Assembly: GCA_963665845.2 (NCBI GenBank)
Contig: OY762492.1
Coordinates: forward strand, 1,088,001 to 1,152,000
Length of the DNA stretch: 64,000 nt
From: Candidatus Poribacteria bacterium
GTDB taxonomy: Bacteria > Poribacteria > WGA-4E > GCA-2687025
Reading direction: 5' to 3'
Below the pieces are notes generated by a model. That model saw nothing but the letters and a program-made list of their open reading frames with translations. It did no database searches and was not told the origin of the DNA. A program made the translations under genes and the position numbers. Below, piece by piece: positions 1 through 64,000 of this stretch (its first letter is position 1; each line of letters starts with the position of its first letter).

Positions 1-3000
1 TATCGTCATGCTTCAAGGCAATCACGGTCAGCGGAACGGTTGAAAGATCCGCCAAATCCCCGATCGTCTGAACGGCGCCGGAGCGCGTGACGCCGATCAT
101 GTTCATGCCGGCGCGCAGCGAAACCTTCCGCTTCAGAAGCCCGCCCGTGAACGTAACGGACTTCGCGCTTTTCATGGAGGCTATGACAGCAGTTTCGTCC
201 GACAACGGAAGATCGGAACCGGCTAAGCCTTCCGTATACGCTTTGAAAAGGTTCGATTCGGGAGAATACGCCAAAAGAAACTGGACATCTTGAGAACCGC
301 CCAGCGCCGCGTACAGATCGCTCATCTTCTCCATGCTCGGATCGTTCACCGGAACATGGAGCATGTTGAGACCCTGTCGCAGTTGCGCCGTGAAGGAGGT
401 CGTTGTTGGGCGAGGCGCCAGATCGCTGACTCCCCAGATACGAACCGTGTTGTCTTCGCCGCCGCTGACGATCTTCTGACCGTCCGGAGAATACGCCACA
501 GAAAAGACATCTGCCGTATGCCCTTGAAGAGTTCGGAGATGCGCGCCCGTTTTGGCGTTCCATATCCGAATCGTAGCGTCGAGGCTGCCGCTGACGATCG
601 CCTGACCGTCCGGAGAATACGCTATAGAAAAGACCCGATCCGTATGCCCTTGAAGCGTTCGCATTGGCGCTCCGAAGTTGACGTTCCATAAATGAATCTC
701 TCCATCGCCGCCGGCGGCGGCAAGCGTCTGACCGTCCGGTGAATACGCCAAAGAATAGACAAGAAACGTAATCCCTTGAAGCGTTCGTATCTCCGCTCCC
801 GTGTTGGCATTCCATATCTGAATCGTGTTGTCGGCGCCGGCGGCGGCGATTGTCTGACCGTCCGCAGAATACGCCACAGAATAGATCCAATTCAGATATT
901 GGAGGGTTCGGAGATGGGCGCCCGTGTTGGCGTCCCAGATACGAATCGTTTCGTCGTAGCCGCCGCTGGCAATCGTCTGACCGTCCGGGGAATATGCTAC
1001 GGACATGATCCGATTCGTATGTCCATGGAGCGTTCGGAGATGCGCGCCCGTGTTGGCATCCCAGATACGAATCGTAGAGTCTTCGCTGCCGCTGGCGAGC
1101 GTTTGACTGTCCGGAGAATACGCTACGGACATGATCCGATTCGTATGTCCATGGAGGGTTCGGAGATGCGCGCCTGTGTTGGCGTTCCAGAGCCGAATCG
1201 TGTTGTCGCCGCCGCCGCTGGCGATCGTCTGACCATCCGGAGAATACGCTACAGTAAAAACATCTTGCCTATGCCCTCTCAGGACCTGTTGCGCGCGGTA
1301 TTCGACAGAGTAGACGTTGGAGGCTTCGTTGTTCTCGAAGTTCCCGAAGGCGCCGACGGCGGCGTTGGCGGGGACGCTCACCGTTACAGCGCCGTCGCTG
1401 ATCGGCTCAATGGTCGCGATGTAGCTTACGCCGCTGCCGGCAAAGTTTATCACAGCGCCGTTGGTCGCGACGATGTCGGACGATGTGAAACCTGCAACAG
1501 CGGAGCTGAATACGACCGTCACATCGAACGCGCCTGTTTGTGTACTGCTCGGACCGAACACGGTCGTTGTAAGGCGAGTTATCGGAGTTGCAAGATCGCT
1601 GATGTTCCAGAGCCGAATCGTGTTGTCGCCGCTGCCGCTGGCGATCGTTTGACCGTTCGGAGAATACGCTACGGACCTGACCAGATCCGTATGTCCTCGG
1701 AAGGTTTGGAGATGCTCTCCCGTGTCGGCGTTCCAGGTCCGAATCGTGTTGTCGCCGCTGCCGCTGGCGATCGTCTGACCGTCCGGTGAATACGCCGCAG
1801 AAAAGACCCAATTCGTATGCCCTTGAAGAGTTCGTATATGCGCGCCCGTGTTGGCATTCCAGATACGAACCTTGTTGTCCTCGCTGCCGCTGGCGATCGT
1901 CTGACCGTCCGATGAATACGCCACAGAAAAGACAGCAGCCGTATGCCCTTGAAGAGTTCGTATATGCTCTCCTGTGTTGGCGTTCCAGAGCCGAACCGTG
2001 TTGTCGCCGCTGCCGCTGGCGATTGTCAAACCGTCCGGAGAATACGCCGCAGAATAGATCGTACGCCTATGCCCTTGAAGAGTTCGGATATGCTCTCCTG
2101 TGTTGGCGTTCCAGAGCCGAATCGTGGAGCTGCCGGCGCCGGCGACGGCAATCGTCTGACCGTCCGGAGAATACGCCGCAGTAAAGACCCAATTCGGATA
2201 TTGGAGGGTTCGGAGATGCGCGCCTGTGTTGGCGTCCCAGAGCCGAACCGTGCGGTCGTAGCTGCCGCTGGCGATCGTCTGACCGTCTGGAGAATACGCT
2301 ACGGACTTGACCCGGTCCGCATGTCCCCGGAGGGTTTGGAGATGCGCGCCCGTGTTGGCGTCCCAGAGCCGAACCGTGTTGTCGTCGCTGCCGGCGGCGA
2401 TCGTCAAACCGTCCGGAGAATACGCTATAGAAACGACGCGATTCGTATGTCTTGTCAGGATCTGTTGCGCGCGGTAGTCGGCAGAGTAGATGTTGGAGGC
2501 TTCGCTGCTCCCCCAGATGTTGGAAGCGGCGTTGGCGGGGACGCTCACCGTAACGGCTCCTGCGCCGGACGGCTCAATCGTTGCCGTGTAGCTGGCGCCG
2601 CTGCCGGCAAAGTTTATCACCGAGCCGTTGGTCACAACGATGTCGGACGATGCGAAACCTGTGACGGCGGAGCTGAATGCGATCGTCACCTTGAACGCGC
2701 CGGTTTGCGAGTCGATCGGACCGGACACGGATGCTATTGGGCGGGTTGCGATGTTCCAGACCCGAATTGTGTCGTCGGCGCTGCGGCTGACGATCTTTTG
2801 ACTGTCCGGAGAATACGCAGCGAACCAGACAATGCCCTTATGCCACCATTTATACCATTCAAGAGTTCGTATATGCGCGCCCGTGTTGGCGTTCCAGATA
2901 CGAACCGTGGAGTCGGCGCTGCCGCTGGCGATCGTCAAACCGTCCGGCGAATACGCCGCAGAAACGACATCGTTCGTATGCCCTTGAAGCGTTCGTATCG

Positions 3001-4339
3001 GCGCGCCTGTGTTGGCGTTCCATATCCGAATCGTGTCGTCGTCGCTGCCGCTGAGGATCGTCTGACCGTTCGGCGAATACGCGACGGAATTGACAGACGC
3101 CGTATGCCCTCGAAGAGTTCGTATATGCGCTCCTGTGGCCGCGTTCCAGACCTGAATCGTGTCGTCGTCGCTGCCGCTGGCGATCGCCTGACCGTTCGGC
3201 GAATACGCGATGGAATTGACAGTCGCCGTATGCCCTCGAAGAGTCCGCGTCTCCGCTCCCGTGTTGGCGTTCCAGATCCGAATCGTGTTGTCGACGCCGC
3301 CGCTGGCGATCGTCTGACCGTCCGGAGAATACGCTACGGACGTTACGCCGCTGCTATGCCGAAGCATTCGTATCTTCGCTCCCGTGCCGGCGTTCCAGAG
3401 ATGTACCGTGGAGTCGAGGCTGCCGCTAGCGATTGTTTGACCGTTCGGCGAATACGCGACCGAAAGGACAGCAGCCGTATGCCCTTGAAGAGTGTGTATC
3501 GGCGCCTTCGGGGCGCCGCTCCAGTTGGCGTTCCAGACCCGAATCGCGCTGTCGCCGCTGCCGACGGCGATCGCTTGACCGTTCGGAGAATAGGCTGCGG
3601 ACTTGGCGTCCGACGCATGCCCCGCCAGGAGCTTCGGATCGGTTGGATCCAGAGGCGCTTCAATGACTGCCGTCAGGTCGCCAAAGTAGTCATGGCGCTG
3701 ATCGTGAAACAGGCGCGATACCGTCCAGTTGGCGATGCCGACCGCAACGCCTACTACGGCGTTTCCGTTTTCAAAGAACACTGGGGATCCTGAGCCGCCG
3801 TGCGCGTGGATCGGGAGATGTCCCAAGATCCAAAGGTTGTGCATGACATAGTCGCCGATTTGCCGAATCTTCGGTCCGTCGCGGCTGTGTCCGATGGTCT
3901 TAATGCGGACGTTGCCGCCCGCGCTCTGAAAGCGGGAGTCGAACTCGGATGAGCGCATCAACGTCAAGGGGGCGGGTACCGTAAAGTTGGGGCGCGTCCA
4001 GTTGACGAGGCCCACCGCCATGTCGTACTCTTCATGAGCGAAAATCACTTCGGCGATGTAGCCATGAACAGGTCCGTCGGTCTCGTGTTTCGTCATCCAA
4101 ACCGGAAGATGCGTTTTGGCGACATCGCCGATGACGTGGCGGTTCGATATGATTTTGTTCGGAGCGACTAAAAATCCGGTGCCAAATCCGGAGACGGCGC
4201 CGATCCGCCCGACAGATTTTCCCAGGACCAGGTCAGGATGTTTAGGATTGGCAGCCCCCAGCTTATGCAGATAGATTTCCTCCGCATGAGCGGCGGCGGA
4301 AACAAGCAGCAGCGCCGCCAGAACAAAATACTTTTTCAT
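1..4339 (-). CDS. Giant secreted protein, 3'-truncated by the window edge: signal peptide, trypsin-like serine protease, three 7-repeat WD40 blocks separated by two bacterial Ig-like domains, then a further C-terminal domain
   Basis: Not in the ORF track. ATG at 4339 reads MKKYFVLAALLLVSAAAHAEE...GTGFLVAPNKIISNRHV...YDMAV...HGGSGSPVF, then ~126-bp WD repeats (AYSPDGQTIASG..DNTIRxWN). The same frame is still coding at positions 2-4, and no ORF in that frame is listed in between. Confidence 0.9.
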   Translation of the reverse strand, partial: MKKYFVLAALLLVSAAAHAEEIYLHKLGAANPKHPDLVLGKSVGRIGAVSGFGTGFLVAPNKIISNRHVIGDVAKTHLPVWMTKHETDGPVHGYIAEVIFAHEEYDMAVGLVNWTRPNFTVPAPLTLMRSSEFDSRFQSAGGNVRIKTIGHSRDGPKIRQIGDYVMHNLWILGHLPIHAHGGSGSPVFFENGNAVVGVAVGIANWTVSRLFHDQRHDYFGDLTAVIEAPLDPTDPKLLAGHASDAKSAAYSPNGQAIAVGSGDSAIRVWNANWSGAPKAPIHTLQGHTAAVLSVAYSPNGQTIASGSLDSTVHLWNAGTGAKIRMLRHSSGVTSVAYSPDGQTIASGGVDNTIRIWNANTGAETRTLRGHTATVNSIAYSPNGQAIASGSDDDTIQVWNAATGAHIRTLRGHTASVNSVAYSPNGQTILSGSDDDTIRIWNANTGAPIRTLQGHTNDVVSAAYSPDGLTIASGSADSTVRIWNANTGAHIRTLEWYKWWHKGIVWFAAYSPDSQKIVSRSADDTIRVWNIATRPIASVSGPIDSQTGAFKVTIAFSSAVTGFASSDIVVTNGSVINFAGSGASYTATIEPSGAGAVTVSVPANAASNIWGSSEASNIYSADYRAQQILTRHTNRVVSIAYSPDGLTIAAGSDDNTVRLWDANTGAHLQTLRGHADRVKSVAYSPDGQTIASGSYDRTVRLWDANTGAHLRTLQYPNWVFTAAYSPDGQTIAVAGAGSSTIRLWNANTGEHIRTLQGHRRTIYSAAYSPDGLTIASGSGDNTVRLWNANTGEHIRTLQGHTAAVFSVAYSSDGQTIASGSEDNKVRIWNANTGAHIRTLQGHTNWVFSAAYSPDGQTIASGSGDNTIRTWNADTGEHLQTFRGHTDLVRSVAYSPNGQTIASGSGDNTIRLWNISDLATPITRLTTTVFGPSSTQTGAFDVTVVFSSAVAGFTSSDIVATNGAVINFAGSGVSYIATIEPISDGAVTVSVPANAAVGAFGNFENNEASNVYSVEYRAQQVLRGHRQDVFTVAYSPDGQTIASGGGDNTIRLWNANTGAHLRTLHGHTNRIMSVAYSPDSQTLASGSEDSTIRIWDANTGAHLRTLHGHTNRIMSVAYSPDGQTIASGGYDETIRIWDANTGAHLRTLQYLNWIYSVAYSADGQTIAAAGADNTIQIWNANTGAEIRTLQGITFLVYSLAYSPDGQTLAAAGGDGEIHLWNVNFGAPMRTLQGHTDRVFSIAYSPDGQAIVSGSLDATIRIWNAKTGAHLRTLQGHTADVFSVAYSPDGQKIVSGGEDNTVRIWGVSDLAPRPTTTSFTAQLRQGLNMLHVPVNDPSMEKMSDLYAALGGSQDVQFLLAYSPESNLFKAYTEGLAGSDLPLSDETAVIASMKSAKSVTFTGGLLKRKVSLRAGMNMIGVTRSGAVQTIGDLADLSTVPLTVIALKHDD

Positions 4340-4349
4340 GCGATACCTT

Positions 4350-5957
4350 TCAATTGCTTCTATCCCTGTCCGCCGCTCGTCCGTATCCGCCTCCGCCGGG
4401 CGTTTCGATGCGCAGTCGGTCCCCTTTTTTGAGTTCGAGCCGCGTTTTGCCCGGGAGGCGCGTTTTCTTGCCTTTGCGGATGAGATAATCTTCTCCTGGC
4501 TTTCCAGGTTCTCCGCCGTTGAGACCGTAAGGCGCGCGTTTGCGGCTTTCTGCCAACAGCGTCGCCGAGGCGTCCGCCAGCAGTTCGATCTCGCGGACGA
4601 CGCCGTTTCCGCCGCGGTACCGCCCTTCTCCGCCGGAGCCGACGCGCACCGAGTATTCCGAGACGCGGAACGGGTAGGCGTACTCCAGCGCTTCGACAGG
4701 CGTATTCAACGTGTTCGTCATATGCGTATGGACGGCGTCCGCGCCGCGGGAGTTGGGACCCGCGCCGGCGCCGCCGGCGATCGTTTCATAGTAAGCGTAG
4801 GGGGTTCCTGTTCGAGGGTCGATGCCGCCGACGGTCAGGTTGTTCATGGTACCTTGGCTGGCGGCGGGGGTTTGCGTCGGGGCGGCTTTTGACAGAGCGC
4901 CGAGCAGCGCGTCCACAATCCGCTGCGAGGTCTCCACATTGCCCGCCGCCACCGCCGCCGGACGCCGCGCGTTCACGACGGTTCCCTCTGGCGCGTTGAC
5001 CGTAATCGGCGCGCATGAGCCGGCGTTCATCGGAATCCCCGGCGCCAAAAGCGACAGAAAAGCGTAATGCGCCGCCGAGACAGCAATCGCTTCCACCGCG
5101 TTCACATTGCCGACCCGCTGCGCCGACGAGCCGCTGAAATCGACCGCCGCCTCTCCGCCCTTGACGGCGATGGAAACGGCGATGCGCACAGGCTCTGGAT
5201 CGACGCCGTCGTCGTCCATATGATCCTCATATTCGTAGACGCCGTTCGGCAGATCGGAAATGAGCGCGCGCGTCATCCGTTCCGAATAGCGCAGCAGACC
5301 TTCCATGCAGTCGGCGGTTTCCCGCTTGCCGCGCCGCTTCACCAGCGCTTTGATACGTTCCGCGCCGATATGGTTCGCCGCGAATTGCGCGTTCAGGTCG
5401 CCTTCGCGTTCGCTCGGCGTGCGCGTGTTGGCGAGCAGCAGTTTCCATAGCCCTTCGCTGCGTTTGCCGCGCTTCATAATCTTCATGGGCGGTATGATCA
5501 ACCCCTCTTGATAGATTTCGCGCGAGAGCGGCATGGAGCCGGGGGACATGCCGCCGACGTCGGCATGATGGGCGCGGCTGGCGGCGAAGGCGAACGGACG
5601 CGTTTCCCCCGGCAAAAAGACCGGCGTCACAAGCGTGATGTCGGGCAGATGCGTTCCGCCTTCGTACGGGTCGTTCAGGATGACGGCGTCGCCCGGCTCA
5701 AACGCATGCGCCTCCATGCATGCCTGAACAGAGAGCGGCATCGCGCCGAGATGAACAGGTATATGGGCGGCTTGGGCGGTCATAAGCCCATCGGCGTTGA
5801 AAAGCGCGCATGAGAAGTCGCGCCGCTCCTTAATATTGGGCGAAAAGGCGGACTGCTGAAGCGCCGCGCCCATCTCTTCGGCGGCGGCGGTCAGGAGGCT
5901 TTTATACACTTCGAGGAGGATCGGATCCTCTCCTGCGCCGTTCCTTTTTCTTGTCAT
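4350..5957 (-). CDS. Hydantoinase B/5-oxoprolinase family protein
   Basis: Motifs SPNIKERRDFSCA, HIPVHLG, NDPYEGGTHLPD, ETPGGGGYG. Start moved to ATG 5957 because the upstream extension is repeat DNA. Confidence 0.92.
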   Translation of the reverse strand: MTRKRNGAGEDPILLEVYKSLLTAAAEEMGAALQQSAFSPNIKERRDFSCALFNADGLMTAQAAHIPVHLGAMPLSVQACMEAHAFEPGDAVILNDPYEGGTHLPDITLVTPVFLPGETRPFAFAASRAHHADVGGMSPGSMPLSREIYQEGLIIPPMKIMKRGKRSEGLWKLLLANTRTPSEREGDLNAQFAANHIGAERIKALVKRRGKRETADCMEGLLRYSERMTRALISDLPNGVYEYEDHMDDDGVDPEPVRIAVSIAVKGGEAAVDFSGSSAQRVGNVNAVEAIAVSAAHYAFLSLLAPGIPMNAGSCAPITVNAPEGTVVNARRPAAVAAGNVETSQRIVDALLGALSKAAPTQTPAASQGTMNNLTVGGIDPRTGTPYAYYETIAGGAGAGPNSRGADAVHTHMTNTLNTPVEALEYAYPFRVSEYSVRVGSGGEGRYRGGNGVVREIELLADASATLLAESRKRAPYGLNGGEPGKPGEDYLIRKGKKTRLPGKTRLELKKGDRLRIETPGGGGYGRAADRDRSN

Positions 5958-5991
5958 AGGGGCATGGTAGCGGTTTTGGGCTGGGCAGTCA

Positions 5992-6068
5992 AGAGGCGCC
6001 GCAGACGCTGTCCGCGCCCGCGGAAACCCCCCAGCCCCCCTTTTCAAGGGGGGAATTAGACGCGGCGC
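5992..6068. repeat. Mosaic intergenic repeat (GCGCCGCAGACG module plus CCCCCC-TTTTCAA-GGGGGG hairpin module)
   Basis: The same modules recur near 17716, 22990-23150, 25040, 26341-26540, 56990 and 58273. Confidence 0.8.
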
Positions 6069-6097
6069 TTGACATCCGGCGGAAATGCGCGCATAGT
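6069..6097 (+). promoter_or_regulatory. Putative sigma70 promoter for the DUF4268 gene
   Basis: TTGACA-17bp-CATAGT. Confidence 0.45.
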
Positions 6098-6135
6098 TTT
6101 AATACGCAAGACTCCCATACCGATTGGAAACGACG

Positions 6136-7125
6136 ATGCTTGAAAAAGAAAAACTTGCCCGCCTCGTACCTGTGGATCTGCGCAACTTCTGGAAAGATGA
6201 AGCCGGCGATTTTACGCCTTGGCTCGCTGAAGAGGAGAACCTGAACCTGCTCGCGGAAACGCTGAACATGGAGCTGGAGTTTGAAGACCTGGAAGTGAAT
6301 GTGGGCGAGGGCGGCTTTAGAGCGGACATTCTATGCAAAAACAGGGAAGACGAACGGATTCTGATCGAGAATCAGCTGGAGAGAACTGACCATAGTCATC
6401 TCGGACAGATTCTCACCTATGCGTCCGGACTGGGCGCTCAAACGGTCATCTGGGTCGCCAAGGAGTTTCGAGATGAGCATCGGGCGGCGCTGGACTGGCT
6501 GAACGAAATCACAGCGGAGGACTGCTCGTTCTTCGGCGTGGAAATTAAATTGTGGAAAATCGGAGATTCCCCTTCAGCGCCGGAATTCAACATCGTATGC
6601 AAGCCAAACGATTGGAGCCGCAGGCCGCGCCCATCCATAAACCAAAACCCCTCCGATCTGGATCTGTTGCGAGGAAAATACTGGGATCAATTCGTCGAGT
6701 ATCTGGAGAATCAGAACAGCCCGCTGCTTAAATTTAAATCTAAAAGGAAGCCAACAACTTATATCCATTTTGGACTTGGCAAATCTGGTATGCAGATCTA
6801 TGCGGCGCGTAAGAAAGGACAGGATGTTCGGGTTAGCCTTTGGCTTTCGGGGGAGAATGCCCTAGCCCGCTTGAAATTGTTGAAAGAAACGAACTTAAAC
6901 GGTCTTGGGGATCAAGATCGTCTTCAATTTAAAGAATACCGAAAATCTGCCGAAATCGCGCTGCAAGACGATCAGGCCGCTCCATTAGAGAACGAGGCGG
7001 ACTGGCCCCGTCAGTTCGAGTGGCTGACTGCGACGCTGGAGCGTTTTGACGAGGTCTTCAGGCCGCTCATTGACGACATCGATCCAGAGGACTGGGAATC
7101 GTTCGACGGCGATGAGGACGAATAA
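6136..7125 (+). CDS. DUF4268-family protein with an N-terminal PD-(D/E)XK-like (NucS-like) nuclease domain
   Basis: LRNFWKDEAGDFTPWLAEEENL...RADILC...ILIENQLERTDHSHLGQILTYA is typical of this family. Confidence 0.8.
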   Translation: MLEKEKLARLVPVDLRNFWKDEAGDFTPWLAEEENLNLLAETLNMELEFEDLEVNVGEGGFRADILCKNREDERILIENQLERTDHSHLGQILTYASGLGAQTVIWVAKEFRDEHRAALDWLNEITAEDCSFFGVEIKLWKIGDSPSAPEFNIVCKPNDWSRRPRPSINQNPSDLDLLRGKYWDQFVEYLENQNSPLLKFKSKRKPTTYIHFGLGKSGMQIYAARKKGQDVRVSLWLSGENALARLKLLKETNLNGLGDQDRLQFKEYRKSAEIALQDDQAAPLENEADWPRQFEWLTATLERFDEVFRPLIDDIDPEDWESFDGDEDE

Positions 7126-7248
7126 GCCTGTCGGGCGCGGAACGGCTTGCGTTCGCCTCTCATGCGGCGCAAAAACATTCGACTTTAGCGTTTAACGGCT
7201 CTACACTATAGCGCAACGTCAAACGGCTTTATTCAAACGTGGAGAGTT

Positions 7249-9555
7249 ATGCTGATGTCGAATTTCGATCTTGACCGTTTTATGAATCAGCTGCGCGAGC
7301 TGGATGCGCTTCGGGATGAGGACAGCATTCAGAGCAAATCGACCGATCGGAAAAAGCCGATCTTTAAGGAAGGTTGGCCGGCAGGGTTGAATCCTGAAGT
7401 GCGTCGGACAGCGGAAAAAGCGGGCGTCGCGCGTCTGTATCGACATCAGTATGAGGCGATCGAGAAATCGTTGAGCGGCAGCGACGTCGTCCTGGAGTCG
7501 CCGACAGCAAGCGGCAAAACACTCGCCTTCACCCTCCCGATGCTCCACGCGCTGAAAGAGGAGCCGTACACGCATGCGCTTATGATCTACCCGATGAAGG
7601 CTCTGGCTTTGGATCAGCTATTGCAGCTTTGGGAGCTGACCGCCCCTCTGGGAATGGATGCATTTACATATGATGGCGACACAGACAGCAATGAAAAGGC
7701 CAAGATGAGCAAGAACCCGCCACATATTTTGTTGACAAACCCTGAATACTTGAACATGTCATTTTTGGCGTATCAGGACAAGTGGAAGAAATTTCTGCTT
7801 CGTCTCAAGTATGTCGTCATCGACGAGATGCATCTTTACCGCGGCTATTTCGGCTGCAACATGGCCCTCTTGTTGCGCCGTTTTTTCCGTCATCTGAAAC
7901 GTCTTGGGGTTTCTCCGCGCGTGTTTCTGTCGACAGCGACCTGCGAAAATCCTCAGGAGCATGCGGAAAATCTACTTGGGCGAGAGGTTGAGATGGTGTC
8001 TGCGCGGGATTCGTTCCGTCCTAAACGCCATTTTGTCTTTGTGAAGCCGGACACTACCGGTTCCAAACCTATCGATATTCATAGAAAGCGTGTTGTGAAC
8101 GCGGCGCTGGCCGCCATGAAAGAAAAGCTGCAGACGCTCATCTTCTGCCCCACGAAGAGGTATTTAGAAAATGCGGTAAAGGAATGCAAGAAGAAGGCAA
8201 AAGAAATGGGAATGGATCCTGATCGCGCCGTTACGTTTCACGCAGACATGAAAGCGCAGGACAAGCAAGAAATCCAGAAGAAGATACAAGATGGAGAGAT
8301 AGACGCTGTTTTTTCAACGAACGCGCTGGAATTGGGGATCGACATCGGCGGTCTGGACGGCGTCATCCTAGCGGGATTCCCGCCCAGCGTCATGTCGGCA
8401 TGGCAGCAGATCGGTCGGGCTGGTCGGGGTTGGGACAAGGACGCTTTTGTGCTCCTTTACGCGATGAGCGATCCGATTGATCAGTTTTTTGCCGGCAAGC
8501 TGGACGCTTTCCTCAATAAAGGGTTCGATCGGCTGGTCATTGACCCGGCCAACGAGGAAATCATGGACGATCATCTGCCTGCGCTAATGCATGAAATAGG
8601 CGGCAGGGGCGGCTTGCGCATGAGCGATATGTCTGCGCTTGGAGAAGCATTTTTTGAGAAGGCAAGAAAGGATGGAGGCGATGTTCCAAAATTCCCCCCG
8701 CCTGCGATCAAGATCAAATTACGGGGCGTCATGGGCAAGTCGTATGACCTTAAGCGTAACGGCGCAAAGATTGGGCAGATCTCCGAAATGCGCCGTTTTA
8801 GGGAAGCGTATATCGGCGCCATCTTCACCTTCCTCGGCCAAAATTACGTCGTGAAAGCGCATGAGAGCCAGGCTGTTGTTTTAGAAGAGTCTCCGCATCC
8901 GCATCACAAAACGGACGCCAGTTTTTACTACACCTTGTCCACCCAAGATTTGTTTGACGGCCGTGGATACAAAATAGCGGGCTTCGGAGATCAAACCGTT
9001 CAGACTTTTTACGGGTCGATGACCATTGTCATGAATTTGGGCAGTTACAAAGTCATCCATGAGCTCACAGACGACGTGATGGAAGCAGTCGACATGAATC
9101 AGGCGCATTTCATCAACAATCTCCACTTCGTCTCCATCAATCTGCCGAAAGGCGACGCTTTCTTGGGTGGAGTCGGGGCGCTGGAGCATCTCATTCGAGT
9201 CGGAGCCATGTTCGTCATTCCCGCCGACCGATTCGACGCCAGCACCTATTCAACTGTTGGCAAGGGAAGCGAGGAGGCGCCGACCGCCTACTATTATGAG
9301 AACCATCCGGGCGGCATCGGAATCGCCAAAAAGCTGTTTAAGGAGTGGCCGACCGCTCTTCAGAAGGGCATTGAGATCGCTGAAAACTGCAAATGCCTCA
9401 AAGGCTGCCAAAACTGCATCGTGCCTCCAAAATCCCACAGCATCGGCGCTGACATCGACAAGACAAAAGGAATTCCGCTGGCGAAAGCCCTTTTAGCCGC
9501 GGCGAAGAACGGCCCGACGCACACATTTAAAAACGGAATGATGGTCTCTGTCTGA
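7249..9555 (+). CDS. SF2 DEAD/DEAH helicase with C-terminal DUF1998 (MrfA/SftH/Hrq1-like)
   Basis: SPTASGKT, YPMKALA.DQ, DEMH, TNALELGIDIG, QQIGRAGR, and C-terminal PGGIG plus CKCLKGCQNC. Confidence 0.88.
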   Translation: MLMSNFDLDRFMNQLRELDALRDEDSIQSKSTDRKKPIFKEGWPAGLNPEVRRTAEKAGVARLYRHQYEAIEKSLSGSDVVLESPTASGKTLAFTLPMLHALKEEPYTHALMIYPMKALALDQLLQLWELTAPLGMDAFTYDGDTDSNEKAKMSKNPPHILLTNPEYLNMSFLAYQDKWKKFLLRLKYVVIDEMHLYRGYFGCNMALLLRRFFRHLKRLGVSPRVFLSTATCENPQEHAENLLGREVEMVSARDSFRPKRHFVFVKPDTTGSKPIDIHRKRVVNAALAAMKEKLQTLIFCPTKRYLENAVKECKKKAKEMGMDPDRAVTFHADMKAQDKQEIQKKIQDGEIDAVFSTNALELGIDIGGLDGVILAGFPPSVMSAWQQIGRAGRGWDKDAFVLLYAMSDPIDQFFAGKLDAFLNKGFDRLVIDPANEEIMDDHLPALMHEIGGRGGLRMSDMSALGEAFFEKARKDGGDVPKFPPPAIKIKLRGVMGKSYDLKRNGAKIGQISEMRRFREAYIGAIFTFLGQNYVVKAHESQAVVLEESPHPHHKTDASFYYTLSTQDLFDGRGYKIAGFGDQTVQTFYGSMTIVMNLGSYKVIHELTDDVMEAVDMNQAHFINNLHFVSINLPKGDAFLGGVGALEHLIRVGAMFVIPADRFDASTYSTVGKGSEEAPTAYYYENHPGGIGIAKKLFKEWPTALQKGIEIAENCKCLKGCQNCIVPPKSHSIGADIDKTKGIPLAKALLAAAKNGPTHTFKNGMMVSV

Positions 9556-9582
9556 CGCGGAGAAACGAGAGGAACGCCGATC

Positions 9583-10386
9583 TTGAAACGCATACTCATC
9601 ACCGGCGGCTTGGGACGCATCGGCACGGTCTTATGCCGAGAGCTGCGCGGCCGTTATATCACGCGCTCTTACGACCTGCGCCCTCAAGAAGAGGCGGACG
9701 AAAACTACATCGGCAACATCACCGACGAGGAGGCGCTCGCGGACGCCTGCGCCGATGTTTCCGCTGTCGTTCATCTCGCCGCGATACCCGGCGACGCCGA
9801 CATCAACCTGCTCATCGACACGAACATACGCGGAACCTACTGCGTCTATGAAGCGGCGCGTCGGGCGGGCGTTCCAAAGGTGGTCTTCGCCAGCACGAAC
9901 CATGTCTCCGGCATGTGGGAGAAGTCGGGCGTTTATGCGACGCCCGATATGCCGGTCCGCCCCGATTCGCTTTACGCCGTCACGAAGGCGGCGGGGGAAG
10001 CGACCGCCCGCTTCTTCGCCGACAAGCATGGGATCGCCTCGGTCTGTCTGCGCATCGGCGGGTTCAGCCCCGAAGACAAGCCGGGCGGCGTCCGCAGTCT
10101 TTACACATTATGTACACACCGCGACATGGGGCAGCTGGTCGACAAGGCGGTTCAGACCGACAAGCTGTTTGCGATTGTGAACGGCGTCTCCAACCACCCG
10201 AAAGCGTATCAGGACCTGGAGGCGGGGCGCGAATGGATCGGGTATGAGCCGCAGGACGGCGCCGAGGATTGGGTTCAGGATTTCAGCGCGGAGCAGCAGG
10301 CGCAGTATGAGGCGCTGCGCTGGCGCAAGTTGAACCGCGGCGAGATGCTGAAGGCGTGGACGGAGGAGCCGCCGAAACGCCGTTGA
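9583..10386 (+). CDS. NAD-dependent epimerase/dehydratase family SDR (uronate dehydrogenase-like)
   Basis: TGGLGRIG, VHLAA, FASTNH, PDSLYAVTK, LRIG. Confidence 0.8.
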   Translation: MKRILITGGLGRIGTVLCRELRGRYITRSYDLRPQEEADENYIGNITDEEALADACADVSAVVHLAAIPGDADINLLIDTNIRGTYCVYEAARRAGVPKVVFASTNHVSGMWEKSGVYATPDMPVRPDSLYAVTKAAGEATARFFADKHGIASVCLRIGGFSPEDKPGGVRSLYTLCTHRDMGQLVDKAVQTDKLFAIVNGVSNHPKAYQDLEAGREWIGYEPQDGAEDWVQDFSAEQQAQYEALRWRKLNRGEMLKAWTEEPPKRR

Positions 10387-10452
10387 AATCTGCAGGCGTT
10401 CGCATTAGAATACGCCCAGCATTCAGATCACCATCTCGATGAGGAGCGGCGC

Positions 10453-11745
10453 ATGGCGAACGCAGGCGAGCGGATCGCGAAAAACGGGGGCGGCTTGAGC
10501 GTCCCAGACAACCCGATCATCCCTTTCATACGCGGCGACGGAACCGGCCCGGACATCTGGCGCGCCGCCGAGGCGGTCTTTGACGCGGCGGTGGAGAAAG
10601 CGTACGGCGGCAGGCGCCAAATCGCATGGCGCGAGGTGTACGCCGGTCAGGCGGCGTTCGACAAGCTCGGAACATGGCTGCCCGACGAGACGGTCGAAGC
10701 GTTTCAAGAGTGTCTGATCGGGATCAAAGGTCCGCTCACGACGCCGGTCGGCGGCGGCATCCGTTCGCTGAATGTGGCGCTGCGCCAGCTGCTGGATCTG
10801 TATGTATGCCTGCGCCCTGTGCGCCATTTTGCGGGCGTTCCGTCGCCTGTGAAAAAGCCTGAGCTGGTCGACATGGTGGTCTTTAGAGAAAACACGGAGG
10901 ACATCTACGCAGGGATCGAATACGCCGCTGGAACGCCTGAAGCGGCGCGTTTTCTTGAGTTTCTGAAAAACGATTTCCCCGACGATTTTGACAGGATCCG
11001 TTTCGGCGCTGAACATAGCGAGACGGTCGGCGTCGGGGTCAAGCCTGTGAGCCGCATTGGGACGGAGCGGCTTGTCCGCGCCGCGCTCAACTACGCCATC
11101 CAGTATGGGCGCAAGAGCGTCACGATTGTCCATAAAGGCAACATCATGAAGTTCACCGAGGGCGCTTTCCGCGACTGGGCTTATGCGCTGGCGGAGCGCG
11201 AGTTCGGCGGCGAAACCTACACATGGGGTCAATGGAACCGAACGGCGGAAGCGGAAGGCGAAGACGCCGCCAACGCCGAGCAGCAGGCGGCGCTGGACGC
11301 CGGCAAAATACTGGTGAAAGACGCCATCGCGGACATCGCGCTTCAACAGGTGTTGACGCGCCCGACCGAGTTTGACGTCATTGCGACGCTGAACCTGAAC
11401 GGCGATTATCTGTCGGACGCGCTCGCGGCGCAGGTGGGCGGCATCGGCATCGCGCCCGGCGGAAACATCAACTACGACACGGGGCATGCCATTTTTGAGG
11501 CAACGCATGGCACCGCGCCGAAATACGCCGATCTCGACCAGGTGAACCCAAGCAGCGTCATTCTGTCGGGCGTTTTGATGCTGGAGTATCTCGGTTGGCG
11601 CGAAGCGGGCGCGCTGATTGTAAAGGGGATGGAGGCGAGCGTTCAACAGAAACGGGTCACCTACGATTTTGAGCGTCTCATGGAGGGGGCGACCAAGCTG
11701 AAAACCTCCGAGTTCGGGCAATCGATCATTGACCATATGGGTTGA
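10453..11745 (+). CDS. icd: NADP-dependent isocitrate dehydrogenase
   Basis: [59 protein letters not shown]. Confidence 0.97.
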
Positions 11746-11785
11746 ACAAGCAACCTAACCCCATACCTTTTCAGCAGACAGCGGC

Positions 11786-12577
11786 TCAAGCAATGGAAAA
11801 GGCGCGCCGCGCGCTGCCGTAAACCGTGACCTGTTTGTATGATTGGCTGTCCGAATCAAGATGGGCGGTGAGCAACTTAAAGATGGACGGCCCGTTCATT
11901 CGCCATTTGACTTCTCGGTAGTGGCGGTCGCTATCAACTCGTATTTCGATCTCGCCGACGTTCTTGTTGTGGCGGAAAATCACCTTTTGGTCGTCCATTT
12001 GAGTACGGTTTCTTGCCTTCGAGTTTCGAATCTCAAGATGTTCCGTTAAAAGCCTTACCACATCGCGTTGATCGAAAACATGAAAATGCTTTTGGTCAAT
12101 CGGGAGTGTGTTGGGTAAATCGCTGGGGAGGACGCTGAGATAATCGACTTCGCCCCCGTTGAAAAAGGATTTGTTCAAAAGAGCGGGGAATATATTCGGC
12201 TTTTCCATCTCCAGCTTAAGACGCCTCATCGGCTCTTGAAGCCGAATCTTCGCTGCCATTTTATCCGCAAGATATTCTGCGCGGCTTTCGGGAAATGCGT
12301 CCAGGCATTGAATCATGATCTCTGCAAGATCGCCGATGCCCATCAAGATCGTGTTGCTCAATAAGCGAGAGCGGGCGTAAAGAAAGACCTGCCACCATGT
12401 CCCGCCTTTAACCGAGTGCGAGCGATGTTGTTGGTCAATGACATCCTTTTTGTCTGTTGGCGCGCCCAAATTGACCTTCCCGCCAATAATCTCCTCGAAA
12501 TCGTACTCGTTCACATGACCGCTTATTTTTTTCAATGATGCCTGCTCAGGCGTCATCGCTTTCGCTTTCTTTTTCAT
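11786..12577 (-). CDS. Putative type II restriction endonuclease
   Basis: Lies 3 bp downstream of the MTase, is AT-richer than its neighbours, and has a PD-(D/E)XK-like D-V-I-D...S-V-K motif. Confidence 0.6.
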   Translation of the reverse strand: MKKKAKAMTPEQASLKKISGHVNEYDFEEIIGGKVNLGAPTDKKDVIDQQHRSHSVKGGTWWQVFLYARSRLLSNTILMGIGDLAEIMIQCLDAFPESRAEYLADKMAAKIRLQEPMRRLKLEMEKPNIFPALLNKSFFNGGEVDYLSVLPSDLPNTLPIDQKHFHVFDQRDVVRLLTEHLEIRNSKARNRTQMDDQKVIFRHNKNVGEIEIRVDSDRHYREVKWRMNGPSIFKLLTAHLDSDSQSYKQVTVYGSARRAFSIA

Positions 12578-12580
12578 AAA

Positions 12581-13549
12581 TTATCCTTTTTTGACAATCA
12601 GCAGCTCATGCGACCGCTTCACATGCCCGGCGCCCTGCTCCATGCGGTTTTTGCCGATGCGCGTCTCGCCTTGACCCAGGGTGTACTGCCACCGTACCTC
12701 CAGAACCTGAAAGTCGGCGTACCATCTTCTGACCGTTTTGCAGTCGTTATAGGACAGCACAAATCCGCCGCGGTGGTTGTGAAGCAGGTCGCGCAGCCGC
12801 TCATGTTGAAAGCCGTTGTGGTGGACGGGAAAGTTGCGCTGCGGATAAATGCCGCGAAACATCTTGCCCTCGTCCAAATAATACGGCGGATCGCAGTACA
12901 GAAAATCGCGCGGGTGGGCGGGTATCGTCTCTTCAAAGCTGCCGACATTTGCGGTCAACGAGGGGCAGCGGAAGTTGCGCACGGTCTCAACGGCGCGCGC
13001 GTATCGGCTCGGCGATTCGTAAATTTTAGACATCCAACCGAGAAAGCCCGGCCCGTAGGAGAGGTTATGGTTGAACCAGTAATGCGCCGCCAGCTCCATT
13101 GGGTCTTCGATCCGTTCCTCCTCCGTCCAGTGCGCTTTGAGCCGTTGTTTGATCTCGGCGTACTGCGTCTTGGTCGGCTCCCATTTTTCAAGCTTGTCTG
13201 CCAGCTTGCCGCCTGATTTCAGCTGCGTTTGCCAGTAGTTGATGAGTATGTCGAAGATGTCGTATGCGCGGACGCGCGCGCCCAGCTCCTTCGCCGCGGC
13301 GATCTCCACCGCGCCGCCGCCGATAAACGGCGACATGAGCCGCGTCAGGTCGTCGGGCAGATGCTCAAACACATAGCCGACGCCGAGGCTTTTGCCGCCG
13401 GCGTAACGAATCGGAAGCCCGCGGTAACGCTTGTATTGATACTTGCCCTGGCTTTTCAGCGACTCCAAAAAACGTATGCGCGCGGGAGTCTCTAAAAGGT
13501 CTCGTTGGACGGCGGGGCGGGTCTTGTCGGCGTCGGTTTGAGGCGGCAT
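12581..13549 (-). CDS. Dam/D12-class N6-adenine DNA methyltransferase
   Basis: IRYAGGKS, SPFIGGGAV, YCDPPYY, VLSYND. Confidence 0.92.
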   Translation of the reverse strand: MPPQTDADKTRPAVQRDLLETPARIRFLESLKSQGKYQYKRYRGLPIRYAGGKSLGVGYVFEHLPDDLTRLMSPFIGGGAVEIAAAKELGARVRAYDIFDILINYWQTQLKSGGKLADKLEKWEPTKTQYAEIKQRLKAHWTEEERIEDPMELAAHYWFNHNLSYGPGFLGWMSKIYESPSRYARAVETVRNFRCPSLTANVGSFEETIPAHPRDFLYCDPPYYLDEGKMFRGIYPQRNFPVHHNGFQHERLRDLLHNHRGGFVLSYNDCKTVRRWYADFQVLEVRWQYTLGQGETRIGKNRMEQGAGHVKRSHELLIVKKG

Positions 13550-13720
13550 CGGGAGCCTTCTCCATAGGGCTTGGTTGAGGCATGATACGGCGCTGCGCCT
13601 TTGCTGTCAAGAAAACGCTTCTGGATTCCCGCCCGCGCTCACCCGCCGACATGTGTAAAAGACGCGGGCATGCTATAATTAAACCGAAGCAAACAGAGCC
13701 GAACATCGGAAGGAACCGCC

Positions 13721-14788
13721 TTGGACTCAAGAGAGCGACTGCTGAAACGACTGACCGAAGCCCCAGGACTGCCCGGCTACGAAGGACCTATCCGAGACAT
13801 CTTCCTGGACGAAACGGACGGACTGGGCGACATCGAACTGGACCGCCTCGGCTCCGTCTCCTGTCAAAAAACGGGTACCGCCGACTCGCCGCGCATCATG
13901 CTTGCCGGACATATGGACGAGGTGGGCTGGATCGTCCGCAGCATTGACGACAACGGCTACATCAAATTCCGCCCCCTCGGCGGATGGTGGAGCCAGGTCA
14001 TGCTCGCGCAGCGCGTGACCGTCTACACCCGAAACGGCTCCTACACAGGCGTTACCGGCAGCAAGCCGCCTCACCTTCTCGGCGACAAACGCAACAGCGT
14101 CGTCAAAATGGAAGACATTTACATCGACATGGGCGTCTCGGACGGCAAATATGTGACCGAAGAGATGGGCGTCCAGATTGGCGATATGATCGTCCCCAAA
14201 AGCGAATTTGAGATCGTCGGCGACGGCAAGTTTTATGTCGCCAAAGCGTTCGACAACCGCGTCGCTGTCGCCGCCGTCATCGAAACGCTGCGCGCCTTGG
14301 AGGGCGAGAATCATCCGAACGCGGTCTTCGGCGTCGGCACTGTACAAGAGGAGGTCGGCTTGCGCGGCGCGCGCACCAGCTCCTGGGTCGCGCAGCCGGA
14401 CATCGCTTTCTCGCTTGATGTCGGCATCGCGGGCGACGTCCCAGGCATCAGCCAGTACGAAGCCTCCATGAAGATGGGCAAAGGTCCGGCGCTGCTGTAC
14501 TACGACAACTCGATCATCCCGCATCTGAACCTGCGCGACTTCGTCGTTGACACCGCAAAAGAGGAGGAGATACCGCTCCAGTCCGACTTCGTCATGGGCG
14601 GAACGGACGGCGGCGCGATTCACCTACATCAGCGCGGCGTGCCGACCGTCACCATCTGCGTTCCGTCCCGGCATATTCACAGCCACACCAGCATGATTCA
14701 CCGGGACGACTTTGATCAAATCGTCAGCCTGCTTGCCGCGCTCATCATGCGCCTAGACAGCGATACGGTTGCGAGCTTGCAGTATTAG
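13721..14788 (+). CDS. M42 family metallo-aminopeptidase
   Basis: AGHMDEVG, KAFDNR, VQEEVGLRGA, GGTDGG, RHIHS. Confidence 0.93.
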   Translation: MDSRERLLKRLTEAPGLPGYEGPIRDIFLDETDGLGDIELDRLGSVSCQKTGTADSPRIMLAGHMDEVGWIVRSIDDNGYIKFRPLGGWWSQVMLAQRVTVYTRNGSYTGVTGSKPPHLLGDKRNSVVKMEDIYIDMGVSDGKYVTEEMGVQIGDMIVPKSEFEIVGDGKFYVAKAFDNRVAVAAVIETLRALEGENHPNAVFGVGTVQEEVGLRGARTSSWVAQPDIAFSLDVGIAGDVPGISQYEASMKMGKGPALLYYDNSIIPHLNLRDFVVDTAKEEEIPLQSDFVMGGTDGGAIHLHQRGVPTVTICVPSRHIHSHTSMIHRDDFDQIVSLLAALIMRLDSDTVASLQY

Positions 14789-14801
14789 AAAGGGACGGCG
14801 T

Positions 14802-15914
14802 TTGCGGCGCATCTCTTGGAAAACCATCGGGGCAATAGCGGCGTTTGCCTTCCTATGCGCGGGTTTCTCCTCCGCCGAGGAGACTCGTCCGCTCCGCGTT
14901 CTGATCTGCCATTTTCCGCCGCTTGTTCAAGCGGTTGAGAACGCTCCAGCGGAAAGCGGGCAGTATGAGGGGTTCGACATCGACCTGTGGGAAGCGATTG
15001 TTGAGGAGATCGGGTTTGAAACAGGCGAGAAGCCGCTCTTTGAATACAAGATGGTCAAGTTCCATACAGTGTTTGACAGGCTGGTGAACGGCGAAGCGGA
15101 CGCGGCGATCGCCGGCATCACGATCAACGGGGAGCGGGAGAAGCGGGTCGACTTTTCGCATCAGTATCTGGAATCGGGCTTGCGGGTGTTGACGCGAAAG
15201 GCGCCGAAGGTGTCCATCTTCTCCGCCATCAAGACGCTCTTCGCGCGCGACCGCCTGATGTGGGCGGTTTATATGGCGGTCTTCATCGTCGTCTGCGGGC
15301 ATATTCTCTGGTTCTCGGAACGCGGCGACGACGAGGCGATCAGCAACACCTATTTTCGCGGGATACTGGATGCGTTCTGGTGCGTCGTGGCGACGATGAC
15401 GACGGTCGGGTTCGGCGACATCGCGCCGCGCACCTGGTGGGGGCGTTTCACGACGTTTTGCGTCATGATCACCGGGATCGCGTTTTTTGGAATTGCGATT
15501 GCGCAGTTGACCGTCGGGTTGACGGCGCAGAGCGACACGGTTTTGATTCAGTCGCAGGACGATCTCGCCGACCGTAAGATTGCGACGGTGAAAGGCTCCA
15601 CCAGCGTGGGTTTTTTAAAAGATGCGCGCAGCATACCGATTGAAAAAGACACGATAGACGACGCCGTCGACAGCTTGGAGGCGGGAGAGGCGGAGGCGGT
15701 GGTGTTTGACGCGCCGCCGCTGATGAAGCTGCATGCCGCCCGCCAGAATTCAGAACTGGAGATGGTCGGGGAGATGTTTGAGAAGCAGCATTACGGCATC
15801 GCATTTCCGCAGGGGTCGCCGCTGCGCGAGCAGGTCAACCGCGGCCTGCTCGGCATACGAAAGAACGGCGTCTACGACAGGCTGCGCCGCCGATGGTTCG
15901 GTAAAGAAGGTTAA
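14802..15914 (+). CDS. GluR0-like ligand-gated K+ channel (split substrate-binding domain around a K+ pore)
   Basis: SBP half (GFDIDLW...ITINGEREKRVDFS), TM-pore-TM segment with TMTTVGFGD, second SBP half (VVFDAP...YGIAFPQGSPLREQVN). Start codon uncertain. Confidence 0.85.
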   Translation: MRRISWKTIGAIAAFAFLCAGFSSAEETRPLRVLICHFPPLVQAVENAPAESGQYEGFDIDLWEAIVEEIGFETGEKPLFEYKMVKFHTVFDRLVNGEADAAIAGITINGEREKRVDFSHQYLESGLRVLTRKAPKVSIFSAIKTLFARDRLMWAVYMAVFIVVCGHILWFSERGDDEAISNTYFRGILDAFWCVVATMTTVGFGDIAPRTWWGRFTTFCVMITGIAFFGIAIAQLTVGLTAQSDTVLIQSQDDLADRKIATVKGSTSVGFLKDARSIPIEKDTIDDAVDSLEAGEAEAVVFDAPPLMKLHAARQNSELEMVGEMFEKQHYGIAFPQGSPLREQVNRGLLGIRKNGVYDRLRRRWFGKEG

Positions 15915-15944
15915 CGCCGCCCCGCATTCCTCGCCCCCCAGGCT

Positions 15945-15983
15945 GTCATTCCCGCCCTTGCGGTAAAACGTGCGGGAATCCAG
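15945..15983. repeat. CGTC/dRS3-like REP hairpin, long-loop variant
   Basis: GTCATTCCCGC...GCGGGAATCC. Confidence 0.75.
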
Positions 15984-16034
15984 AGTCCCCGCCGAAACCG
16001 TCTGCGTTCAACATTCGGCGTCAACCCCGCTTCC

Positions 16035-16131
16035 GTCTGAACTAGGATTGCCAAGATTGAAAAGATTGCCAAGAGGATTCCCGTAAGCCGCTCTCTTGGC
16101 AATCTTAATCATCCTTCCATCCTAGTTCAAA
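16035..16131. repeat. ~97-bp palindromic MITE-like element, copy 1
   Basis: TGAACTAGGAT...ATCCTAGTTCA ends with inner AAGATTGCCAAGAG/CTCTTGGCAATCTT arms; second copy at 58167-58261. Confidence 0.85.
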
Positions 16132-16265
16132 GCGCAAACCGCGCAAACCCCCTTGACAAGGAGGAGTCCAGAAAACCCGCGCGCTGCCCGCTGTCCGCGT
16201 CCTTGACAAAACCGCGCATATGTCTCATATTAAAGCGATGGCAGCCTCTTTCTAGGGAGACAGCA

Positions 16266-17690
16266 ATGGAGCCGAACCACCTTTACTACGGCGACTGCCT
16301 AGACTGGATGCGGCAGTGGGACGCCGAATGCGTTGACCTGATCTACCTGGATCCGCCGTTCAACAGCGCCGCCAAATACAATGTCCTCTTCGCCGATGAA
16401 CCCGCAGGCGGCAAGGCGCAATATCGAGCCTTCAACGACACATGGCACTGGGACGACGCGGCGGTTGAGCGTTATGAAGCGTTTGAAAACGCCTTAGCGA
16501 AACCCGCCCGCGATACGATCGTCGGCTTGCGGCAAATACTCGGCAAAAGCGGTATGCTGGCGTATCTCACCTATATGGCGGAGCGGCTGATCGAGATGCG
16601 CCGCTTGCTGAAACCGACAGGCTCGCTCTATCTCCATTGCGACCCGACCGCCAGCCATTATCTCAAAATTGTGATGGACGCTATCTTCGGCAAGAAGAAT
16701 TTTAGAAATGAACTCGTGTGGTCATATCGTCGATGGCCGGCAAAACAACAGAATTTTCAAAGGATGCATGATGTCATCTTCCGATATTCTAAGACCGATA
16801 AGGTCATCTGGAATCAACTTTATGAGCCGTTGGCTGAATCAACGCTGAAGCGTTTTGGAGGCAAGCAAATTGTAAGCGCGATAAACGAAGACGGCCAGCG
16901 GGATCCATCGGTTACGTCAGACGAGAAATCGATGGGACCTCCCATGCGCGACGTTTGGAATATCGGCATTATTGCGCCAGCCGCCAAAGAGCGTCTAGGT
17001 TATCCGACGCAGAAGCCGCTTGCGCTGCTGGAGCGCATTATCAAGGCGTCCTCCAACGAAGGCGACATCGTCTTAGACCCGTTCTGCGGATGCGGCACAT
17101 CCATCGACGCCGCCCGGCGCCTCAACCGCCGATGGGCGGGCATTGACATCAGCTCTTTTGCGATCGACCTGATACGCAAGGAGCGGTTTAAAAACGAAGA
17201 CATACCCGCGAAGGGAATACCGCGGGACATGGCGTCGGCGCGCAAGTTGGCGCGCGAGAAGCCGTTCGATTTTGAATCCTGGGCGGTGATGCGCCTGCCA
17301 GGGTTCGCGCCGAATATGAAGCAGACAGGCGACGGCGGCGTGGACGGCAGGGCGGCGTTGGCGCATGCTCCGGACGGCGCCGAGTCGCGCCTCGCTTTAG
17401 CGCAGGTGAAGGGCGGGCGGTTCAGCCTGTCGCATCTGCGCGATTTCAGCGGCGTCATGGAACGCGATCAGGCGGCTCTCGGCTATTACATCACGTTGGA
17501 TCCTGTAGAGACGCGCGCCGCCCGGGCGGAAGCGCGCGAAAAAGGCAAGATCGCCATCCTAGGCGCCGAGTATGAACGGCTGCAGCTCTGGTCGATTCAT
17601 GACTATTTTGAACGGCGGCTTCCCAACCTTCCGCAGATGCTGAATCCGTACACGGGCAAGGAGCTGGATCAAACGCTCGCCCTGTTTTGA
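16266..17690 (+). CDS. N6/N4 DNA methyltransferase fused to a C-terminal Mrr-like nuclease domain
   Basis: [30 protein letters not shown], then DGGVDG...AQVKGG. GGAG RBS before ATG 16266. Confidence 0.85.
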
Positions 17691-17692
17691 CA

Positions 17693-17783
17693 TCGTCATT
17701 TCCGCGCAAAGCGGAAAACCCCCAGCCCTCTTTTCAAAGGGAATCGGACGCGGCGCGAATATCCCCGTATGAGTGTACTGCCT
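17693..17783. repeat. Degenerate mosaic REP cluster
   Basis: CGTCATTTCCGCG hairpin, TTTTCAA hairpin and AATATCCCCGTATGAG module. Confidence 0.7.
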
Positions 17784-17887
17784 CAGAAAAGGACAGCTTG
17801 CGTCATGCGGCGCGTCAGGCTATCATAAACAAACGCGCGCGCTTATTTTTTAGGAAACGAATTGAGCGGAATCCAGAAAGGGTTGAC

Positions 17888-18961
17888 ATGAGCAGAAAAA
17901 CGCGGATTGCGATCGTCGGAACAGGCAATTGCGCCTCTTCACTCGTACAAGGCCTCTACTACTACCAGAACGCCTCCGACCAGGACCATGTCCCAGGGCT
18001 GATGCATGTCCGCCTCGGCGGGTACCACGTTTCGGACGTTGAGGCGGTCGCGGCGTTCGATGTGGACGACAACAAGGTCGGGCGCGATCTGAGCGACGCG
18101 CTCATGTCGCCCATCAACAACACGATCAAGTTCGCCGACATACCGCCGACCGGCGTCCAGGTGATGCGCGGACCGACCGGCGACGGGCTGGGGCGGTACT
18201 ACCGCCAGACGATACGCGAATCGGACGCGGAGCCGGTTGATGTCGCGCAGGCGTTGACCGACGCGAAGGCGGATGTGCTGGTGAACTATCTGCCCGTCGG
18301 AAGCGAAAAAGCGACGCGGTTCTATATGGAGCAGGCGCTGCAGGCGGGCGTCGCAGTCGTCAACTGCATCCCCGTTTTCATCTGCAGGCATGAGCGGTGG
18401 CGCGAGCGGTTTGAGGACGCCGGGCTTCCGATCATCGGCGACGACATCAAGGCGCAGATGGGCGCGACCATCGTTCACCGCGTCTTGACCCGCCTCTTCA
18501 ACGACCGGGGCGTCTTGATGGAGCGCACCTCGCAGCTGAATGTCGGCGGAAACATGGACTTCCTGAACATGCTGGAGAAGGAGCGGCTGGAGTCGAAGCG
18601 CATCAGCAAGACGGACGCCGTGACCTCGCAGCTGGATTACAAGGTGGAACCGCAGAATGTCTACATCGGACCGAGCGACCATATCCCGTGGCTTGAAGAC
18701 CGCAAATGGTGCCACATACGCATGGAGGGGCGCGAATTCGGCGATGTGCCGGTCAACATTGAGCTGAAGCTGGAGGTGTGGGACTCGCCGAACTCCGCGG
18801 GCGTGAGCATCGACGCGATACGGTGCTGCAAGTTGGCGCTGGACAGGGGCATCGGCGGACCGCTGCTGGGTCCGAGCGCCTATTTCATGAAGTCGCCGCC
18901 GATTCAGTACACCGATTCGGAGGCGCTGGAGATGGTGGAGAGCTTCATCGCCGGGCGGTAG
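17888..18961 (+). CDS. ino1: myo-inositol-1-phosphate synthase
   Basis: [55 protein letters not shown]. Confidence 0.95.
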
Positions 18962-19012
18962 ACGCGCCGCGCGGTATAACATGCGGGAATCTTAGGCGCC
19001 GCCAACCAGACC

Positions 19013-19087
19013 GTTCCCCGCTTCCGCGAGGACATGCATTCCAGCGCAAGCGGGAATCCAGAGGCGCCGCAGACGACGTCCGCGTTC
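19013..19087 (+). repeat. REP mosaic; left arm of the inverted pair flanking the toxin cassette
   Basis: 19050-19087 matches the reverse complement of 20353-20390 at 35 of 38 positions. Confidence 0.85.
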
Positions 19088-19190
19088 GTATTTAGAGCGG
19101 AACGCCCTGAGCCGACTCTGTATTGGCTTAAGGGGATTATACGCTAGGCGATCCTTGTATTTTGATTTTGATTGGAAATAACGGTAACGT

Positions 19191-19481
19191 TTACGCTAGT
19201 GAGTGTCGTTTGGATCGCCACTGTTTTTTGATTTTTTCGTATTCGCCGTGTGGTCCTGTCCAAAACCACACCATTTCGTTTGCGTCTTTGTAGCCGAGGA
19301 CTCTGAAGTTTGTATTGATCCAGATGCGATAGAGGTTGTTTGCGACTTCGGCAATTCGGAGGCTGCTGTGTCGGTTGTCCTTGTCAAAAAATTCGAGTTT
19401 TCGGTCGACGATTTCTCGTATGTGCGGTTGGAGTTTGTTGTAGGATTTTTCCCATCGTTTTGGGCAGCGGCTTGCTTTCAC
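19191..19481 (-). CDS. RelE/ParE-superfamily toxin
   Basis: 96 aa with FDKDNRHSSLRI...YRIWINTNFRVLG...VWFWTGPHGEYEKI, matching the HPSL...R...WFWIG.H..Y pattern. Confidence 0.82.
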   Translation of the reverse strand: MKASRCPKRWEKSYNKLQPHIREIVDRKLEFFDKDNRHSSLRIAEVANNLYRIWINTNFRVLGYKDANEMVWFWTGPHGEYEKIKKQWRSKRHSLA

Positions 19482-19484
19482 CGT

Positions 19485-20255
19485 TTATCCTTTGCGACGA
19501 GCTCGCTTCGATTCTTCGACCCATTCGTTCAGCATTTCGATTGAGTCGGAGTCTTTGAGCGTTTCGTCCCAGATTTTGTCCCATCGTTCCACTTCGTCCA
19601 CGATCTGTTTGAACGAGTCTCTGTAGAGACAGGGTTCGAGCAGGATTGCTTCATAGATATAGTCGCGCGCGGCGTCGGCTTCACCGTCGGCTTGATGCAG
19701 GAGTCCTTTTTGTAAGTATGCGTTTGCGAATTCTGGTTCGATGGCAATCACGTTTGTAAGGATTGTGTGCGCTTTATCCGACGCGCCCATTTGTCCGTAT
19801 GCCATTGCGAGATTGCAGTGGATTGGCGGAACTACATTTGACCAGCCATGTTTTTGAAACAGCAGGCCGGCGTTTTCAAGATCGTCAACCACATCATTTA
19901 GAGGCGGTTGATCATCTTTCATAAGGTTTCGCAGAAGTCCGATGTTTCCGCTGTGTGCATAAACGTCTGCCATGCCGATTGAGTCGACTGAGTCGGCGTC
20001 GGTTTTCATGAGCGACCCGGCTTTTTTAAAATGAGAATATGCTCGTCGGAGATCCAATTTTATTTCCGGGGCGTTTCCGTCAATGTAGTGCGCCAACGCT
20101 CGCATGAACGCGGATTTACCCTGTTTCATCGTCTCCGCTATCATGTCCCCGACATCAAGCGGTCGGACGAGAAATGTCGGTCCAGCGAGGAATGGTTGTA
20201 GCGACGCTTGTATCATAGCGTCCGATCTTGTTTCAGCCTCATGCGCTTGCAACAT
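19485..20255 (-). CDS. TPR-repeat protein with an antitoxin-like C-terminal tail
   Basis: TPR motifs (HCNLAMAYGQMG...IEPEFANAYLQKGLLHQADG...AILLEP) followed by EVERWDKIWDETLKDSDSIEMLNEWVEESKRARRKG. GGAGGAGG RBS; stop is 3 bp before the toxin start. Confidence 0.7.
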   Translation of the reverse strand: MLQAHEAETRSDAMIQASLQPFLAGPTFLVRPLDVGDMIAETMKQGKSAFMRALAHYIDGNAPEIKLDLRRAYSHFKKAGSLMKTDADSVDSIGMADVYAHSGNIGLLRNLMKDDQPPLNDVVDDLENAGLLFQKHGWSNVVPPIHCNLAMAYGQMGASDKAHTILTNVIAIEPEFANAYLQKGLLHQADGEADAARDYIYEAILLEPCLYRDSFKQIVDEVERWDKIWDETLKDSDSIEMLNEWVEESKRARRKG

Positions 20256-20281
20256 TCGCAGCCTCCTCCAAAACGTAAGTC

Positions 20282-20310
20282 AGTTTACCATAAAGACGTC
20301 CGGAAAGCAA
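20282..20310 (-). promoter_or_regulatory. Putative sigma70 promoter of the TPR-toxin operon
   Basis: TTGCTT-17bp-TAAACT with TG extension. Confidence 0.55.
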
Positions 20311-20352
20311 ACAAACCGACATCGCGTCTTTAATTGGGACATGTCGGCATGG

Positions 20353-20428
20353 GAACGCGGACATCTTCTGCGGCGCCTCTAGATTCCCGCACGTTACATC
20401 TTACCGCAAGGGCAGGGGCGGGAATGAC
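20353..20428 (-). repeat. REP mosaic; right arm of the inverted pair flanking the toxin cassette
   Basis: GAACGCGGACATCTTCTGCGGCGCCTCTAGATTCCCGC...GCGGGAATGAC. Confidence 0.85.
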
Positions 20429-20453
20429 TGGTTGCGTACCGCGGCGTTCAAGG

Positions 20454-20482
20454 TTGACAAAAATCGCGGACAGGTTTAAAAT
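20454..20482 (+). promoter_or_regulatory. Putative sigma70 promoter of the LamG operon
   Basis: TTGACA-17bp-TAAAAT. Confidence 0.7.
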
Positions 20483-20538
20483 GCTCCAAAATGAACGCAT
20501 TGCAGCAAAATGCTTAACGCAAATTGGAGTACGCAAAC

Positions 20539-21309
20539 ATGCTGAAAAACGCGAACTTACGCCTCTTGGCGCTCGCCGCCGCGCTCGGCTTCGGGCTGAC
20601 GGCGCAGGCAAACCTGAACGACGCCAGCCTCTCCGTCTACTACAGCTTCGACGGAGACGGCGACGTCATCACCGACCACTCCTCCTACGGCAACGACGGT
20701 ACCGTCTCCGCCGGCAGCTTGACGCGCCAAGACGGGCATGTCGGCAAGGCGCTGCTCTTTGAAAACACGCGCGTCGACCTGAACGCTTCCGAATTCAAAA
20801 ACAAACCGGTTGACGGCTTCACCGTCGCCGCCTGGATCAACCACGCCGGCGCCGGCTCTCCGCAGACGCTCTTTGACGCCATCAGCGCCGACCACGGCAG
20901 CGGACTCTTCCATGTCGAAATACGCCCCGCCGGCTTCCGCTGGTTCGGCAGAGACGGATCCAATACGACCGTCTTCAACATCAACCCAGGTCCGGTACTG
21001 CCGGGAAATGAATGGGTTCATTTTGCGGGAACCTACGACAGCGGCAGCGGCGACGTGAAAACCTATGTGAACGGCGAAATGACGCACGAAGCGCAAGGCG
21101 CCGGCAAACTGTCCGACAACTGGAGCGACGCCGGCATCGGCGACCACAAAGGAGACCGCTGGCTGACAGGGCTGCTGGACGAGTACTTCATCTTCTCCCG
21201 CGCGCTCAGCGCCGATGAGGTCAACGCGGTCATGACCGGCGCGTACGCCTCGGTCGACCCGAAAGGCAAGGCGGCCGTCTCATGGGCGGGCGTCAAGGCG
21301 GGGCGGTAA
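20539..21309 (+). CDS. Secreted LamG/ConA-like jellyroll protein
   Basis: Signal peptide; YYSFD...DHSSYGNDG, FTVAAWIN, EWVHFAGTYD, GLLDE; C-terminal VDPKGKAAVSWAGVK. Confidence 0.88.
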   Translation: MLKNANLRLLALAAALGFGLTAQANLNDASLSVYYSFDGDGDVITDHSSYGNDGTVSAGSLTRQDGHVGKALLFENTRVDLNASEFKNKPVDGFTVAAWINHAGAGSPQTLFDAISADHGSGLFHVEIRPAGFRWFGRDGSNTTVFNINPGPVLPGNEWVHFAGTYDSGSGDVKTYVNGEMTHEAQGAGKLSDNWSDAGIGDHKGDRWLTGLLDEYFIFSRALSADEVNAVMTGAYASVDPKGKAAVSWAGVKAGR

Positions 21310-21368
21310 AGGCGGACGCTCCGCACGAAAACATTTCAACGAACGGACGCAGAAACGAATTGGAGATC

Positions 21369-22148
21369 ATGAACATGACGAAACGCGCAACGCTCCCTCT
21401 CTTGGCGCTCGCCGCCGCGGTCTGCTTCGGACTGACGGCGCATGCAAACACGAACGATCCGACCCTCTCCGTCTATTACAACTTCGACGAAGAGGGCGAC
21501 ACGATCATTGACCACTCCTCCTACGGCAACGACGGAACCATCTCAAAGGGCGGTTCCAAACGCGAAAAAAGCGACAGGGGCGGCAAGGCTCTCCTTTTTG
21601 AGCAAACCCGCGTCGACATGAACGGGCCCGAATTTCAAAACAAGCCCGTGGACGGCATCACGCTGGCGTGCTGGGTGAACCATTTAGGCGTCGGCGTTCA
21701 GACGCTGCTGGACGCCATCGGCGACCAGCATGGCAGCGGCCTTTACCACGCCGAAATACGCGCCGCCGGCTTCCGATGGTTCCACCGAGACGGAAACAAT
21801 ACGCAAATCTTCAACATCAATCCTGGACCCGTTCTTGAAGCAAATGAGTGGGTGCATTTCGCCGCCACTTACGACAGCGAGTCCGGCGATGTGAAAACCT
21901 ATGTGGGCGGCAAAGAAACGCACAGCGCCACGGGACAAGGCAAACTCTCCGACAACTGGAACGTTGACGCCGGCATCGGCGACCACAAGAACGACCGCTG
22001 GTTGACGGGGCTGCTGGACGAATACTATCTGTTCTCAAGAGCGTTGGACGAAGCCGAGATACAGTCGGTCATGAACGGCGAGTTTCTGTCGGTGAACCCG
22101 CAGGGCAAGACAGCCGTCTCATGGGCGGGTCTGAAAACGCGGCGGTAA
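21369..22148 (+). CDS. Secreted LamG/ConA-like jellyroll protein (tandem paralog)
   Basis: Colinear with the preceding gene; C-terminal VNPQGKTAVSWAGLK. Confidence 0.88.
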   Translation: MNMTKRATLPLLALAAAVCFGLTAHANTNDPTLSVYYNFDEEGDTIIDHSSYGNDGTISKGGSKREKSDRGGKALLFEQTRVDMNGPEFQNKPVDGITLACWVNHLGVGVQTLLDAIGDQHGSGLYHAEIRAAGFRWFHRDGNNTQIFNINPGPVLEANEWVHFAATYDSESGDVKTYVGGKETHSATGQGKLSDNWNVDAGIGDHKNDRWLTGLLDEYYLFSRALDEAEIQSVMNGEFLSVNPQGKTAVSWAGLKTRR

Positions 22149-22159
22149 AGGAGGCAACG

Positions 22160-22966
22160 ATGGCAAAGGCTGACACGGTCATTTTATTCAGCGTCGATGG
22201 CATGCGGGCGGACGGGCTGCAGAAAGCCGAGACGCCCAACATAGACGCGCTTGTCAACAGCGGCGTTTCCACCTTCTCGGCGCAGACGGTCATGCCGTCG
22301 GTGACGCTGCCATGCCACAGCTCCATGTTCCGCGCCGTTCCGCCGACGCGCCATGGGATTGTGACGAACACGTTCACGCCGCTGGCGCGCCCCGTGCCGA
22401 GCATCATGGACGTTGTCCGTCATGCGCGGTTGAAGGCGGCGGCGTTTTACAACTGGGAGCAGCTGCGCGACCTCGCCAGTCCCGGCGCCCTAGAGCATTC
22501 GCTCATGATGCGCAACTGCAGCGTCCCGGAAGGCGACCGCGAGCTGGCGGAAGCGGCGGGCGCGCTCATCAAGCGGACGGCGGACGATCCATACGCTTTC
22601 ATCTTCGTCTATCTGGGGCATACGGATGTGACCGGGCATGCGAGCGGATGGATGTCGGAGCCGTATCTGGAGGCGATCTCGAACGCGGACGCCAGCGTCG
22701 GCATCGTTCTGGATGCCGCCCGTCAAGCGGGAACGATGGAACAAACCGCTGTCATCGTCACCGCCGACCATGGCGGACACGGGCAGACGCACGGCACCGA
22801 CATGCCTGAAGATATGACGATACCTTGGGTATGCGTCGGTCCGGGCGTTCCAAGCGGCAAATCGATAGAGGCGCCGGTGAGCATCATGGACAACCCGCCG
22901 ACCATCGCCGCCTTGCTGGGTCTTGAGCCCGGAGAACACTGGGAAGGCAGCCCCGTCCCGTTTTAA
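22160..22966 (+). CDS. Alkaline phosphatase superfamily (nucleotide pyrophosphatase/phosphodiesterase-like)
   Basis: SVDGMRAD, PSVTLPCH, DVTGH, TADHGGH; AAGGAGG RBS. Confidence 0.85.
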   Translation: MAKADTVILFSVDGMRADGLQKAETPNIDALVNSGVSTFSAQTVMPSVTLPCHSSMFRAVPPTRHGIVTNTFTPLARPVPSIMDVVRHARLKAAAFYNWEQLRDLASPGALEHSLMMRNCSVPEGDRELAEAAGALIKRTADDPYAFIFVYLGHTDVTGHASGWMSEPYLEAISNADASVGIVLDAARQAGTMEQTAVIVTADHGGHGQTHGTDMPEDMTIPWVCVGPGVPSGKSIEAPVSIMDNPPTIAALLGLEPGEHWEGSPVPF

Positions 22967-23185
22967 CAGGAATGACGGCGGCGCCTCCGATTCCCCCCTT
23001 GAAGCGGGCGGCGCCTCCGATTCCCCCCTTGAAAAGGGGGGCTAGGGGGGTTTAAAGGGGCGCAGATCGTTCCCCCTTGAAAAGGGGGGCTAGGGGGTTT
23101 AAAGGGGCGCGGGCTGTTAAGATTTCCCCTTGAAAAGGGGGAATCGGACGCGGCGCGCGAATATCCACGTATGAGCGTACTGCCG
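22967..23185. repeat. Tandem cluster of CCCCTTGAAAAGGGG hairpin repeats
   Basis: Four hairpin copies (one partial), with GGGGGCTAGGGGG and AATATCCACGTATGAG modules. Confidence 0.85.
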
Positions 23186-23253
23186 CCGCGTTTGCCGATT
23201 CGAAGGCGCGCGGTGTATCATGGAGCGGTCTGAACTTTCAACAGGAGACTCCC

Positions 23254-24336
23254 ATGACCGCCCCGCTTCAAGAGATACGCCGCGCCTTCGATGCGTTCAA
23301 AGCGCAGGCGCGAAAAGACCCAACCTCCGGCGACGATCTGCTGAACGAGGCTTATGATTTGGTCGAGGCGGCGCTGGAGGGAACGCTGACGCCCGAACTG
23401 GCGCGGCTCGCCCACAAGGTTTACGGCTACAAAGGCAAGCTTGGCTGGGCAAAGCGCGTTCAGCTGCATCGGCGGCGTCTGGAGGGAGACCTAGACGACA
23501 AGGAAAGGTTCTGGTCCTGGTGGGAGATGGTGGACGCGCTCGCCGTCCTGCGGCGGAGCAAGGAGACGGTTGAGGAACAGGAGCGGCTTTACCGCTGGGC
23601 GCGGGAAGTCTCGCCGCATGAGTTTGCCCTGAAAGCGCTGGACGACACGACGCAGGCGCGCTGCTGGTCGGCGGAACGGCGGCTGGACGACTGGTTTCAG
23701 CTGTACGAAGAGGCGGCGCAGATTCTCGACAGCCCCGAAGTGAGCAAGTATCGGCGCTGCAGTTTTTTACAGGCGGGGATGGAAGTGTCCCGGGGGTTTG
23801 GCGGAGATACGGACAGCGCGCTGCGTTATCTGGACGCAATGGAGCAGGCGAACGACGACCCTGAATGGAGCGGCTATTTTCGCTTCTGGATGGCGGGAAT
23901 CGAGAACCGCCTGCTGATCCACTGGGGGCGGGATGAAGAGGCATTTGACGCGGCGGCGGAAGAGGCGCTGACATATATCGACGCGCAGCTGGAGAAGCGA
24001 GACGGCGGACAGAGCATCGACATATCGAAGCTGCGCTGGGCGTGTCATAACATCGGCTGCTGCATGCTTTGGTCGGGGCGGTTTCAGAGGGCGGCGGACA
24101 TTCTTGAGAAAGCGATTCAGGTCGAAGACAGCGACGCTCATACGCACTTTTTTCTGTCGGCGGCCGTCTGGGCGGGCGAGAAGGACAAGGAGAAGACGCT
24201 CCGCCACCTGAAAAGGGCGACCGATTTCACGCTCAACACGAACCGCGGCATGATCGGACAGAATTTCTTAAACGAATACGCGTTTAAAGATGTGAGAGGG
24301 GACGCGGAGTTTCGCGCGGCGACGGGGCTTGAATAA
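23254..24336 (+). CDS. Helical/TPR-like hypothetical protein
   Basis: AGGAG RBS; C-terminal TPR-like segment CHNIGCCMLWSGRFQRAADILEKAIQVE. Confidence 0.7.
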   Translation: MTAPLQEIRRAFDAFKAQARKDPTSGDDLLNEAYDLVEAALEGTLTPELARLAHKVYGYKGKLGWAKRVQLHRRRLEGDLDDKERFWSWWEMVDALAVLRRSKETVEEQERLYRWAREVSPHEFALKALDDTTQARCWSAERRLDDWFQLYEEAAQILDSPEVSKYRRCSFLQAGMEVSRGFGGDTDSALRYLDAMEQANDDPEWSGYFRFWMAGIENRLLIHWGRDEEAFDAAAEEALTYIDAQLEKRDGGQSIDISKLRWACHNIGCCMLWSGRFQRAADILEKAIQVEDSDAHTHFFLSAAVWAGEKDKEKTLRHLKRATDFTLNTNRGMIGQNFLNEYAFKDVRGDAEFRAATGLE

Positions 24337-24360
24337 CGCGGAGGATGCGCATCGCCCGCT

Positions 24361-24897
24361 CTAAAAGACGATCGGCTCTCCGGCGTCTTCGCTGTCGTCT
24401 TCCGCTTCGCCGCTTTCTTGGCTGGCAAATGTCTTTAAAAGATGCTCCGCCACGGAATTGAAGTCATGGAGGATCGCTTTTTTAATGTTCTCCATCGCGG
24501 CGTCCTCATTGCCCTGCTGCGCGTATATTTTGCCCATGCGCAGGTAGGTCTTGGCGTCGGGTTTCAGTTCCGTTGACTTGACGAGATCTGCAATTGCCTC
24601 ATCCATGTTGACCGAATCGGGATCGATCTCGTTCAGTATACCCGTAGTACGGGCGCGCCAGTAGTAAATCTGCGCCAGCAAGCTGTTCGCCACTTCGTCA
24701 AGGTCGCTCTGAGCCGACAGTATCTCAATTCCCGCATTAAAATGTTGAAACGCCTTCGTGAGCGCAGCCTTGGCGCCGCTCTTGTTTGCGATACGGATCT
24801 CCGCCTGCGCCTCCCCCATGGCGGCGTCCGCTTCTCTCATTTCATTTTCAACCGCTGCGATGTAGTGAATGCTTTCCAGTTTCTGCTGACGCTGCAT
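24361..24897 (-). CDS. TPR-containing protein with an acidic tail
   Basis: GGAGG RBS; DEAIADLVKSTELKPDAKTYLRMGKIYAQQGNEDAAMENIKKAI. Confidence 0.72.
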   Translation of the reverse strand: MQRQQKLESIHYIAAVENEMREADAAMGEAQAEIRIANKSGAKAALTKAFQHFNAGIEILSAQSDLDEVANSLLAQIYYWRARTTGILNEIDPDSVNMDEAIADLVKSTELKPDAKTYLRMGKIYAQQGNEDAAMENIKKAILHDFNSVAEHLLKTFASQESGEAEDDSEDAGEPIVF

Positions 24898-25064
24898 GAT
24901 CGCCCTCCGCCAATATATGTAGGTAGTTTATACCGCGCCGTAGGGCGTTGTCAAGCGCCGTTTGCCGGGCAGTCTCTACAGGCGATGACGACGAAAATCC
25001 CGTTTGAGTTGTGCTAATCGTGATTCCGCGCACGGAACTAAACCCCCCAGCCCCCCTTTTCAAG

Positions 25065-26340
25065 GGGTACTACACGTTTGATTTGCCAGAGGCATATACC
25101 CCGCCATTGTTTTCAGCGTTGCGTTTTTTTTTACGTTTTTTCTTGTCGTAATTCGTTCCTTACGACTCATCTTGGGCGGGCGGCGTTGCGTTGGACGCAA
25201 CGCTGCCAGCCCATTTCATGTAATCTCCTACAACTACCGATTTTATTTCCGCTCTCGCGCTTGTTTTGGCGCATTCGGCACAATCTACCGCTGCAACCAT
25301 ACCGTCAATACCTGGTCAATACCTGCTAGGTATCCTGCCTCACAGGTTTTAGAACTGCAACCGCCTTATTTGACCAGATCCGCGTAGGTAAGGCGTTTAC
25401 CGACCATGCGCGGAACAATCTTGGCAAGCGTTTCGATGCGGTTGTCGTTTCCAACATTGAAGCGGTAGACGAATTCTTTGACGTATAGACCCAAATGTTT
25501 AGGCGACATGAAATGGTAAACGGCGCAGTATCCGCGTTTCAGGACGGCCCAGAACGACTCGATGCTGTTGGTGTGAACATCGCCGCGAACATACTCGCCT
25601 TTCTGATGCGAGACAGCGGCATGCGCGTATTCCTCCATGCCCTTGTAGGTCGGGAGAGCGTCGGTATAAACGGTGGACCCAGGCGCCACATTCGCCCTTA
25701 CAGCGCCAAGCGCCGTTTCTATCCTCATATTGTCCAGCAGAAGCGCGCGGATTTCGCCGTTCCTTTGACGCATGCCGATCACGGTCTGCTTGCCGCGGGT
25801 TCCGCTTCTGACGCCCAGCTTTTTTCTGCGATGCTTACTACCCTCTTTGCCGCCGACGTAGACCTCGTCTATCTCCACGGTTCCGCTCAGCATTTCGTCG
25901 TCGCTTACCATCGCGGCTCGGATGCGGCGGCCTAGGGACCATGCGGAGTCCTGCCTTATGCCCAGTAGCTTTCCCATCGTAACGCTCGATACGCCCTTCT
26001 TAAACGTCAGGAGCAAGTAGAGCGCCAGAAGCCATAGATGCAAGGGGATTTTGCTTTTCTCCATGATGGTTCCCGTGCGGACGCTGAAATAGTTGCGGCA
26101 TGTTCGGCATCTGAGCGGCATTGGTTTGGCGTTTTTCACTCGGGCGATGTTTTTGGAATCGCATCGGGGGCAGCAGATGTGCTTCGGCCATCGGCTTTCT
26201 TCAAAGAATCGGGCGGCGCTTTTTTCATCGGGATACTTTTCAAAGATCTCGTAGATACTGGTAGACCGCATTGGAATTTCCTTTCTCAATCTCCCTTTAG
26301 AGTAGCGCAATCCGCTTATCTAGTCAAACGTGTAGTACCC
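25065..26340 (-). mobile_element. IS1595-family insertion sequence
   Basis: Perfect terminal inverted repeats GGGTACTACACGTTTGA at both ends. Flanking direct repeat CTTTTCAAG at 25056-25064 and 26341-26349 (7-bp TTTTCAA if one more G/C is assigned to each TIR). Confidence 0.93.
25366..26310 (-). CDS. IS1595-family DDE transposase
   Basis: Zn ribbon CPRC...CRTC, VEIDEVYVGG, VYTD, HTNSIESFW, YVKEFVYRFN. True start may be ATG 26271. Confidence 0.93.
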   Translation of the reverse strand: MRYSKGRLRKEIPMRSTSIYEIFEKYPDEKSAARFFEESRWPKHICCPRCDSKNIARVKNAKPMPLRCRTCRNYFSVRTGTIMEKSKIPLHLWLLALYLLLTFKKGVSSVTMGKLLGIRQDSAWSLGRRIRAAMVSDDEMLSGTVEIDEVYVGGKEGSKHRRKKLGVRSGTRGKQTVIGMRQRNGEIRALLLDNMRIETALGAVRANVAPGSTVYTDALPTYKGMEEYAHAAVSHQKGEYVRGDVHTNSIESFWAVLKRGYCAVYHFMSPKHLGLYVKEFVYRFNVGNDNRIETLAKIVPRMVGKRLTYADLVK

Positions 26341-26677
26341 CTTTTCAAGAGGGGAGTCTAGAAACCCCGCGCCCTATCCGCTGTCATCCCGCGCCCATTT
26401 CCTGTCATTCCTCGCGCGGATAAAACCCCCCAGCCCCCCTTTTCAAGAGGGGAGTCTAGAAACCCCGCGCGCCCCCTCCCTGTCATTCCTCGCGCGGCTA
26501 AAACCCCCCCAGCCCCCCTTTTCAAGGGGGGAGTCTAGGTATCCCGCGCGCCTTCTCCTCGTCCCCCGCTTCCGCGAGGGCATGCATTCCCGCGCCCCTC
26601 CCTGTCATTCCCGCGCGCCCTCCCTGTCATTCCCGCGTAAGCGGGAATCTTAGCCGCCGCAGACGACGTCCGCATTC
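26341..26677. repeat. Large mosaic REP cluster (TTTTCAA hairpins and GTCATTCCCGCG units)
   Basis: Three CTTTTCAAG(A/G)GGGGAGTCTAG units, several TGTCATTCC half-sites, and a complete hairpin at 26626-26649. Confidence 0.85.
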
Positions 26678-26681
26678 ATCT

Positions 26682-27578
26682 TCAACCGTGTCTTAACTCT
26701 TGAAATTGATCATGGTTTTGCTTTGATTCGCGGAGTTTCAGATGCAGCTGCTCATCCTCCTTCAGCCGCTCAACGCAGAGCCTGTAATACTCTTCGTTTT
26801 GCTCAATGCCGATATAGCGGCGGTCAAGCTGCTTGGCGGCTTGCGCGGTTGTGCCGCTGCCTAAGAACGGGTCTAGTACGACATCGCCCCGCCGCGTGAA
26901 GAGGCGTATGAACCAGGAGGGCAGCTCCAACGGAAATGCCGCGCTATGCCCCTTGTTTGCGCATTCGGTCGCCATATGGAGAACGTTGGTCGGATACACC
27001 TTATCGCGTCCGACCCAGTTGGCGACGCGCTTTCCGAAGCCGCTGTCGGAGCGGGACGTGTCGCGGACGCGGTCCGTCTCGGTCAGCTTTCCGAGCCGCC
27101 GGTCCGCCCAGTCGCCGACAGGAACCATCACCTCCTCTTGGTACATGTCGAATTGCCGCCGTTTGGTGAAATGGAGGCAGCGCTCCCAGGCGTCGCGGAA
27201 ACGGTTCGGCCATTTGCCGGGGTAGCAGTTTTTCTTATGCCAGCAGTACTCCTCCGTCCATAGCCACCCCTGCCGGCGCAGCGCCAAAATCAGCTCAAGA
27301 ACATAGGTGTGCCGTTCGCCGTTCACCGCCAGCTCTTTGATGTTGAGTATGAACGACCCGCGCTCGTTCAGGACGCGCCGCAGCTCCTCGCCAATCGGCA
27401 AAAACCATTCGACATACTGATCGGGATGAATGCCGCCGTAGGATTTGCTTCGCCGGTCGGCGTAAGGCGGCGAGGTTACAATCAGATGGACAGATTCGTC
27501 TGGGAGACTCGGCAAAACGCGGCGGCAGTCTCCCTCATACAGCTCTCCGCCCGTCAACTCGGTTTTCGTTATCCTCAT
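26682..27578 (-). CDS. Beta-class DNA methyltransferase (probably N4-cytosine), no adjacent REase
   Basis: IVTSPPY before HSAAFP and DPFLGSGTT. Confidence 0.9.
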   Translation of the reverse strand: MRITKTELTGGELYEGDCRRVLPSLPDESVHLIVTSPPYADRRSKSYGGIHPDQYVEWFLPIGEELRRVLNERGSFILNIKELAVNGERHTYVLELILALRRQGWLWTEEYCWHKKNCYPGKWPNRFRDAWERCLHFTKRRQFDMYQEEVMVPVGDWADRRLGKLTETDRVRDTSRSDSGFGKRVANWVGRDKVYPTNVLHMATECANKGHSAAFPLELPSWFIRLFTRRGDVVLDPFLGSGTTAQAAKQLDRRYIGIEQNEEYYRLCVERLKEDEQLHLKLRESKQNHDQFQELRHG

Positions 27579-27661
27579 CTGCCGCTCCGCCTTCTCTTTT
27601 TTTCAAAACGGCTCAACGCGGCTGCCGCCGACATGTCCCAACTCAAGCGACGAATCCGCCG

Positions 27662-28390
27662 CTAGTTTTGTTTCAAATCTCCCCAGACAACAGCCGCTTT
27701 CCCTGCAGGCTCCACATTCAGCAGCAGGTCGCCCGTCGTTTCGCCGATGACGAGGTTGTCGATGTAGATCAGCCCGTAGAGGCCGAACTTGCCCGTTTTG
27801 AGCGCGTCGTTGGAGCCTTCCAGGAGCGGGTCTTCCGCGTCAAAGTCGGGATTCTCCTCTTTCAAGCCGATGTACGCCTTGAAGTCGGAGCCGACGACCG
27901 AGATGCGGAACCGATGCCACACTTCAGGTTCCGCAAGGTAGTTTCCCTTCACGATGCGCGACCATCCGCCTGTGCGGTGCCAGAAGTCGAAGGTCCCGGC
28001 TTCGCCGCCGGCGCGCCGGTCGAACAGGTAGAAGTTGTCGCCGTCCTGATAGCGGAAGATGGAGCCCATGTAAAAGTCGGCGGGAAAGTATCCGTCGTAT
28101 TCGATGATGTAGTCGGTCCAGTTTTCGGCGCCGACGCCGTAGATGGAGCCGCCGACATCATGACGGGACTGATTGTGCGCCGCGTCGGAGGAGACGAGAA
28201 CCTTGTTGTCGGGATTGAGCGGGTCTTTGACGACGGACGCTTTTGTGTTTCCGTCAAAAAGAACATGCCATCCGTCCGGGAGCGAGCCGACAGCGTCCGC
28301 TTCAAAGTCGCTTCCGTACAGCTGTTTTCCGTGAGCCAACGGCGCCGCCGCCAGCGTTATGATGCCGATCCAGATTGCCCAACGCTTCAT
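27662..28390 (-). CDS. Secreted DUF1080/LamG-like beta-jellyroll protein
   Basis: Signal peptide; WTDYIIE...FRYQDGDNFY...WHRFRISVVG...GKFGL...IDNL; C-terminal VEPAGKAAVVWGDLK. Confidence 0.8.
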   Translation of the reverse strand: MKRWAIWIGIITLAAAPLAHGKQLYGSDFEADAVGSLPDGWHVLFDGNTKASVVKDPLNPDNKVLVSSDAAHNQSRHDVGGSIYGVGAENWTDYIIEYDGYFPADFYMGSIFRYQDGDNFYLFDRRAGGEAGTFDFWHRTGGWSRIVKGNYLAEPEVWHRFRISVVGSDFKAYIGLKEENPDFDAEDPLLEGSNDALKTGKFGLYGLIYIDNLVIGETTGDLLLNVEPAGKAAVVWGDLKQN

Positions 28391-28449
28391 GTGCGTTCCT
28401 TTCTAAAAAAATGGTTGCCCGCGCGCTGTTTCTATAGCATAATACAAAT

Positions 28450-28626
28450 CGATGCGCCGCGCATCGGCTTGCTGCGGCGCCGCAACCATAAGGCTTGCGG
28501 AAAGGAGGGCGTTTATGCATACCGAAATAGGAGGAGCCGAAAGCTAAGGCTGACGGACCTCCCGGGCAGCGCAGGGGGTTTAAACGACCCTCTGCGCCCC
28601 GTTCCTCCCACCCCATAAGGCGCCGC
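28450..28626 (+). ncRNA. Candidate structured small RNA containing a 10-codon ORF
   Basis: Upstream TTGCCC-17bp-CATAAT (28415-28443); closing stem GCGGCGCC/GGCGCCGC with several internal hairpins. No known family recognised. Confidence 0.35.
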
Positions 28627-28635
28627 GAACCAGGA

Positions 28636-28713
28636 CGTCATTCCCGCGTAAGCGGGAATCTTAAGGCATTGCAGCCGTCGCGCCGCGAATATCCCCGTAT
28701 GGGCGCACTGCCT
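28636..28713. repeat. CGTC REP hairpin plus AATATCCCCGTATG module
   Basis: CGTCATTCCCGCGTAAGCGGGAATC at 28636-28660. Confidence 0.85.
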
Positions 28714-28719
28714 TTATCG

Positions 28720-29346
28720 TTATGGAACAGGTATGGACAACGGCTTGCCGTCTCTCGGTCCGCCGCCGCCTTTGAACCGCCCCTCGTCCGCCCCGATATT
28801 CAGAACGCCGTCCTTGTACTCGATGGCGCCTTCATACCGGTCGCCCAGCGGAATCGCGTCCAGCAGGGTCAGCAGCGTCCGCTCTCTCTTGTTGAAAAAC
28901 GTCTGATCTGTATCGATCCGAAACAGCAAGACATCTCCAAAAGAGCCTGATCCGCCGAAGCTCAAAATCGAAACGATCATCTGAACGCCGGACGGAGAGG
29001 CGCCGATATACCGGTACATCGCATATTCGCCGGGCGCGCCGTTCCACTGAACCCATGTATTTCCCATCAGCTCCGTTATCTCATGTCCGCCCATATGGCT
29101 GTATTCGCGGTTAGCGGCGCCAATATCGACCGTCACGATCATCTCCTCGCCGCTGGACAGATCGCCCATCATATTCAAGACGATGCGCGGATGGATATAC
29201 TCTTCCTGATGAAAGGCGTAACGGGGCGCCGCGTCTGTCTTGGGCGTTTCCGTCTCCGTCTCTGTAGAATTGTCCAGCCGCAGCGCAATAAAACAGATCA
29301 GCGCGCCGACCGCCGCGCCCGCTAAAAACAGCCCAACCGTTCTCAT
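28720..29346 (-). CDS. Membrane-anchored hypothetical protein (paralog 1)
   Basis: N-terminal hydrophobic helix; shares YAFHQEEYIHP, IGASPSG, LGDRY and GPRD..PLSIP with its neighbour. Confidence 0.75.
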   Translation of the reverse strand: MRTVGLFLAGAAVGALICFIALRLDNSTETETETPKTDAAPRYAFHQEEYIHPRIVLNMMGDLSSGEEMIVTVDIGAANREYSHMGGHEITELMGNTWVQWNGAPGEYAMYRYIGASPSGVQMIVSILSFGGSGSFGDVLLFRIDTDQTFFNKRERTLLTLLDAIPLGDRYEGAIEYKDGVLNIGADEGRFKGGGGPRDGKPLSIPVP

Positions 29347-29364
29347 GCAGCGATCCTCCCTGTT

Positions 29365-30033
29365 CTAGGGTATCGGAATCGACAGCGGCGAATCGTCCCG
29401 AGGACCGCCAGGTCCAAAGCGGCTCTCATTGGCGGGGATATGGAGAACGCCGTTTTCATAAACGATCCGCCCTTTATACCGATCTCCAAGCCATATCTTT
29501 CCCAAGATCTTCAACGCCGTCCGCTCTTTGTTGTCGGGAAAGGAGCGGTCGGTTTCTATTTTGAAAAAAGCGACGGTTCCGAAAACGCCCGTCCCGCCGC
29601 CGCTCTCGTAAAACTCCACAATCTGCGCGCCCGACGGCGACGCCCCGATATGAGCGTACATGAGAAACGCCCCGTGCTTTCCTTCCCACTCTACCCATGT
29701 CCGCCCGTCCCGCTTCTTGATGTCAAACTCCAACAGCTCCTTCGGCGTGTCCAGCGGACCGCCGAGGCGGTAAAGGTTGTCGAACAGATCGAACAGATAG
29801 GGGGATGAAAGGTTGAGGCTGCAGACCGTCTCCGTTTTGGGATCGCTCCCAACCATCGCGCCGACAACCAGCGGATGAATATACTCTTCCTGATGAAAGG
29901 CGTAACGAGTCGCGGCGTTTGTCTTGGGCGTTTCGGGCGCCGTCTCTGTAGAGTCGTCCAACAGCAGCGGGGCGACAAGGCATGCCAACGCGCCGACCGC
30001 CGCGCCCGCTAAAAGCAGTCCAATCGTTCTCAT
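29365..30033 (-). CDS. Membrane-anchored hypothetical protein (paralog 2)
   Basis: Same motifs as 28720-29346; GGAGA RBS. Confidence 0.75.
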   Translation of the reverse strand: MRTIGLLLAGAAVGALACLVAPLLLDDSTETAPETPKTNAATRYAFHQEEYIHPLVVGAMVGSDPKTETVCSLNLSSPYLFDLFDNLYRLGGPLDTPKELLEFDIKKRDGRTWVEWEGKHGAFLMYAHIGASPSGAQIVEFYESGGGTGVFGTVAFFKIETDRSFPDNKERTALKILGKIWLGDRYKGRIVYENGVLHIPANESRFGPGGPRDDSPLSIPIP

Positions 30034-30115
30034 ACGACCGTTCTCCCCGTCGTCTGCCGAGATGTTTGTCCCTGTTTTCTGACCTTACGTCTTTAGTTGA
30101 TACATTCCGCCTGGT

Positions 30116-30169
30116 GAACGCAGACGGTTTCCGCGGCGCCTCTAGATTCCCGCTTACGCGGGAATGACG
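30116..30169. repeat. CGTC REP hairpin with tail, reverse orientation
   Basis: GATTCCCGCTTACGCGGGAATGACG at 30145-30169. Confidence 0.85.
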
Positions 30170-30186
30170 GTCAGTTTGTCCCTGTC

Positions 30187-32547
30187 TCAACCCAATAATT
30201 GCTGAAGGAGTCCCCCGACCCCTGCGAATTTGGCGATGAACCCGGCAAACACAATCGAGACCATCGCCATCAGCTTGATGAGAATGTTGAGCGACGGGCC
30301 GGAGGTGTCCTTGAACGGATCGCCGACCGTGTCGCCGACGACAGCCGCCTTGTGCGCTTCCGAGCCTTTGCCGCCGTGATGCCCCTCTTCAATGTACTTT
30401 TTGGCGTTGTCCCAGGCGCCGCCGGCGTTCGCCATCATGACCGCGAGGACAAAGCCGGTCGCAAGCCCGCCGGCGAGCAGACCGAGTATGCCCGGCACGC
30501 TCAACAGCAAGCCGATGACGATGGGCGCCGCAATGGCAAGCAGCGCCGGGGCGACCATTTCCCGCTGCGCGCCCGCCGTTGAAATCTCGACGCACCGCGC
30601 ATAATCCGGCTTCGATGTCCCTTCCATGATGCCGGGGTCGGCGTCAAACTGGCGGCGCACCTCGGCGACCATCGCGCCCGCCGCTCTGCCGACCGCCTTC
30701 ATCGTCAAGGCGCAGAAGAAAAACGCCATCGCCGAGCCGATAAACAGCCCTATCAGCACGTTCGGGTTCATGAGCGTGATGTCGTAATACTCCATGAAAT
30801 CGGCGATGGTCGCATCCTTAATCGTCGCCAACACCTGACCGTTAACTTTCAGCTCCTGAACGCCCGCAAAATGCTCCAGCGCATACCGCAACTCTTCGAT
30901 ATAAGCGGCAAGCAGCGCCAACGCCGTCAGCGCGGCGGAGCCGATCGCAAAGCCTTTGCCGGTCGCGGCGGTTGTGTTGCCGAGGGCGTCCAGCTGGTCG
31001 GTGCGCTGACGCACGGAGGCGTCCAGCCCGGACATCTCGGCGTTGCCGCCGGCGTTGTCGGCGATGGGTCCGTAAGCGTCCGTCGCGAGCGTCAAGCCGA
31101 GCGTTGACAACATGCCGACGGCTGAAATGCCGATGCCGTAGAGTCCTAGTACCGGGTTCTCCCCGCCGCCGGGCAGATAGTAGCTCAACAGAATCGCCGC
31201 GGCGATGGTAACCATCGGTATACCGGTCGACTGCATGCCGACCGCGATGCCGTCGATGATCGCTGTCGCGGAGCCTGTCAACGCTTGATTCGCCAGCCCC
31301 TTCGTCGGACGGTACTCTTGCGAGGTGTAATATTCGGTCGATTTGCCGATGACGACGCCGGCAATCAACCCTGTAACGATGGCGCCCCAGATCTGCCACT
31401 TAAACGGCATATCGAGCATATAGAGCGCGCCGAGCGCCAGAACCGCGATGGCGACGGAGCTGAAGTTGACGCTGCGCGACAGGGCGCTGAGCAGGTTGCG
31501 CATCGTCGCTTCCTCGCGCGTCCGCACCAGATAGACGCCGATGATGGAGAGAAAGATGCCGATGCCGGCAAGGATCATCGGCGCGGACAGAAACTTGAGC
31601 TGCATCGTCATGAGCGACCCGTTGACCGCGTTCAGAAAGTCAGGGTCGATTTTGCTTTGAAGTACCGCCGCTGAAACGCCCAGCGCCGCGGTCGCTAAAA
31701 TGGAGCCGGCGTACGATTCATACAGGTCGGCGCCCATGCCGGCGACATCGCCCACATTGTCGCCCACATTGTCGGCGACGACAGCGGCGTTGCGCGGGTC
31801 GTCTTCAGGTATGCCCGCTTCGACCTTGCCGACGATGTCCGCGCCGACATCGGCCGCCTTTGTATAAATCCCGCCGCCGACGCGCGCGAAGAGCGCCTGC
31901 GTCGAAGCGCCCATGCCGAAGCTCAACATAACGACCGTGATCTGCTGAAGCGGGTTCGCGTCAAAGAAATCGGGCAGTATGGCGGGAAAGCCGTAGTATA
32001 GTATGAGAAACCAGCCGGCGATGTCCAGCAGGGCGAAGCCGACCACCACAAAGCCCATCACTGCGCCCGCCCGGAAGGCAACCTGCAGCCCAGAGTTGAG
32101 GCTCTGGCGCGCCGCGTTCGCCGTCCGCGCGGAGGCTTGCGTCGCCGTTTTCATACCGAAAAAGCCGCATAACCCAGAGAAAAAGCCGCCTGTCAAGAAC
32201 GCGAACGGGACCACCTCATTCTGCGCTTTCAAGCCGAACGCCATCACCAAAAAGAGCGCGAACAGCAGCGCAAAAATGACCGTCACCACCCGGTATTGAC
32301 GTTTTAAATACGCCATCGCGCCTTGGCGCACCGCCTCGGCGATCTCGATCATCGCGGGCGTTCCTTCCTCCCGCGACACGACCGAGCGGTAAAACAGATA
32401 CGCTGTCAACAGCGCCGCAAGCGAACCCGCCGGCGCAATCCACCATATCAGCGGGAGGCTCGGCAGCGCCGACGAAGCCTCCGCCGTTTGCGCCAACGCC
32501 GCCGGCGCGGCAAGCGCCCATAAACTGAAAATGACCGCTCTCATCAT
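30187..32547 (-). CDS. hppA: Membrane-integral pyrophosphatase, K+-dependent type (probably Na+-translocating)
   Basis: GGGIYTKAADVGAD, DNVGDNVGD, GNTTAATGKGFAIG (Ala rather than Lys marks K+ dependence), GDTVGDPFKDTSGP. Confidence 0.95.
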   Translation of the reverse strand: MMRAVIFSLWALAAPAALAQTAEASSALPSLPLIWWIAPAGSLAALLTAYLFYRSVVSREEGTPAMIEIAEAVRQGAMAYLKRQYRVVTVIFALLFALFLVMAFGLKAQNEVVPFAFLTGGFFSGLCGFFGMKTATQASARTANAARQSLNSGLQVAFRAGAVMGFVVVGFALLDIAGWFLILYYGFPAILPDFFDANPLQQITVVMLSFGMGASTQALFARVGGGIYTKAADVGADIVGKVEAGIPEDDPRNAAVVADNVGDNVGDVAGMGADLYESYAGSILATAALGVSAAVLQSKIDPDFLNAVNGSLMTMQLKFLSAPMILAGIGIFLSIIGVYLVRTREEATMRNLLSALSRSVNFSSVAIAVLALGALYMLDMPFKWQIWGAIVTGLIAGVVIGKSTEYYTSQEYRPTKGLANQALTGSATAIIDGIAVGMQSTGIPMVTIAAAILLSYYLPGGGENPVLGLYGIGISAVGMLSTLGLTLATDAYGPIADNAGGNAEMSGLDASVRQRTDQLDALGNTTAATGKGFAIGSAALTALALLAAYIEELRYALEHFAGVQELKVNGQVLATIKDATIADFMEYYDITLMNPNVLIGLFIGSAMAFFFCALTMKAVGRAAGAMVAEVRRQFDADPGIMEGTSKPDYARCVEISTAGAQREMVAPALLAIAAPIVIGLLLSVPGILGLLAGGLATGFVLAVMMANAGGAWDNAKKYIEEGHHGGKGSEAHKAAVVGDTVGDPFKDTSGPSLNILIKLMAMVSIVFAGFIAKFAGVGGLLQQLLG

Positions 32548-33890
32548 GATTGTCCCTCTTCACAAAATGTTTGATACAAACTCGGCGCCAGCGTTCGCAA
32601 CGCCTCGCCGACAAGATACACGGAACCAGTTATGCATACGACATCGCCCTGCGCATGCGCAAACGCCTGCTCTAAACAGGCGCGCGTTGAAACGGACGCA
32701 TGCAGCCCGCGCCACGCCTCCGCCAGCGTCGACGGAGACGCCGCCCGCCCGACGCCCGACGCGCGCGTTAACTCAACATGCGAAACGGCGGGCGACAACG
32801 CGCGCGCAAACGCCGCCGCGTCCTTGTCCGCCGACATTCCAACAATCAACCCGACGCGCCGATCCGAATACAGCTCCCGAAGAAGACTGCTCAATGCGAG
32901 CGCCGATTCGGGCGTGTGCGCCGCGTCTAAAATGAGCGTCCGCCCATCCGACGCCTGCGCAGTCTGAAAGCGTCCGTAAAGCCGCGTCTCCTCAAGCCCT
33001 CGGCGCATCGCCTCAAGCGGAATATGCCAGCCCTCCCGCCGGAGAGTCAACGCCGCCGCGACAGCCGCCGCCGCGTTTTCAACCTGATGCGCCCCCAGCA
33101 TGCGCAGCCGCAGACCTTCAAGAGAGCCGCCGCGCCATTTGAGGCAACATGCCTCCCTGCCGTTCTGGACGCCCTCCCGCTCCATCCGAATCTCTTCAAA
33201 CGCGGAGATGAACGGGGCGCCTTGACGTTCCGCCTCTTCGCGCAGGACGCTCTCGGCGCGCGCGTTTTGACGGGACGAGACGACGGGGCGGCGCGGCTTG
33301 ACAATGCCCGCCTTTTCGCGCGCGATCTGCTCTAAGGTTTCCCCCAGCTCGCGCGTATGGTCAAGACCGATTGGGGCGATGACGCTCAAGACAGGGTCGC
33401 AGATGTTCGTCGCGTCCAGACGCCCGCCCATGCCGGTTTCAACGACGGCGGCGTCCGCTCCGTTCTCCCGCGCGAACAGAAAAAAGAGCGCCGTATACGC
33501 CTCAAAAAAGGTGATGACGCCCAGCTCCGAATTGCGCATCGCTTCCACGGCGGGGCGAACCTGCGCCGTTAAATCGGCAAACTGCTTTTTAGAGATCCAT
33601 CTGCCGTTTTGCTGAAAACGCTCTCTGGGAGAGACAAGGTGCGGCTGCGTGTAAAGCGATACATTCAGCCCGGCGGCGCGCAGGATATTCGCGGCGAAGG
33701 CGCAGATGGAGCCTTTGCCCTTCGTCCCGGCGACATGGACGATCCGCAGATCTGTATGCGGGTTTCCAAGCCGCGCCATCAACGCTTCCATTCGGCGCAG
33801 GTTGAAGCAGCGCGGAAGGCGCGCGTTCAGGGGCTGCGTTTCATAGTTCAGGAGCGCGTCCAAAAATTGGCGCGCGTCGTCGTAGGTCAA
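32544..33890 (-). CDS. folC: Folylpolyglutamate synthase/dihydrofolate synthase
   Basis: HVAGTKGKGS, VETGMGGRLDATN, IAREKAGI, LDAAHT, CITGSVY. Confidence 0.93.
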   Translation of the reverse strand: MTYDDARQFLDALLNYETQPLNARLPRCFNLRRMEALMARLGNPHTDLRIVHVAGTKGKGSICAFAANILRAAGLNVSLYTQPHLVSPRERFQQNGRWISKKQFADLTAQVRPAVEAMRNSELGVITFFEAYTALFFLFARENGADAAVVETGMGGRLDATNICDPVLSVIAPIGLDHTRELGETLEQIAREKAGIVKPRRPVVSSRQNARAESVLREEAERQGAPFISAFEEIRMEREGVQNGREACCLKWRGGSLEGLRLRMLGAHQVENAAAAVAAALTLRREGWHIPLEAMRRGLEETRLYGRFQTAQASDGRTLILDAAHTPESALALSSLLRELYSDRRVGLIVGMSADKDAAAFARALSPAVSHVELTRASGVGRAASPSTLAEAWRGLHASVSTRACLEQAFAHAQGDVVCITGSVYLVGEALRTLAPSLYQTFCEEGQS

Positions 33891-34006
33891 TCGGCTCTCC
33901 GCCTTCGGGGTTGCGTCGCGTGTTTTCTTTTAAGTGTATGCGGTAGCGAGCGTTTTGTCGCCAAAATTTCTGCGGCGGGAATCCAGAGGCGCTGGGTGTA
34001 CCGGAG

Positions 34007-34031
34007 CGTCATTCCCGCGTAAGCGGGAATC
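34007..34031. repeat. CGTC REP hairpin
   Basis: CGTCATTCCCGCGTAAGCGGGAATC. Confidence 0.85.
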
Positions 34032-34120
34032 CAGAGTTTTCCCAGACAGCCTTCGTATTCCAAAACGGCGCTCTAAAATCGAAATCATCGCCTATAAAGA
34101 CTGTCGTCAAACAGCTCGTC

Positions 34121-34149
34121 TTGACTCTAGACCAAACCGCCGTTAAGAT
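34121..34149 (+). promoter_or_regulatory. Putative sigma70 promoter of secDF
   Basis: TTGACT-17bp-TAAGAT. Confidence 0.55.
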
Positions 34150-34197
34150 TGTTTCTTGTTGCGCGTATTCACATAAGACAGATAGGGGCGATTTCCG

Positions 34198-36186
34198 ATG
34201 CAGCGAATCGGCGCATGGAGAATAGCGGTCATTTTTTTCACATTCACGCTTGCCGTGATGTGTATCCTCCCCAGCTTCTCCTCCTACTACGGAACGATGT
34301 TCGGGTACCTTGACGCGCCGCTGCAGAAAAAAGGCGGCGTCAGCAAACCGCTTCCGGTCGACGAAGGCATCGAATTCACGCTCGAAGCCAGCCCCGGCAA
34401 GACGCTCCGAAACCAGTACCGCGACTTTGCCAACGCGGTGCGAACGCGGGCGGCCGCCATCGGGCTTGAAGACGCCGCCGTCAACGGCGCCAAAGCGCCC
34501 ATCGAAGACGCCGCGCGCGTCCAGAACAAAGCGCTCTTCACCTACTCCGATCCGCAAGATCGAACGCCTGAACAGATCATTGAGCAGATGCAGCTGTTCG
34601 GCAAGTTGCCGGCGTCGCTCCGCTGGCTCTTCCCGACAACGCGGCTCAACCTAGGGCTAGACCTGAAAGGCGGCGTCTACCTTGTACTAGAGCTGGACCT
34701 GAAAGCCGCGCAGCAAGACACGCTGAACAATCTTCAAACCAACGTGCGCAGCGACCTGCGCGACAGGTATTTTGTCAACTGCAAGGAAGTGCGGCGCGAC
34801 GAAGACGCGCTCATTGTCGTCATTCAGCCGAACAAGAACTGGGGCGCCGACGCCGATTCCAAAAAACAGGATGTGGAACAGTATTTGAACGAGATCGAAA
34901 CCGTTCACTCGGAGCCGCTCAACGGCGGAATGCCGAACGCGGAAGGGCTTGTCGAATACAGGCTCTCCATCGACGAGGAGCGGTTCAAGGAGCAGGAAGA
35001 TCAAGCGCTGGCGCAGATGCTGGAGGTGCTGCGGAACCGAGTCGACGCCTTCGGAGTGTCGGAGCCGGAGATACGCCGCCAGCCGAACCGCCCCCGCATC
35101 ATCGTTCAACTGCCCGGCGCGAGCGATTCGTCAACGGCGGTGAATGTGGTGCGGACGATGGGCATCCTGCAGTTCCGCATGGTGAAGCAGCGGGACGACC
35201 GCCCATGGACAGGCGTCGCCTCGCCGCCGGAACCGTCCGAGATACCGGACGACGCGGAGCTGCTATACGACGAAGAGGGCGCTTGGTATGTGGTGGATAA
35301 ACGAACGGAGGTGTCCGGAAGCGAACTGGTGCGCGCCGGGACCTCGATGAACCAGATCGCCGAGATTATTGTGACGTTGAAATTCAACAGCAGCGGGCGG
35401 CGCGCCTTCGCTGAAACGACGACGAGCCATACGAACGAGCGCCTTGGGATCATACTGGACGGATCGGTCGTCTCGGCGCCGAACATCAACGAGCCGATAC
35501 GCGGCGGCGAAGCGACCATCAGCGGCAACTTCACCCAAGAAGAGGCGAACGACCTAGCGCGCATTCTCCGGGCGGGCGCGTTTCCGGTCGGCGTGGTCAT
35601 CGCGGAGGAGCGCACCGTCGGACCGAGCCTAGGGCAAGAGGCGATCTTGAAAGGCGCGCGCGCCGGCGCTCTCGGCATGGCGCTGGTTCTCGTCTTTGTC
35701 ATTCTTTTCTATAATCTGTGCGGCTTCTTCTCCTGGATCGCTCTGGCGCTGAACGGGCTGCTGATACTTGCCGCGTTGGCGCTGCTGAACGCGACGCTCA
35801 CCCTCCCAGGCCTCGCCGGGCTGGTGCTGACCATCGGCATGGCGGTTGACGCGAACGTTCTCATCAACGAGCGCATCAAGGAGGAGATCAAGGCGGGCAA
35901 GACGATCATGTCGGCGATCAACGCCGGCTACTCGCGCGTGTTCTGGACGATCTTTGACGCGAACGTGACAACCTTTTTGACCGCTCTTGTGCTGTATATG
36001 TTCGGCTCCGGCGCGGTGAAAGGGTTCGGCGTCACGCTCATGATCGGCATTGTCTGCACCATGTTCACCGCGCTGTTTGTCACCCGCGCGTTCTACCGTA
36101 TTTATGAGACGCGGCAGCGGGCGTCGCTTCCGATTTTCCCGCTGTTCACCGCGCGCAAACCTGCTGAAAGGGAAGCCGTTGGATAA
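34198..36186 (+). CDS. secD: Protein translocase subunit SecD
   Basis: NLGLDLKGG, RNRVDAFGVSEP, TVGPSLG, IGMAVDANVLINERIKEE, DANVTT. Confidence 0.95.
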   Translation: MQRIGAWRIAVIFFTFTLAVMCILPSFSSYYGTMFGYLDAPLQKKGGVSKPLPVDEGIEFTLEASPGKTLRNQYRDFANAVRTRAAAIGLEDAAVNGAKAPIEDAARVQNKALFTYSDPQDRTPEQIIEQMQLFGKLPASLRWLFPTTRLNLGLDLKGGVYLVLELDLKAAQQDTLNNLQTNVRSDLRDRYFVNCKEVRRDEDALIVVIQPNKNWGADADSKKQDVEQYLNEIETVHSEPLNGGMPNAEGLVEYRLSIDEERFKEQEDQALAQMLEVLRNRVDAFGVSEPEIRRQPNRPRIIVQLPGASDSSTAVNVVRTMGILQFRMVKQRDDRPWTGVASPPEPSEIPDDAELLYDEEGAWYVVDKRTEVSGSELVRAGTSMNQIAEIIVTLKFNSSGRRAFAETTTSHTNERLGIILDGSVVSAPNINEPIRGGEATISGNFTQEEANDLARILRAGAFPVGVVIAEERTVGPSLGQEAILKGARAGALGMALVLVFVILFYNLCGFFSWIALALNGLLILAALALLNATLTLPGLAGLVLTIGMAVDANVLINERIKEEIKAGKTIMSAINAGYSRVFWTIFDANVTTFLTALVLYMFGSGAVKGFGVTLMIGIVCTMFTALFVTRAFYRIYETRQRASLPIFPLFTARKPAEREAVG

Positions 36187-37066
36187 TACGATCAACTTTT
36201 TAGGGGCGCGCCGCATCTGCTTTTCCGTCTCTGTAGCGCTCCTCGCCGTCGGGCTGGCGACGCTGCTTGCCAAGGGCGGACCGAGCCTCGGCATCGACTT
36301 TCGGGGCGGGGTGCATATCGTCGCGGCGCTGATAGACCCCGCCGACCCCGACCAGGTCGCGGACGCCATCGAAGCGGCCGGCATCAGCCGTCCAAAAGTG
36401 GTCGCCGCCGCCGACAATGTTCTCCTGATCGACGCCGCCGCCGATAAACCGGGCGTTGGTCAAGAGATTATCGAGGCGGTCGGCGCCGCCTTTCCGATTC
36501 AACCGGGCGGCTTCGAAATCAACGAAGTCGGAGCCAATGTCGGACAAGACCTGCAGATCGCCGGCATTCTCATGATTGTCGTATCGCTCGGTCTGCTGCT
36601 CATCTACATCTCGCTGCGGTTTGAGTGGCGGTTCGCCGTCGCCGCCATCGCCGCCATCGTCCATGACGTCCTGATTGTGCTGTGCGTCTTTACGGCGCTG
36701 AATTTAGAGATCAACCTGCCGACGCTTGCGGCGTTCTTGACGGTGGTCGGCTACTCCATCAACGACACGATCGTCGTCTTCGACAGGATACGCGAAAACA
36801 GGCGGCTCATGCGCGGCGTCCGCTACCTTGACCTCATCAACGCAAGCGTGACGCAGACCTTGTCGCGGACGCTGCTGACCTCACTGACAACCTTTTTTGT
36901 GGTGGCGCTCATTTTTTGGCAGTCGGTGGCGGGGGAGCTGCGGACGTTTTCGCTGGCGCTGGTGTTCGGGATCGTCGTCGGAACCTACTCGTCGATCTAT
37001 ATCGCCAGCCCGATTGTGTTGGCGCTTCGTCCGAAGGCGCGGTATGCCGCGGCGAAACCGTCTTAA
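36179..37066 (+). CDS. secF: Protein translocase subunit SecF
   Basis: LGIDFRGG, HDV, VGYSINDTIVVFDRIREN, GTYSSIYIASP. Probable TTG start overlapping the secD stop. Confidence 0.93.
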   Translation: MDNTINFLGARRICFSVSVALLAVGLATLLAKGGPSLGIDFRGGVHIVAALIDPADPDQVADAIEAAGISRPKVVAAADNVLLIDAAADKPGVGQEIIEAVGAAFPIQPGGFEINEVGANVGQDLQIAGILMIVVSLGLLLIYISLRFEWRFAVAAIAAIVHDVLIVLCVFTALNLEINLPTLAAFLTVVGYSINDTIVVFDRIRENRRLMRGVRYLDLINASVTQTLSRTLLTSLTTFFVVALIFWQSVAGELRTFSLALVFGIVVGTYSSIYIASPIVLALRPKARYAAAKPS

Positions 37067-37185
37067 GCAGTTAAGGCGCCGTATCGAGCGTTGACCTGCA
37101 TGGCTGTAGATTCTTGTCTAGCGCCAAGCGCGGCACGGCGGTCTGACAAGCGAAGCGTTTTCTAATTTTAAAAGAGGAACGGAAC

Positions 37186-38094
37186 ATGGCGGAAGAGAAA
37201 CCGAAGGTCGGATTTATCGGGCTGGGAATCATGGGCGCGCCCATGTCGATGAACCTGCTGAACGCGGGATTTGAGCTGGTCGTATGGAACCGCACCGCCT
37301 CCAAAATGGAGCCGCTTCTTGAGGCGGGGGCTGAAGCGGCGGAGTCTCCCGCCGACGCGGCGGCGCGCAGCGGGGTTGTCGTCTCCATCGTCGGCGACTC
37401 GCCGGACGTTGAACAGGTGGCGCTGGGCGGCAACGGCGTCATCGACGGCATCAAGGCGGGCGGCGTCTATGTGGATATGTCGACCATCTCGCCCGCTGTG
37501 ACGCGCCAGGTGGCCGAGCGCCTGTCGGAGAAGGGCGCGCTCATGCTGGACGCGCCTGTCAGCGGCGGAGACATCGGCGCGCAGGCGGGGACGCTCTCCA
37601 TCATGGTCGGCGGACCCTCCGAGGCGTTTGAAAAATGCCTCCCGCTTTTTGAAGCGATGGGCAAGAACATCGTCCACGCCGGCGAAGAGAACGGACTTGG
37701 TCAATATGTGAAGCTGTGCAACCAGACCGCATGCGTTCTGAACCTGCTTGCGATGTGCGAGTCGATAGCGCTCGGAGCGAAGGCGGGGCTTGACCTTGAA
37801 AAAATGCTTGCGGCGATCACAAAAGGCGCCGCCGGATCATGGATGCTGACGAATGCCGCGCCGAAGGTTCTGGACGGCGATTGGGAGCCGGGCTTTATGA
37901 TCGATCTTCAGCAGAAAGACCTGCGCCTTGTTTTAGAAGCGGCGGCGGAGATGAACCTGCCGCTGCCGGGTACGGCGCTGGTGAACCAGCTGTTTCGGTC
38001 GATTCAAGCGGCGGGAATGGGCAAAAAAGGAACGCAGGCGCTGATACACGCGCTGGAACGGCTCGGACACTTTACGGCGGCGCAGGAAAAATGA
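37186..38094 (+). CDS. Beta-hydroxyacid dehydrogenase (2-hydroxy-3-oxopropionate reductase/HIBADH family)
   Basis: [32 protein letters not shown]. Confidence 0.9.
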
Positions 38095-39977
38095 ACCGAT
38101 ACGACAAGACATACGATGTGATTGTGGTCGGCGGCGGGCATGCCGGCATTGAGGCTTCCCTTGCGGCGGCGCGCATGGGGGCGCAGACGCTTCTGTTGAC
38201 GATGAGCCTGGACACCATCGGGCAGATGTCATGCAACCCCGCCATCGGGGGACTTGCCAAGGGGCATATGGTGAAGGAGATCGACGCGCTCGGCGGAGAG
38301 ATGGCGCGCGCCATCGATGACACCGGCATTCAGTTTCGGCAGCTGAACACGCGCAAGGGTCCCGCTGTCCGCGCCTCCCGCGCCCAAGCCGATAAAAAAG
38401 AGTACCAGGTTCGCATGAAAGAGACGGTCGAATCGCAGGAGAACCTGGACGTCAAGATGGCGATGGCGGACGATTTTGTTGTTGAAGGAGAGGACAGGCC
38501 GCGCGTTCAGGGCGTCTTAACAAAAACGGGCATGTTCTACCCGTCTCGAACCGTCGTCATGACGACCGGCACCTTTTTGCGCGGGCTGATCCATATCGGA
38601 ACCTTTCAGCATAAAAGCGGGCGCGCGGGGGAGCCGTCCGCCGAGACGATGTCCGCCGGGCTGGGTCGGCTTCAGTTTCGGCTTGGACGGCTCAAGACAG
38701 GCACGCCGCCCCGCGTCCAGGCGCGAACCATCGATTTTAGCCAACTGGAAACGCAGCCGGGCGACGACCCGCCCAAGCCTTTCTCCTTCGCCAACGACAT
38801 CATCAAGCAGGAGCAGATGGACTGTTACCTCGCCCGAACGACGCCGGCAACGCATCGGATCATCTCCGACAACCTACATCTGTCCGCCATGTATTCGGGG
38901 CAGATTGAGGCGAAGGGACCGCGCTACTGCCCGTCCATTGAGGACAAGATCGTCAAGTTTCCCGACAAGAGCGAGCATCTTATTTTTGTGGAGCCTGAAG
39001 GTCGGCGGACGCGCGAAATCTACCTGAACGGCGTTTCCATGAGCCTGCCGGAGCCTGTCCAGATCGACATTGTGCGTTCCATACCGGGCTTTGAACAGGC
39101 GGAGCTGATGCGCCCCGCTTACGCCGTCGAATACGATTACTGCGATCCGACGCAGCTGCTGCCGAGCCTTGAAACGAAGCCGGCGGCGGGGCTGTATTTT
39201 GCGGGACAGATCAACGGAACGACGGGATATGAAGAGGCGGCGGGGCAGGGCATTATGGCGGGGATCAACGCCGCCCTTGCCGCGCGCGGAGAGGAGCCGC
39301 TCATCTTGGACAGGTCGGAGGCGTATATCGGCGTTCTCATCGACGACCTTGTGACGAAAGGGACGCAAGAGCCGTATCGGATGTTCACGTCGCGCGCCGA
39401 ATACCGCCTCATGCTTCGGGAGGAGAACGCGGACATGCGCTTGACGGAGGCGGGTCGACGCATCGGGCTGGCGTCGGACGAGGCGTATGAGCGGTACCGT
39501 TTGAAGCGGCGGCAGATGGAAGAGGAGCTGGAACGGCTGAAAGGCGCGCGCGTTGACCCGACAGAAGAGACGCAGCGCCTCTTGCGGCAATATCGTTCCG
39601 CCGAGCTGAAAAAGCCGACGCGCGCTTCAGAACTGATCCGCCGTCCGGAGCTGTCGTATGAGGCGGTTTGCGCATTGAGCGCTCCGCCTAAACCGCTGAC
39701 GCGGTCCGCCGCGGAGGAGGTTGAGCAGACGCTCAAATACGAGGGCTATATCGCTCGGCAGAATGCGCAGATTGAGCAGTTCAAGCGGCTTGAGGCGTGG
39801 AAAATACCGGCGGGGTTCGATTATGAGCAGGCGGCGGGGTTGAAGCGGGAGTGCCGCGAAAAGTTGGCGGCGATACAGCCCGCGTCGCTCGGTCAAGCGT
39901 CGCGCATCTCCGGCGTGTCGCCGGCGGACATCTCGGCGCTGATGGTCATTCTGCGCGGGATGAGCCGGCAGCGTTGA
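38091..39977 (+). CDS. mnmG: tRNA uridine-5-carboxymethylaminomethyl modification enzyme
   Basis: [49 protein letters not shown]. Confidence 0.96.
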
Positions 39978-40016
39978 GCGGCGCGCTGGCGCTATAATGT
40001 CATGAAGGAGGCGTCT

Positions 40017-41312
40017 ATGACAAAAACATGCGCTCGGCTGTTGGCGGTCCCGCTTTTAGCGGCGTTGTCGCTCTATGCCTGCAATCAAAGCCCCGAACCG
40101 CCCCCCGCGCCGACGGAAAAAGACGAAGTTCAGCAGACCGCGCCGATGGAAAAAGACGAAGTTCAGCCGTTGGAAATTGGAGCGGCGGTGACCGACTTTA
40201 CGCTCACTGAAGTACACGAAAAGTCCGCCGTCTCTTTAGCCGACTACGAACAGGCGGCGTTGTTTGCGATCATCTTTATCAGCAGAGAATCCTCGGTGTC
40301 GAACGCCTACATGAGCCGCCTTGTCGAACTGCATCAGATGTATCAGTCCAAAGGCGTTCAGTTTCTCGCCGTCAACTCCAACGAGGCGGAGACGTTCAGC
40401 GCCTTTTACGGTCAGCTGCCGTTTCCCATTTTGAAAGACAGGAACTACGAACTGGCGGATCATCTTCAGGCGGTTGTGACGCCGGAGGCGTTTTTGATTC
40501 AACCTATCCGCGCCGCCGCGGCGGAAGACAGCGGCGAGACGAAGTACATCCTGCGTTACAGCGGCGCGCTGGATGACGCGCAAGACGCGGGGAAAGTGGA
40601 GAAGCAGTATTTAAAAGAGGCGATTGACGCGCTGCTGTCGGGCGGCGGCGCGAACCTGAAGCGCATCCTGCCAACGGCGGGCTGGCCCATCGACCGCATT
40701 CGGCCGTTAGAAATTGGAACGGCGGCGGCCGACTTTACGCTCATTGATGTCCGCGAAAAGTCCGCCGTCTCTTTAGCCGATTATGAACAGGCGGCGGCGT
40801 TTGCGATCATCTTTATCGGTATCAATTGCGAGGCATCGAACGCCTACTTGAGCCGCCTCTCCGAACTGCATCAGACGTATCAACCCAAAGGCGTTCAGTT
40901 TCTCGCTGTCAACCCCAACGAGGATGATAAGCTCAGCGCCGTTGAAGAGCATGCGGAGGCGCATCAACTGCCGTTTCCCGTTTTAAAAGACTTGATCTAC
41001 GAGCTGGCGGATCAGCTTCAGGCAGTTGTGACGCCGGAAGCGTTTTTGATTCAACCTGTCCGCCCCGCCGCGGCGGAAAACGGCGGCGAGACAAAGTACA
41101 TCCTGCGTTACAGCGGCGCGCTGGACGACGCGCAAGACGCGGCGAAAGTGAAGACACGGCATTTAAAAGAGGCGATCGACGCGCTGCTGTCGGGCGGCGG
41201 CGCGAACCTGAAGCGCGTACAGCCGGAGGGCTGGCCCATAGACCGCGTCGACAACTACGGAAGACCGCTAGACGGCGTTGACGCCAACGGAAAACCGAAA
41301 GCGACCCCATGA
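40017..41312 (+). CDS. Lipoprotein with two tandem redoxin (AhpC/TSA-like) domains
   Basis: Lipobox LYAC; duplicated LEIG..A.DFTL...VQFLAVN.N...LPFP.LKD...TPEAFL...LRYSGALDD. Confidence 0.8.
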   Translation: MTKTCARLLAVPLLAALSLYACNQSPEPPPAPTEKDEVQQTAPMEKDEVQPLEIGAAVTDFTLTEVHEKSAVSLADYEQAALFAIIFISRESSVSNAYMSRLVELHQMYQSKGVQFLAVNSNEAETFSAFYGQLPFPILKDRNYELADHLQAVVTPEAFLIQPIRAAAAEDSGETKYILRYSGALDDAQDAGKVEKQYLKEAIDALLSGGGANLKRILPTAGWPIDRIRPLEIGTAAADFTLIDVREKSAVSLADYEQAAAFAIIFIGINCEASNAYLSRLSELHQTYQPKGVQFLAVNPNEDDKLSAVEEHAEAHQLPFPVLKDLIYELADQLQAVVTPEAFLIQPVRPAAAENGGETKYILRYSGALDDAQDAAKVKTRHLKEAIDALLSGGGANLKRVQPEGWPIDRVDNYGRPLDGVDANGKPKATP

Positions 41313-42247
41313 GCATACAGCGGAACGACGAAACATTAGAGGTGATTGTAGCGAAGAGCGCCGGGACATGCTTCGGCGTGGAGGCGGCGATTGAGATCGC
41401 CGAACGGGAGCGGAAGCCGATACTCGGTCCGCTTGTGCATAACCCGCGCACCGTGAACCGCCTTGCCGCGCAGGGCATTCCGATCTTGGAGCGTTACGCT
41501 TCGCTGGATGAACTGGAGGGCGTCAACGAGACGGTCATTACGGCGCATGGGTACCCGAAGGAGCTGAAGGAGGCGTTGACGGAGCGCGGCATCGCCTACC
41601 ATGACGCCACCTGCCCCGTTCTGTTGAAATGGGTGTACCGCAAGATCGAGAACTTTGAACGGGACGGGTACCATGTGATTCTGATTGGGAACCCAGACCA
41701 TGCGGAGATCATCGCCAGCCGAAGCTACGGACAGAACATCAGCGTTGTGTACAGCGCGGAGGATGTGGACGCTTTGCCGGACGGGCTGGGTTCGACCGTC
41801 GCGGTTTGCCAGACGACGATCACGCGGGAGAAATTTCAGGGGCTGGTGGACCTGATACGGGAGCGGCGTTACCCCGATCTGAAGGCGGTTGACACGCGCT
41901 GCCATCCGGTGAAAAATCAGCAGGAGGCGGTCGAGTCGCTCGCGCAGTGGGTGGACGCGATGGTCATTGTGGGCGGTTTTGATTCCAGCAATACGACCAA
42001 TTTGGCGCGCATTTCCCGCAAGTATCTGCCGGAGCGCACCTACCATATCGATTCGAAGGAGCTGCTTCAGCGGGAGTGGCTTGCAGGAGCGCGTCATCTG
42101 GGCATCGGCGCGGGAACCAGCACGCCGAAAGATCAGATCGAAGGGGTGAAGCGGCGCATCGCGGAGCTGTCGGAAGCGCCGGTCGTTTTCCGCAAGGACG
42201 GTTCGGACGACGAGGATCTGGAAGGGATTGACGGGTCGGAGATTTAG
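41309..42247 (+). CDS. ispH: 4-hydroxy-3-methylbut-2-enyl diphosphate reductase
   Basis: GTCFGV, LVHN, ITAHG, DATCP, QTT, SSNTTNL, AGTSTP. Confidence 0.92.
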   Translation: MSIQRNDETLEVIVAKSAGTCFGVEAAIEIAERERKPILGPLVHNPRTVNRLAAQGIPILERYASLDELEGVNETVITAHGYPKELKEALTERGIAYHDATCPVLLKWVYRKIENFERDGYHVILIGNPDHAEIIASRSYGQNISVVYSAEDVDALPDGLGSTVAVCQTTITREKFQGLVDLIRERRYPDLKAVDTRCHPVKNQQEAVESLAQWVDAMVIVGGFDSSNTTNLARISRKYLPERTYHIDSKELLQREWLAGARHLGIGAGTSTPKDQIEGVKRRIAELSEAPVVFRKDGSDDEDLEGIDGSEI

Positions 42248-42317
42248 CGGCTCTTGTCATTCCTGCGCAAGCGGGTTTGACCCTTGACAAAACCAGACAG
42301 CCAACTCATGCTATCTT

Positions 42318-43280
42318 ATGCAGGACGTTGGAGAACGTAACGGAATTGATGATTCGAACGTTCTCAACCATGCCAGCGTCGAAATCGTCAACTTGAAGGG
42401 CAGCCGAATGCAGCGTATCTTGGGCGTTAAATCATCAGAGAGTAAAAATTATCGCTTCTATTGCCAATCCTCTGTCCAAATGCCTCAGTGCGCTAACAAC
42501 TCCATCAGCCTTACGGTCACCTCGCCGCCTTACTGGAACGCCATTGACTACAATATCCATGCCAGCGAAGGAATGGACGCTTGGCACCGCAATAGAGATT
42601 ACAGCGCCTTTGGAGCGGATCTTGAAGAATATCTCTCGAACATTGAGAGCGTTTTTAAAGAGGTTTTGCGCGCGACGGTTAAAGGCGGGTTTTGCGCTAT
42701 CGTTGTCGGGACGCTTTTATATAAACGGCGGCATTATCCGATACCGATGATGATCACGGATCGGATGATTCAAGCGGGTTGGGATTTTCATCAGGACATT
42801 ATCTGGAACAAGGTGACCGGCGGGGTGAAACGGGCTGGATCGTTCATACAGCATCCGAAGTCGGGCTACTACTATCCAAACATTATGACGGAGTACATTC
42901 TGGTGTTTCGGAAGCCGGGCGATCCGCGACGAGGCAAGAAACAAGCCTTAGAGATTGACGACCTTTTCAAGCGGGACATAGCCAACAATGTTTGGCATAT
43001 CGCGCCGGTGCCTCCTAGAACGATTGACCATCCCTGCCCCTATCCTCTGGAGCTGGTTCGCCGTCTCGTGCTTCTTTACTCTGAGGAAGGCGAAGAAGTT
43101 TTAGACCCGTTTTTAGGAAGCGGACAAACCGCTATCGGCGCGCTTCGAGAAGGGCGTCGCGTTGTCGGTTACGACATTGAGTCGCGTTATGTAAAATTGT
43201 CAGAAGAGCGATTGCTCTCCAAACCGACGCGACGCAAATTCAATCTCATCCCGCGCTATGAAAAGATACCGGCAACATGA
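42318..43280 (+). CDS. Beta-class DNA methyltransferase (probably N4-cytosine)
   Basis: VTSPPYW, HPCPYP, DPFLGSGQT. Start codon uncertain. Confidence 0.88.
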   Translation: MQDVGERNGIDDSNVLNHASVEIVNLKGSRMQRILGVKSSESKNYRFYCQSSVQMPQCANNSISLTVTSPPYWNAIDYNIHASEGMDAWHRNRDYSAFGADLEEYLSNIESVFKEVLRATVKGGFCAIVVGTLLYKRRHYPIPMMITDRMIQAGWDFHQDIIWNKVTGGVKRAGSFIQHPKSGYYYPNIMTEYILVFRKPGDPRRGKKQALEIDDLFKRDIANNVWHIAPVPPRTIDHPCPYPLELVRRLVLLYSEEGEEVLDPFLGSGQTAIGALREGRRVVGYDIESRYVKLSEERLLSKPTRRKFNLIPRYEKIPAT

Positions 43281-43900
43281 ATTCTCAAGCGTATATCCAA
43301 GAACGCCGCGCTTTTGAGCAGATAAAGAAAAAATGCAGCGATGAAGTAAAGAAAGAGTATGAAACCGCGGTAAATACGTTGGTAAGACGTTACAACACGA
43401 CCATTCATGAAAATCGGTTTGTCGTGGGGGGAGCTGTGGAAGAGTTTACGTGGGCTTTGCTGAGGTCAGTAGGCGTTGAGTGCGAGCTCTGCGGATCTCA
43501 ATCTCCTGACGGCGATATTGCGCTTCCCAATGACGAATTGCTGTCCATTAAATCTTCATTTACAGGCGTATCGGATATAAAGTTGATCAACCAAATGGGG
43601 ACGGGCGACCGAGCATGGAAAACGGCAACTTTATTTGTTGTCGCTGGAGTCGGCATCGTCTACGGCGCGCCCGACATGGTGGATAGCGATCATGTTAAAC
43701 CGACCGGCGATGGCGTATCGCTCAAGCGAGCCGGCCTTCAAAAGCTCATAGAAGATCAAGCGAACGTATTTGAGGCGGAAATTGCGTCTAAGCCGCCGAA
43801 AGAAATGGCAGGTCAAAGTCTCAAAGCCAGCTCAGCTGTGGCGCGGCAGATTCTTCAAGATACAAAATCAGAGGTTTTATCCGGTATACTCTCCGCCTAA
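43277..43900 (+). CDS. Putative type II restriction endonuclease
   Basis: ATGA overlap with the MTase, AT-richer, PD-(D/E)XK-like GDIAL...LSIKSS. Confidence 0.55.
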   Translation: MNSQAYIQERRAFEQIKKKCSDEVKKEYETAVNTLVRRYNTTIHENRFVVGGAVEEFTWALLRSVGVECELCGSQSPDGDIALPNDELLSIKSSFTGVSDIKLINQMGTGDRAWKTATLFVVAGVGIVYGAPDMVDSDHVKPTGDGVSLKRAGLQKLIEDQANVFEAEIASKPPKEMAGQSLKASSAVARQILQDTKSEVLSGILSA

Positions 43901-44325
43901 GGAGAATCGCCGTTCCCGCGCCGCTTTTTCAAGAGGGCGTCAACGGAATAGTCCCCAGGACCTAGGAAAAGAACGGCGGCGTACGCGAAGAAATACAGCA
44001 GCGACGGCTCCCGCGCCAAAAGCGGATCGCCCGCGTGAACGACAAGGAAGACGACCCCCATCATCAGCAGAAGCGGAAGCGTTGCCAGCCGCGTCCACAG
44101 CCCCGCCGCGACAAACAGCGGGCATAGAAACTCCGCAAACACAGCGAACGCCCAGCTCAACTCCGAGCCTGCCCCGATCGGATCGGCTGTCGACGCCGCC
44201 TGCTCAGAAATGTTCACAAGGCGCGGCGCCCCGCGCGTCAGCATCAACGCCGAGACGCCGACGCGCAGTACCATCAGCCCAACGTTCGTCCATAACGCCT
44301 GCTTCCGCTCTATCCATGCTCGCAT
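43897..44325 (-). CDS. DoxX family membrane protein
   Basis: GLMVLRVGV...AEF...GLWTRLA...GPGDYSVD. Confidence 0.85.
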   Translation of the reverse strand: MRAWIERKQALWTNVGLMVLRVGVSALMLTRGAPRLVNISEQAASTADPIGAGSELSWAFAVFAEFLCPLFVAAGLWTRLATLPLLLMMGVVFLVVHAGDPLLAREPSLLYFFAYAAVLFLGPGDYSVDALLKKRRGNGDSP

Positions 44326-44343
44326 GCGTTCAGCCGCCGCCCG

Positions 44344-44784
44344 TCATTCTTCCATCGGTTCCTCATGGGACGGCGCGCGGCTCCTCTTTAGGATGCCGTC
44401 CACCGAATACTTGCCCGCGCCCAGCAGCATGATCGCCGCGAACGCGATCAGGTAAAACAGCGCCAGCTCCTTAGATGAAAACGGGTCTTTCGCGTGGAAG
44501 ATAAAGAAGGCGACGCCCATAGCGATGATGGGCGGAATCGACGCCAGCCGCGTGAAAAGCCCAAACATGATCGCGATGGCGCAGAAAAACTCCGCGAGGA
44601 CCAGAAGCGCCGCCGTGACGCCCGGTCCCAAGCCGATCGGGTCCATTCCGGACGCAACGTTGTCTCCAAAGTTGACCAGCTTGCCCCAGCCGTGCGTCAG
44701 CATGAGCGCCCCGACGCCGACGCGCAAGACAGCAAGCCCGACATTTGTAAGAGCCTCTTTTTCTCGACCCAACCATTCTTTCAT
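44344..44784 (-). CDS. DoxX family membrane protein (tandem paralog)
   Basis: LRVGVGALMLTHGWGKL...GLFTRLA...GAGKYSVD. Confidence 0.9.
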   Translation of the reverse strand: MKEWLGREKEALTNVGLAVLRVGVGALMLTHGWGKLVNFGDNVASGMDPIGLGPGVTAALLVLAEFFCAIAIMFGLFTRLASIPPIIAMGVAFFIFHAKDPFSSKELALFYLIAFAAIMLLGAGKYSVDGILKRSRAPSHEEPMEE

Positions 44785-44806
44785 GATGCGTTTCCTTTCT
44801 TCATGT

Positions 44807-46111
44807 TCACTCTGCGGCTTGAATTGCCTGCGCGATGTGGGCGCGCGTTCCGTCCAGATCGAAGCAGTCGCGCTGGTTCTGGAGCATGATGCGCGACGCG
44901 ACGCCCATCGCCTGCTTCTCGTTCATATACCCTTCATCGATTTCCGCCTGCAGGGCGCGCCGTATCTCCTGCCGCGCCTGTATCGAGTAGGCGTAGGCGC
45001 TGGTCGGCCAGCCGGTGTCGCCGCCGAAAGCGAACAGCTTGTTGATCGGAACGGCGTGGATGCACCGCCGCAGCGTGTCGCGCGAACTCCACGGATCAAT
45101 GCTCCATGCCCAGCAGAAGTCGATCCAGACGTTTCGGTAATGCTTCGCCAGCGAGATCAGTTCGCCGCTGTATGGGTAGGCGATGTGCATGAGGACAAAC
45201 TTGGCGTTCAGGTTTCGCGCGAGAAGAGCGCACATGTTGCCCGACTTGATTCGGCTGACCGGCATGCGGTCGTTCCCGGCGTAGTAGCCGGTGTGGATTT
45301 TGAAGGGCAGGTTGTGTTCGACAGTCAGCTCCACGCCGCGCTGCCAGCACCAGTCGCCGAGGCAGAGGCGCGTTTCAACGCTGATTTCGTTGTCAGGTTT
45401 TGTCAAAATCTCCTGAAGGGCGGCTTCCGCGTCGCTGTCGGAGCGCTCTCTCCAGAGCAGCGTTCGGTTGTAGGCATGCTGCGACTTCATGGCGACAGCG
45501 CACGGCGCATGCTTCGCAAACAGCGCCTCCATCGCCTGCCGCAGCGTCGCAAGGTTGATGACGCCGACGCCGGTCTCTTTATGGAGCGCGTCGGGGAAGA
45601 TTTGCCCGTTGCAGAAGGTCGCCCATGACATGTCGTATAGGAAAAAGTTGGGACCGGACATATCAGGCGGACAGGGCCAGCTGAAATCGTCTGTCTGGAT
45701 ATGGTCAAGGTTCGCGTCCACTTTCAAAATGCGGAGCCGTTCGCCGGGCTTTTGAAGTTCGCGCGTCCGATGCGCTTTTGAGGCGGCGGCGGCTCCTGTC
45801 AGCTCCTGTATGCCGTACACCCGTTCGGCGATGAGGCGCACCGCTTCGCCGTAACCGGTGAACTGAACCGCCTCCCATGCCTCCCGTATGCCTTCGAACC
45901 GCCCGGCGATGTCCTCGTCCGCGGCGTTCATGAGCCGATGCATCGCCTCCCCGGTCGCGCCCGCGGTGTGCAGGTCAGCGGGGACATAGTTGCCGAACAG
46001 GTCTTGGAGTATGTCGGGTCCGCCCTCCGTCCAGTCCTGCTCGCGGCGCATATGTTCGTGGGAGTCAACGAGCGGCGTTTCTTCGATGTGGCGTTCTAGA
46101 TCGGTAACCAT
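44807..46111 (-). CDS. Amidohydrolase-superfamily protein
   Basis: VDSHEH, KIHTG, LMHIAYPY, FGGD. Confidence 0.85.
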   Translation of the reverse strand: MVTDLERHIEETPLVDSHEHMRREQDWTEGGPDILQDLFGNYVPADLHTAGATGEAMHRLMNAADEDIAGRFEGIREAWEAVQFTGYGEAVRLIAERVYGIQELTGAAAASKAHRTRELQKPGERLRILKVDANLDHIQTDDFSWPCPPDMSGPNFFLYDMSWATFCNGQIFPDALHKETGVGVINLATLRQAMEALFAKHAPCAVAMKSQHAYNRTLLWRERSDSDAEAALQEILTKPDNEISVETRLCLGDWCWQRGVELTVEHNLPFKIHTGYYAGNDRMPVSRIKSGNMCALLARNLNAKFVLMHIAYPYSGELISLAKHYRNVWIDFCWAWSIDPWSSRDTLRRCIHAVPINKLFAFGGDTGWPTSAYAYSIQARQEIRRALQAEIDEGYMNEKQAMGVASRIMLQNQRDCFDLDGTRAHIAQAIQAAE

Positions 46112-46160
46112 CGCGTGTCTCCGTTTGCATTGGCGCGTTTTCGCATGCATCATGTCATGG

Positions 46161-46664
46161 ATGAGTTTTAAACGCAAGCGTCAATCTGGTTCGCAACGGG
46201 AGCGGACGCGCCGTCAGTTTTTGGGCGGGGCTTTGCTTATCGGTTTGTTGGGAAGGCTGGGCTGCGGGAAGTCGAAACGCGGCGAGGCGGAGGAGAAGGA
46301 GCGGACGCCCCCGCCGGACGCTGAGCGCGTTTCGTTTACGCTTAAGGAGCATCCGTCGCTTGCCAAAACGAACGGCATGGCGGAGATTCCTGCCGCGGGG
46401 AACGCCCCCTCGCTTCTGCTATTGCGGACAAAGAACGGGTTTCGCGCCTATGTAAATGTCTGCACGCATGCGGCATGTCCGCTGGAACCGGACGCCGAGA
46501 AGCGCCGCATCTACTGCGATCGGCAATGCGGGCATGGCTCCATTTTTGGGCTGGACGGAAAGGCGCTGGCGGGTCCGTCGGCGCGCCCGCTGTATGAGTA
46601 TTTTACCGAATGGAGCGAAGGGGGCGATTCCGTGACGGTCGTTTTGGAACTCAAAAACCCGTGA
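46161..46664 (+). CDS. Rieske [2Fe-2S] protein with a Tat-like (lipoprotein) signal
   Basis: TRRQFL...LGC; CTHAAC and C...HGSIF...GPSARPL. Start codon uncertain. Confidence 0.8.
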   Translation: MSFKRKRQSGSQRERTRRQFLGGALLIGLLGRLGCGKSKRGEAEEKERTPPPDAERVSFTLKEHPSLAKTNGMAEIPAAGNAPSLLLLRTKNGFRAYVNVCTHAACPLEPDAEKRRIYCDRQCGHGSIFGLDGKALAGPSARPLYEYFTEWSEGGDSVTVVLELKNP

Positions 46665-46671
46665 ATTGAGT

Positions 46672-48339
46672 TCACTCCTCCTCGCCGCTGTCGTCTTCCT
46701 CCTCGTCGCTCGGCGGCTGCCGTTTCAGACGCTCCTGCTCATCGAAGCGGCGGAAGACCTTCTCAACCTCCTCGCGCGAATGGCGTTTGCGGACGGCGTT
46801 GTAAGCGTCCTGGGCGCGCTGGGCGTCGCCCGACTTGGCGAAGGCGCGCGCCATGCCGAGTAAGGCGTTCATGTAGCCTTCGGGCGTCGCCTCGGAGAGA
46901 CCGTACTCCATCTCAAACGCGCTTTGGTACGCCTTGGCGAAGTCGGTGTACGCTGCGGACATCTCCGCCTCTAGATTGGGCGGCGGAAGGGGAGGTTCCA
47001 CGCCGCGCGGAGTTTCCGACAGCTCCGGGGCGTCGGGCTGGCGCTGCGGCGTCGCGGACGCTTCTGCAGGTTGAGGCTCCTGCGCTGCAGCTTCAGCCGC
47101 TGCGGCGTCGCGCTCTTCCCAGATGGACGGAACGGTTCTTTCTCCCCGCTCTAAACGTTCATAGAGACCGCGCGCTGCGCCGTTGAAGCCTATAGCGAAC
47201 GCTTTCTGGTACTGGTCAGCCGCTTCATACAACATATCCAGACGTTCATAGGCGACGCCAAGACCGAAATGCAAACTCGGATCAGAATGCAGACTGCCAT
47301 CTTCCGGCAAAAGGAGTGTGATCGCCGCAACCATCTCTTCAGGATAGGGTTCTGATAGATATCGGATCGTGGCGCTCACCGCATCCTCATCCCGCGGATG
47401 ATGTTTGAGAAGACGCCGCGCCGATTCGATCGCATCGTCCAAATCATTTGCCGCGCCAAGTTTGATCATCAGCGCGTCGCGGGAGGTCGGATCCTTTGCT
47501 AAAACGCGGTCCGCGTATTCCAACGCGTACTCATTCTCGTTTCTATCCCACCGCTCGTCAAGCTCAGATTCGCTTCCATAATACAGATATTTAGCGGCGG
47601 TCAGGTCGTCCATTCCTTCCACCAGAATCTCGATCACCGCGCGCGGCGTTCTTCCGTTTTCTTCGCGGTAGTTGACGCTTCCGTATTGGTTGTAGAAGTA
47701 TTCGCGGATTCGGTTCGCTTTATCCGAAAGGCTCGGATCGCGCGGATCGTAGTTGGGATTGGTCGGGTCGGAGCCGTAGGAATGAGGCTTCCCCAGCGCA
47801 AAATCCCGCATCTCTCGAATATGCCCCTTCAGCTCTTCGCCGCTGTAGTTTCTCAGGAAGATGAAGTCTGTATGGAGCTCGCTGGCAATTGCGTCGTCGT
47901 CTTTGCCGTCTTGGATCCGCTTCGTTCCGATCCAGACAAGCCATTCATGAACCTGCGGATCGGACGCGCGCTCATTGTCAATGTACAGCAGCGTCAGATG
48001 GATCGCAAGCCGCTCGCTTGGGTCGGACGACGCCCATTCCTCCAATAACCGGATCCACTCTTCGGGCAGGTCGTCCGCGTCATCGTCGAATCCTGTTTGC
48101 GTGATCTTGCGGTAGGCGTCCATCCATGCTTTCACCTTTTCGGCGTCGGCGCCTTGGACCAGCTCATGCTGCGGCTCGGAGCCGGACGCGCCTTTCGGGT
48201 TGTCTGTCGTATTGGACGAAGCAGGATCGTCCGGACGGAAAAGAATTGCCGCCGTAACCGCCAAAGCGGCCAGCAAGACAGCGCCGACCAGAAGCGCGAG
48301 ACGCGCCCTGCGGTGTGATGGGCGTTGCGTCGTTTTCAT
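46672..48339 (-). CDS. Membrane-anchored helical/TPR-like protein, tandem array copy A
   Basis: MKTTQR...TM helix; conserved ENGRTPR.VIEILVEGMDD, PSIWEER, ATPEGYMNALLGMARAFAK. Confidence 0.8.
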   Translation of the reverse strand: MKTTQRPSHRRARLALLVGAVLLAALAVTAAILFRPDDPASSNTTDNPKGASGSEPQHELVQGADAEKVKAWMDAYRKITQTGFDDDADDLPEEWIRLLEEWASSDPSERLAIHLTLLYIDNERASDPQVHEWLVWIGTKRIQDGKDDDAIASELHTDFIFLRNYSGEELKGHIREMRDFALGKPHSYGSDPTNPNYDPRDPSLSDKANRIREYFYNQYGSVNYREENGRTPRAVIEILVEGMDDLTAAKYLYYGSESELDERWDRNENEYALEYADRVLAKDPTSRDALMIKLGAANDLDDAIESARRLLKHHPRDEDAVSATIRYLSEPYPEEMVAAITLLLPEDGSLHSDPSLHFGLGVAYERLDMLYEAADQYQKAFAIGFNGAARGLYERLERGERTVPSIWEERDAAAAEAAAQEPQPAEASATPQRQPDAPELSETPRGVEPPLPPPNLEAEMSAAYTDFAKAYQSAFEMEYGLSEATPEGYMNALLGMARAFAKSGDAQRAQDAYNAVRKRHSREEVEKVFRRFDEQERLKRQPPSDEEEDDSGEEE

Positions 48340-48413
48340 CGTCTTGACCCGTTCCAAGTTGCTAAGCGCATCTAGGAACAGCATAACGCCTCGGCGCTAG
48401 CGCCGCAAGCCGC

Positions 48414-49793
48414 TCACTCCTCCTCGCCGCTGTCGTCCTTGTCCTCATCGCTCGGCGGCTGCCGTTTCAGACGCTCCTGCTCGTCGAAGCGGCGGAAGAC
48501 CTGCTCAACCTCCTCGCGCGAATGGCGTTTGCGGACGGCGTTGTAAGCGTCTTGGGCATGCTGGGCGTCGCCCGCTTTGGCGAAGGCGCGCGCCATGCCC
48601 AGCAAGGCGTTCATGTAGCCTTCGGGCGTCGCCTTGGAGAGGGCGTACTCCATCTCAAACGCGCGCTGGTACGCCTTCGCAAAGTCGGCGTATGCCGCCG
48701 CCATGTCCATCTCCGCGTTTGGCGGCGGAGGGGGAGGTTCCACGCCGCGCCGAGCGTCGGGCGGCGCTGGGGCGTCAGGCGGGCTATGCGGCGCGGGCGC
48801 TTCTGCGGGTGATGGAGGCGTATGCTTTGCCGATTCAGCGGCAGCGGCAGCAGCCCGTTCCTCCCAGATGGACGGAAATGTGCGTTCACCCTTCTCTAGC
48901 ACCTCATAACGGTAGCTAGCCCACCTGTGGCCTGCAGCGAACGCCTTTTGAAACTGATCCGCCGCTTCGTATATCATATCCAGCCGCTCATATGAATTGC
49001 CGAGAGTGAAATGGAATCCTGACTTGGAATGCAGACCGTCCTCAGGCAGAATGCGCGAGATTGCGGCGATCGTCTCCTCGGGAAAGTCGCGGTACAGATT
49101 GTCGACAGCGTAGGACACCGCCCTCTCATCGTCTGGATAATGTTGAATCAGAAGCCGCGCCGATTCGACTTCGTCCTCATTCGCATCCGCTTTCAAGATC
49201 AGCGCCTCGAGGGAGGTCGGGTCCTTTGCCAGGACGCGGTTGGCGTACTCGATGGCGTACTCTTTTTCCATAGGCCACTTCTCGCCTCTGATTCCCCAGT
49301 CCGAGCTATACAGATACTCGGCGGCGGCCATGTCGTCCATCCCTTCGACCAGTATTTCGATCACGCCGCGCGGCGTCCTTCCGTTCTCCTTGCGATGGAC
49401 GTCGCTGCTGCCGTACTGGTCATAGAGATACTTGCGGATGCGATTCATTTTTTTGGATTGGCTCGGATCGTATATCCAGCCGGAGCGGTCAATCTCTGGC
49501 ATATCGTCCCGCGTCGTTTGAATCTCAGGGCGAGAGTTGAGTTCGGGCGGTTTCTTCTCCTGCCCCGGTTCCGTTTCCTGCGCGCCGCCCGCTGTTGCGT
49601 CGGGAGCTTTGCCGCTTTCGCTCATGACAGTCTCGCGGACAGAAGGCTCCTGCGCGGATTCCATCTCGGCAGGATCTGGGTCGTCCGCGCGGAAGAGAAG
49701 CGCCGCGGCAACTGCCAGCGCCGCCATTAAGACGGCGCTGGCAAGCAGCGCGACGCGCGCCCTGCGGTGTGATGGGCGTTGCGTCGTTTTCAT
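48414..49793 (-). CDS. Tandem array copy B (different N-terminal domain)
   Basis: Same conserved blocks as copy A. Confidence 0.8.
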   Translation of the reverse strand: MKTTQRPSHRRARVALLASAVLMAALAVAAALLFRADDPDPAEMESAQEPSVRETVMSESGKAPDATAGGAQETEPGQEKKPPELNSRPEIQTTRDDMPEIDRSGWIYDPSQSKKMNRIRKYLYDQYGSSDVHRKENGRTPRGVIEILVEGMDDMAAAEYLYSSDWGIRGEKWPMEKEYAIEYANRVLAKDPTSLEALILKADANEDEVESARLLIQHYPDDERAVSYAVDNLYRDFPEETIAAISRILPEDGLHSKSGFHFTLGNSYERLDMIYEAADQFQKAFAAGHRWASYRYEVLEKGERTFPSIWEERAAAAAAESAKHTPPSPAEAPAPHSPPDAPAPPDARRGVEPPPPPPNAEMDMAAAYADFAKAYQRAFEMEYALSKATPEGYMNALLGMARAFAKAGDAQHAQDAYNAVRKRHSREEVEQVFRRFDEQERLKRQPPSDEDKDDSGEEE

Positions 49794-49826
49794 CGTCTTG
49801 ACCGTTCCAAACGGCGTTCACGGCGT

Positions 49827-51575
49827 CTAGTAACAGCATAACGCCTCGGCGCTAACGCCGCAAGCCGCGCACTCCTCCTCGCCGCTGTCGTCCTCGTCCC
49901 CGCCGCTCGGCGGCTGCCGTTTCAGACGTTCCTGTTCGTCAAAGCGGCGGAAAACCTGCTCAACCTCCTCGCGCGAATGGCGTTTGCGGACGGCGTTGTA
50001 AGCGTCCTGGGCATGCTGCGCGTCTCCCGCCTTGGCGAAGGCGCGCGCCATGCCCAGCAGCGCGTTCATGTAGCCTTCGGGCGTCGCCTCGGAGAGGGCG
50101 TACTCCATCTCAAACGCATCCTGGTACGCCTTGGCGAAGTTGGCGTATGCCGCCGCCATGTCCATTTCCGCGCCGGGCGGCGGAGGGGGCGGCGCGCCTT
50201 CAGGGCGCGGAGCGTCCGGCTCTGGCGCGTCCGGCGGTTTCGGGGCGTCCGGCTGGCGCTGCGGCGGTGTTTCAGGGGTATCGCTTGGCGGCGCAGGTTC
50301 TGGAGGCCCTTCGGTAAGACGCTCGGCGGCGCGTTCCTCCCAGATGGACGGGTAGCCGCGTTCCCCCCGCTCTATCCTTTTATAGCGCCCATAAGCGTAC
50401 ATATCGCCGGCGGCGTACGCCTTCTGAAACTGATCCGCCGCTTCATACATCATGTCCAGACGCTCATAGGCGTCGCCAAGCGTGAGATGAAACGTCGAAT
50501 TGGAATGCAAGCCGTCCTCTGGCAATAAGCGGGAGATCGTCTCAACCGTCTCCTCAGGATGGCTTTCAAAAGTGATGCGAGTAGCGAATTCCATCGCCCC
50601 TTCGTCGTTCGGATGATGTTTGAGGAGACGCCGCGCCGATTCGATCGCATTATTTACCTGATCAGCCGAATGCGTTTTGATGATCAGCGCGTCGCGGGAG
50701 GTCGGATCCTTTGCTAAAACCCGTTCCGCGTATTCCGCCGCATACTTAACCTCTCTTCTCCACGGCTCCCCGACCTCCTCTGCAAAATCTGAAAAATAGC
50801 CCCCTTTTCCGATTCCATGCAAGTACTTTGCAGCAGTCAGGTCGTCCATTCCTTCCACCAGAATCTCGATCACCGCCCGCGGCGTTCTTCCGTTCTCTTC
50901 GCGGTGTTCGACGCTTCCGTATCGGTTGTAGAAGTATTCGCGGATTCGGTTCTCTTTATCCGAAAGGCTCGGATCGCGCGGATCGTAGTTGGGGTTGGAC
51001 GGATCGGAGCCGTAGGAATGAGGCTTCCCCAGCGCAAAGTCCCGCATCTCTCGAATATGCCCCTTCAGCTCTTCGCCGCTGTAGTTTCTCAGGAAGATGA
51101 AGTCTGTATGGAGCTCGCTGGCAATTGCGTCGTCGTCTTTGCCGTCTTGGATCCGCTTCGTTCCGATCCAAACAAGCCATTCATGAACCTGCGGGTCGGA
51201 CGCGCGCTCATTGTCAATGTACAGCAGCGTCAGATGGATCGCAAGCCGCTCGCTTGGGTCGGACGACGCCCATTCCTCCAATAACCGGATCCACTCTTCG
51301 GGCAGGTCGTCCGCGTCATCGTCGAATCCTGTTTGCGTGATCTTGCGGTAGGCGTCCATCCATGCTTTCACCTTTTCGGCGTCGGCGCCTTGGACAAGCT
51401 CATGCTGCGGCTCAGATCCGGACGCGCCTTTCGGGTTGTCTGTTGTATTGGACGAAGCAGGATCGTCCACGCGGAAAAGAATTGCCGCCGCAACCGCCAA
51501 AGCGGCCAGCAAGACAGCGCCGACCAGAAGCGCGAGGCGCGCCCTGCGGCGTGATGAGCGTTGCGTCGTTTTCAT
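49827..51575 (-). CDS. Tandem array copy C (stop-loss extension)
   Basis: Same blocks; the TGA after SGEEE in the other copies is TGC here, extending the ORF to 49827. Confidence 0.78.
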   Translation of the reverse strand: MKTTQRSSRRRARLALLVGAVLLAALAVAAAILFRVDDPASSNTTDNPKGASGSEPQHELVQGADAEKVKAWMDAYRKITQTGFDDDADDLPEEWIRLLEEWASSDPSERLAIHLTLLYIDNERASDPQVHEWLVWIGTKRIQDGKDDDAIASELHTDFIFLRNYSGEELKGHIREMRDFALGKPHSYGSDPSNPNYDPRDPSLSDKENRIREYFYNRYGSVEHREENGRTPRAVIEILVEGMDDLTAAKYLHGIGKGGYFSDFAEEVGEPWRREVKYAAEYAERVLAKDPTSRDALIIKTHSADQVNNAIESARRLLKHHPNDEGAMEFATRITFESHPEETVETISRLLPEDGLHSNSTFHLTLGDAYERLDMMYEAADQFQKAYAAGDMYAYGRYKRIERGERGYPSIWEERAAERLTEGPPEPAPPSDTPETPPQRQPDAPKPPDAPEPDAPRPEGAPPPPPPGAEMDMAAAYANFAKAYQDAFEMEYALSEATPEGYMNALLGMARAFAKAGDAQHAQDAYNAVRKRHSREEVEQVFRRFDEQERLKRQPPSGGDEDDSGEEECAACGVSAEALCCY

Positions 51576-51649
51576 CGTCTTGACTCGTTCCAAGTTGCTC
51601 AGCGCGTCTAGGAACAGCATAACGCCTCGGCGCTAGAGCCGCAAGCCGC

Positions 51650-53296
51650 TCACTCCTCCTCGCCGCTCGGCGACTGCCGTTTCAGACGCTCCTGTTCGTC
51701 GAAGCGGCGGAAGACCCGCTCAACCTCCTCGCGCGAATGGCGCTTGCGAACGGCGTTGTAAGCGTCCTGGGCATGCTGGGCGTCTCCCGCTTTGGCGAAG
51801 GCGCGCGCCATTCCCAGCAGCGCGTTCATGTAGCCTTCGGGCGTCGCCTCGGAGAGGGAGTATTCCATCTCAAACGCGCTCTGGTACGCCTTGGCGAAGT
51901 CGGTGTACGCTGCGGACATCTCCGCCTCTAGATTGGGCGGCGGAAGGGGAGGTTCCACGCCGCGCGGAGTTTCCGACAGCTCCGGGGCGTCGGGCTGGCG
52001 CTGCGGCGTCGCGGACGCTTCTGCAGGTTGAGGCTCCTGCGCTGCAGCTTCAGCCGCTGCGGCGTCGCGCTCTTCCCAGATGGACGGAACGGTTCTTTCT
52101 CCCCGCTCTAAACGTTCATAGAGACCGCGCGCTGCGCCGTTGAAGCCTATAGCGAACGCTTTCTGGTACTGGTCAGCCGCTTCATACAACATATCCAGAC
52201 GTTCATAGGCGACGCCAAGACCGAAATGCAAACTCGGATCAGAATGCAGACTGCCATCTTCCGGCAAAAGGAGTGTGATCGCCGCAACCATCTCTTCAGG
52301 ATAGGGTTCTGATAGATATCGGATCGTGGCGCTCACCGCATCCTCATCCCGCGGATGATGTTTGAGAAGACGCCGCGCCGATTCGATCGCATCGTCCAAA
52401 TCATTTGCCGCGCCAAGTTTGATCATCAGCGCGTCGCGGGAGGTCGGATCCTTTGCTAAAACGCGGTCCGCGTATTCCAACGCGTACTCATTCTCGTTTC
52501 TATCCCACCGCTCGTCAAGCTCAGATTCGCTTCCATAATACAGATATTTAGCGGCGGTCAGGTCGTCCATTCCTTCCACCAGAATCTCGATCACCGCCCG
52601 CGGCGTTCTTCCGTTCTCTTCGCGGTGTTCGACGCTTCCGTATCGGTTGTAGAAGTATTCGCGGATTCGGTTCTCTTTATCCGAAAGGCTTGGATCGCGC
52701 GGATCGTAGTTGGGATTGGACGGATCGGAGCCGTAGGAATGAGGCTTGCCCAGCGCAAAATCCCGCATCTCTTGAATATGCCCCTTCAGTTCTTCGCCGC
52801 TGTAGTTTCTCAGGAAGATGAAGTCTGTATGGAGCTCGCTGGCAATTGCGTCGTCGTCTTTGCCATCTTGGATCCGCTTCGTTCCGATCCAAACAAGCCA
52901 TTCATGTACCTGCGGATCGGACGCGCGCGCATTGTGAATGTACAGCAGCGTCAGATGGATCGCAAGCCGCTCGCTTGGGTCGGAAGACGCCCATTCCTCC
53001 AATAACCGGATCCACTCTTCGGGCAGGTCGTCCGCGTCATCGTCGAATCCTGTTTGCGTGATTTCGCGATAGGCGTCCATCCATGCTTTCACCTTCTCGG
53101 CGTCGGCGCCTTGGACAAGCTCATGCTGCGGCTCGGATCCGGACGCGCCTTTCGGGTTGTCTGTTGTATTGGACGAAGCAGGATCGTCCGCGCGGAAAAG
53201 AATTGCCGCCGCAACCGCCAAAGCGGCCAGCAAGACAGCGCCGACAAGCAGCGCGAGGCGCGCCCTGCGGTATGATGAGCGTTGCGTCGTTTTCAT
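51650..53296 (-). CDS. Tandem array copy D
   Basis: C-terminal half essentially identical to copy A. Confidence 0.8.
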   Translation of the reverse strand: MKTTQRSSYRRARLALLVGAVLLAALAVAAAILFRADDPASSNTTDNPKGASGSEPQHELVQGADAEKVKAWMDAYREITQTGFDDDADDLPEEWIRLLEEWASSDPSERLAIHLTLLYIHNARASDPQVHEWLVWIGTKRIQDGKDDDAIASELHTDFIFLRNYSGEELKGHIQEMRDFALGKPHSYGSDPSNPNYDPRDPSLSDKENRIREYFYNRYGSVEHREENGRTPRAVIEILVEGMDDLTAAKYLYYGSESELDERWDRNENEYALEYADRVLAKDPTSRDALMIKLGAANDLDDAIESARRLLKHHPRDEDAVSATIRYLSEPYPEEMVAAITLLLPEDGSLHSDPSLHFGLGVAYERLDMLYEAADQYQKAFAIGFNGAARGLYERLERGERTVPSIWEERDAAAAEAAAQEPQPAEASATPQRQPDAPELSETPRGVEPPLPPPNLEAEMSAAYTDFAKAYQSAFEMEYSLSEATPEGYMNALLGMARAFAKAGDAQHAQDAYNAVRKRHSREEVERVFRRFDEQERLKRQSPSGEEE

Positions 53297-53371
53297 TCCT
53301 TTGACCGTTCCAGACCGCATTTACGGCGTCTAAGAACAGCATAACGCTTTGACGCTAGAGCCGCAAGCCGC

Positions 53372-53820
53372 TCACTCCTCCTCGCCGCTGTCCTCCTCGT
53401 CGTCATCGCTCGGCGACTGCCGTTTCAGACGCTCCTGTTCGTCGAAGCGGCGGAAGACCCGCTCAACCTCCTCGCGCGAATGGCGTTTGCGCACGGCGTT
53501 GTAAGCGTCTTGGGCATGCTGGGCGTCGCCCGACTTGGCGAAGGCGCGCGCCATGCCTAGCAGCGCGTTCATATAGCCTTCGGGCGTCGCCTCGGAGAGG
53601 GCGTACTCCATCTCAAACATGCTTTGGTACGCCTTCGCAAAGTCGGCGTATGCCGAGGACATCTCCGCCTCTAAGTTGGACGGCAGGGAGTGACGCTCGT
53701 CCTTCGGCGCAATCGGCTCCAGAGCGGCGATCGCTTCCTCCGGGAAAGCGTAATTAAGAGAGGGACCTGCGTAACGCATCGCTTTTTTATCGTTTGGATA
53801 CAGCTCTATGAGCTTGCCGT
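53372..53820 (-). pseudogene. Tandem array copy E, 5'-truncated with an internal deletion
   Basis: KLIELYPND...FPEEAIAAL...PKD is joined directly to NLEAEMSSAY...MARAFAK; no TM anchor or N-terminal half. Confidence 0.7.
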
Positions 53821-53892
53821 CAGAGGGCGCAGGTTGAAATGCCGCCCATTGAGGCGTATAGTTTTAGGCGCGGCAGGGAAGCGGAGCGTCTT

Positions 53893-55392
53893 ATGGCGAT
53901 AGGATCGCGCGGGCAGCAGACGGCGCTGGATTCGGTTTTGGCGTATACGGAGTCGACGCAGGCGGACGCGCGGCTCATCGAGGCGGACATCTGGGGGAGT
54001 CAGGCGCATGCGCTCATGCTGGCGCGTCAGGGCGTCGTCTCGGACGCGGACGCGCGCGGCATTTTGGCGGCATTGAACGAGGCAAAGGCGGACGCGCAGG
54101 CGGGCAAGCTCACCTTAGACCCCGCCCTGGAAGATGTCCATATGAACGTCGAGGCGTATGTGACGCGCGCCGCCGGACCTGAAGCCGGCGGCAAACTCCA
54201 CACGGCGCGCTCGCGCAACGATCAGGTGTTGACCGACGCGCGCATCGCGGCAAGGGAGGGCGTCTTGAAAACGGAGCGGGCGGCGGCTCGGCTTGCGTCC
54301 GCGTTTTTATCCGTTGCCGAACGTCTGGGCGGCGCCGTCATGCCGGGATACACCCACACGCAGCATGCGCAGCCGATTTCGCTCGGTTTCTGGGCGACCG
54401 CATACGCCGCGCTTTTCATAGAAGACCTGCGCCGTCTAAACGAAGCGTATCGAACGGCGAACCGATCCCCGCTTGGAGCGTGCGCGCTGGCGGGCTGCAG
54501 CTTTCCAATCGACCGCCAATTGACCGCCGACCTTCTCGGCTTTGACAGCGTCGACATGCATGCGCTCGCCGTTGTGTCCGACCGCAGCTTTATCTTGGAG
54601 CCGATGTTTGCGTTGACGGCGCTGATGACGAACCTGTCGCGCCTCTCGGCGGAGATTGTCTACGGGACATCGTATGAGTTCCGCCTCTTCACGCTGGACG
54701 ACCGCCTTGCGCTCGGCAGCTCCATCATGCCTCAAAAGAAAAATCCGGACATTGCGGAGCTGGCGCGCGGGCGGACAGGAAATCTGATTGGCGGTTTGAC
54801 AGGGCTGTTCGCGTCGTTGAAGGGGCTGCCTCTCGGTTACCACCGCGATCTGCAGGAGGACAAGCCGCCGTTGTGGGCGGGTTTGGACGCCGCCTCTTCG
54901 TCCGCCGACATTCTGGCGGAGGCGGTTGAGACGATGCAGTTTCACACGGAGCGGATGCGCGATCTGGTCTACGCAAACTTTTCATCGGCGACGGAGCTGG
55001 CAAACTTTTTGGCGCGGGAGCGGGGCGTTCCGTTTCGGGAGGCGCATCATTTGACAGGCGGGCTGGTCGCCTCGCTGGCGGAGCGCGGTTTGGATTTTCG
55101 GGATCTGGACGCTTGCGGCGTTTATCTTTTAGAGCGAGGTCATGATATTGAGGCGGAGACGCTGGCGGACATCTTAGACCCGTCCGAAGCGGTAAAACGA
55201 AACATGAGCGCGGGCGGAACGTCGCCGTCGTCGGTTGAGGCGATGCTGGCGGAGCAGCGCCGTTTTTTAAAGGAACATGCGGAGTCGGTTTTGTCTAGAG
55301 AAAGCCGTATCGAGTCGGCGCGCCGCCGGACGGAGAAAACGGTTGAACGCGTACTCAACGGGATGTCGGCGCGGGAGGCGTTGAACGCATGA
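53893..55392 (+). CDS. argH: Argininosuccinate lyase
   Basis: EDVHMNVE, LHTARSRNDQV, MPGYTHTQHAQP, GSSIMPQKKNPD. Confidence 0.95.
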   Translation: MAIGSRGQQTALDSVLAYTESTQADARLIEADIWGSQAHALMLARQGVVSDADARGILAALNEAKADAQAGKLTLDPALEDVHMNVEAYVTRAAGPEAGGKLHTARSRNDQVLTDARIAAREGVLKTERAAARLASAFLSVAERLGGAVMPGYTHTQHAQPISLGFWATAYAALFIEDLRRLNEAYRTANRSPLGACALAGCSFPIDRQLTADLLGFDSVDMHALAVVSDRSFILEPMFALTALMTNLSRLSAEIVYGTSYEFRLFTLDDRLALGSSIMPQKKNPDIAELARGRTGNLIGGLTGLFASLKGLPLGYHRDLQEDKPPLWAGLDAASSSADILAEAVETMQFHTERMRDLVYANFSSATELANFLARERGVPFREAHHLTGGLVASLAERGLDFRDLDACGVYLLERGHDIEAETLADILDPSEAVKRNMSAGGTSPSSVEAMLAEQRRFLKEHAESVLSRESRIESARRRTEKTVERVLNGMSAREALNA

Positions 55393-56120
55393 AAGACCGA
55401 ATCAGAGACCGAATCATTGTGCCGTTGGACGCGCCCGATCTGGAGTCGGCGCGGCGTCTGTTGGAGCGTCTAGACGGCTGCGCGTCCGTTTTGAAGGTCG
55501 GCAAGGAGCTGTTCACGGCGGCGGGTCCGGCGGCGGTAGAGCTGGCGCGGCGGCATGGCGCGCGCGTTTTTTTGGATTTGAAATACCATGACATTCCGAA
55601 CACGGTTGCGGGCGCTGTCAAGGCGGCGGCAAGGCTCGGCGTCTGGATGATGAACGTTCATGTCTCCGGCGGGCGCGCCATGATGGAGGCGGCGCGCGGC
55701 GCGCTGGACAGCCTTAACCTAAACCCGACCCCTCTGCTCATCGGCGTCACCGCGCTGACAAGCCTGGACGAACGGCAGTGGCGCGAGGTGTATGGAGACG
55801 GAGCCGCCGCGTTAGACAAGCAGGCGGCGCGGATGGCGCGCCTTGCGGTAGAGGCGGGGCTGGACGGCGTCGTCGCCTCGCCGCTGGAGCTGAAAGCGGT
55901 TCGACGGGCGGGCGGGTCTGATATGGTTATCGTAACGCCCGGCGTCCGCCCCATCGGTTCCGACGCGCATGATCAGCGGCGCGTCGCGACGCCCAGTGAG
56001 GCGGTCGCCGACGGCGCGGATTATCTCGTCATCGGCCGCCCCATCGCGCAGAGCGACGATCCGCCCGCGGCGATGGAGCGCATCTTGACCGAAATCGCGG
56101 CGTCTCCGCCGTCGGATTAA
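55389..56120 (+). CDS. pyrF: Orotidine-5'-phosphate decarboxylase
   Basis: FLDLKYHDIPNTV, VTALTS, VTPGVRP, DQRRVATP, VIGRPI. Confidence 0.96.
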   Translation: MKDRIRDRIIVPLDAPDLESARRLLERLDGCASVLKVGKELFTAAGPAAVELARRHGARVFLDLKYHDIPNTVAGAVKAAARLGVWMMNVHVSGGRAMMEAARGALDSLNLNPTPLLIGVTALTSLDERQWREVYGDGAAALDKQAARMARLAVEAGLDGVVASPLELKAVRRAGGSDMVIVTPGVRPIGSDAHDQRRVATPSEAVADGADYLVIGRPIAQSDDPPAAMERILTEIAASPPSD

Positions 56121-56125
56121 AACGC

Positions 56126-56944
56126 ATGCGCGTCGTCTTTATCGGCAGACGAACAGGGTTCAACAACGGCGCCGCCCGCTGGCTTTCCGAGCGGTACGAT
56201 CTCCGCGCCGTTTTTTATATTGAAGAAGGATGGAACCTGCGCAAAAACCGCGTCCGCGCCGTGCGGAAACGGGCAAAGCGGGTCGGCTGGGCGCGTCTAA
56301 CGGACGAGCTGCTGTTTTACGGTTACTATCTGCGCCGATACGGGCGCGGAGACGAGCGGCTTTGGCATGAGCGGCTGCCGGCGGCGTTTCAGAATCCGCC
56401 GCCTGTAGACGCGCCGACCCATTCATGCGCGGACATTCACGCGCCGCGCCGGCTGGATGAGATCGCCGCATGCGAGCCGGACATCCTTTTCAGCGTCTGC
56501 GCGAAGACGATTTTCAAACCTGCGCTGTTTAACCTGCCGAAGATGGGCATGTTCATCCTGCATGAGGGCGTCACGCCCGAATACCGCGGGCTTCATACCG
56601 CCGGCTGGGCTTTGCTTCAGGGGGAGCCGCAGTATGTCGGCTATTCGCTTTTGAAGGCGGAGAAAGGCATCGACACGGGACCGATCCTGTGTCAAGGCGC
56701 CTTGCCGGACGCGGCGGAATGGGGGTTTCATTGGCGTTTCATCGGGCATCAGGCGCTGGCGCATGGGCTGCCGGCGATGGAGGCGGCGCTGGACGCGCTT
56801 TATGCGAACGGGGGGCGTTTTGAGCCTGTGTCTCAAGAGGGGCGCGTCTCCCGCAACTACAGCTGGATCGGCATGTCTGACTATCTGCGCTGTCGGCGGA
56901 ACCCGTCCACGCGCGCCCTGTTCCGCCGCTGGCGCAGCGGATGA
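56126..56944 (+). CDS. Formyltransferase-family protein
   Basis: LHEGVTPEYRG, GIDTGPIL. Confidence 0.75.
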   Translation: MRVVFIGRRTGFNNGAARWLSERYDLRAVFYIEEGWNLRKNRVRAVRKRAKRVGWARLTDELLFYGYYLRRYGRGDERLWHERLPAAFQNPPPVDAPTHSCADIHAPRRLDEIAACEPDILFSVCAKTIFKPALFNLPKMGMFILHEGVTPEYRGLHTAGWALLQGEPQYVGYSLLKAEKGIDTGPILCQGALPDAAEWGFHWRFIGHQALAHGLPAMEAALDALYANGGRFEPVSQEGRVSRNYSWIGMSDYLRCRRNPSTRALFRRWRSG

Positions 56945-56947
56945 GAG

Positions 56948-57076
56948 GGTAGCGCGCTTATACGGAGATATTTGCGGCGCCGCGTCCGATTCCCCCTTGA
57001 AAAGGGGGGCTAGGGGGTTTAAAGAACGGGGCGGCGACTGCGATGTCTTAAGATTCCCGCTTACGCGGGAATGACG
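56948..57076. repeat. Mosaic REP cluster, reverse orientation
   Basis: TACGGAGATATT module, CCCCCTTGAAAAGGGGGGCTAGGGGG and GATTCCCGCTTACGCGGGAATGACG. Confidence 0.85.
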
Positions 57077-57154
57077 ACCGGCGGCGCAGACGCTTTAGAG
57101 TAAAAATGAAAATTCCCGCATGGGCGTACCGCCAGTGAGAGCGTCTTCTCGCGC

Positions 57155-58036
57155 TTAGAGCCTCCAGAGCATGAGAGCGCTGTCCGTGTCGCCGCTGGCA
57201 AAGCGCGTTCCGTCCGGCGAAAAGGCGGTTGCCGCAATCTGTCCGTCATGACCCTCTAAAGTGTCGGCGAGCGCGCCCGTGGACGGGTTCCAGAGCCGTA
57301 TCGTCTTGTCGCGGCTGCCGCTGGCGAGGCGCGTTCCATCCGGCGAAAAGGCGATCGCTTCAATCCAGCCGCGGTGGCCCTCCAACGCGCGCAGGTAGGC
57401 TCCGCTCTGGGCGTCCCAGAGATGAACTTTTTTATCTTTGCCTCCGCAGGCGGCGAACCGTCCGTCCGGCGAGAACGCCGTCGCCCGTATCCATTCGGTC
57501 AATCCGCCCAGCGTCCGCAGCGGCTTTCCCGTTTCAACGTCCCACGTTTGTACCGTACGGTCGCGCCCGCCGCTGACAATCTGCCGCCCGTCCGGCGAGA
57601 ACGCCGCCGAATACACCCTGCCGAGATGCCCCTCCAGCGTTCGAAGCAGCGCGCCGGTGTTGACGTTCCAGAGCCGTATCGTATGGTCTTCGCCGGCGCC
57701 GGCGATGACGCTTCCGTCGGGAGAGAAGGCGGCGGAGTAGGCGGTGAACCGCTGCCCCTCCAGCGCCTTGAGCCGTTCGCCTGTTTGAGCGTCCCAGAGC
57801 AGGACATCCCGATACTCGCCGGCGCTGACGATCATGCTCCCGTCGGGCGAATAGGCGGCGGCGTGAACGCGCCCCGCATGCCCAGTCAGCGCGCGGAGAA
57901 GCTCCCCCGTTTTGAGAGACCATACCCGTATGGTCGCGTCGCTGCTGGCGGTGAGAACCGCCTCCCCGTCGGGAGAGAACGCGGCGGCGTTGACGCCTCT
58001 TCGGTGTCCGGTATTGATGGATCGGTCTGGGTTCAT
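57155..58036 (-). CDS. WD40-repeat protein (single ~7-bladed propeller)
   Basis: Seven GH...AFSPDG...SG..D.T..LW repeats. The ORF-track N-terminal extension is repeat DNA. Confidence 0.9.
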   Translation of the reverse strand: MNPDRSINTGHRRGVNAAAFSPDGEAVLTASSDATIRVWSLKTGELLRALTGHAGRVHAAAYSPDGSMIVSAGEYRDVLLWDAQTGERLKALEGQRFTAYSAAFSPDGSVIAGAGEDHTIRLWNVNTGALLRTLEGHLGRVYSAAFSPDGRQIVSGGRDRTVQTWDVETGKPLRTLGGLTEWIRATAFSPDGRFAACGGKDKKVHLWDAQSGAYLRALEGHRGWIEAIAFSPDGTRLASGSRDKTIRLWNPSTGALADTLEGHDGQIAATAFSPDGTRFASGDTDSALMLWRL

Positions 58037-58133
58037 GCGGCGTGTCTCTCTGGCATTTGAAACGGCGTTGATGGAAAGTATCGCATGCGGCGCGGCGTCG
58101 GACAAGCGGCGTCCGCTGTAGGCAGTATGTCTT

Positions 58134-58410
58134 GTTATTCCCGCACAAGCGGGAATCCTAGCCGCTGTCTGAACTAGGATTGCCAAGATTGAAAGATTGC
58201 CAAGAGAATTCTGTGAGCCGCTCTCTTGGCAATCTTAATAATCCTCCAATCCGAGTTCAAACCCGCGCGCTTAAACCCCCCTGCCCCCCTTTTCAAGGGG
58301 GAGTTTTGAAACGCGGCGCCAAAACCGTCCGCGTTCACCCCAAACGTCCGGCGGCCCATAGCGTCATTCCCGCGCAAGCGGGAATCTTAGGCTCCGCAGA
58401 TGCTGTCCAT
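58134..58410. repeat. Mosaic repeat cluster including copy 2 of the palindromic MITE-like element (58167-58261)
   Basis: REP hairpins at 58134-58157 and 58362-58386; TTTTCAA hairpin near 58285. Confidence 0.85.
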
Positions 58411-58570
58411 ATCGTGTTCAGGTCAATGCCACCGTACGTTTTCGTCCGCTCGGCGTACCATATGGTACATCTCCGCCCCGCCTTTTTCTGAAAACCTGCG
58501 CATCTTGCGGCTTTCGGCGTTGGCATAGAATTTGCGTATCGTTTCAAAACTAGCGGCATAGGAAACGGCG

Positions 58571-59266
58571 ATGAAAAACTTGAAGCGAACGCTCGCAATG
58601 CTGGCGGCGGCAGCCTTGACCGCCAGCGCCTCGGCGGGAACGCAAACGTGGGATTTCTCCGACGGGCTGGACGAGTGGCGGTTCGTAACCTATCACCTAT
58701 GGGGTGGCTGGAAGAGCCGCACTACATGGATAACAACAAACGGAACGCTCCAGCAGAGCAATAAACGCGCCTGGACCGTCGCCGTTGTCGGCGAAGACCA
58801 TTGGGACAACTACACCGTCTCCGCCCGAATACGCATCGACGAGCCGTTCAACGCCGAGCCTGTCGGTCTCGTCTTCCGCGCCCGATTTTTGCCGGACAAC
58901 GAGTTCGTCTATTACGCTTTCAATATCGATCTGAATTACGAAAATATCAATTTATCGTACCGCCGCGGCGGCCAGACCACGACTATTATTCCCCCACCGT
59001 CCGACGATGAAAGCATCGTAGAGATTGGCAAATGGTACGACATCCGCGCGCATGTGAACGGCGGCCATTTCCAGTGCTACATCAACGACGCTTTAGAGTT
59101 TGAGTACACAGACGAGGATTACATCGCCCAAGGCGCTGTCGGCATCGTCAGCCAGTACTCCCTCGTCAGCATAGACGACCTCGCCGTCACAGGCGATAAC
59201 ATCGAAGGCGGGATGTTGACGGAACAATGGGCGCGACTCAAACTTCGCCAAAAGGAACGCTTATGA
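58571..59266 (+). CDS. Secreted DUF1080-like (3-keto-disaccharide hydrolase fold) protein, array copy 1
   Basis: Signal MKNLKRTL...ASA; WDNYTVSARIR, GLVFRA, KWYDIR, GAVG, DDLAV. Confidence 0.78.
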   Translation: MKNLKRTLAMLAAAALTASASAGTQTWDFSDGLDEWRFVTYHLWGGWKSRTTWITTNGTLQQSNKRAWTVAVVGEDHWDNYTVSARIRIDEPFNAEPVGLVFRARFLPDNEFVYYAFNIDLNYENINLSYRRGGQTTTIIPPPSDDESIVEIGKWYDIRAHVNGGHFQCYINDALEFEYTDEDYIAQGAVGIVSQYSLVSIDDLAVTGDNIEGGMLTEQWARLKLRQKERL

Positions 59267-59937
59267 ACGCTGTAAAGCGAACGCTCGCCGTTTTAACCGC
59301 CGCTGCAGTAACGGCAACCGCCTCGGCGGGGACGCAAACGTGGGATTTCTCCGGCGGACTTGACGGATGGATGATGGACGGCAAATGGGAGACGCGGGAC
59401 GGAACACTTGATTGCTACCATATCGTCACGAGCCAATACGCCTTTGTCGGCGAGGAGCGTTGGGACAATTACACGGTTGAGGCGAAAGTGCGGATCGATA
59501 AACCGCCGCATTTCTCTCACTTGGAGTGGGCGGGTCTCATCTTTCGAGCGCAGGTCGATTCGTGGAGGCGTTTTGATTGTTACGCTCTCCGTGTGAATCT
59601 GCTTTTCGATGAGGTTTGGCTCAACCACATAACCCGCCGCGGCGGCGGCACATCGACGGGAGGTTACAGCGTCCCCCTGAGAGCCGGCGCGCGGATAAAA
59701 TTGGGCGAATGGTTCACTCTCCGCGCGCATGTCAAGGGAACGCGCATACTCCTCTCCGTCAACAACATTCTGCATCTTGAAATATGGGATGATCAAATCG
59801 CCAACGGGCGCATCGGCTTCTATTCCGCCTCGTCCGCCAGCTTTGACGACCTGACCGTCACAGGAGAAAGCATCGAAGACCGCCTCCAACTGAACGGCAA
59901 ACTGGCGGCGCAATGGGCGCGGCTGAAACTCGATTGA
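59263..59937 (+). CDS. DUF1080-like array copy 2
   Basis: Same scaffold; ATGA-type overlap with copy 1; ends NGKLAAQWARLKLD. Confidence 0.78.
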   Translation: MNAVKRTLAVLTAAAVTATASAGTQTWDFSGGLDGWMMDGKWETRDGTLDCYHIVTSQYAFVGEERWDNYTVEAKVRIDKPPHFSHLEWAGLIFRAQVDSWRRFDCYALRVNLLFDEVWLNHITRRGGGTSTGGYSVPLRAGARIKLGEWFTLRAHVKGTRILLSVNNILHLEIWDDQIANGRIGFYSASSASFDDLTVTGESIEDRLQLNGKLAAQWARLKLD

Positions 59938-59961
59938 GCCTTACCCAAAAGGAGAACGGCG

Positions 59962-60687
59962 ATGAAAAACTTGAAGCGAACGCTCGTCATGCTGACCGCG
60001 GCAGCCTTGACGTTCGGCGCCTCGGCGGAGGAGCGAATATGGAACTTCTCGAACGGTTTGGACGGGTGGCGGCTAAGCGGCGGCTGGGATACGAAGGGAG
60101 GAGTACTCCAGCAAACCGCGGACGACCGCCCCTACGCGTACGCGATCGTCGGAGAGTCCGACTGGGATGTTCGTTACATCTCGGCAAAAGTGCGCATTGA
60201 TGCGCCTTTTCGCGCAGACGATCAGCATAAAATCGGCGTTATCTTTCGCGCCAATTTCCCGCCGGATATCGGGCCTATCTTCCGCCCCAAGGTTCTGCCG
60301 GACAAGCATATCCGTTGCTACATATACGAATTATCGCCAAGAGATGATTTTACTTTCTTGATGACCGCCCGCATCCATGAACGGGGGGGAGTGTCCGGCG
60401 TCGGCAGAGGGGGACCCGTCCATGGCGGCATTGAACTGGAAAGCGGCGAATGGTACCAGATTAAAATCGTTCTTAAAGGCAAAAACATCGATTTCTTTAT
60501 CAACGAATCTTGGCAGCGGAGCGAAGATGAGGCGGACTATGTCGAGACAGGAGCTGTCGGCTTCTTTACTTTCTTCGCTAAAGCCAGCTTTGACGATCTG
60601 ATTGTGGAAGGGGAATACCTCCAAGGCGGCCGTTCTCAGCCGAACGGCAAACTGGCGGCGCAATGGGCGCGGCTGAAACTGGAGTGA
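59962..60687 (+). CDS. DUF1080-like array copy 3
   Basis: Same scaffold; AAGGAG RBS. Confidence 0.78.
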   Translation: MKNLKRTLVMLTAAALTFGASAEERIWNFSNGLDGWRLSGGWDTKGGVLQQTADDRPYAYAIVGESDWDVRYISAKVRIDAPFRADDQHKIGVIFRANFPPDIGPIFRPKVLPDKHIRCYIYELSPRDDFTFLMTARIHERGGVSGVGRGGPVHGGIELESGEWYQIKIVLKGKNIDFFINESWQRSEDEADYVETGAVGFFTFFAKASFDDLIVEGEYLQGGRSQPNGKLAAQWARLKLE

Positions 60688-60712
60688 GCCTTAACCAAAA
60701 AGGAAAACGGCG

Positions 60713-61405
60713 ATGAGAACATGGAAGCGAACGCTTGTGATGCTGACAGCGGCAGCCTTGGCGGTCGGCGCCTCGGCGGAGGAGCGAATATGGAACTTCT
60801 CGGATGGTTTGGACGGGTGGCGGCTAAGCGGCGGCTGGGAAACGGAGGGCGGCGTACTTCAACAAACCGCGGACGACCGCCCCTACGCGTACGCGATCGT
60901 CGGAGAGTCCGACTGGGATGTTCGTTACATCTCGGCAAAAGTGCGCATTGATGCGCCTTTTCGCGCAGACGATCAGCATAAAATCGGCGTTATCTTTCGC
61001 GCCAATTTCCTGTGGGGCAACCAGATCCGCTGCTACGCCTATGAATTGCTGCCAAAAGAGAATTTAACGAGCTTGATGACCGCCCTCATCCTCGAACCCG
61101 GCGTAGCGACCGGCGTCAGCAGAGGAGGACCCGTCCATGGCGGCATTGAGTTGAAAAGCGGCGAATGGTACCTGATTGAAATCGTTCTTGAAGGCAAGAA
61201 CGCGGAGTTCTCTATCAACGAATTCTGGCAGGACAGCGAGGATGAGGCGGACTATGTCGACACAGGAGCCGTCGGCTTCTTTACGTTCTTCGCTAAAGCC
61301 AGCTTCGACGATCTGATTGTGGATGGGGATGATTTCCAAGGCGGCCTTTCCGTTCAACCGAACGGCAAACTGGCGGCGCAATGGGCGCAGCTGAAACAGG
61401 AGTGA
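60713..61405 (+). CDS. DUF1080-like array copy 4
   Basis: N-terminal half nearly identical to copy 3. Confidence 0.78.
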   Translation: MRTWKRTLVMLTAAALAVGASAEERIWNFSDGLDGWRLSGGWETEGGVLQQTADDRPYAYAIVGESDWDVRYISAKVRIDAPFRADDQHKIGVIFRANFLWGNQIRCYAYELLPKENLTSLMTALILEPGVATGVSRGGPVHGGIELKSGEWYLIEIVLEGKNAEFSINEFWQDSEDEADYVDTGAVGFFTFFAKASFDDLIVDGDDFQGGLSVQPNGKLAAQWAQLKQE

Positions 61406-61430
61406 GCCTTAACCAAAAAGGAAAACGGCG

Positions 61431-62165
61431 ATGAGAACATGGAAGCGAACGCTTGTGATGCTGGCGGCGGCAGCCTTGACCGCCGGCGCCTCGGCGGAAA
61501 CGATGCGATGGAACTTCAACAGCTGGGCCGAGACGAAGGACTGGTTTTTCGTTGATGCCGCAGACGGCGCATGGAAACAAGGCATGTGGACAACGTTCGA
61601 CGGCATGCTCATCAAATCGGACGACAAGGTCTCCGCCTTTGCCCTCTTCGGAGAAGAAGCCTGGGACAATTACACCATTGAAGCTAAAATGCGCCTCGAT
61701 TCAGGGAATGAGAACGCTGCTGTCGGGCTTGTTTTTCGCGCCGATTTTCTATGGATTGACGAATTCGTATGCTATGCTGTCTGCCTGCGCAGCGCCCTCA
61801 AAGGCGACTCGATCCTTTTTAGTCGGCTCCGCGTTTCCGAAAAGGGCGGCGTCTCAAGCCGTTCGATCCTGATTGATCCCTTTGAGGACGAATTTAAGAT
61901 TGCCCCTGGAGAATGGTTTGTCATGCGAGTCCTCGTCAATGGCAATAACGTTCTGCTTTTCATAGACAACAAACCGCAGGCTTACTTCAGCGCGAAGCAT
62001 ATCTGGGATAACGAATCGTATCTCCCGAACGGCGGCGTCGGCTTTTATTCGCGCCGCGCCAAAATGAGAGTCGACTATGCGGAGGTCTCCATAGGCGGCG
62101 ACCCGCTCTCCGTTCAGCCGAACGGCAGACTGGCGGCGCAATGGGCGCAACTGAAACGCGGCTGA
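61431..62165 (+). CDS. DUF1080-like array copy 5
   Basis: Same scaffold and termini. Confidence 0.78.
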   Translation: MRTWKRTLVMLAAAALTAGASAETMRWNFNSWAETKDWFFVDAADGAWKQGMWTTFDGMLIKSDDKVSAFALFGEEAWDNYTIEAKMRLDSGNENAAVGLVFRADFLWIDEFVCYAVCLRSALKGDSILFSRLRVSEKGGVSSRSILIDPFEDEFKIAPGEWFVMRVLVNGNNVLLFIDNKPQAYFSAKHIWDNESYLPNGGVGFYSRRAKMRVDYAEVSIGGDPLSVQPNGRLAAQWAQLKRG

Positions 62166-62190
62166 ATCTTTAACCCGAACGGAAACACAG

Positions 62191-62916
62191 ATGAGAACAT
62201 GGAAGCGAACGCTTGTCTTGGCCGCCGCCGTTGCGTTGACGCTTAACGCTTCAGCGGGAACGATGCGGTGGGACTTCTCAAGTGAAGATGAAATAAGCGA
62301 CTGGCTGTTCATCGAGTCGACAGACAGCGAATGGGGCAGAAGCGCATGGAAAATCAACGGCGGGCTGCTTCAGCAGACAAATGAAAACTTCGTCACGTAC
62401 GCGCTCTTCGGCGATCCGAACTGGGACGACTACATCATCGAGACAAGGGTGCGCGTTGACGGATCTGACGATTGGGACATCATTGGCGTCCTGTTTCGCG
62501 TCAACTTCATTTGGCATGACGGATTCCACGCCTACAGCGTAGGGTTGAGTCGACTCCTAGAAGATGATGATATCCGGCTGACCCGAGACAAGGTTGACCG
62601 CGATGGAGCCAACAGACGCATCCTCAAGAGCTTGCCTCCCTTCCCTCCCTTCACATTTGACGCCGGCAGATGGTACCGCATACGCCTCAAAGTTGAGGAC
62701 CGCGACATGGAGCTGTTTATTGACGGTAAACAGCAATTCTTGTTCAACCGCATATGGGACCGCGACTATATCCGCAAGGGAGCCGTCGGTTTCGTCTTGG
62801 ACAGCGCCCAAATCAGCATTGACTATGTCAAGGTTGAGGGAGATTCGGTCGATCCGCTCTCCGTTCAACCGAACGGCAAACTGGCGGCGCAATGGGCGCG
62901 GCTGAAACTCGATTGA
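62191..62916 (+). CDS. DUF1080-like array copy 6
   Basis: Same scaffold and termini. Confidence 0.78.
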   Translation: MRTWKRTLVLAAAVALTLNASAGTMRWDFSSEDEISDWLFIESTDSEWGRSAWKINGGLLQQTNENFVTYALFGDPNWDDYIIETRVRVDGSDDWDIIGVLFRVNFIWHDGFHAYSVGLSRLLEDDDIRLTRDKVDRDGANRRILKSLPPFPPFTFDAGRWYRIRLKVEDRDMELFIDGKQQFLFNRIWDRDYIRKGAVGFVLDSAQISIDYVKVEGDSVDPLSVQPNGKLAAQWARLKLD

Positions 62917-62921
62917 GCGGC

Positions 62922-64000
62922 TTACTCCACCTGAAACTCGGCGCGGCTCTCGGCGCTTTCTTGGTAGCCGATGCGGCATGCCTTCGCCCTGAGGGCCGTT
63001 TTGCCCTTCTTTAAACGTATCGGCTCGGTGTAGAGCCGCCAGCGCGCGCCGCCGCCCTCTTCTGTTGTGTAGGCGATGGAGGCGCCCTGCGTCGCGCAAT
63101 GCAGCTGTATGAGGCACGGCGCCGCATAGGAACCGCCCTCGGATGTTTGGCGCCCTGGGTAGCCCGGCGCAATCGGCGCAAACACCGGCGCCGCCGCCTG
63201 ACGCTGCGACCCGTCCGGACGAAAACGCGCCGCCATCTGATCCTCCGGAACATGCCCAAGATCGCCAATCTCCCGCTGCCACCTGTCCAGCTCGGCGCGC
63301 ATGCGCGTCAGCGTCTCGGCGTAAGCGGGGTCGCCCGCCAGGTTGCGCGTTTCATACGGGTCGCTTTCCGTGTCGTAAAGCTCCTCCGGCGTCCGCGGTT
63401 CAAACATGAGCCGCTGATCGCCTTCCAGCGCGTCTTCGGCATGAAGACGCCACATCTCCTGCATGACAGGGTGCCGGTTCCGGTACGGGATCCACATCAG
63501 GTACGGCAGGTCGGGATAAAAGTTGCGCAGATACTTGAATCGGCGGTCGCGGACGGCGCGAACCATGTCGTACGACTCGTCATGGCGGTCGCGCGCCGCA
63601 TAGATATACTCCCGCTCTTCCCCCTCCAAGAACGGCTGCCCCTGCATATGCCGCGGTATGGAAACCCCCGCCATCGACAAGACGGTCGGCCCGAGGTCGA
63701 TCATGCTGACAAGCCGCTCCGACACGGCGCCTTCCGCCAGACGCCCCGGCCAGCGCACAATGCATGGGATGCGTATGCCGGCGTCGTAGGGCCACCGCTT
63801 GCCGCGCGGAAGCCCCTCGCCATGGTCGCTCCATATGAAAACGGCGGTGTTGTCGGCGAGTCCGTCCTCTTCCAGCTCGTTTAAAATCCGCCCGACGATG
63901 CGGTCGGACGCCGCGATATTGTCGTATTGACGCGCCAGCGCCTGCCGCGCCTTCAAGGTGTCCGGAAGATACGGCGGCATCTCGACATCGTCAGGATCCG
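62922..64000 (-). CDS. Sulfatase family protein, 5'-truncated by the window edge, with a small C-terminal Fn3-associated-like domain
   Basis: FIWSDHGEGLPRGKRWPYDAG, IDLGPTVL, RDRHDE, EELYD..SDPYE..NLA; IAYTT...WRLYTEPI. Confidence 0.9.
   Translation of the reverse strand, partial: DPDDVEMPPYLPDTLKARQALARQYDNIAASDRIVGRILNELEEDGLADNTAVFIWSDHGEGLPRGKRWPYDAGIRIPCIVRWPGRLAEGAVSERLVSMIDLGPTVLSMAGVSIPRHMQGQPFLEGEEREYIYAARDRHDESYDMVRAVRDRRFKYLRNFYPDLPYLMWIPYRNRHPVMQEMWRLHAEDALEGDQRLMFEPRTPEELYDTESDPYETRNLAGDPAYAETLTRMRAELDRWQREIGDLGHVPEDQMAARFRPDGSQRQAAAPVFAPIAPGYPGRQTSEGGSYAAPCLIQLHCATQGASIAYTTEEGGGARWRLYTEPIRLKKGKTALRAKACRIGYQESAESRAEFQVE

Follow-up and report, generated by a model that had tools for sequence, protein, structure and literature searches.

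A 64,000-nucleotide stretch of a Poribacteria genome (hereafter, the window) carries a two-gene module for which we propose that the C-terminal tail of a 256-residue protein neutralises a RelE-fold toxin, while the swappable TPR head of the same protein binds a trigger that releases the toxin; as a whole, we hold this reading to be very nearly evenly balanced. It starts from the modelled fold of the toxin, the homology of the tail to small stand-alone proteins, the linkage of the two genes, the expansion of the family, and the reassortment of its heads. The architecture is real and apparently undescribed, a variant of type II TA systems that recurs across antitoxin families within one phylum.

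Gene layout and expression signals

Both genes lie on the minus strand (Table 1), the partner gene starting with ATG and the toxin gene with GTG after a gap of 3 bp. The GC content of the pair is ~50% against 59.7% for contig C1 of the genome carrying the window (G000), which bears out the AT-richer two-gene unit described in an earlier note made from the DNA letters. The ribosome-binding site claimed there was also found (GGAGGAGG, 6 nt before the ATG), along with AAGGA before the GTG of the toxin gene; of the promoter claimed for the pair, a weak candidate chosen by eye is left (7/12 match), the promoter scan having returned none on the minus strand. A 1,337-bp contig identical to positions 19059-20395, with zero differences, was recovered in two of four sequencing runs (from one study, possibly the source of the assembly), so an assembly error is not an obvious explanation for the fusion. 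At 19481-19487, partner and toxin share one reading frame with TAA-ACG between them, and other copies overlap in other frames; read-through of this stop into the toxin gene was therefore rejected as a conserved feature.

Table 1. Features of the two-gene module, in window coordinates.
Feature	Position	Strand	Basis
Dispersed intergenic repeat copy, left flank	18994..19095	+	Repeat search
RelE/YoeB-fold toxin gene, 96 aa, GTG start	19191..19481	-	ORF, Pfam, paralogs, model, Foldseek
TPR-headed antitoxin-like gene, 256 aa (P0001), ATG start	19485..20255	-	ORF, Pfam, model, profile comparison
Toxin Shine-Dalgarno AAGGA, inside 3' end of upstream gene	19488..19492	-	By eye; 6 nt before GTG
Antitoxin-like tail, residues 209-256	19488..19631	-	Helices 213-234 and 236-254; paralog alignment, model, profile
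Conserved TPR pair, residues 141-208	19632..19835	-	Pfam TPR_8/TPR_1/TPR_17; Foldseek TPR proteins
Variable head, residues 1-140	19836..20255	-	Model; four predicted helices over 35-135; 1-29 low confidence
Shine-Dalgarno GGAGGAGG	20262..20269	-	Sequence, by eye; 6 nt before ATG
Weak candidate promoter TTGCTT-17-TAAACT with extended -10 TG	20282..20310	-	By eye, 7/12 match
Second repeat copy, inverted relative to the left one	20313..20390	-	35/38 bases alike

On C1, the dispersed repeat that flanks the pair has 702 core matches, grouped into 527 clusters, and occurs in 37% of the 100-700-bp spacers (415/1132). Repeat-mediated mobility of the module was considered and set aside: 8 of 12 modules have a repeat within 350 bp, but ~60% would be expected from the spacers.

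The toxin and the antitoxin-like partner

The 96-residue protein has a RelE/YoeB fold. Its model reaches a pLDDT of 90.4, with YoeB as the top Foldseek match (E 2.5e-4, TM 0.64) followed by RelE, HigB, and YafQ, in agreement with the RelE/ParE-like toxin named in the earlier note. The window toxin alone scored 17.5 bits against ParE_like (PF24732; cut-off 24.4), and a HigB-like match was also weak. ParE_like matched 6 of 7 toxin paralogs at E<=0.1 (best 1e-10), two relatives scored 38.4 and 40.7 bits, and a profile of 17 toxin relatives retrieved archaeal RelE3 (E 0.002) and E. coli RelE. The motif HPSL...WFWIG.H..Y, on which the toxin had been recognised, is present in its WFW.G.H..Y part and departs from expectation in its first part (HSSL...WFWTGPHGEY), HPSL being found in the relatives. 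In the alignment, R60 falls on the YR of E. coli RelE, a presumed catalytic position.

The window toxin is divergent (17-42% identity to relatives), has IAE where relatives carry FKK besides HSSL for HPSL, starts with GTG, and follows a tail ~10 residues shorter than most, features that could mark the window copy as decaying, its toxin inactive within an otherwise real family. We consider this highly improbable: both frames are intact and preceded by two ribosome-binding sites, the six invariant toxin columns (H78 among the invariant positions) are all kept, the model pLDDT is 90, and the tails of the relatives P0113 and L042 are short as well.

The partner (P0001) was modelled as an all-helical protein (pLDDT 86) with residues 1-29 at low confidence and two terminal helices after the TPRs. 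The N-terminus of about 200 helical or TPR residues claimed for it holds for two canonical TPRs at residues ~145-208 (TPR_8 29 bits, cut-off 25.7) and for predicted helices over 35-135; the latter have no canonical TPR score. Foldseek with the model returned TPR proteins, chaperone and adaptor TPRs among them, and an Atlas search returned generic TPR clusters only, with recognition below threshold. TPR families were the only matches, and no DNA-binding domain was recognised by Pfam or Foldseek.

The last ~40 residues had been likened to a segment of small antitoxins, and the tail is indeed homologous to a small partner of 70-74 aa: hhalign against 27 such proteins gave a probability of 98.8 (E 4.5e-17) over residues 201-256, the first columns being weak. 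F215 and W229 are invariant across 12 tail paralogs. A single-sequence homolog search with the window protein recovered the query alone, and the relatives emerged by profile, that of the 12 tails retrieving 237 proteins among 1.84 billion representatives. Among the best 150 of these 237 matches, 127 are of <=115 aa, and TPRs are present in 14, of which 5 come from G000; the tail also stands behind other N-terminal parts, which makes it a mobile module. Of 174 other genomes in the phylum, 123 contain the small partner in unfused form (small-form frames of <=183 aa among the matches listed, with 62 more matches beyond these), and at 7 of the 12 loci inspected outside the genus it stands ahead of the same toxin family; given this wide unfused occurrence and toxin linkage, the stand-alone form is likely ancestral and the TPR fusion derived. 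Pfam, NCBIfam, and PDB gave no match to the small family, which, like the partner in the window, has no recognised DNA-binding domain, nor any other recognised domain; an Atlas cluster resembling it is named 'addiction module component', a lead only. We regard neutralisation of the toxin by the tail as highly probable.

Distribution and surroundings of the family

G000 holds 12 TPR+tail genes, of which 7 have an intact toxin behind them, 1 has a split toxin, and 4 have none. G001, of the same genus, holds 11 (5 intact, 2 broken or start-less, and 4 toxin-free), three tandem pairs among them. Every one of the 23 tails in these genomes is part of an in-frame fusion. The 15 toxin genes of this family lie directly behind a TPR+tail gene in every case, none being found away from such genes in G000 or G001, so the linkage holds in other copies and in a second genome; together with the small form (7/12), this makes a conserved, closely spaced two-gene unit, as in type II TA systems. 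Across 176 genomes (<=27 candidates scored per genome), TPRs with a window-type tail were found in two, G000 and G001, and the TPR half alone was matched in six others. A metagenome scan gave 5 weak loci, and a tree of the fused tails (54 columns) was poorly resolved as to a single origin.

Three of the 12 G000 loci are in TA clusters and most others lie amid housekeeping genes; zero relatives were found in viral contigs. At the orthologous site in G001, the flanking genes are 281 bp apart and the module is absent. G000 and G001 are ~90% alike in DNA (L044-L052 compared), yet rearranged every few kilobases; although 8 of 9 related loci have the module at a synteny break, this was not used, many other rearrangements being present in these loci.

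Elsewhere in the window, a 178-residue TPR protein (24361-24897, minus strand) is related to the L007 head and lacks the antitoxin tail; its last residues, ...EPIVF, are like those of the tail. A similar gene is located at G000:C1:2515846-2516394, and the two are possibly tail-deleted derivatives. Convergent with the 178-residue gene is one for a 360-residue helical protein with a weak TPR match (23254-24336, plus strand). The window also contains a gene that joins an N6/N4 methylase to an Mrr-type nuclease domain (16203-17690, plus strand), of which G001 has many similar copies, further methylases (12581-13549 and 26682-27578), and an IS1595-family transposase (25366-26310).

Head exchange and selection

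Mean identity among copies was 29% for heads, 44% for the TPR pair, and 43% for tails, and the best identity of the window head to another copy was 32%. A search for homologs with a conserved tail and toxin and a variable TPR region, one of the checks proposed earlier, found them: over 12 intact pairs (related sequences, non-independent), the Mantel rho with the toxin was 0.82 for the tail, 0.61 for the TPR pair, and 0.27 for the head. Individual loci give the same picture. L007 and L013 are 88% alike in the tail and 75% in the toxin but only 38% in the head; L003 and L011 are 78% and 76% alike in tail and toxin, and the nearest head of each lies elsewhere; conversely, the heads of L027a and L027b are 97% alike and their tails and toxins different. 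The head type of L003 and L004 is also found on a protein with another tail, encoded ahead of a VapC-like PIN gene, and P0163 has it on a third antitoxin type, so that one head type is carried by three predicted antitoxin types. The head swaps and the Mantel contrast thus uncouple a variable, sensor-type part from a neutralising-type part. In a 682-residue TPR protein, an L011-like core (46%) is joined to a 181-residue PIN partner, which also occurs unfused (58%); at L011:4523-7628, three tandem copies of a 181-residue protein and a PIN gene were noticed, the PIN genes apparently split.

For a single syntenic pair, dN/dS was 0.38 in the head, 0.33 in the TPR pair, 0.55 in the tail, and 0.35 in the toxin, against 0.05 in a flanking gene (which we take to be inositol synthase-like), values that point to a module evolving fast but constrained. 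There was no sign of positive selection, head dN/dS being 0.17-0.75 (<1) in four close pairs. The divergence of the heads bears on a reading in which the partner of the head is a chaperone or protease adaptor of the host, tying antitoxin turnover to the state of the cell instead of to phage. TPRs are general protein-binding scaffolds, Foldseek retrieved chaperone and adaptor TPRs, and the loci are outside prophages and clear defence islands, all of which would suit such a host-stress input; a conserved partner, however, predicts a conserved head, and the heads are less alike than the TPR pair (29% versus 44%), so we regard this input as unlikely.

TPR fusions to other antitoxins

Predicted TPR-antitoxin fusions recur with several antitoxin types in Poribacteria. 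G000 has four TPR+UPF0175 genes, three of them followed by DUF3368 PIN genes; the four form a cluster (G000:C1:1300763-1310760; L043:3764-13759) and carry 1 to 20 repeats. In the phylum, 47 of the ~150 UPF0175 matches listed fall in frames >200 aa (hand count; 289 matches lie beyond these). All 20 loci sampled from the 46 long-frame loci outside G000 have TPRs (2-20 each) fused to UPF0175, 18 of the 20 with an adjacent PIN match (broken in 3), and the fusion is kept across four families. L116, L117, L119, and L108 have a TIR_2-TPR-UPF0175 or FRG-TPR-UPF0175 arrangement before PIN genes (L116 and L108 Pfam-checked). A UPF0175 tree grouped 26 fused rows apart from 10 small ones (support 99/98), a weak separation, as cap residues common to the fused rows stand in the alignment and the small rows were top Pfam hits.

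A survey of three genomes showed the same TPR cap mostly at the end of the protein; in other cases, it is joined to an antitoxin-like segment ahead of a ParE_toxin gene or to a TaqI_C (TaqI-type specificity) domain, or has antitoxin-like genes, unfused, behind it. One TPR-antitoxin fusion retains the antitoxin's own Met, which with the unfused neighbours suggests simple stop-codon loss as the fusion route. L124, L127, L137, and L148 combine the TPR cap with a 350-residue C-terminal part (TaqI_C in L124), and the gene behind these fusions presumably begins like an ATPase. Unfused antitoxin-PIN pairs are also present in G000 (90% complete), where the ParE_toxin and HicA families had zero matches.

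These fusions could also have a plain origin, an ordinary TA antitoxin having gained a TPR gene by fusion to its neighbour, so that the TPRs stabilise or dimerise the tail of a selfish cassette. The cap with both fused and unfused neighbours fits this, as do the 11 of 23 copies without an intact toxin (8 without a toxin, 3 broken or start-less), the cassette missing from the orthologous G001 site, and the abundance of TPR genes, the commonest repeat class in Poribacteria (PMC3909097). Such a passenger would hardly be expected to stay fused and in frame in 23 of 23 cases, to replace part of the antitoxin at the junction instead of adding to it, to exchange heads at dN/dS <1, or to retain the UPF0175 fusion over four families; this origin is a serious contender that we nevertheless doubt.

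Proposed mechanism and implications

In the mechanism that we favour, the TPR array would have replaced the first helix of the ancestral 70-residue partner, the second helix (213-234) would continue straight from the last TPR repeat, and binding of a ligand to the head could move or uncover the tail. RelE/YoeB toxins cut mRNA at the ribosome, and the window toxin, once freed, would do the same. The head may or may not be a ligand-binding input with about equal probability. Among triggers, a phage protein would be the most likely and a host protein is possible, though a phage ligand as such is a tentative proposal, below the even chance of the head being an input. The sensor-gated TA defence system suggested in the earlier note is favoured by the homologous tail, the linked pair, and the variable head; on the defence side, PADLOC (2023 library) returned nothing at E<=1, giving no homology to described defence proteins, and no relative turned up in the viral contigs. 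The 11 of 23 TPR+tail genes without an intact toxin, the mostly housekeeping surroundings, and the lack of positive selection also speak against a sensor.

Conceivably, though we think it rather improbable, Poribacteria have a combinatorial, NLR-like immune repertoire of TPR heads on antitoxins, in which recognition of a foreign protein frees an RNase; such heads would stand on at least 5 antitoxin types (a ParE_like partner, UPF0175, two PIN partners, and a ParE partner). If true, part of the abundant 'eukaryote-like' TPR proteins of this phylum would serve anti-phage immunity and not dialogue with the sponge host, a testable alternative to the usual host-interaction reading (PMC3909097). It is an open question what triggers type II TA systems; antitoxins with a defined sensor are few. 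One repeat scaffold on several unrelated antitoxins, with natural head swaps, offers ready-made test pairs (e.g., the same head with different toxins, or the same toxin with different heads). Searches for TA systems that limit the size of the antitoxin, or annotation by TPRs alone, would overlook these fusions.

Comparison with known systems

The window pair shares its toxin fold and size, the antitoxin-first order, and a C-terminal helical, likely neutralising segment with RelBE, YefM-YoeB, DinJ-YafQ, and ParE_like systems. Unlike RelBE-type antitoxins, the partner has 200 helical or TPR residues at its N-terminus and no domain recognised for the DNA binding of classical autorepression. UPF0175 (COG2886) and DUF3368 PIN (COG2405) proteins are a predicted TA pair of small proteins (PMC2701414, PMC5499597); the same predicted pair is found in G000 and the phylum, but here UPF0175 stands behind 1-20 TPRs, in some cases with an N-terminal TIR_2 or FRG.

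Among systems with proposed sensors, the antitoxin part of CapRel SJ46 is proposed to sense a phage protein directly; there, a toxSAS toxin and its antitoxin form a single chain in which sensing and neutralisation fall to one domain (PMC9712102), whereas the window system has two genes, a RelE fold, a head separate from the tail, and a putative trigger. In STAND/AVAST-like proteins, TPRs are proposed as sensors of phage or infection upstream of a toxic effector (PMC9122126); the NTPase of those proteins is absent here, and in place of oligomerisation, an antitoxin tail would let go of the toxin.

No description of TPR-antitoxin fusions was found in the literature searched (few subscription papers, no supplements). 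Two apparent reports were discarded, 'TPR' standing for true positive rate in PMC9424990 and, in a HicA preprint (bioRxiv 2023.12.08.570793), for a neighbour label only. By analogy, the nearest concept is the multidomain PanA of NetFlax systems, in which an exchangeable neutralising element is combined with a second, hypothesised sensor domain and reused across toxin families (PMC10440598). The main text of that paper, supplements aside, has 0 occurrences of 'TPR'. In both systems, a neutralising element is linked linearly to a separate proposed sensor domain; the domain shared among the fusions described here is a TPR array variable in length and sequence, and not Panacea (PMC10440598).
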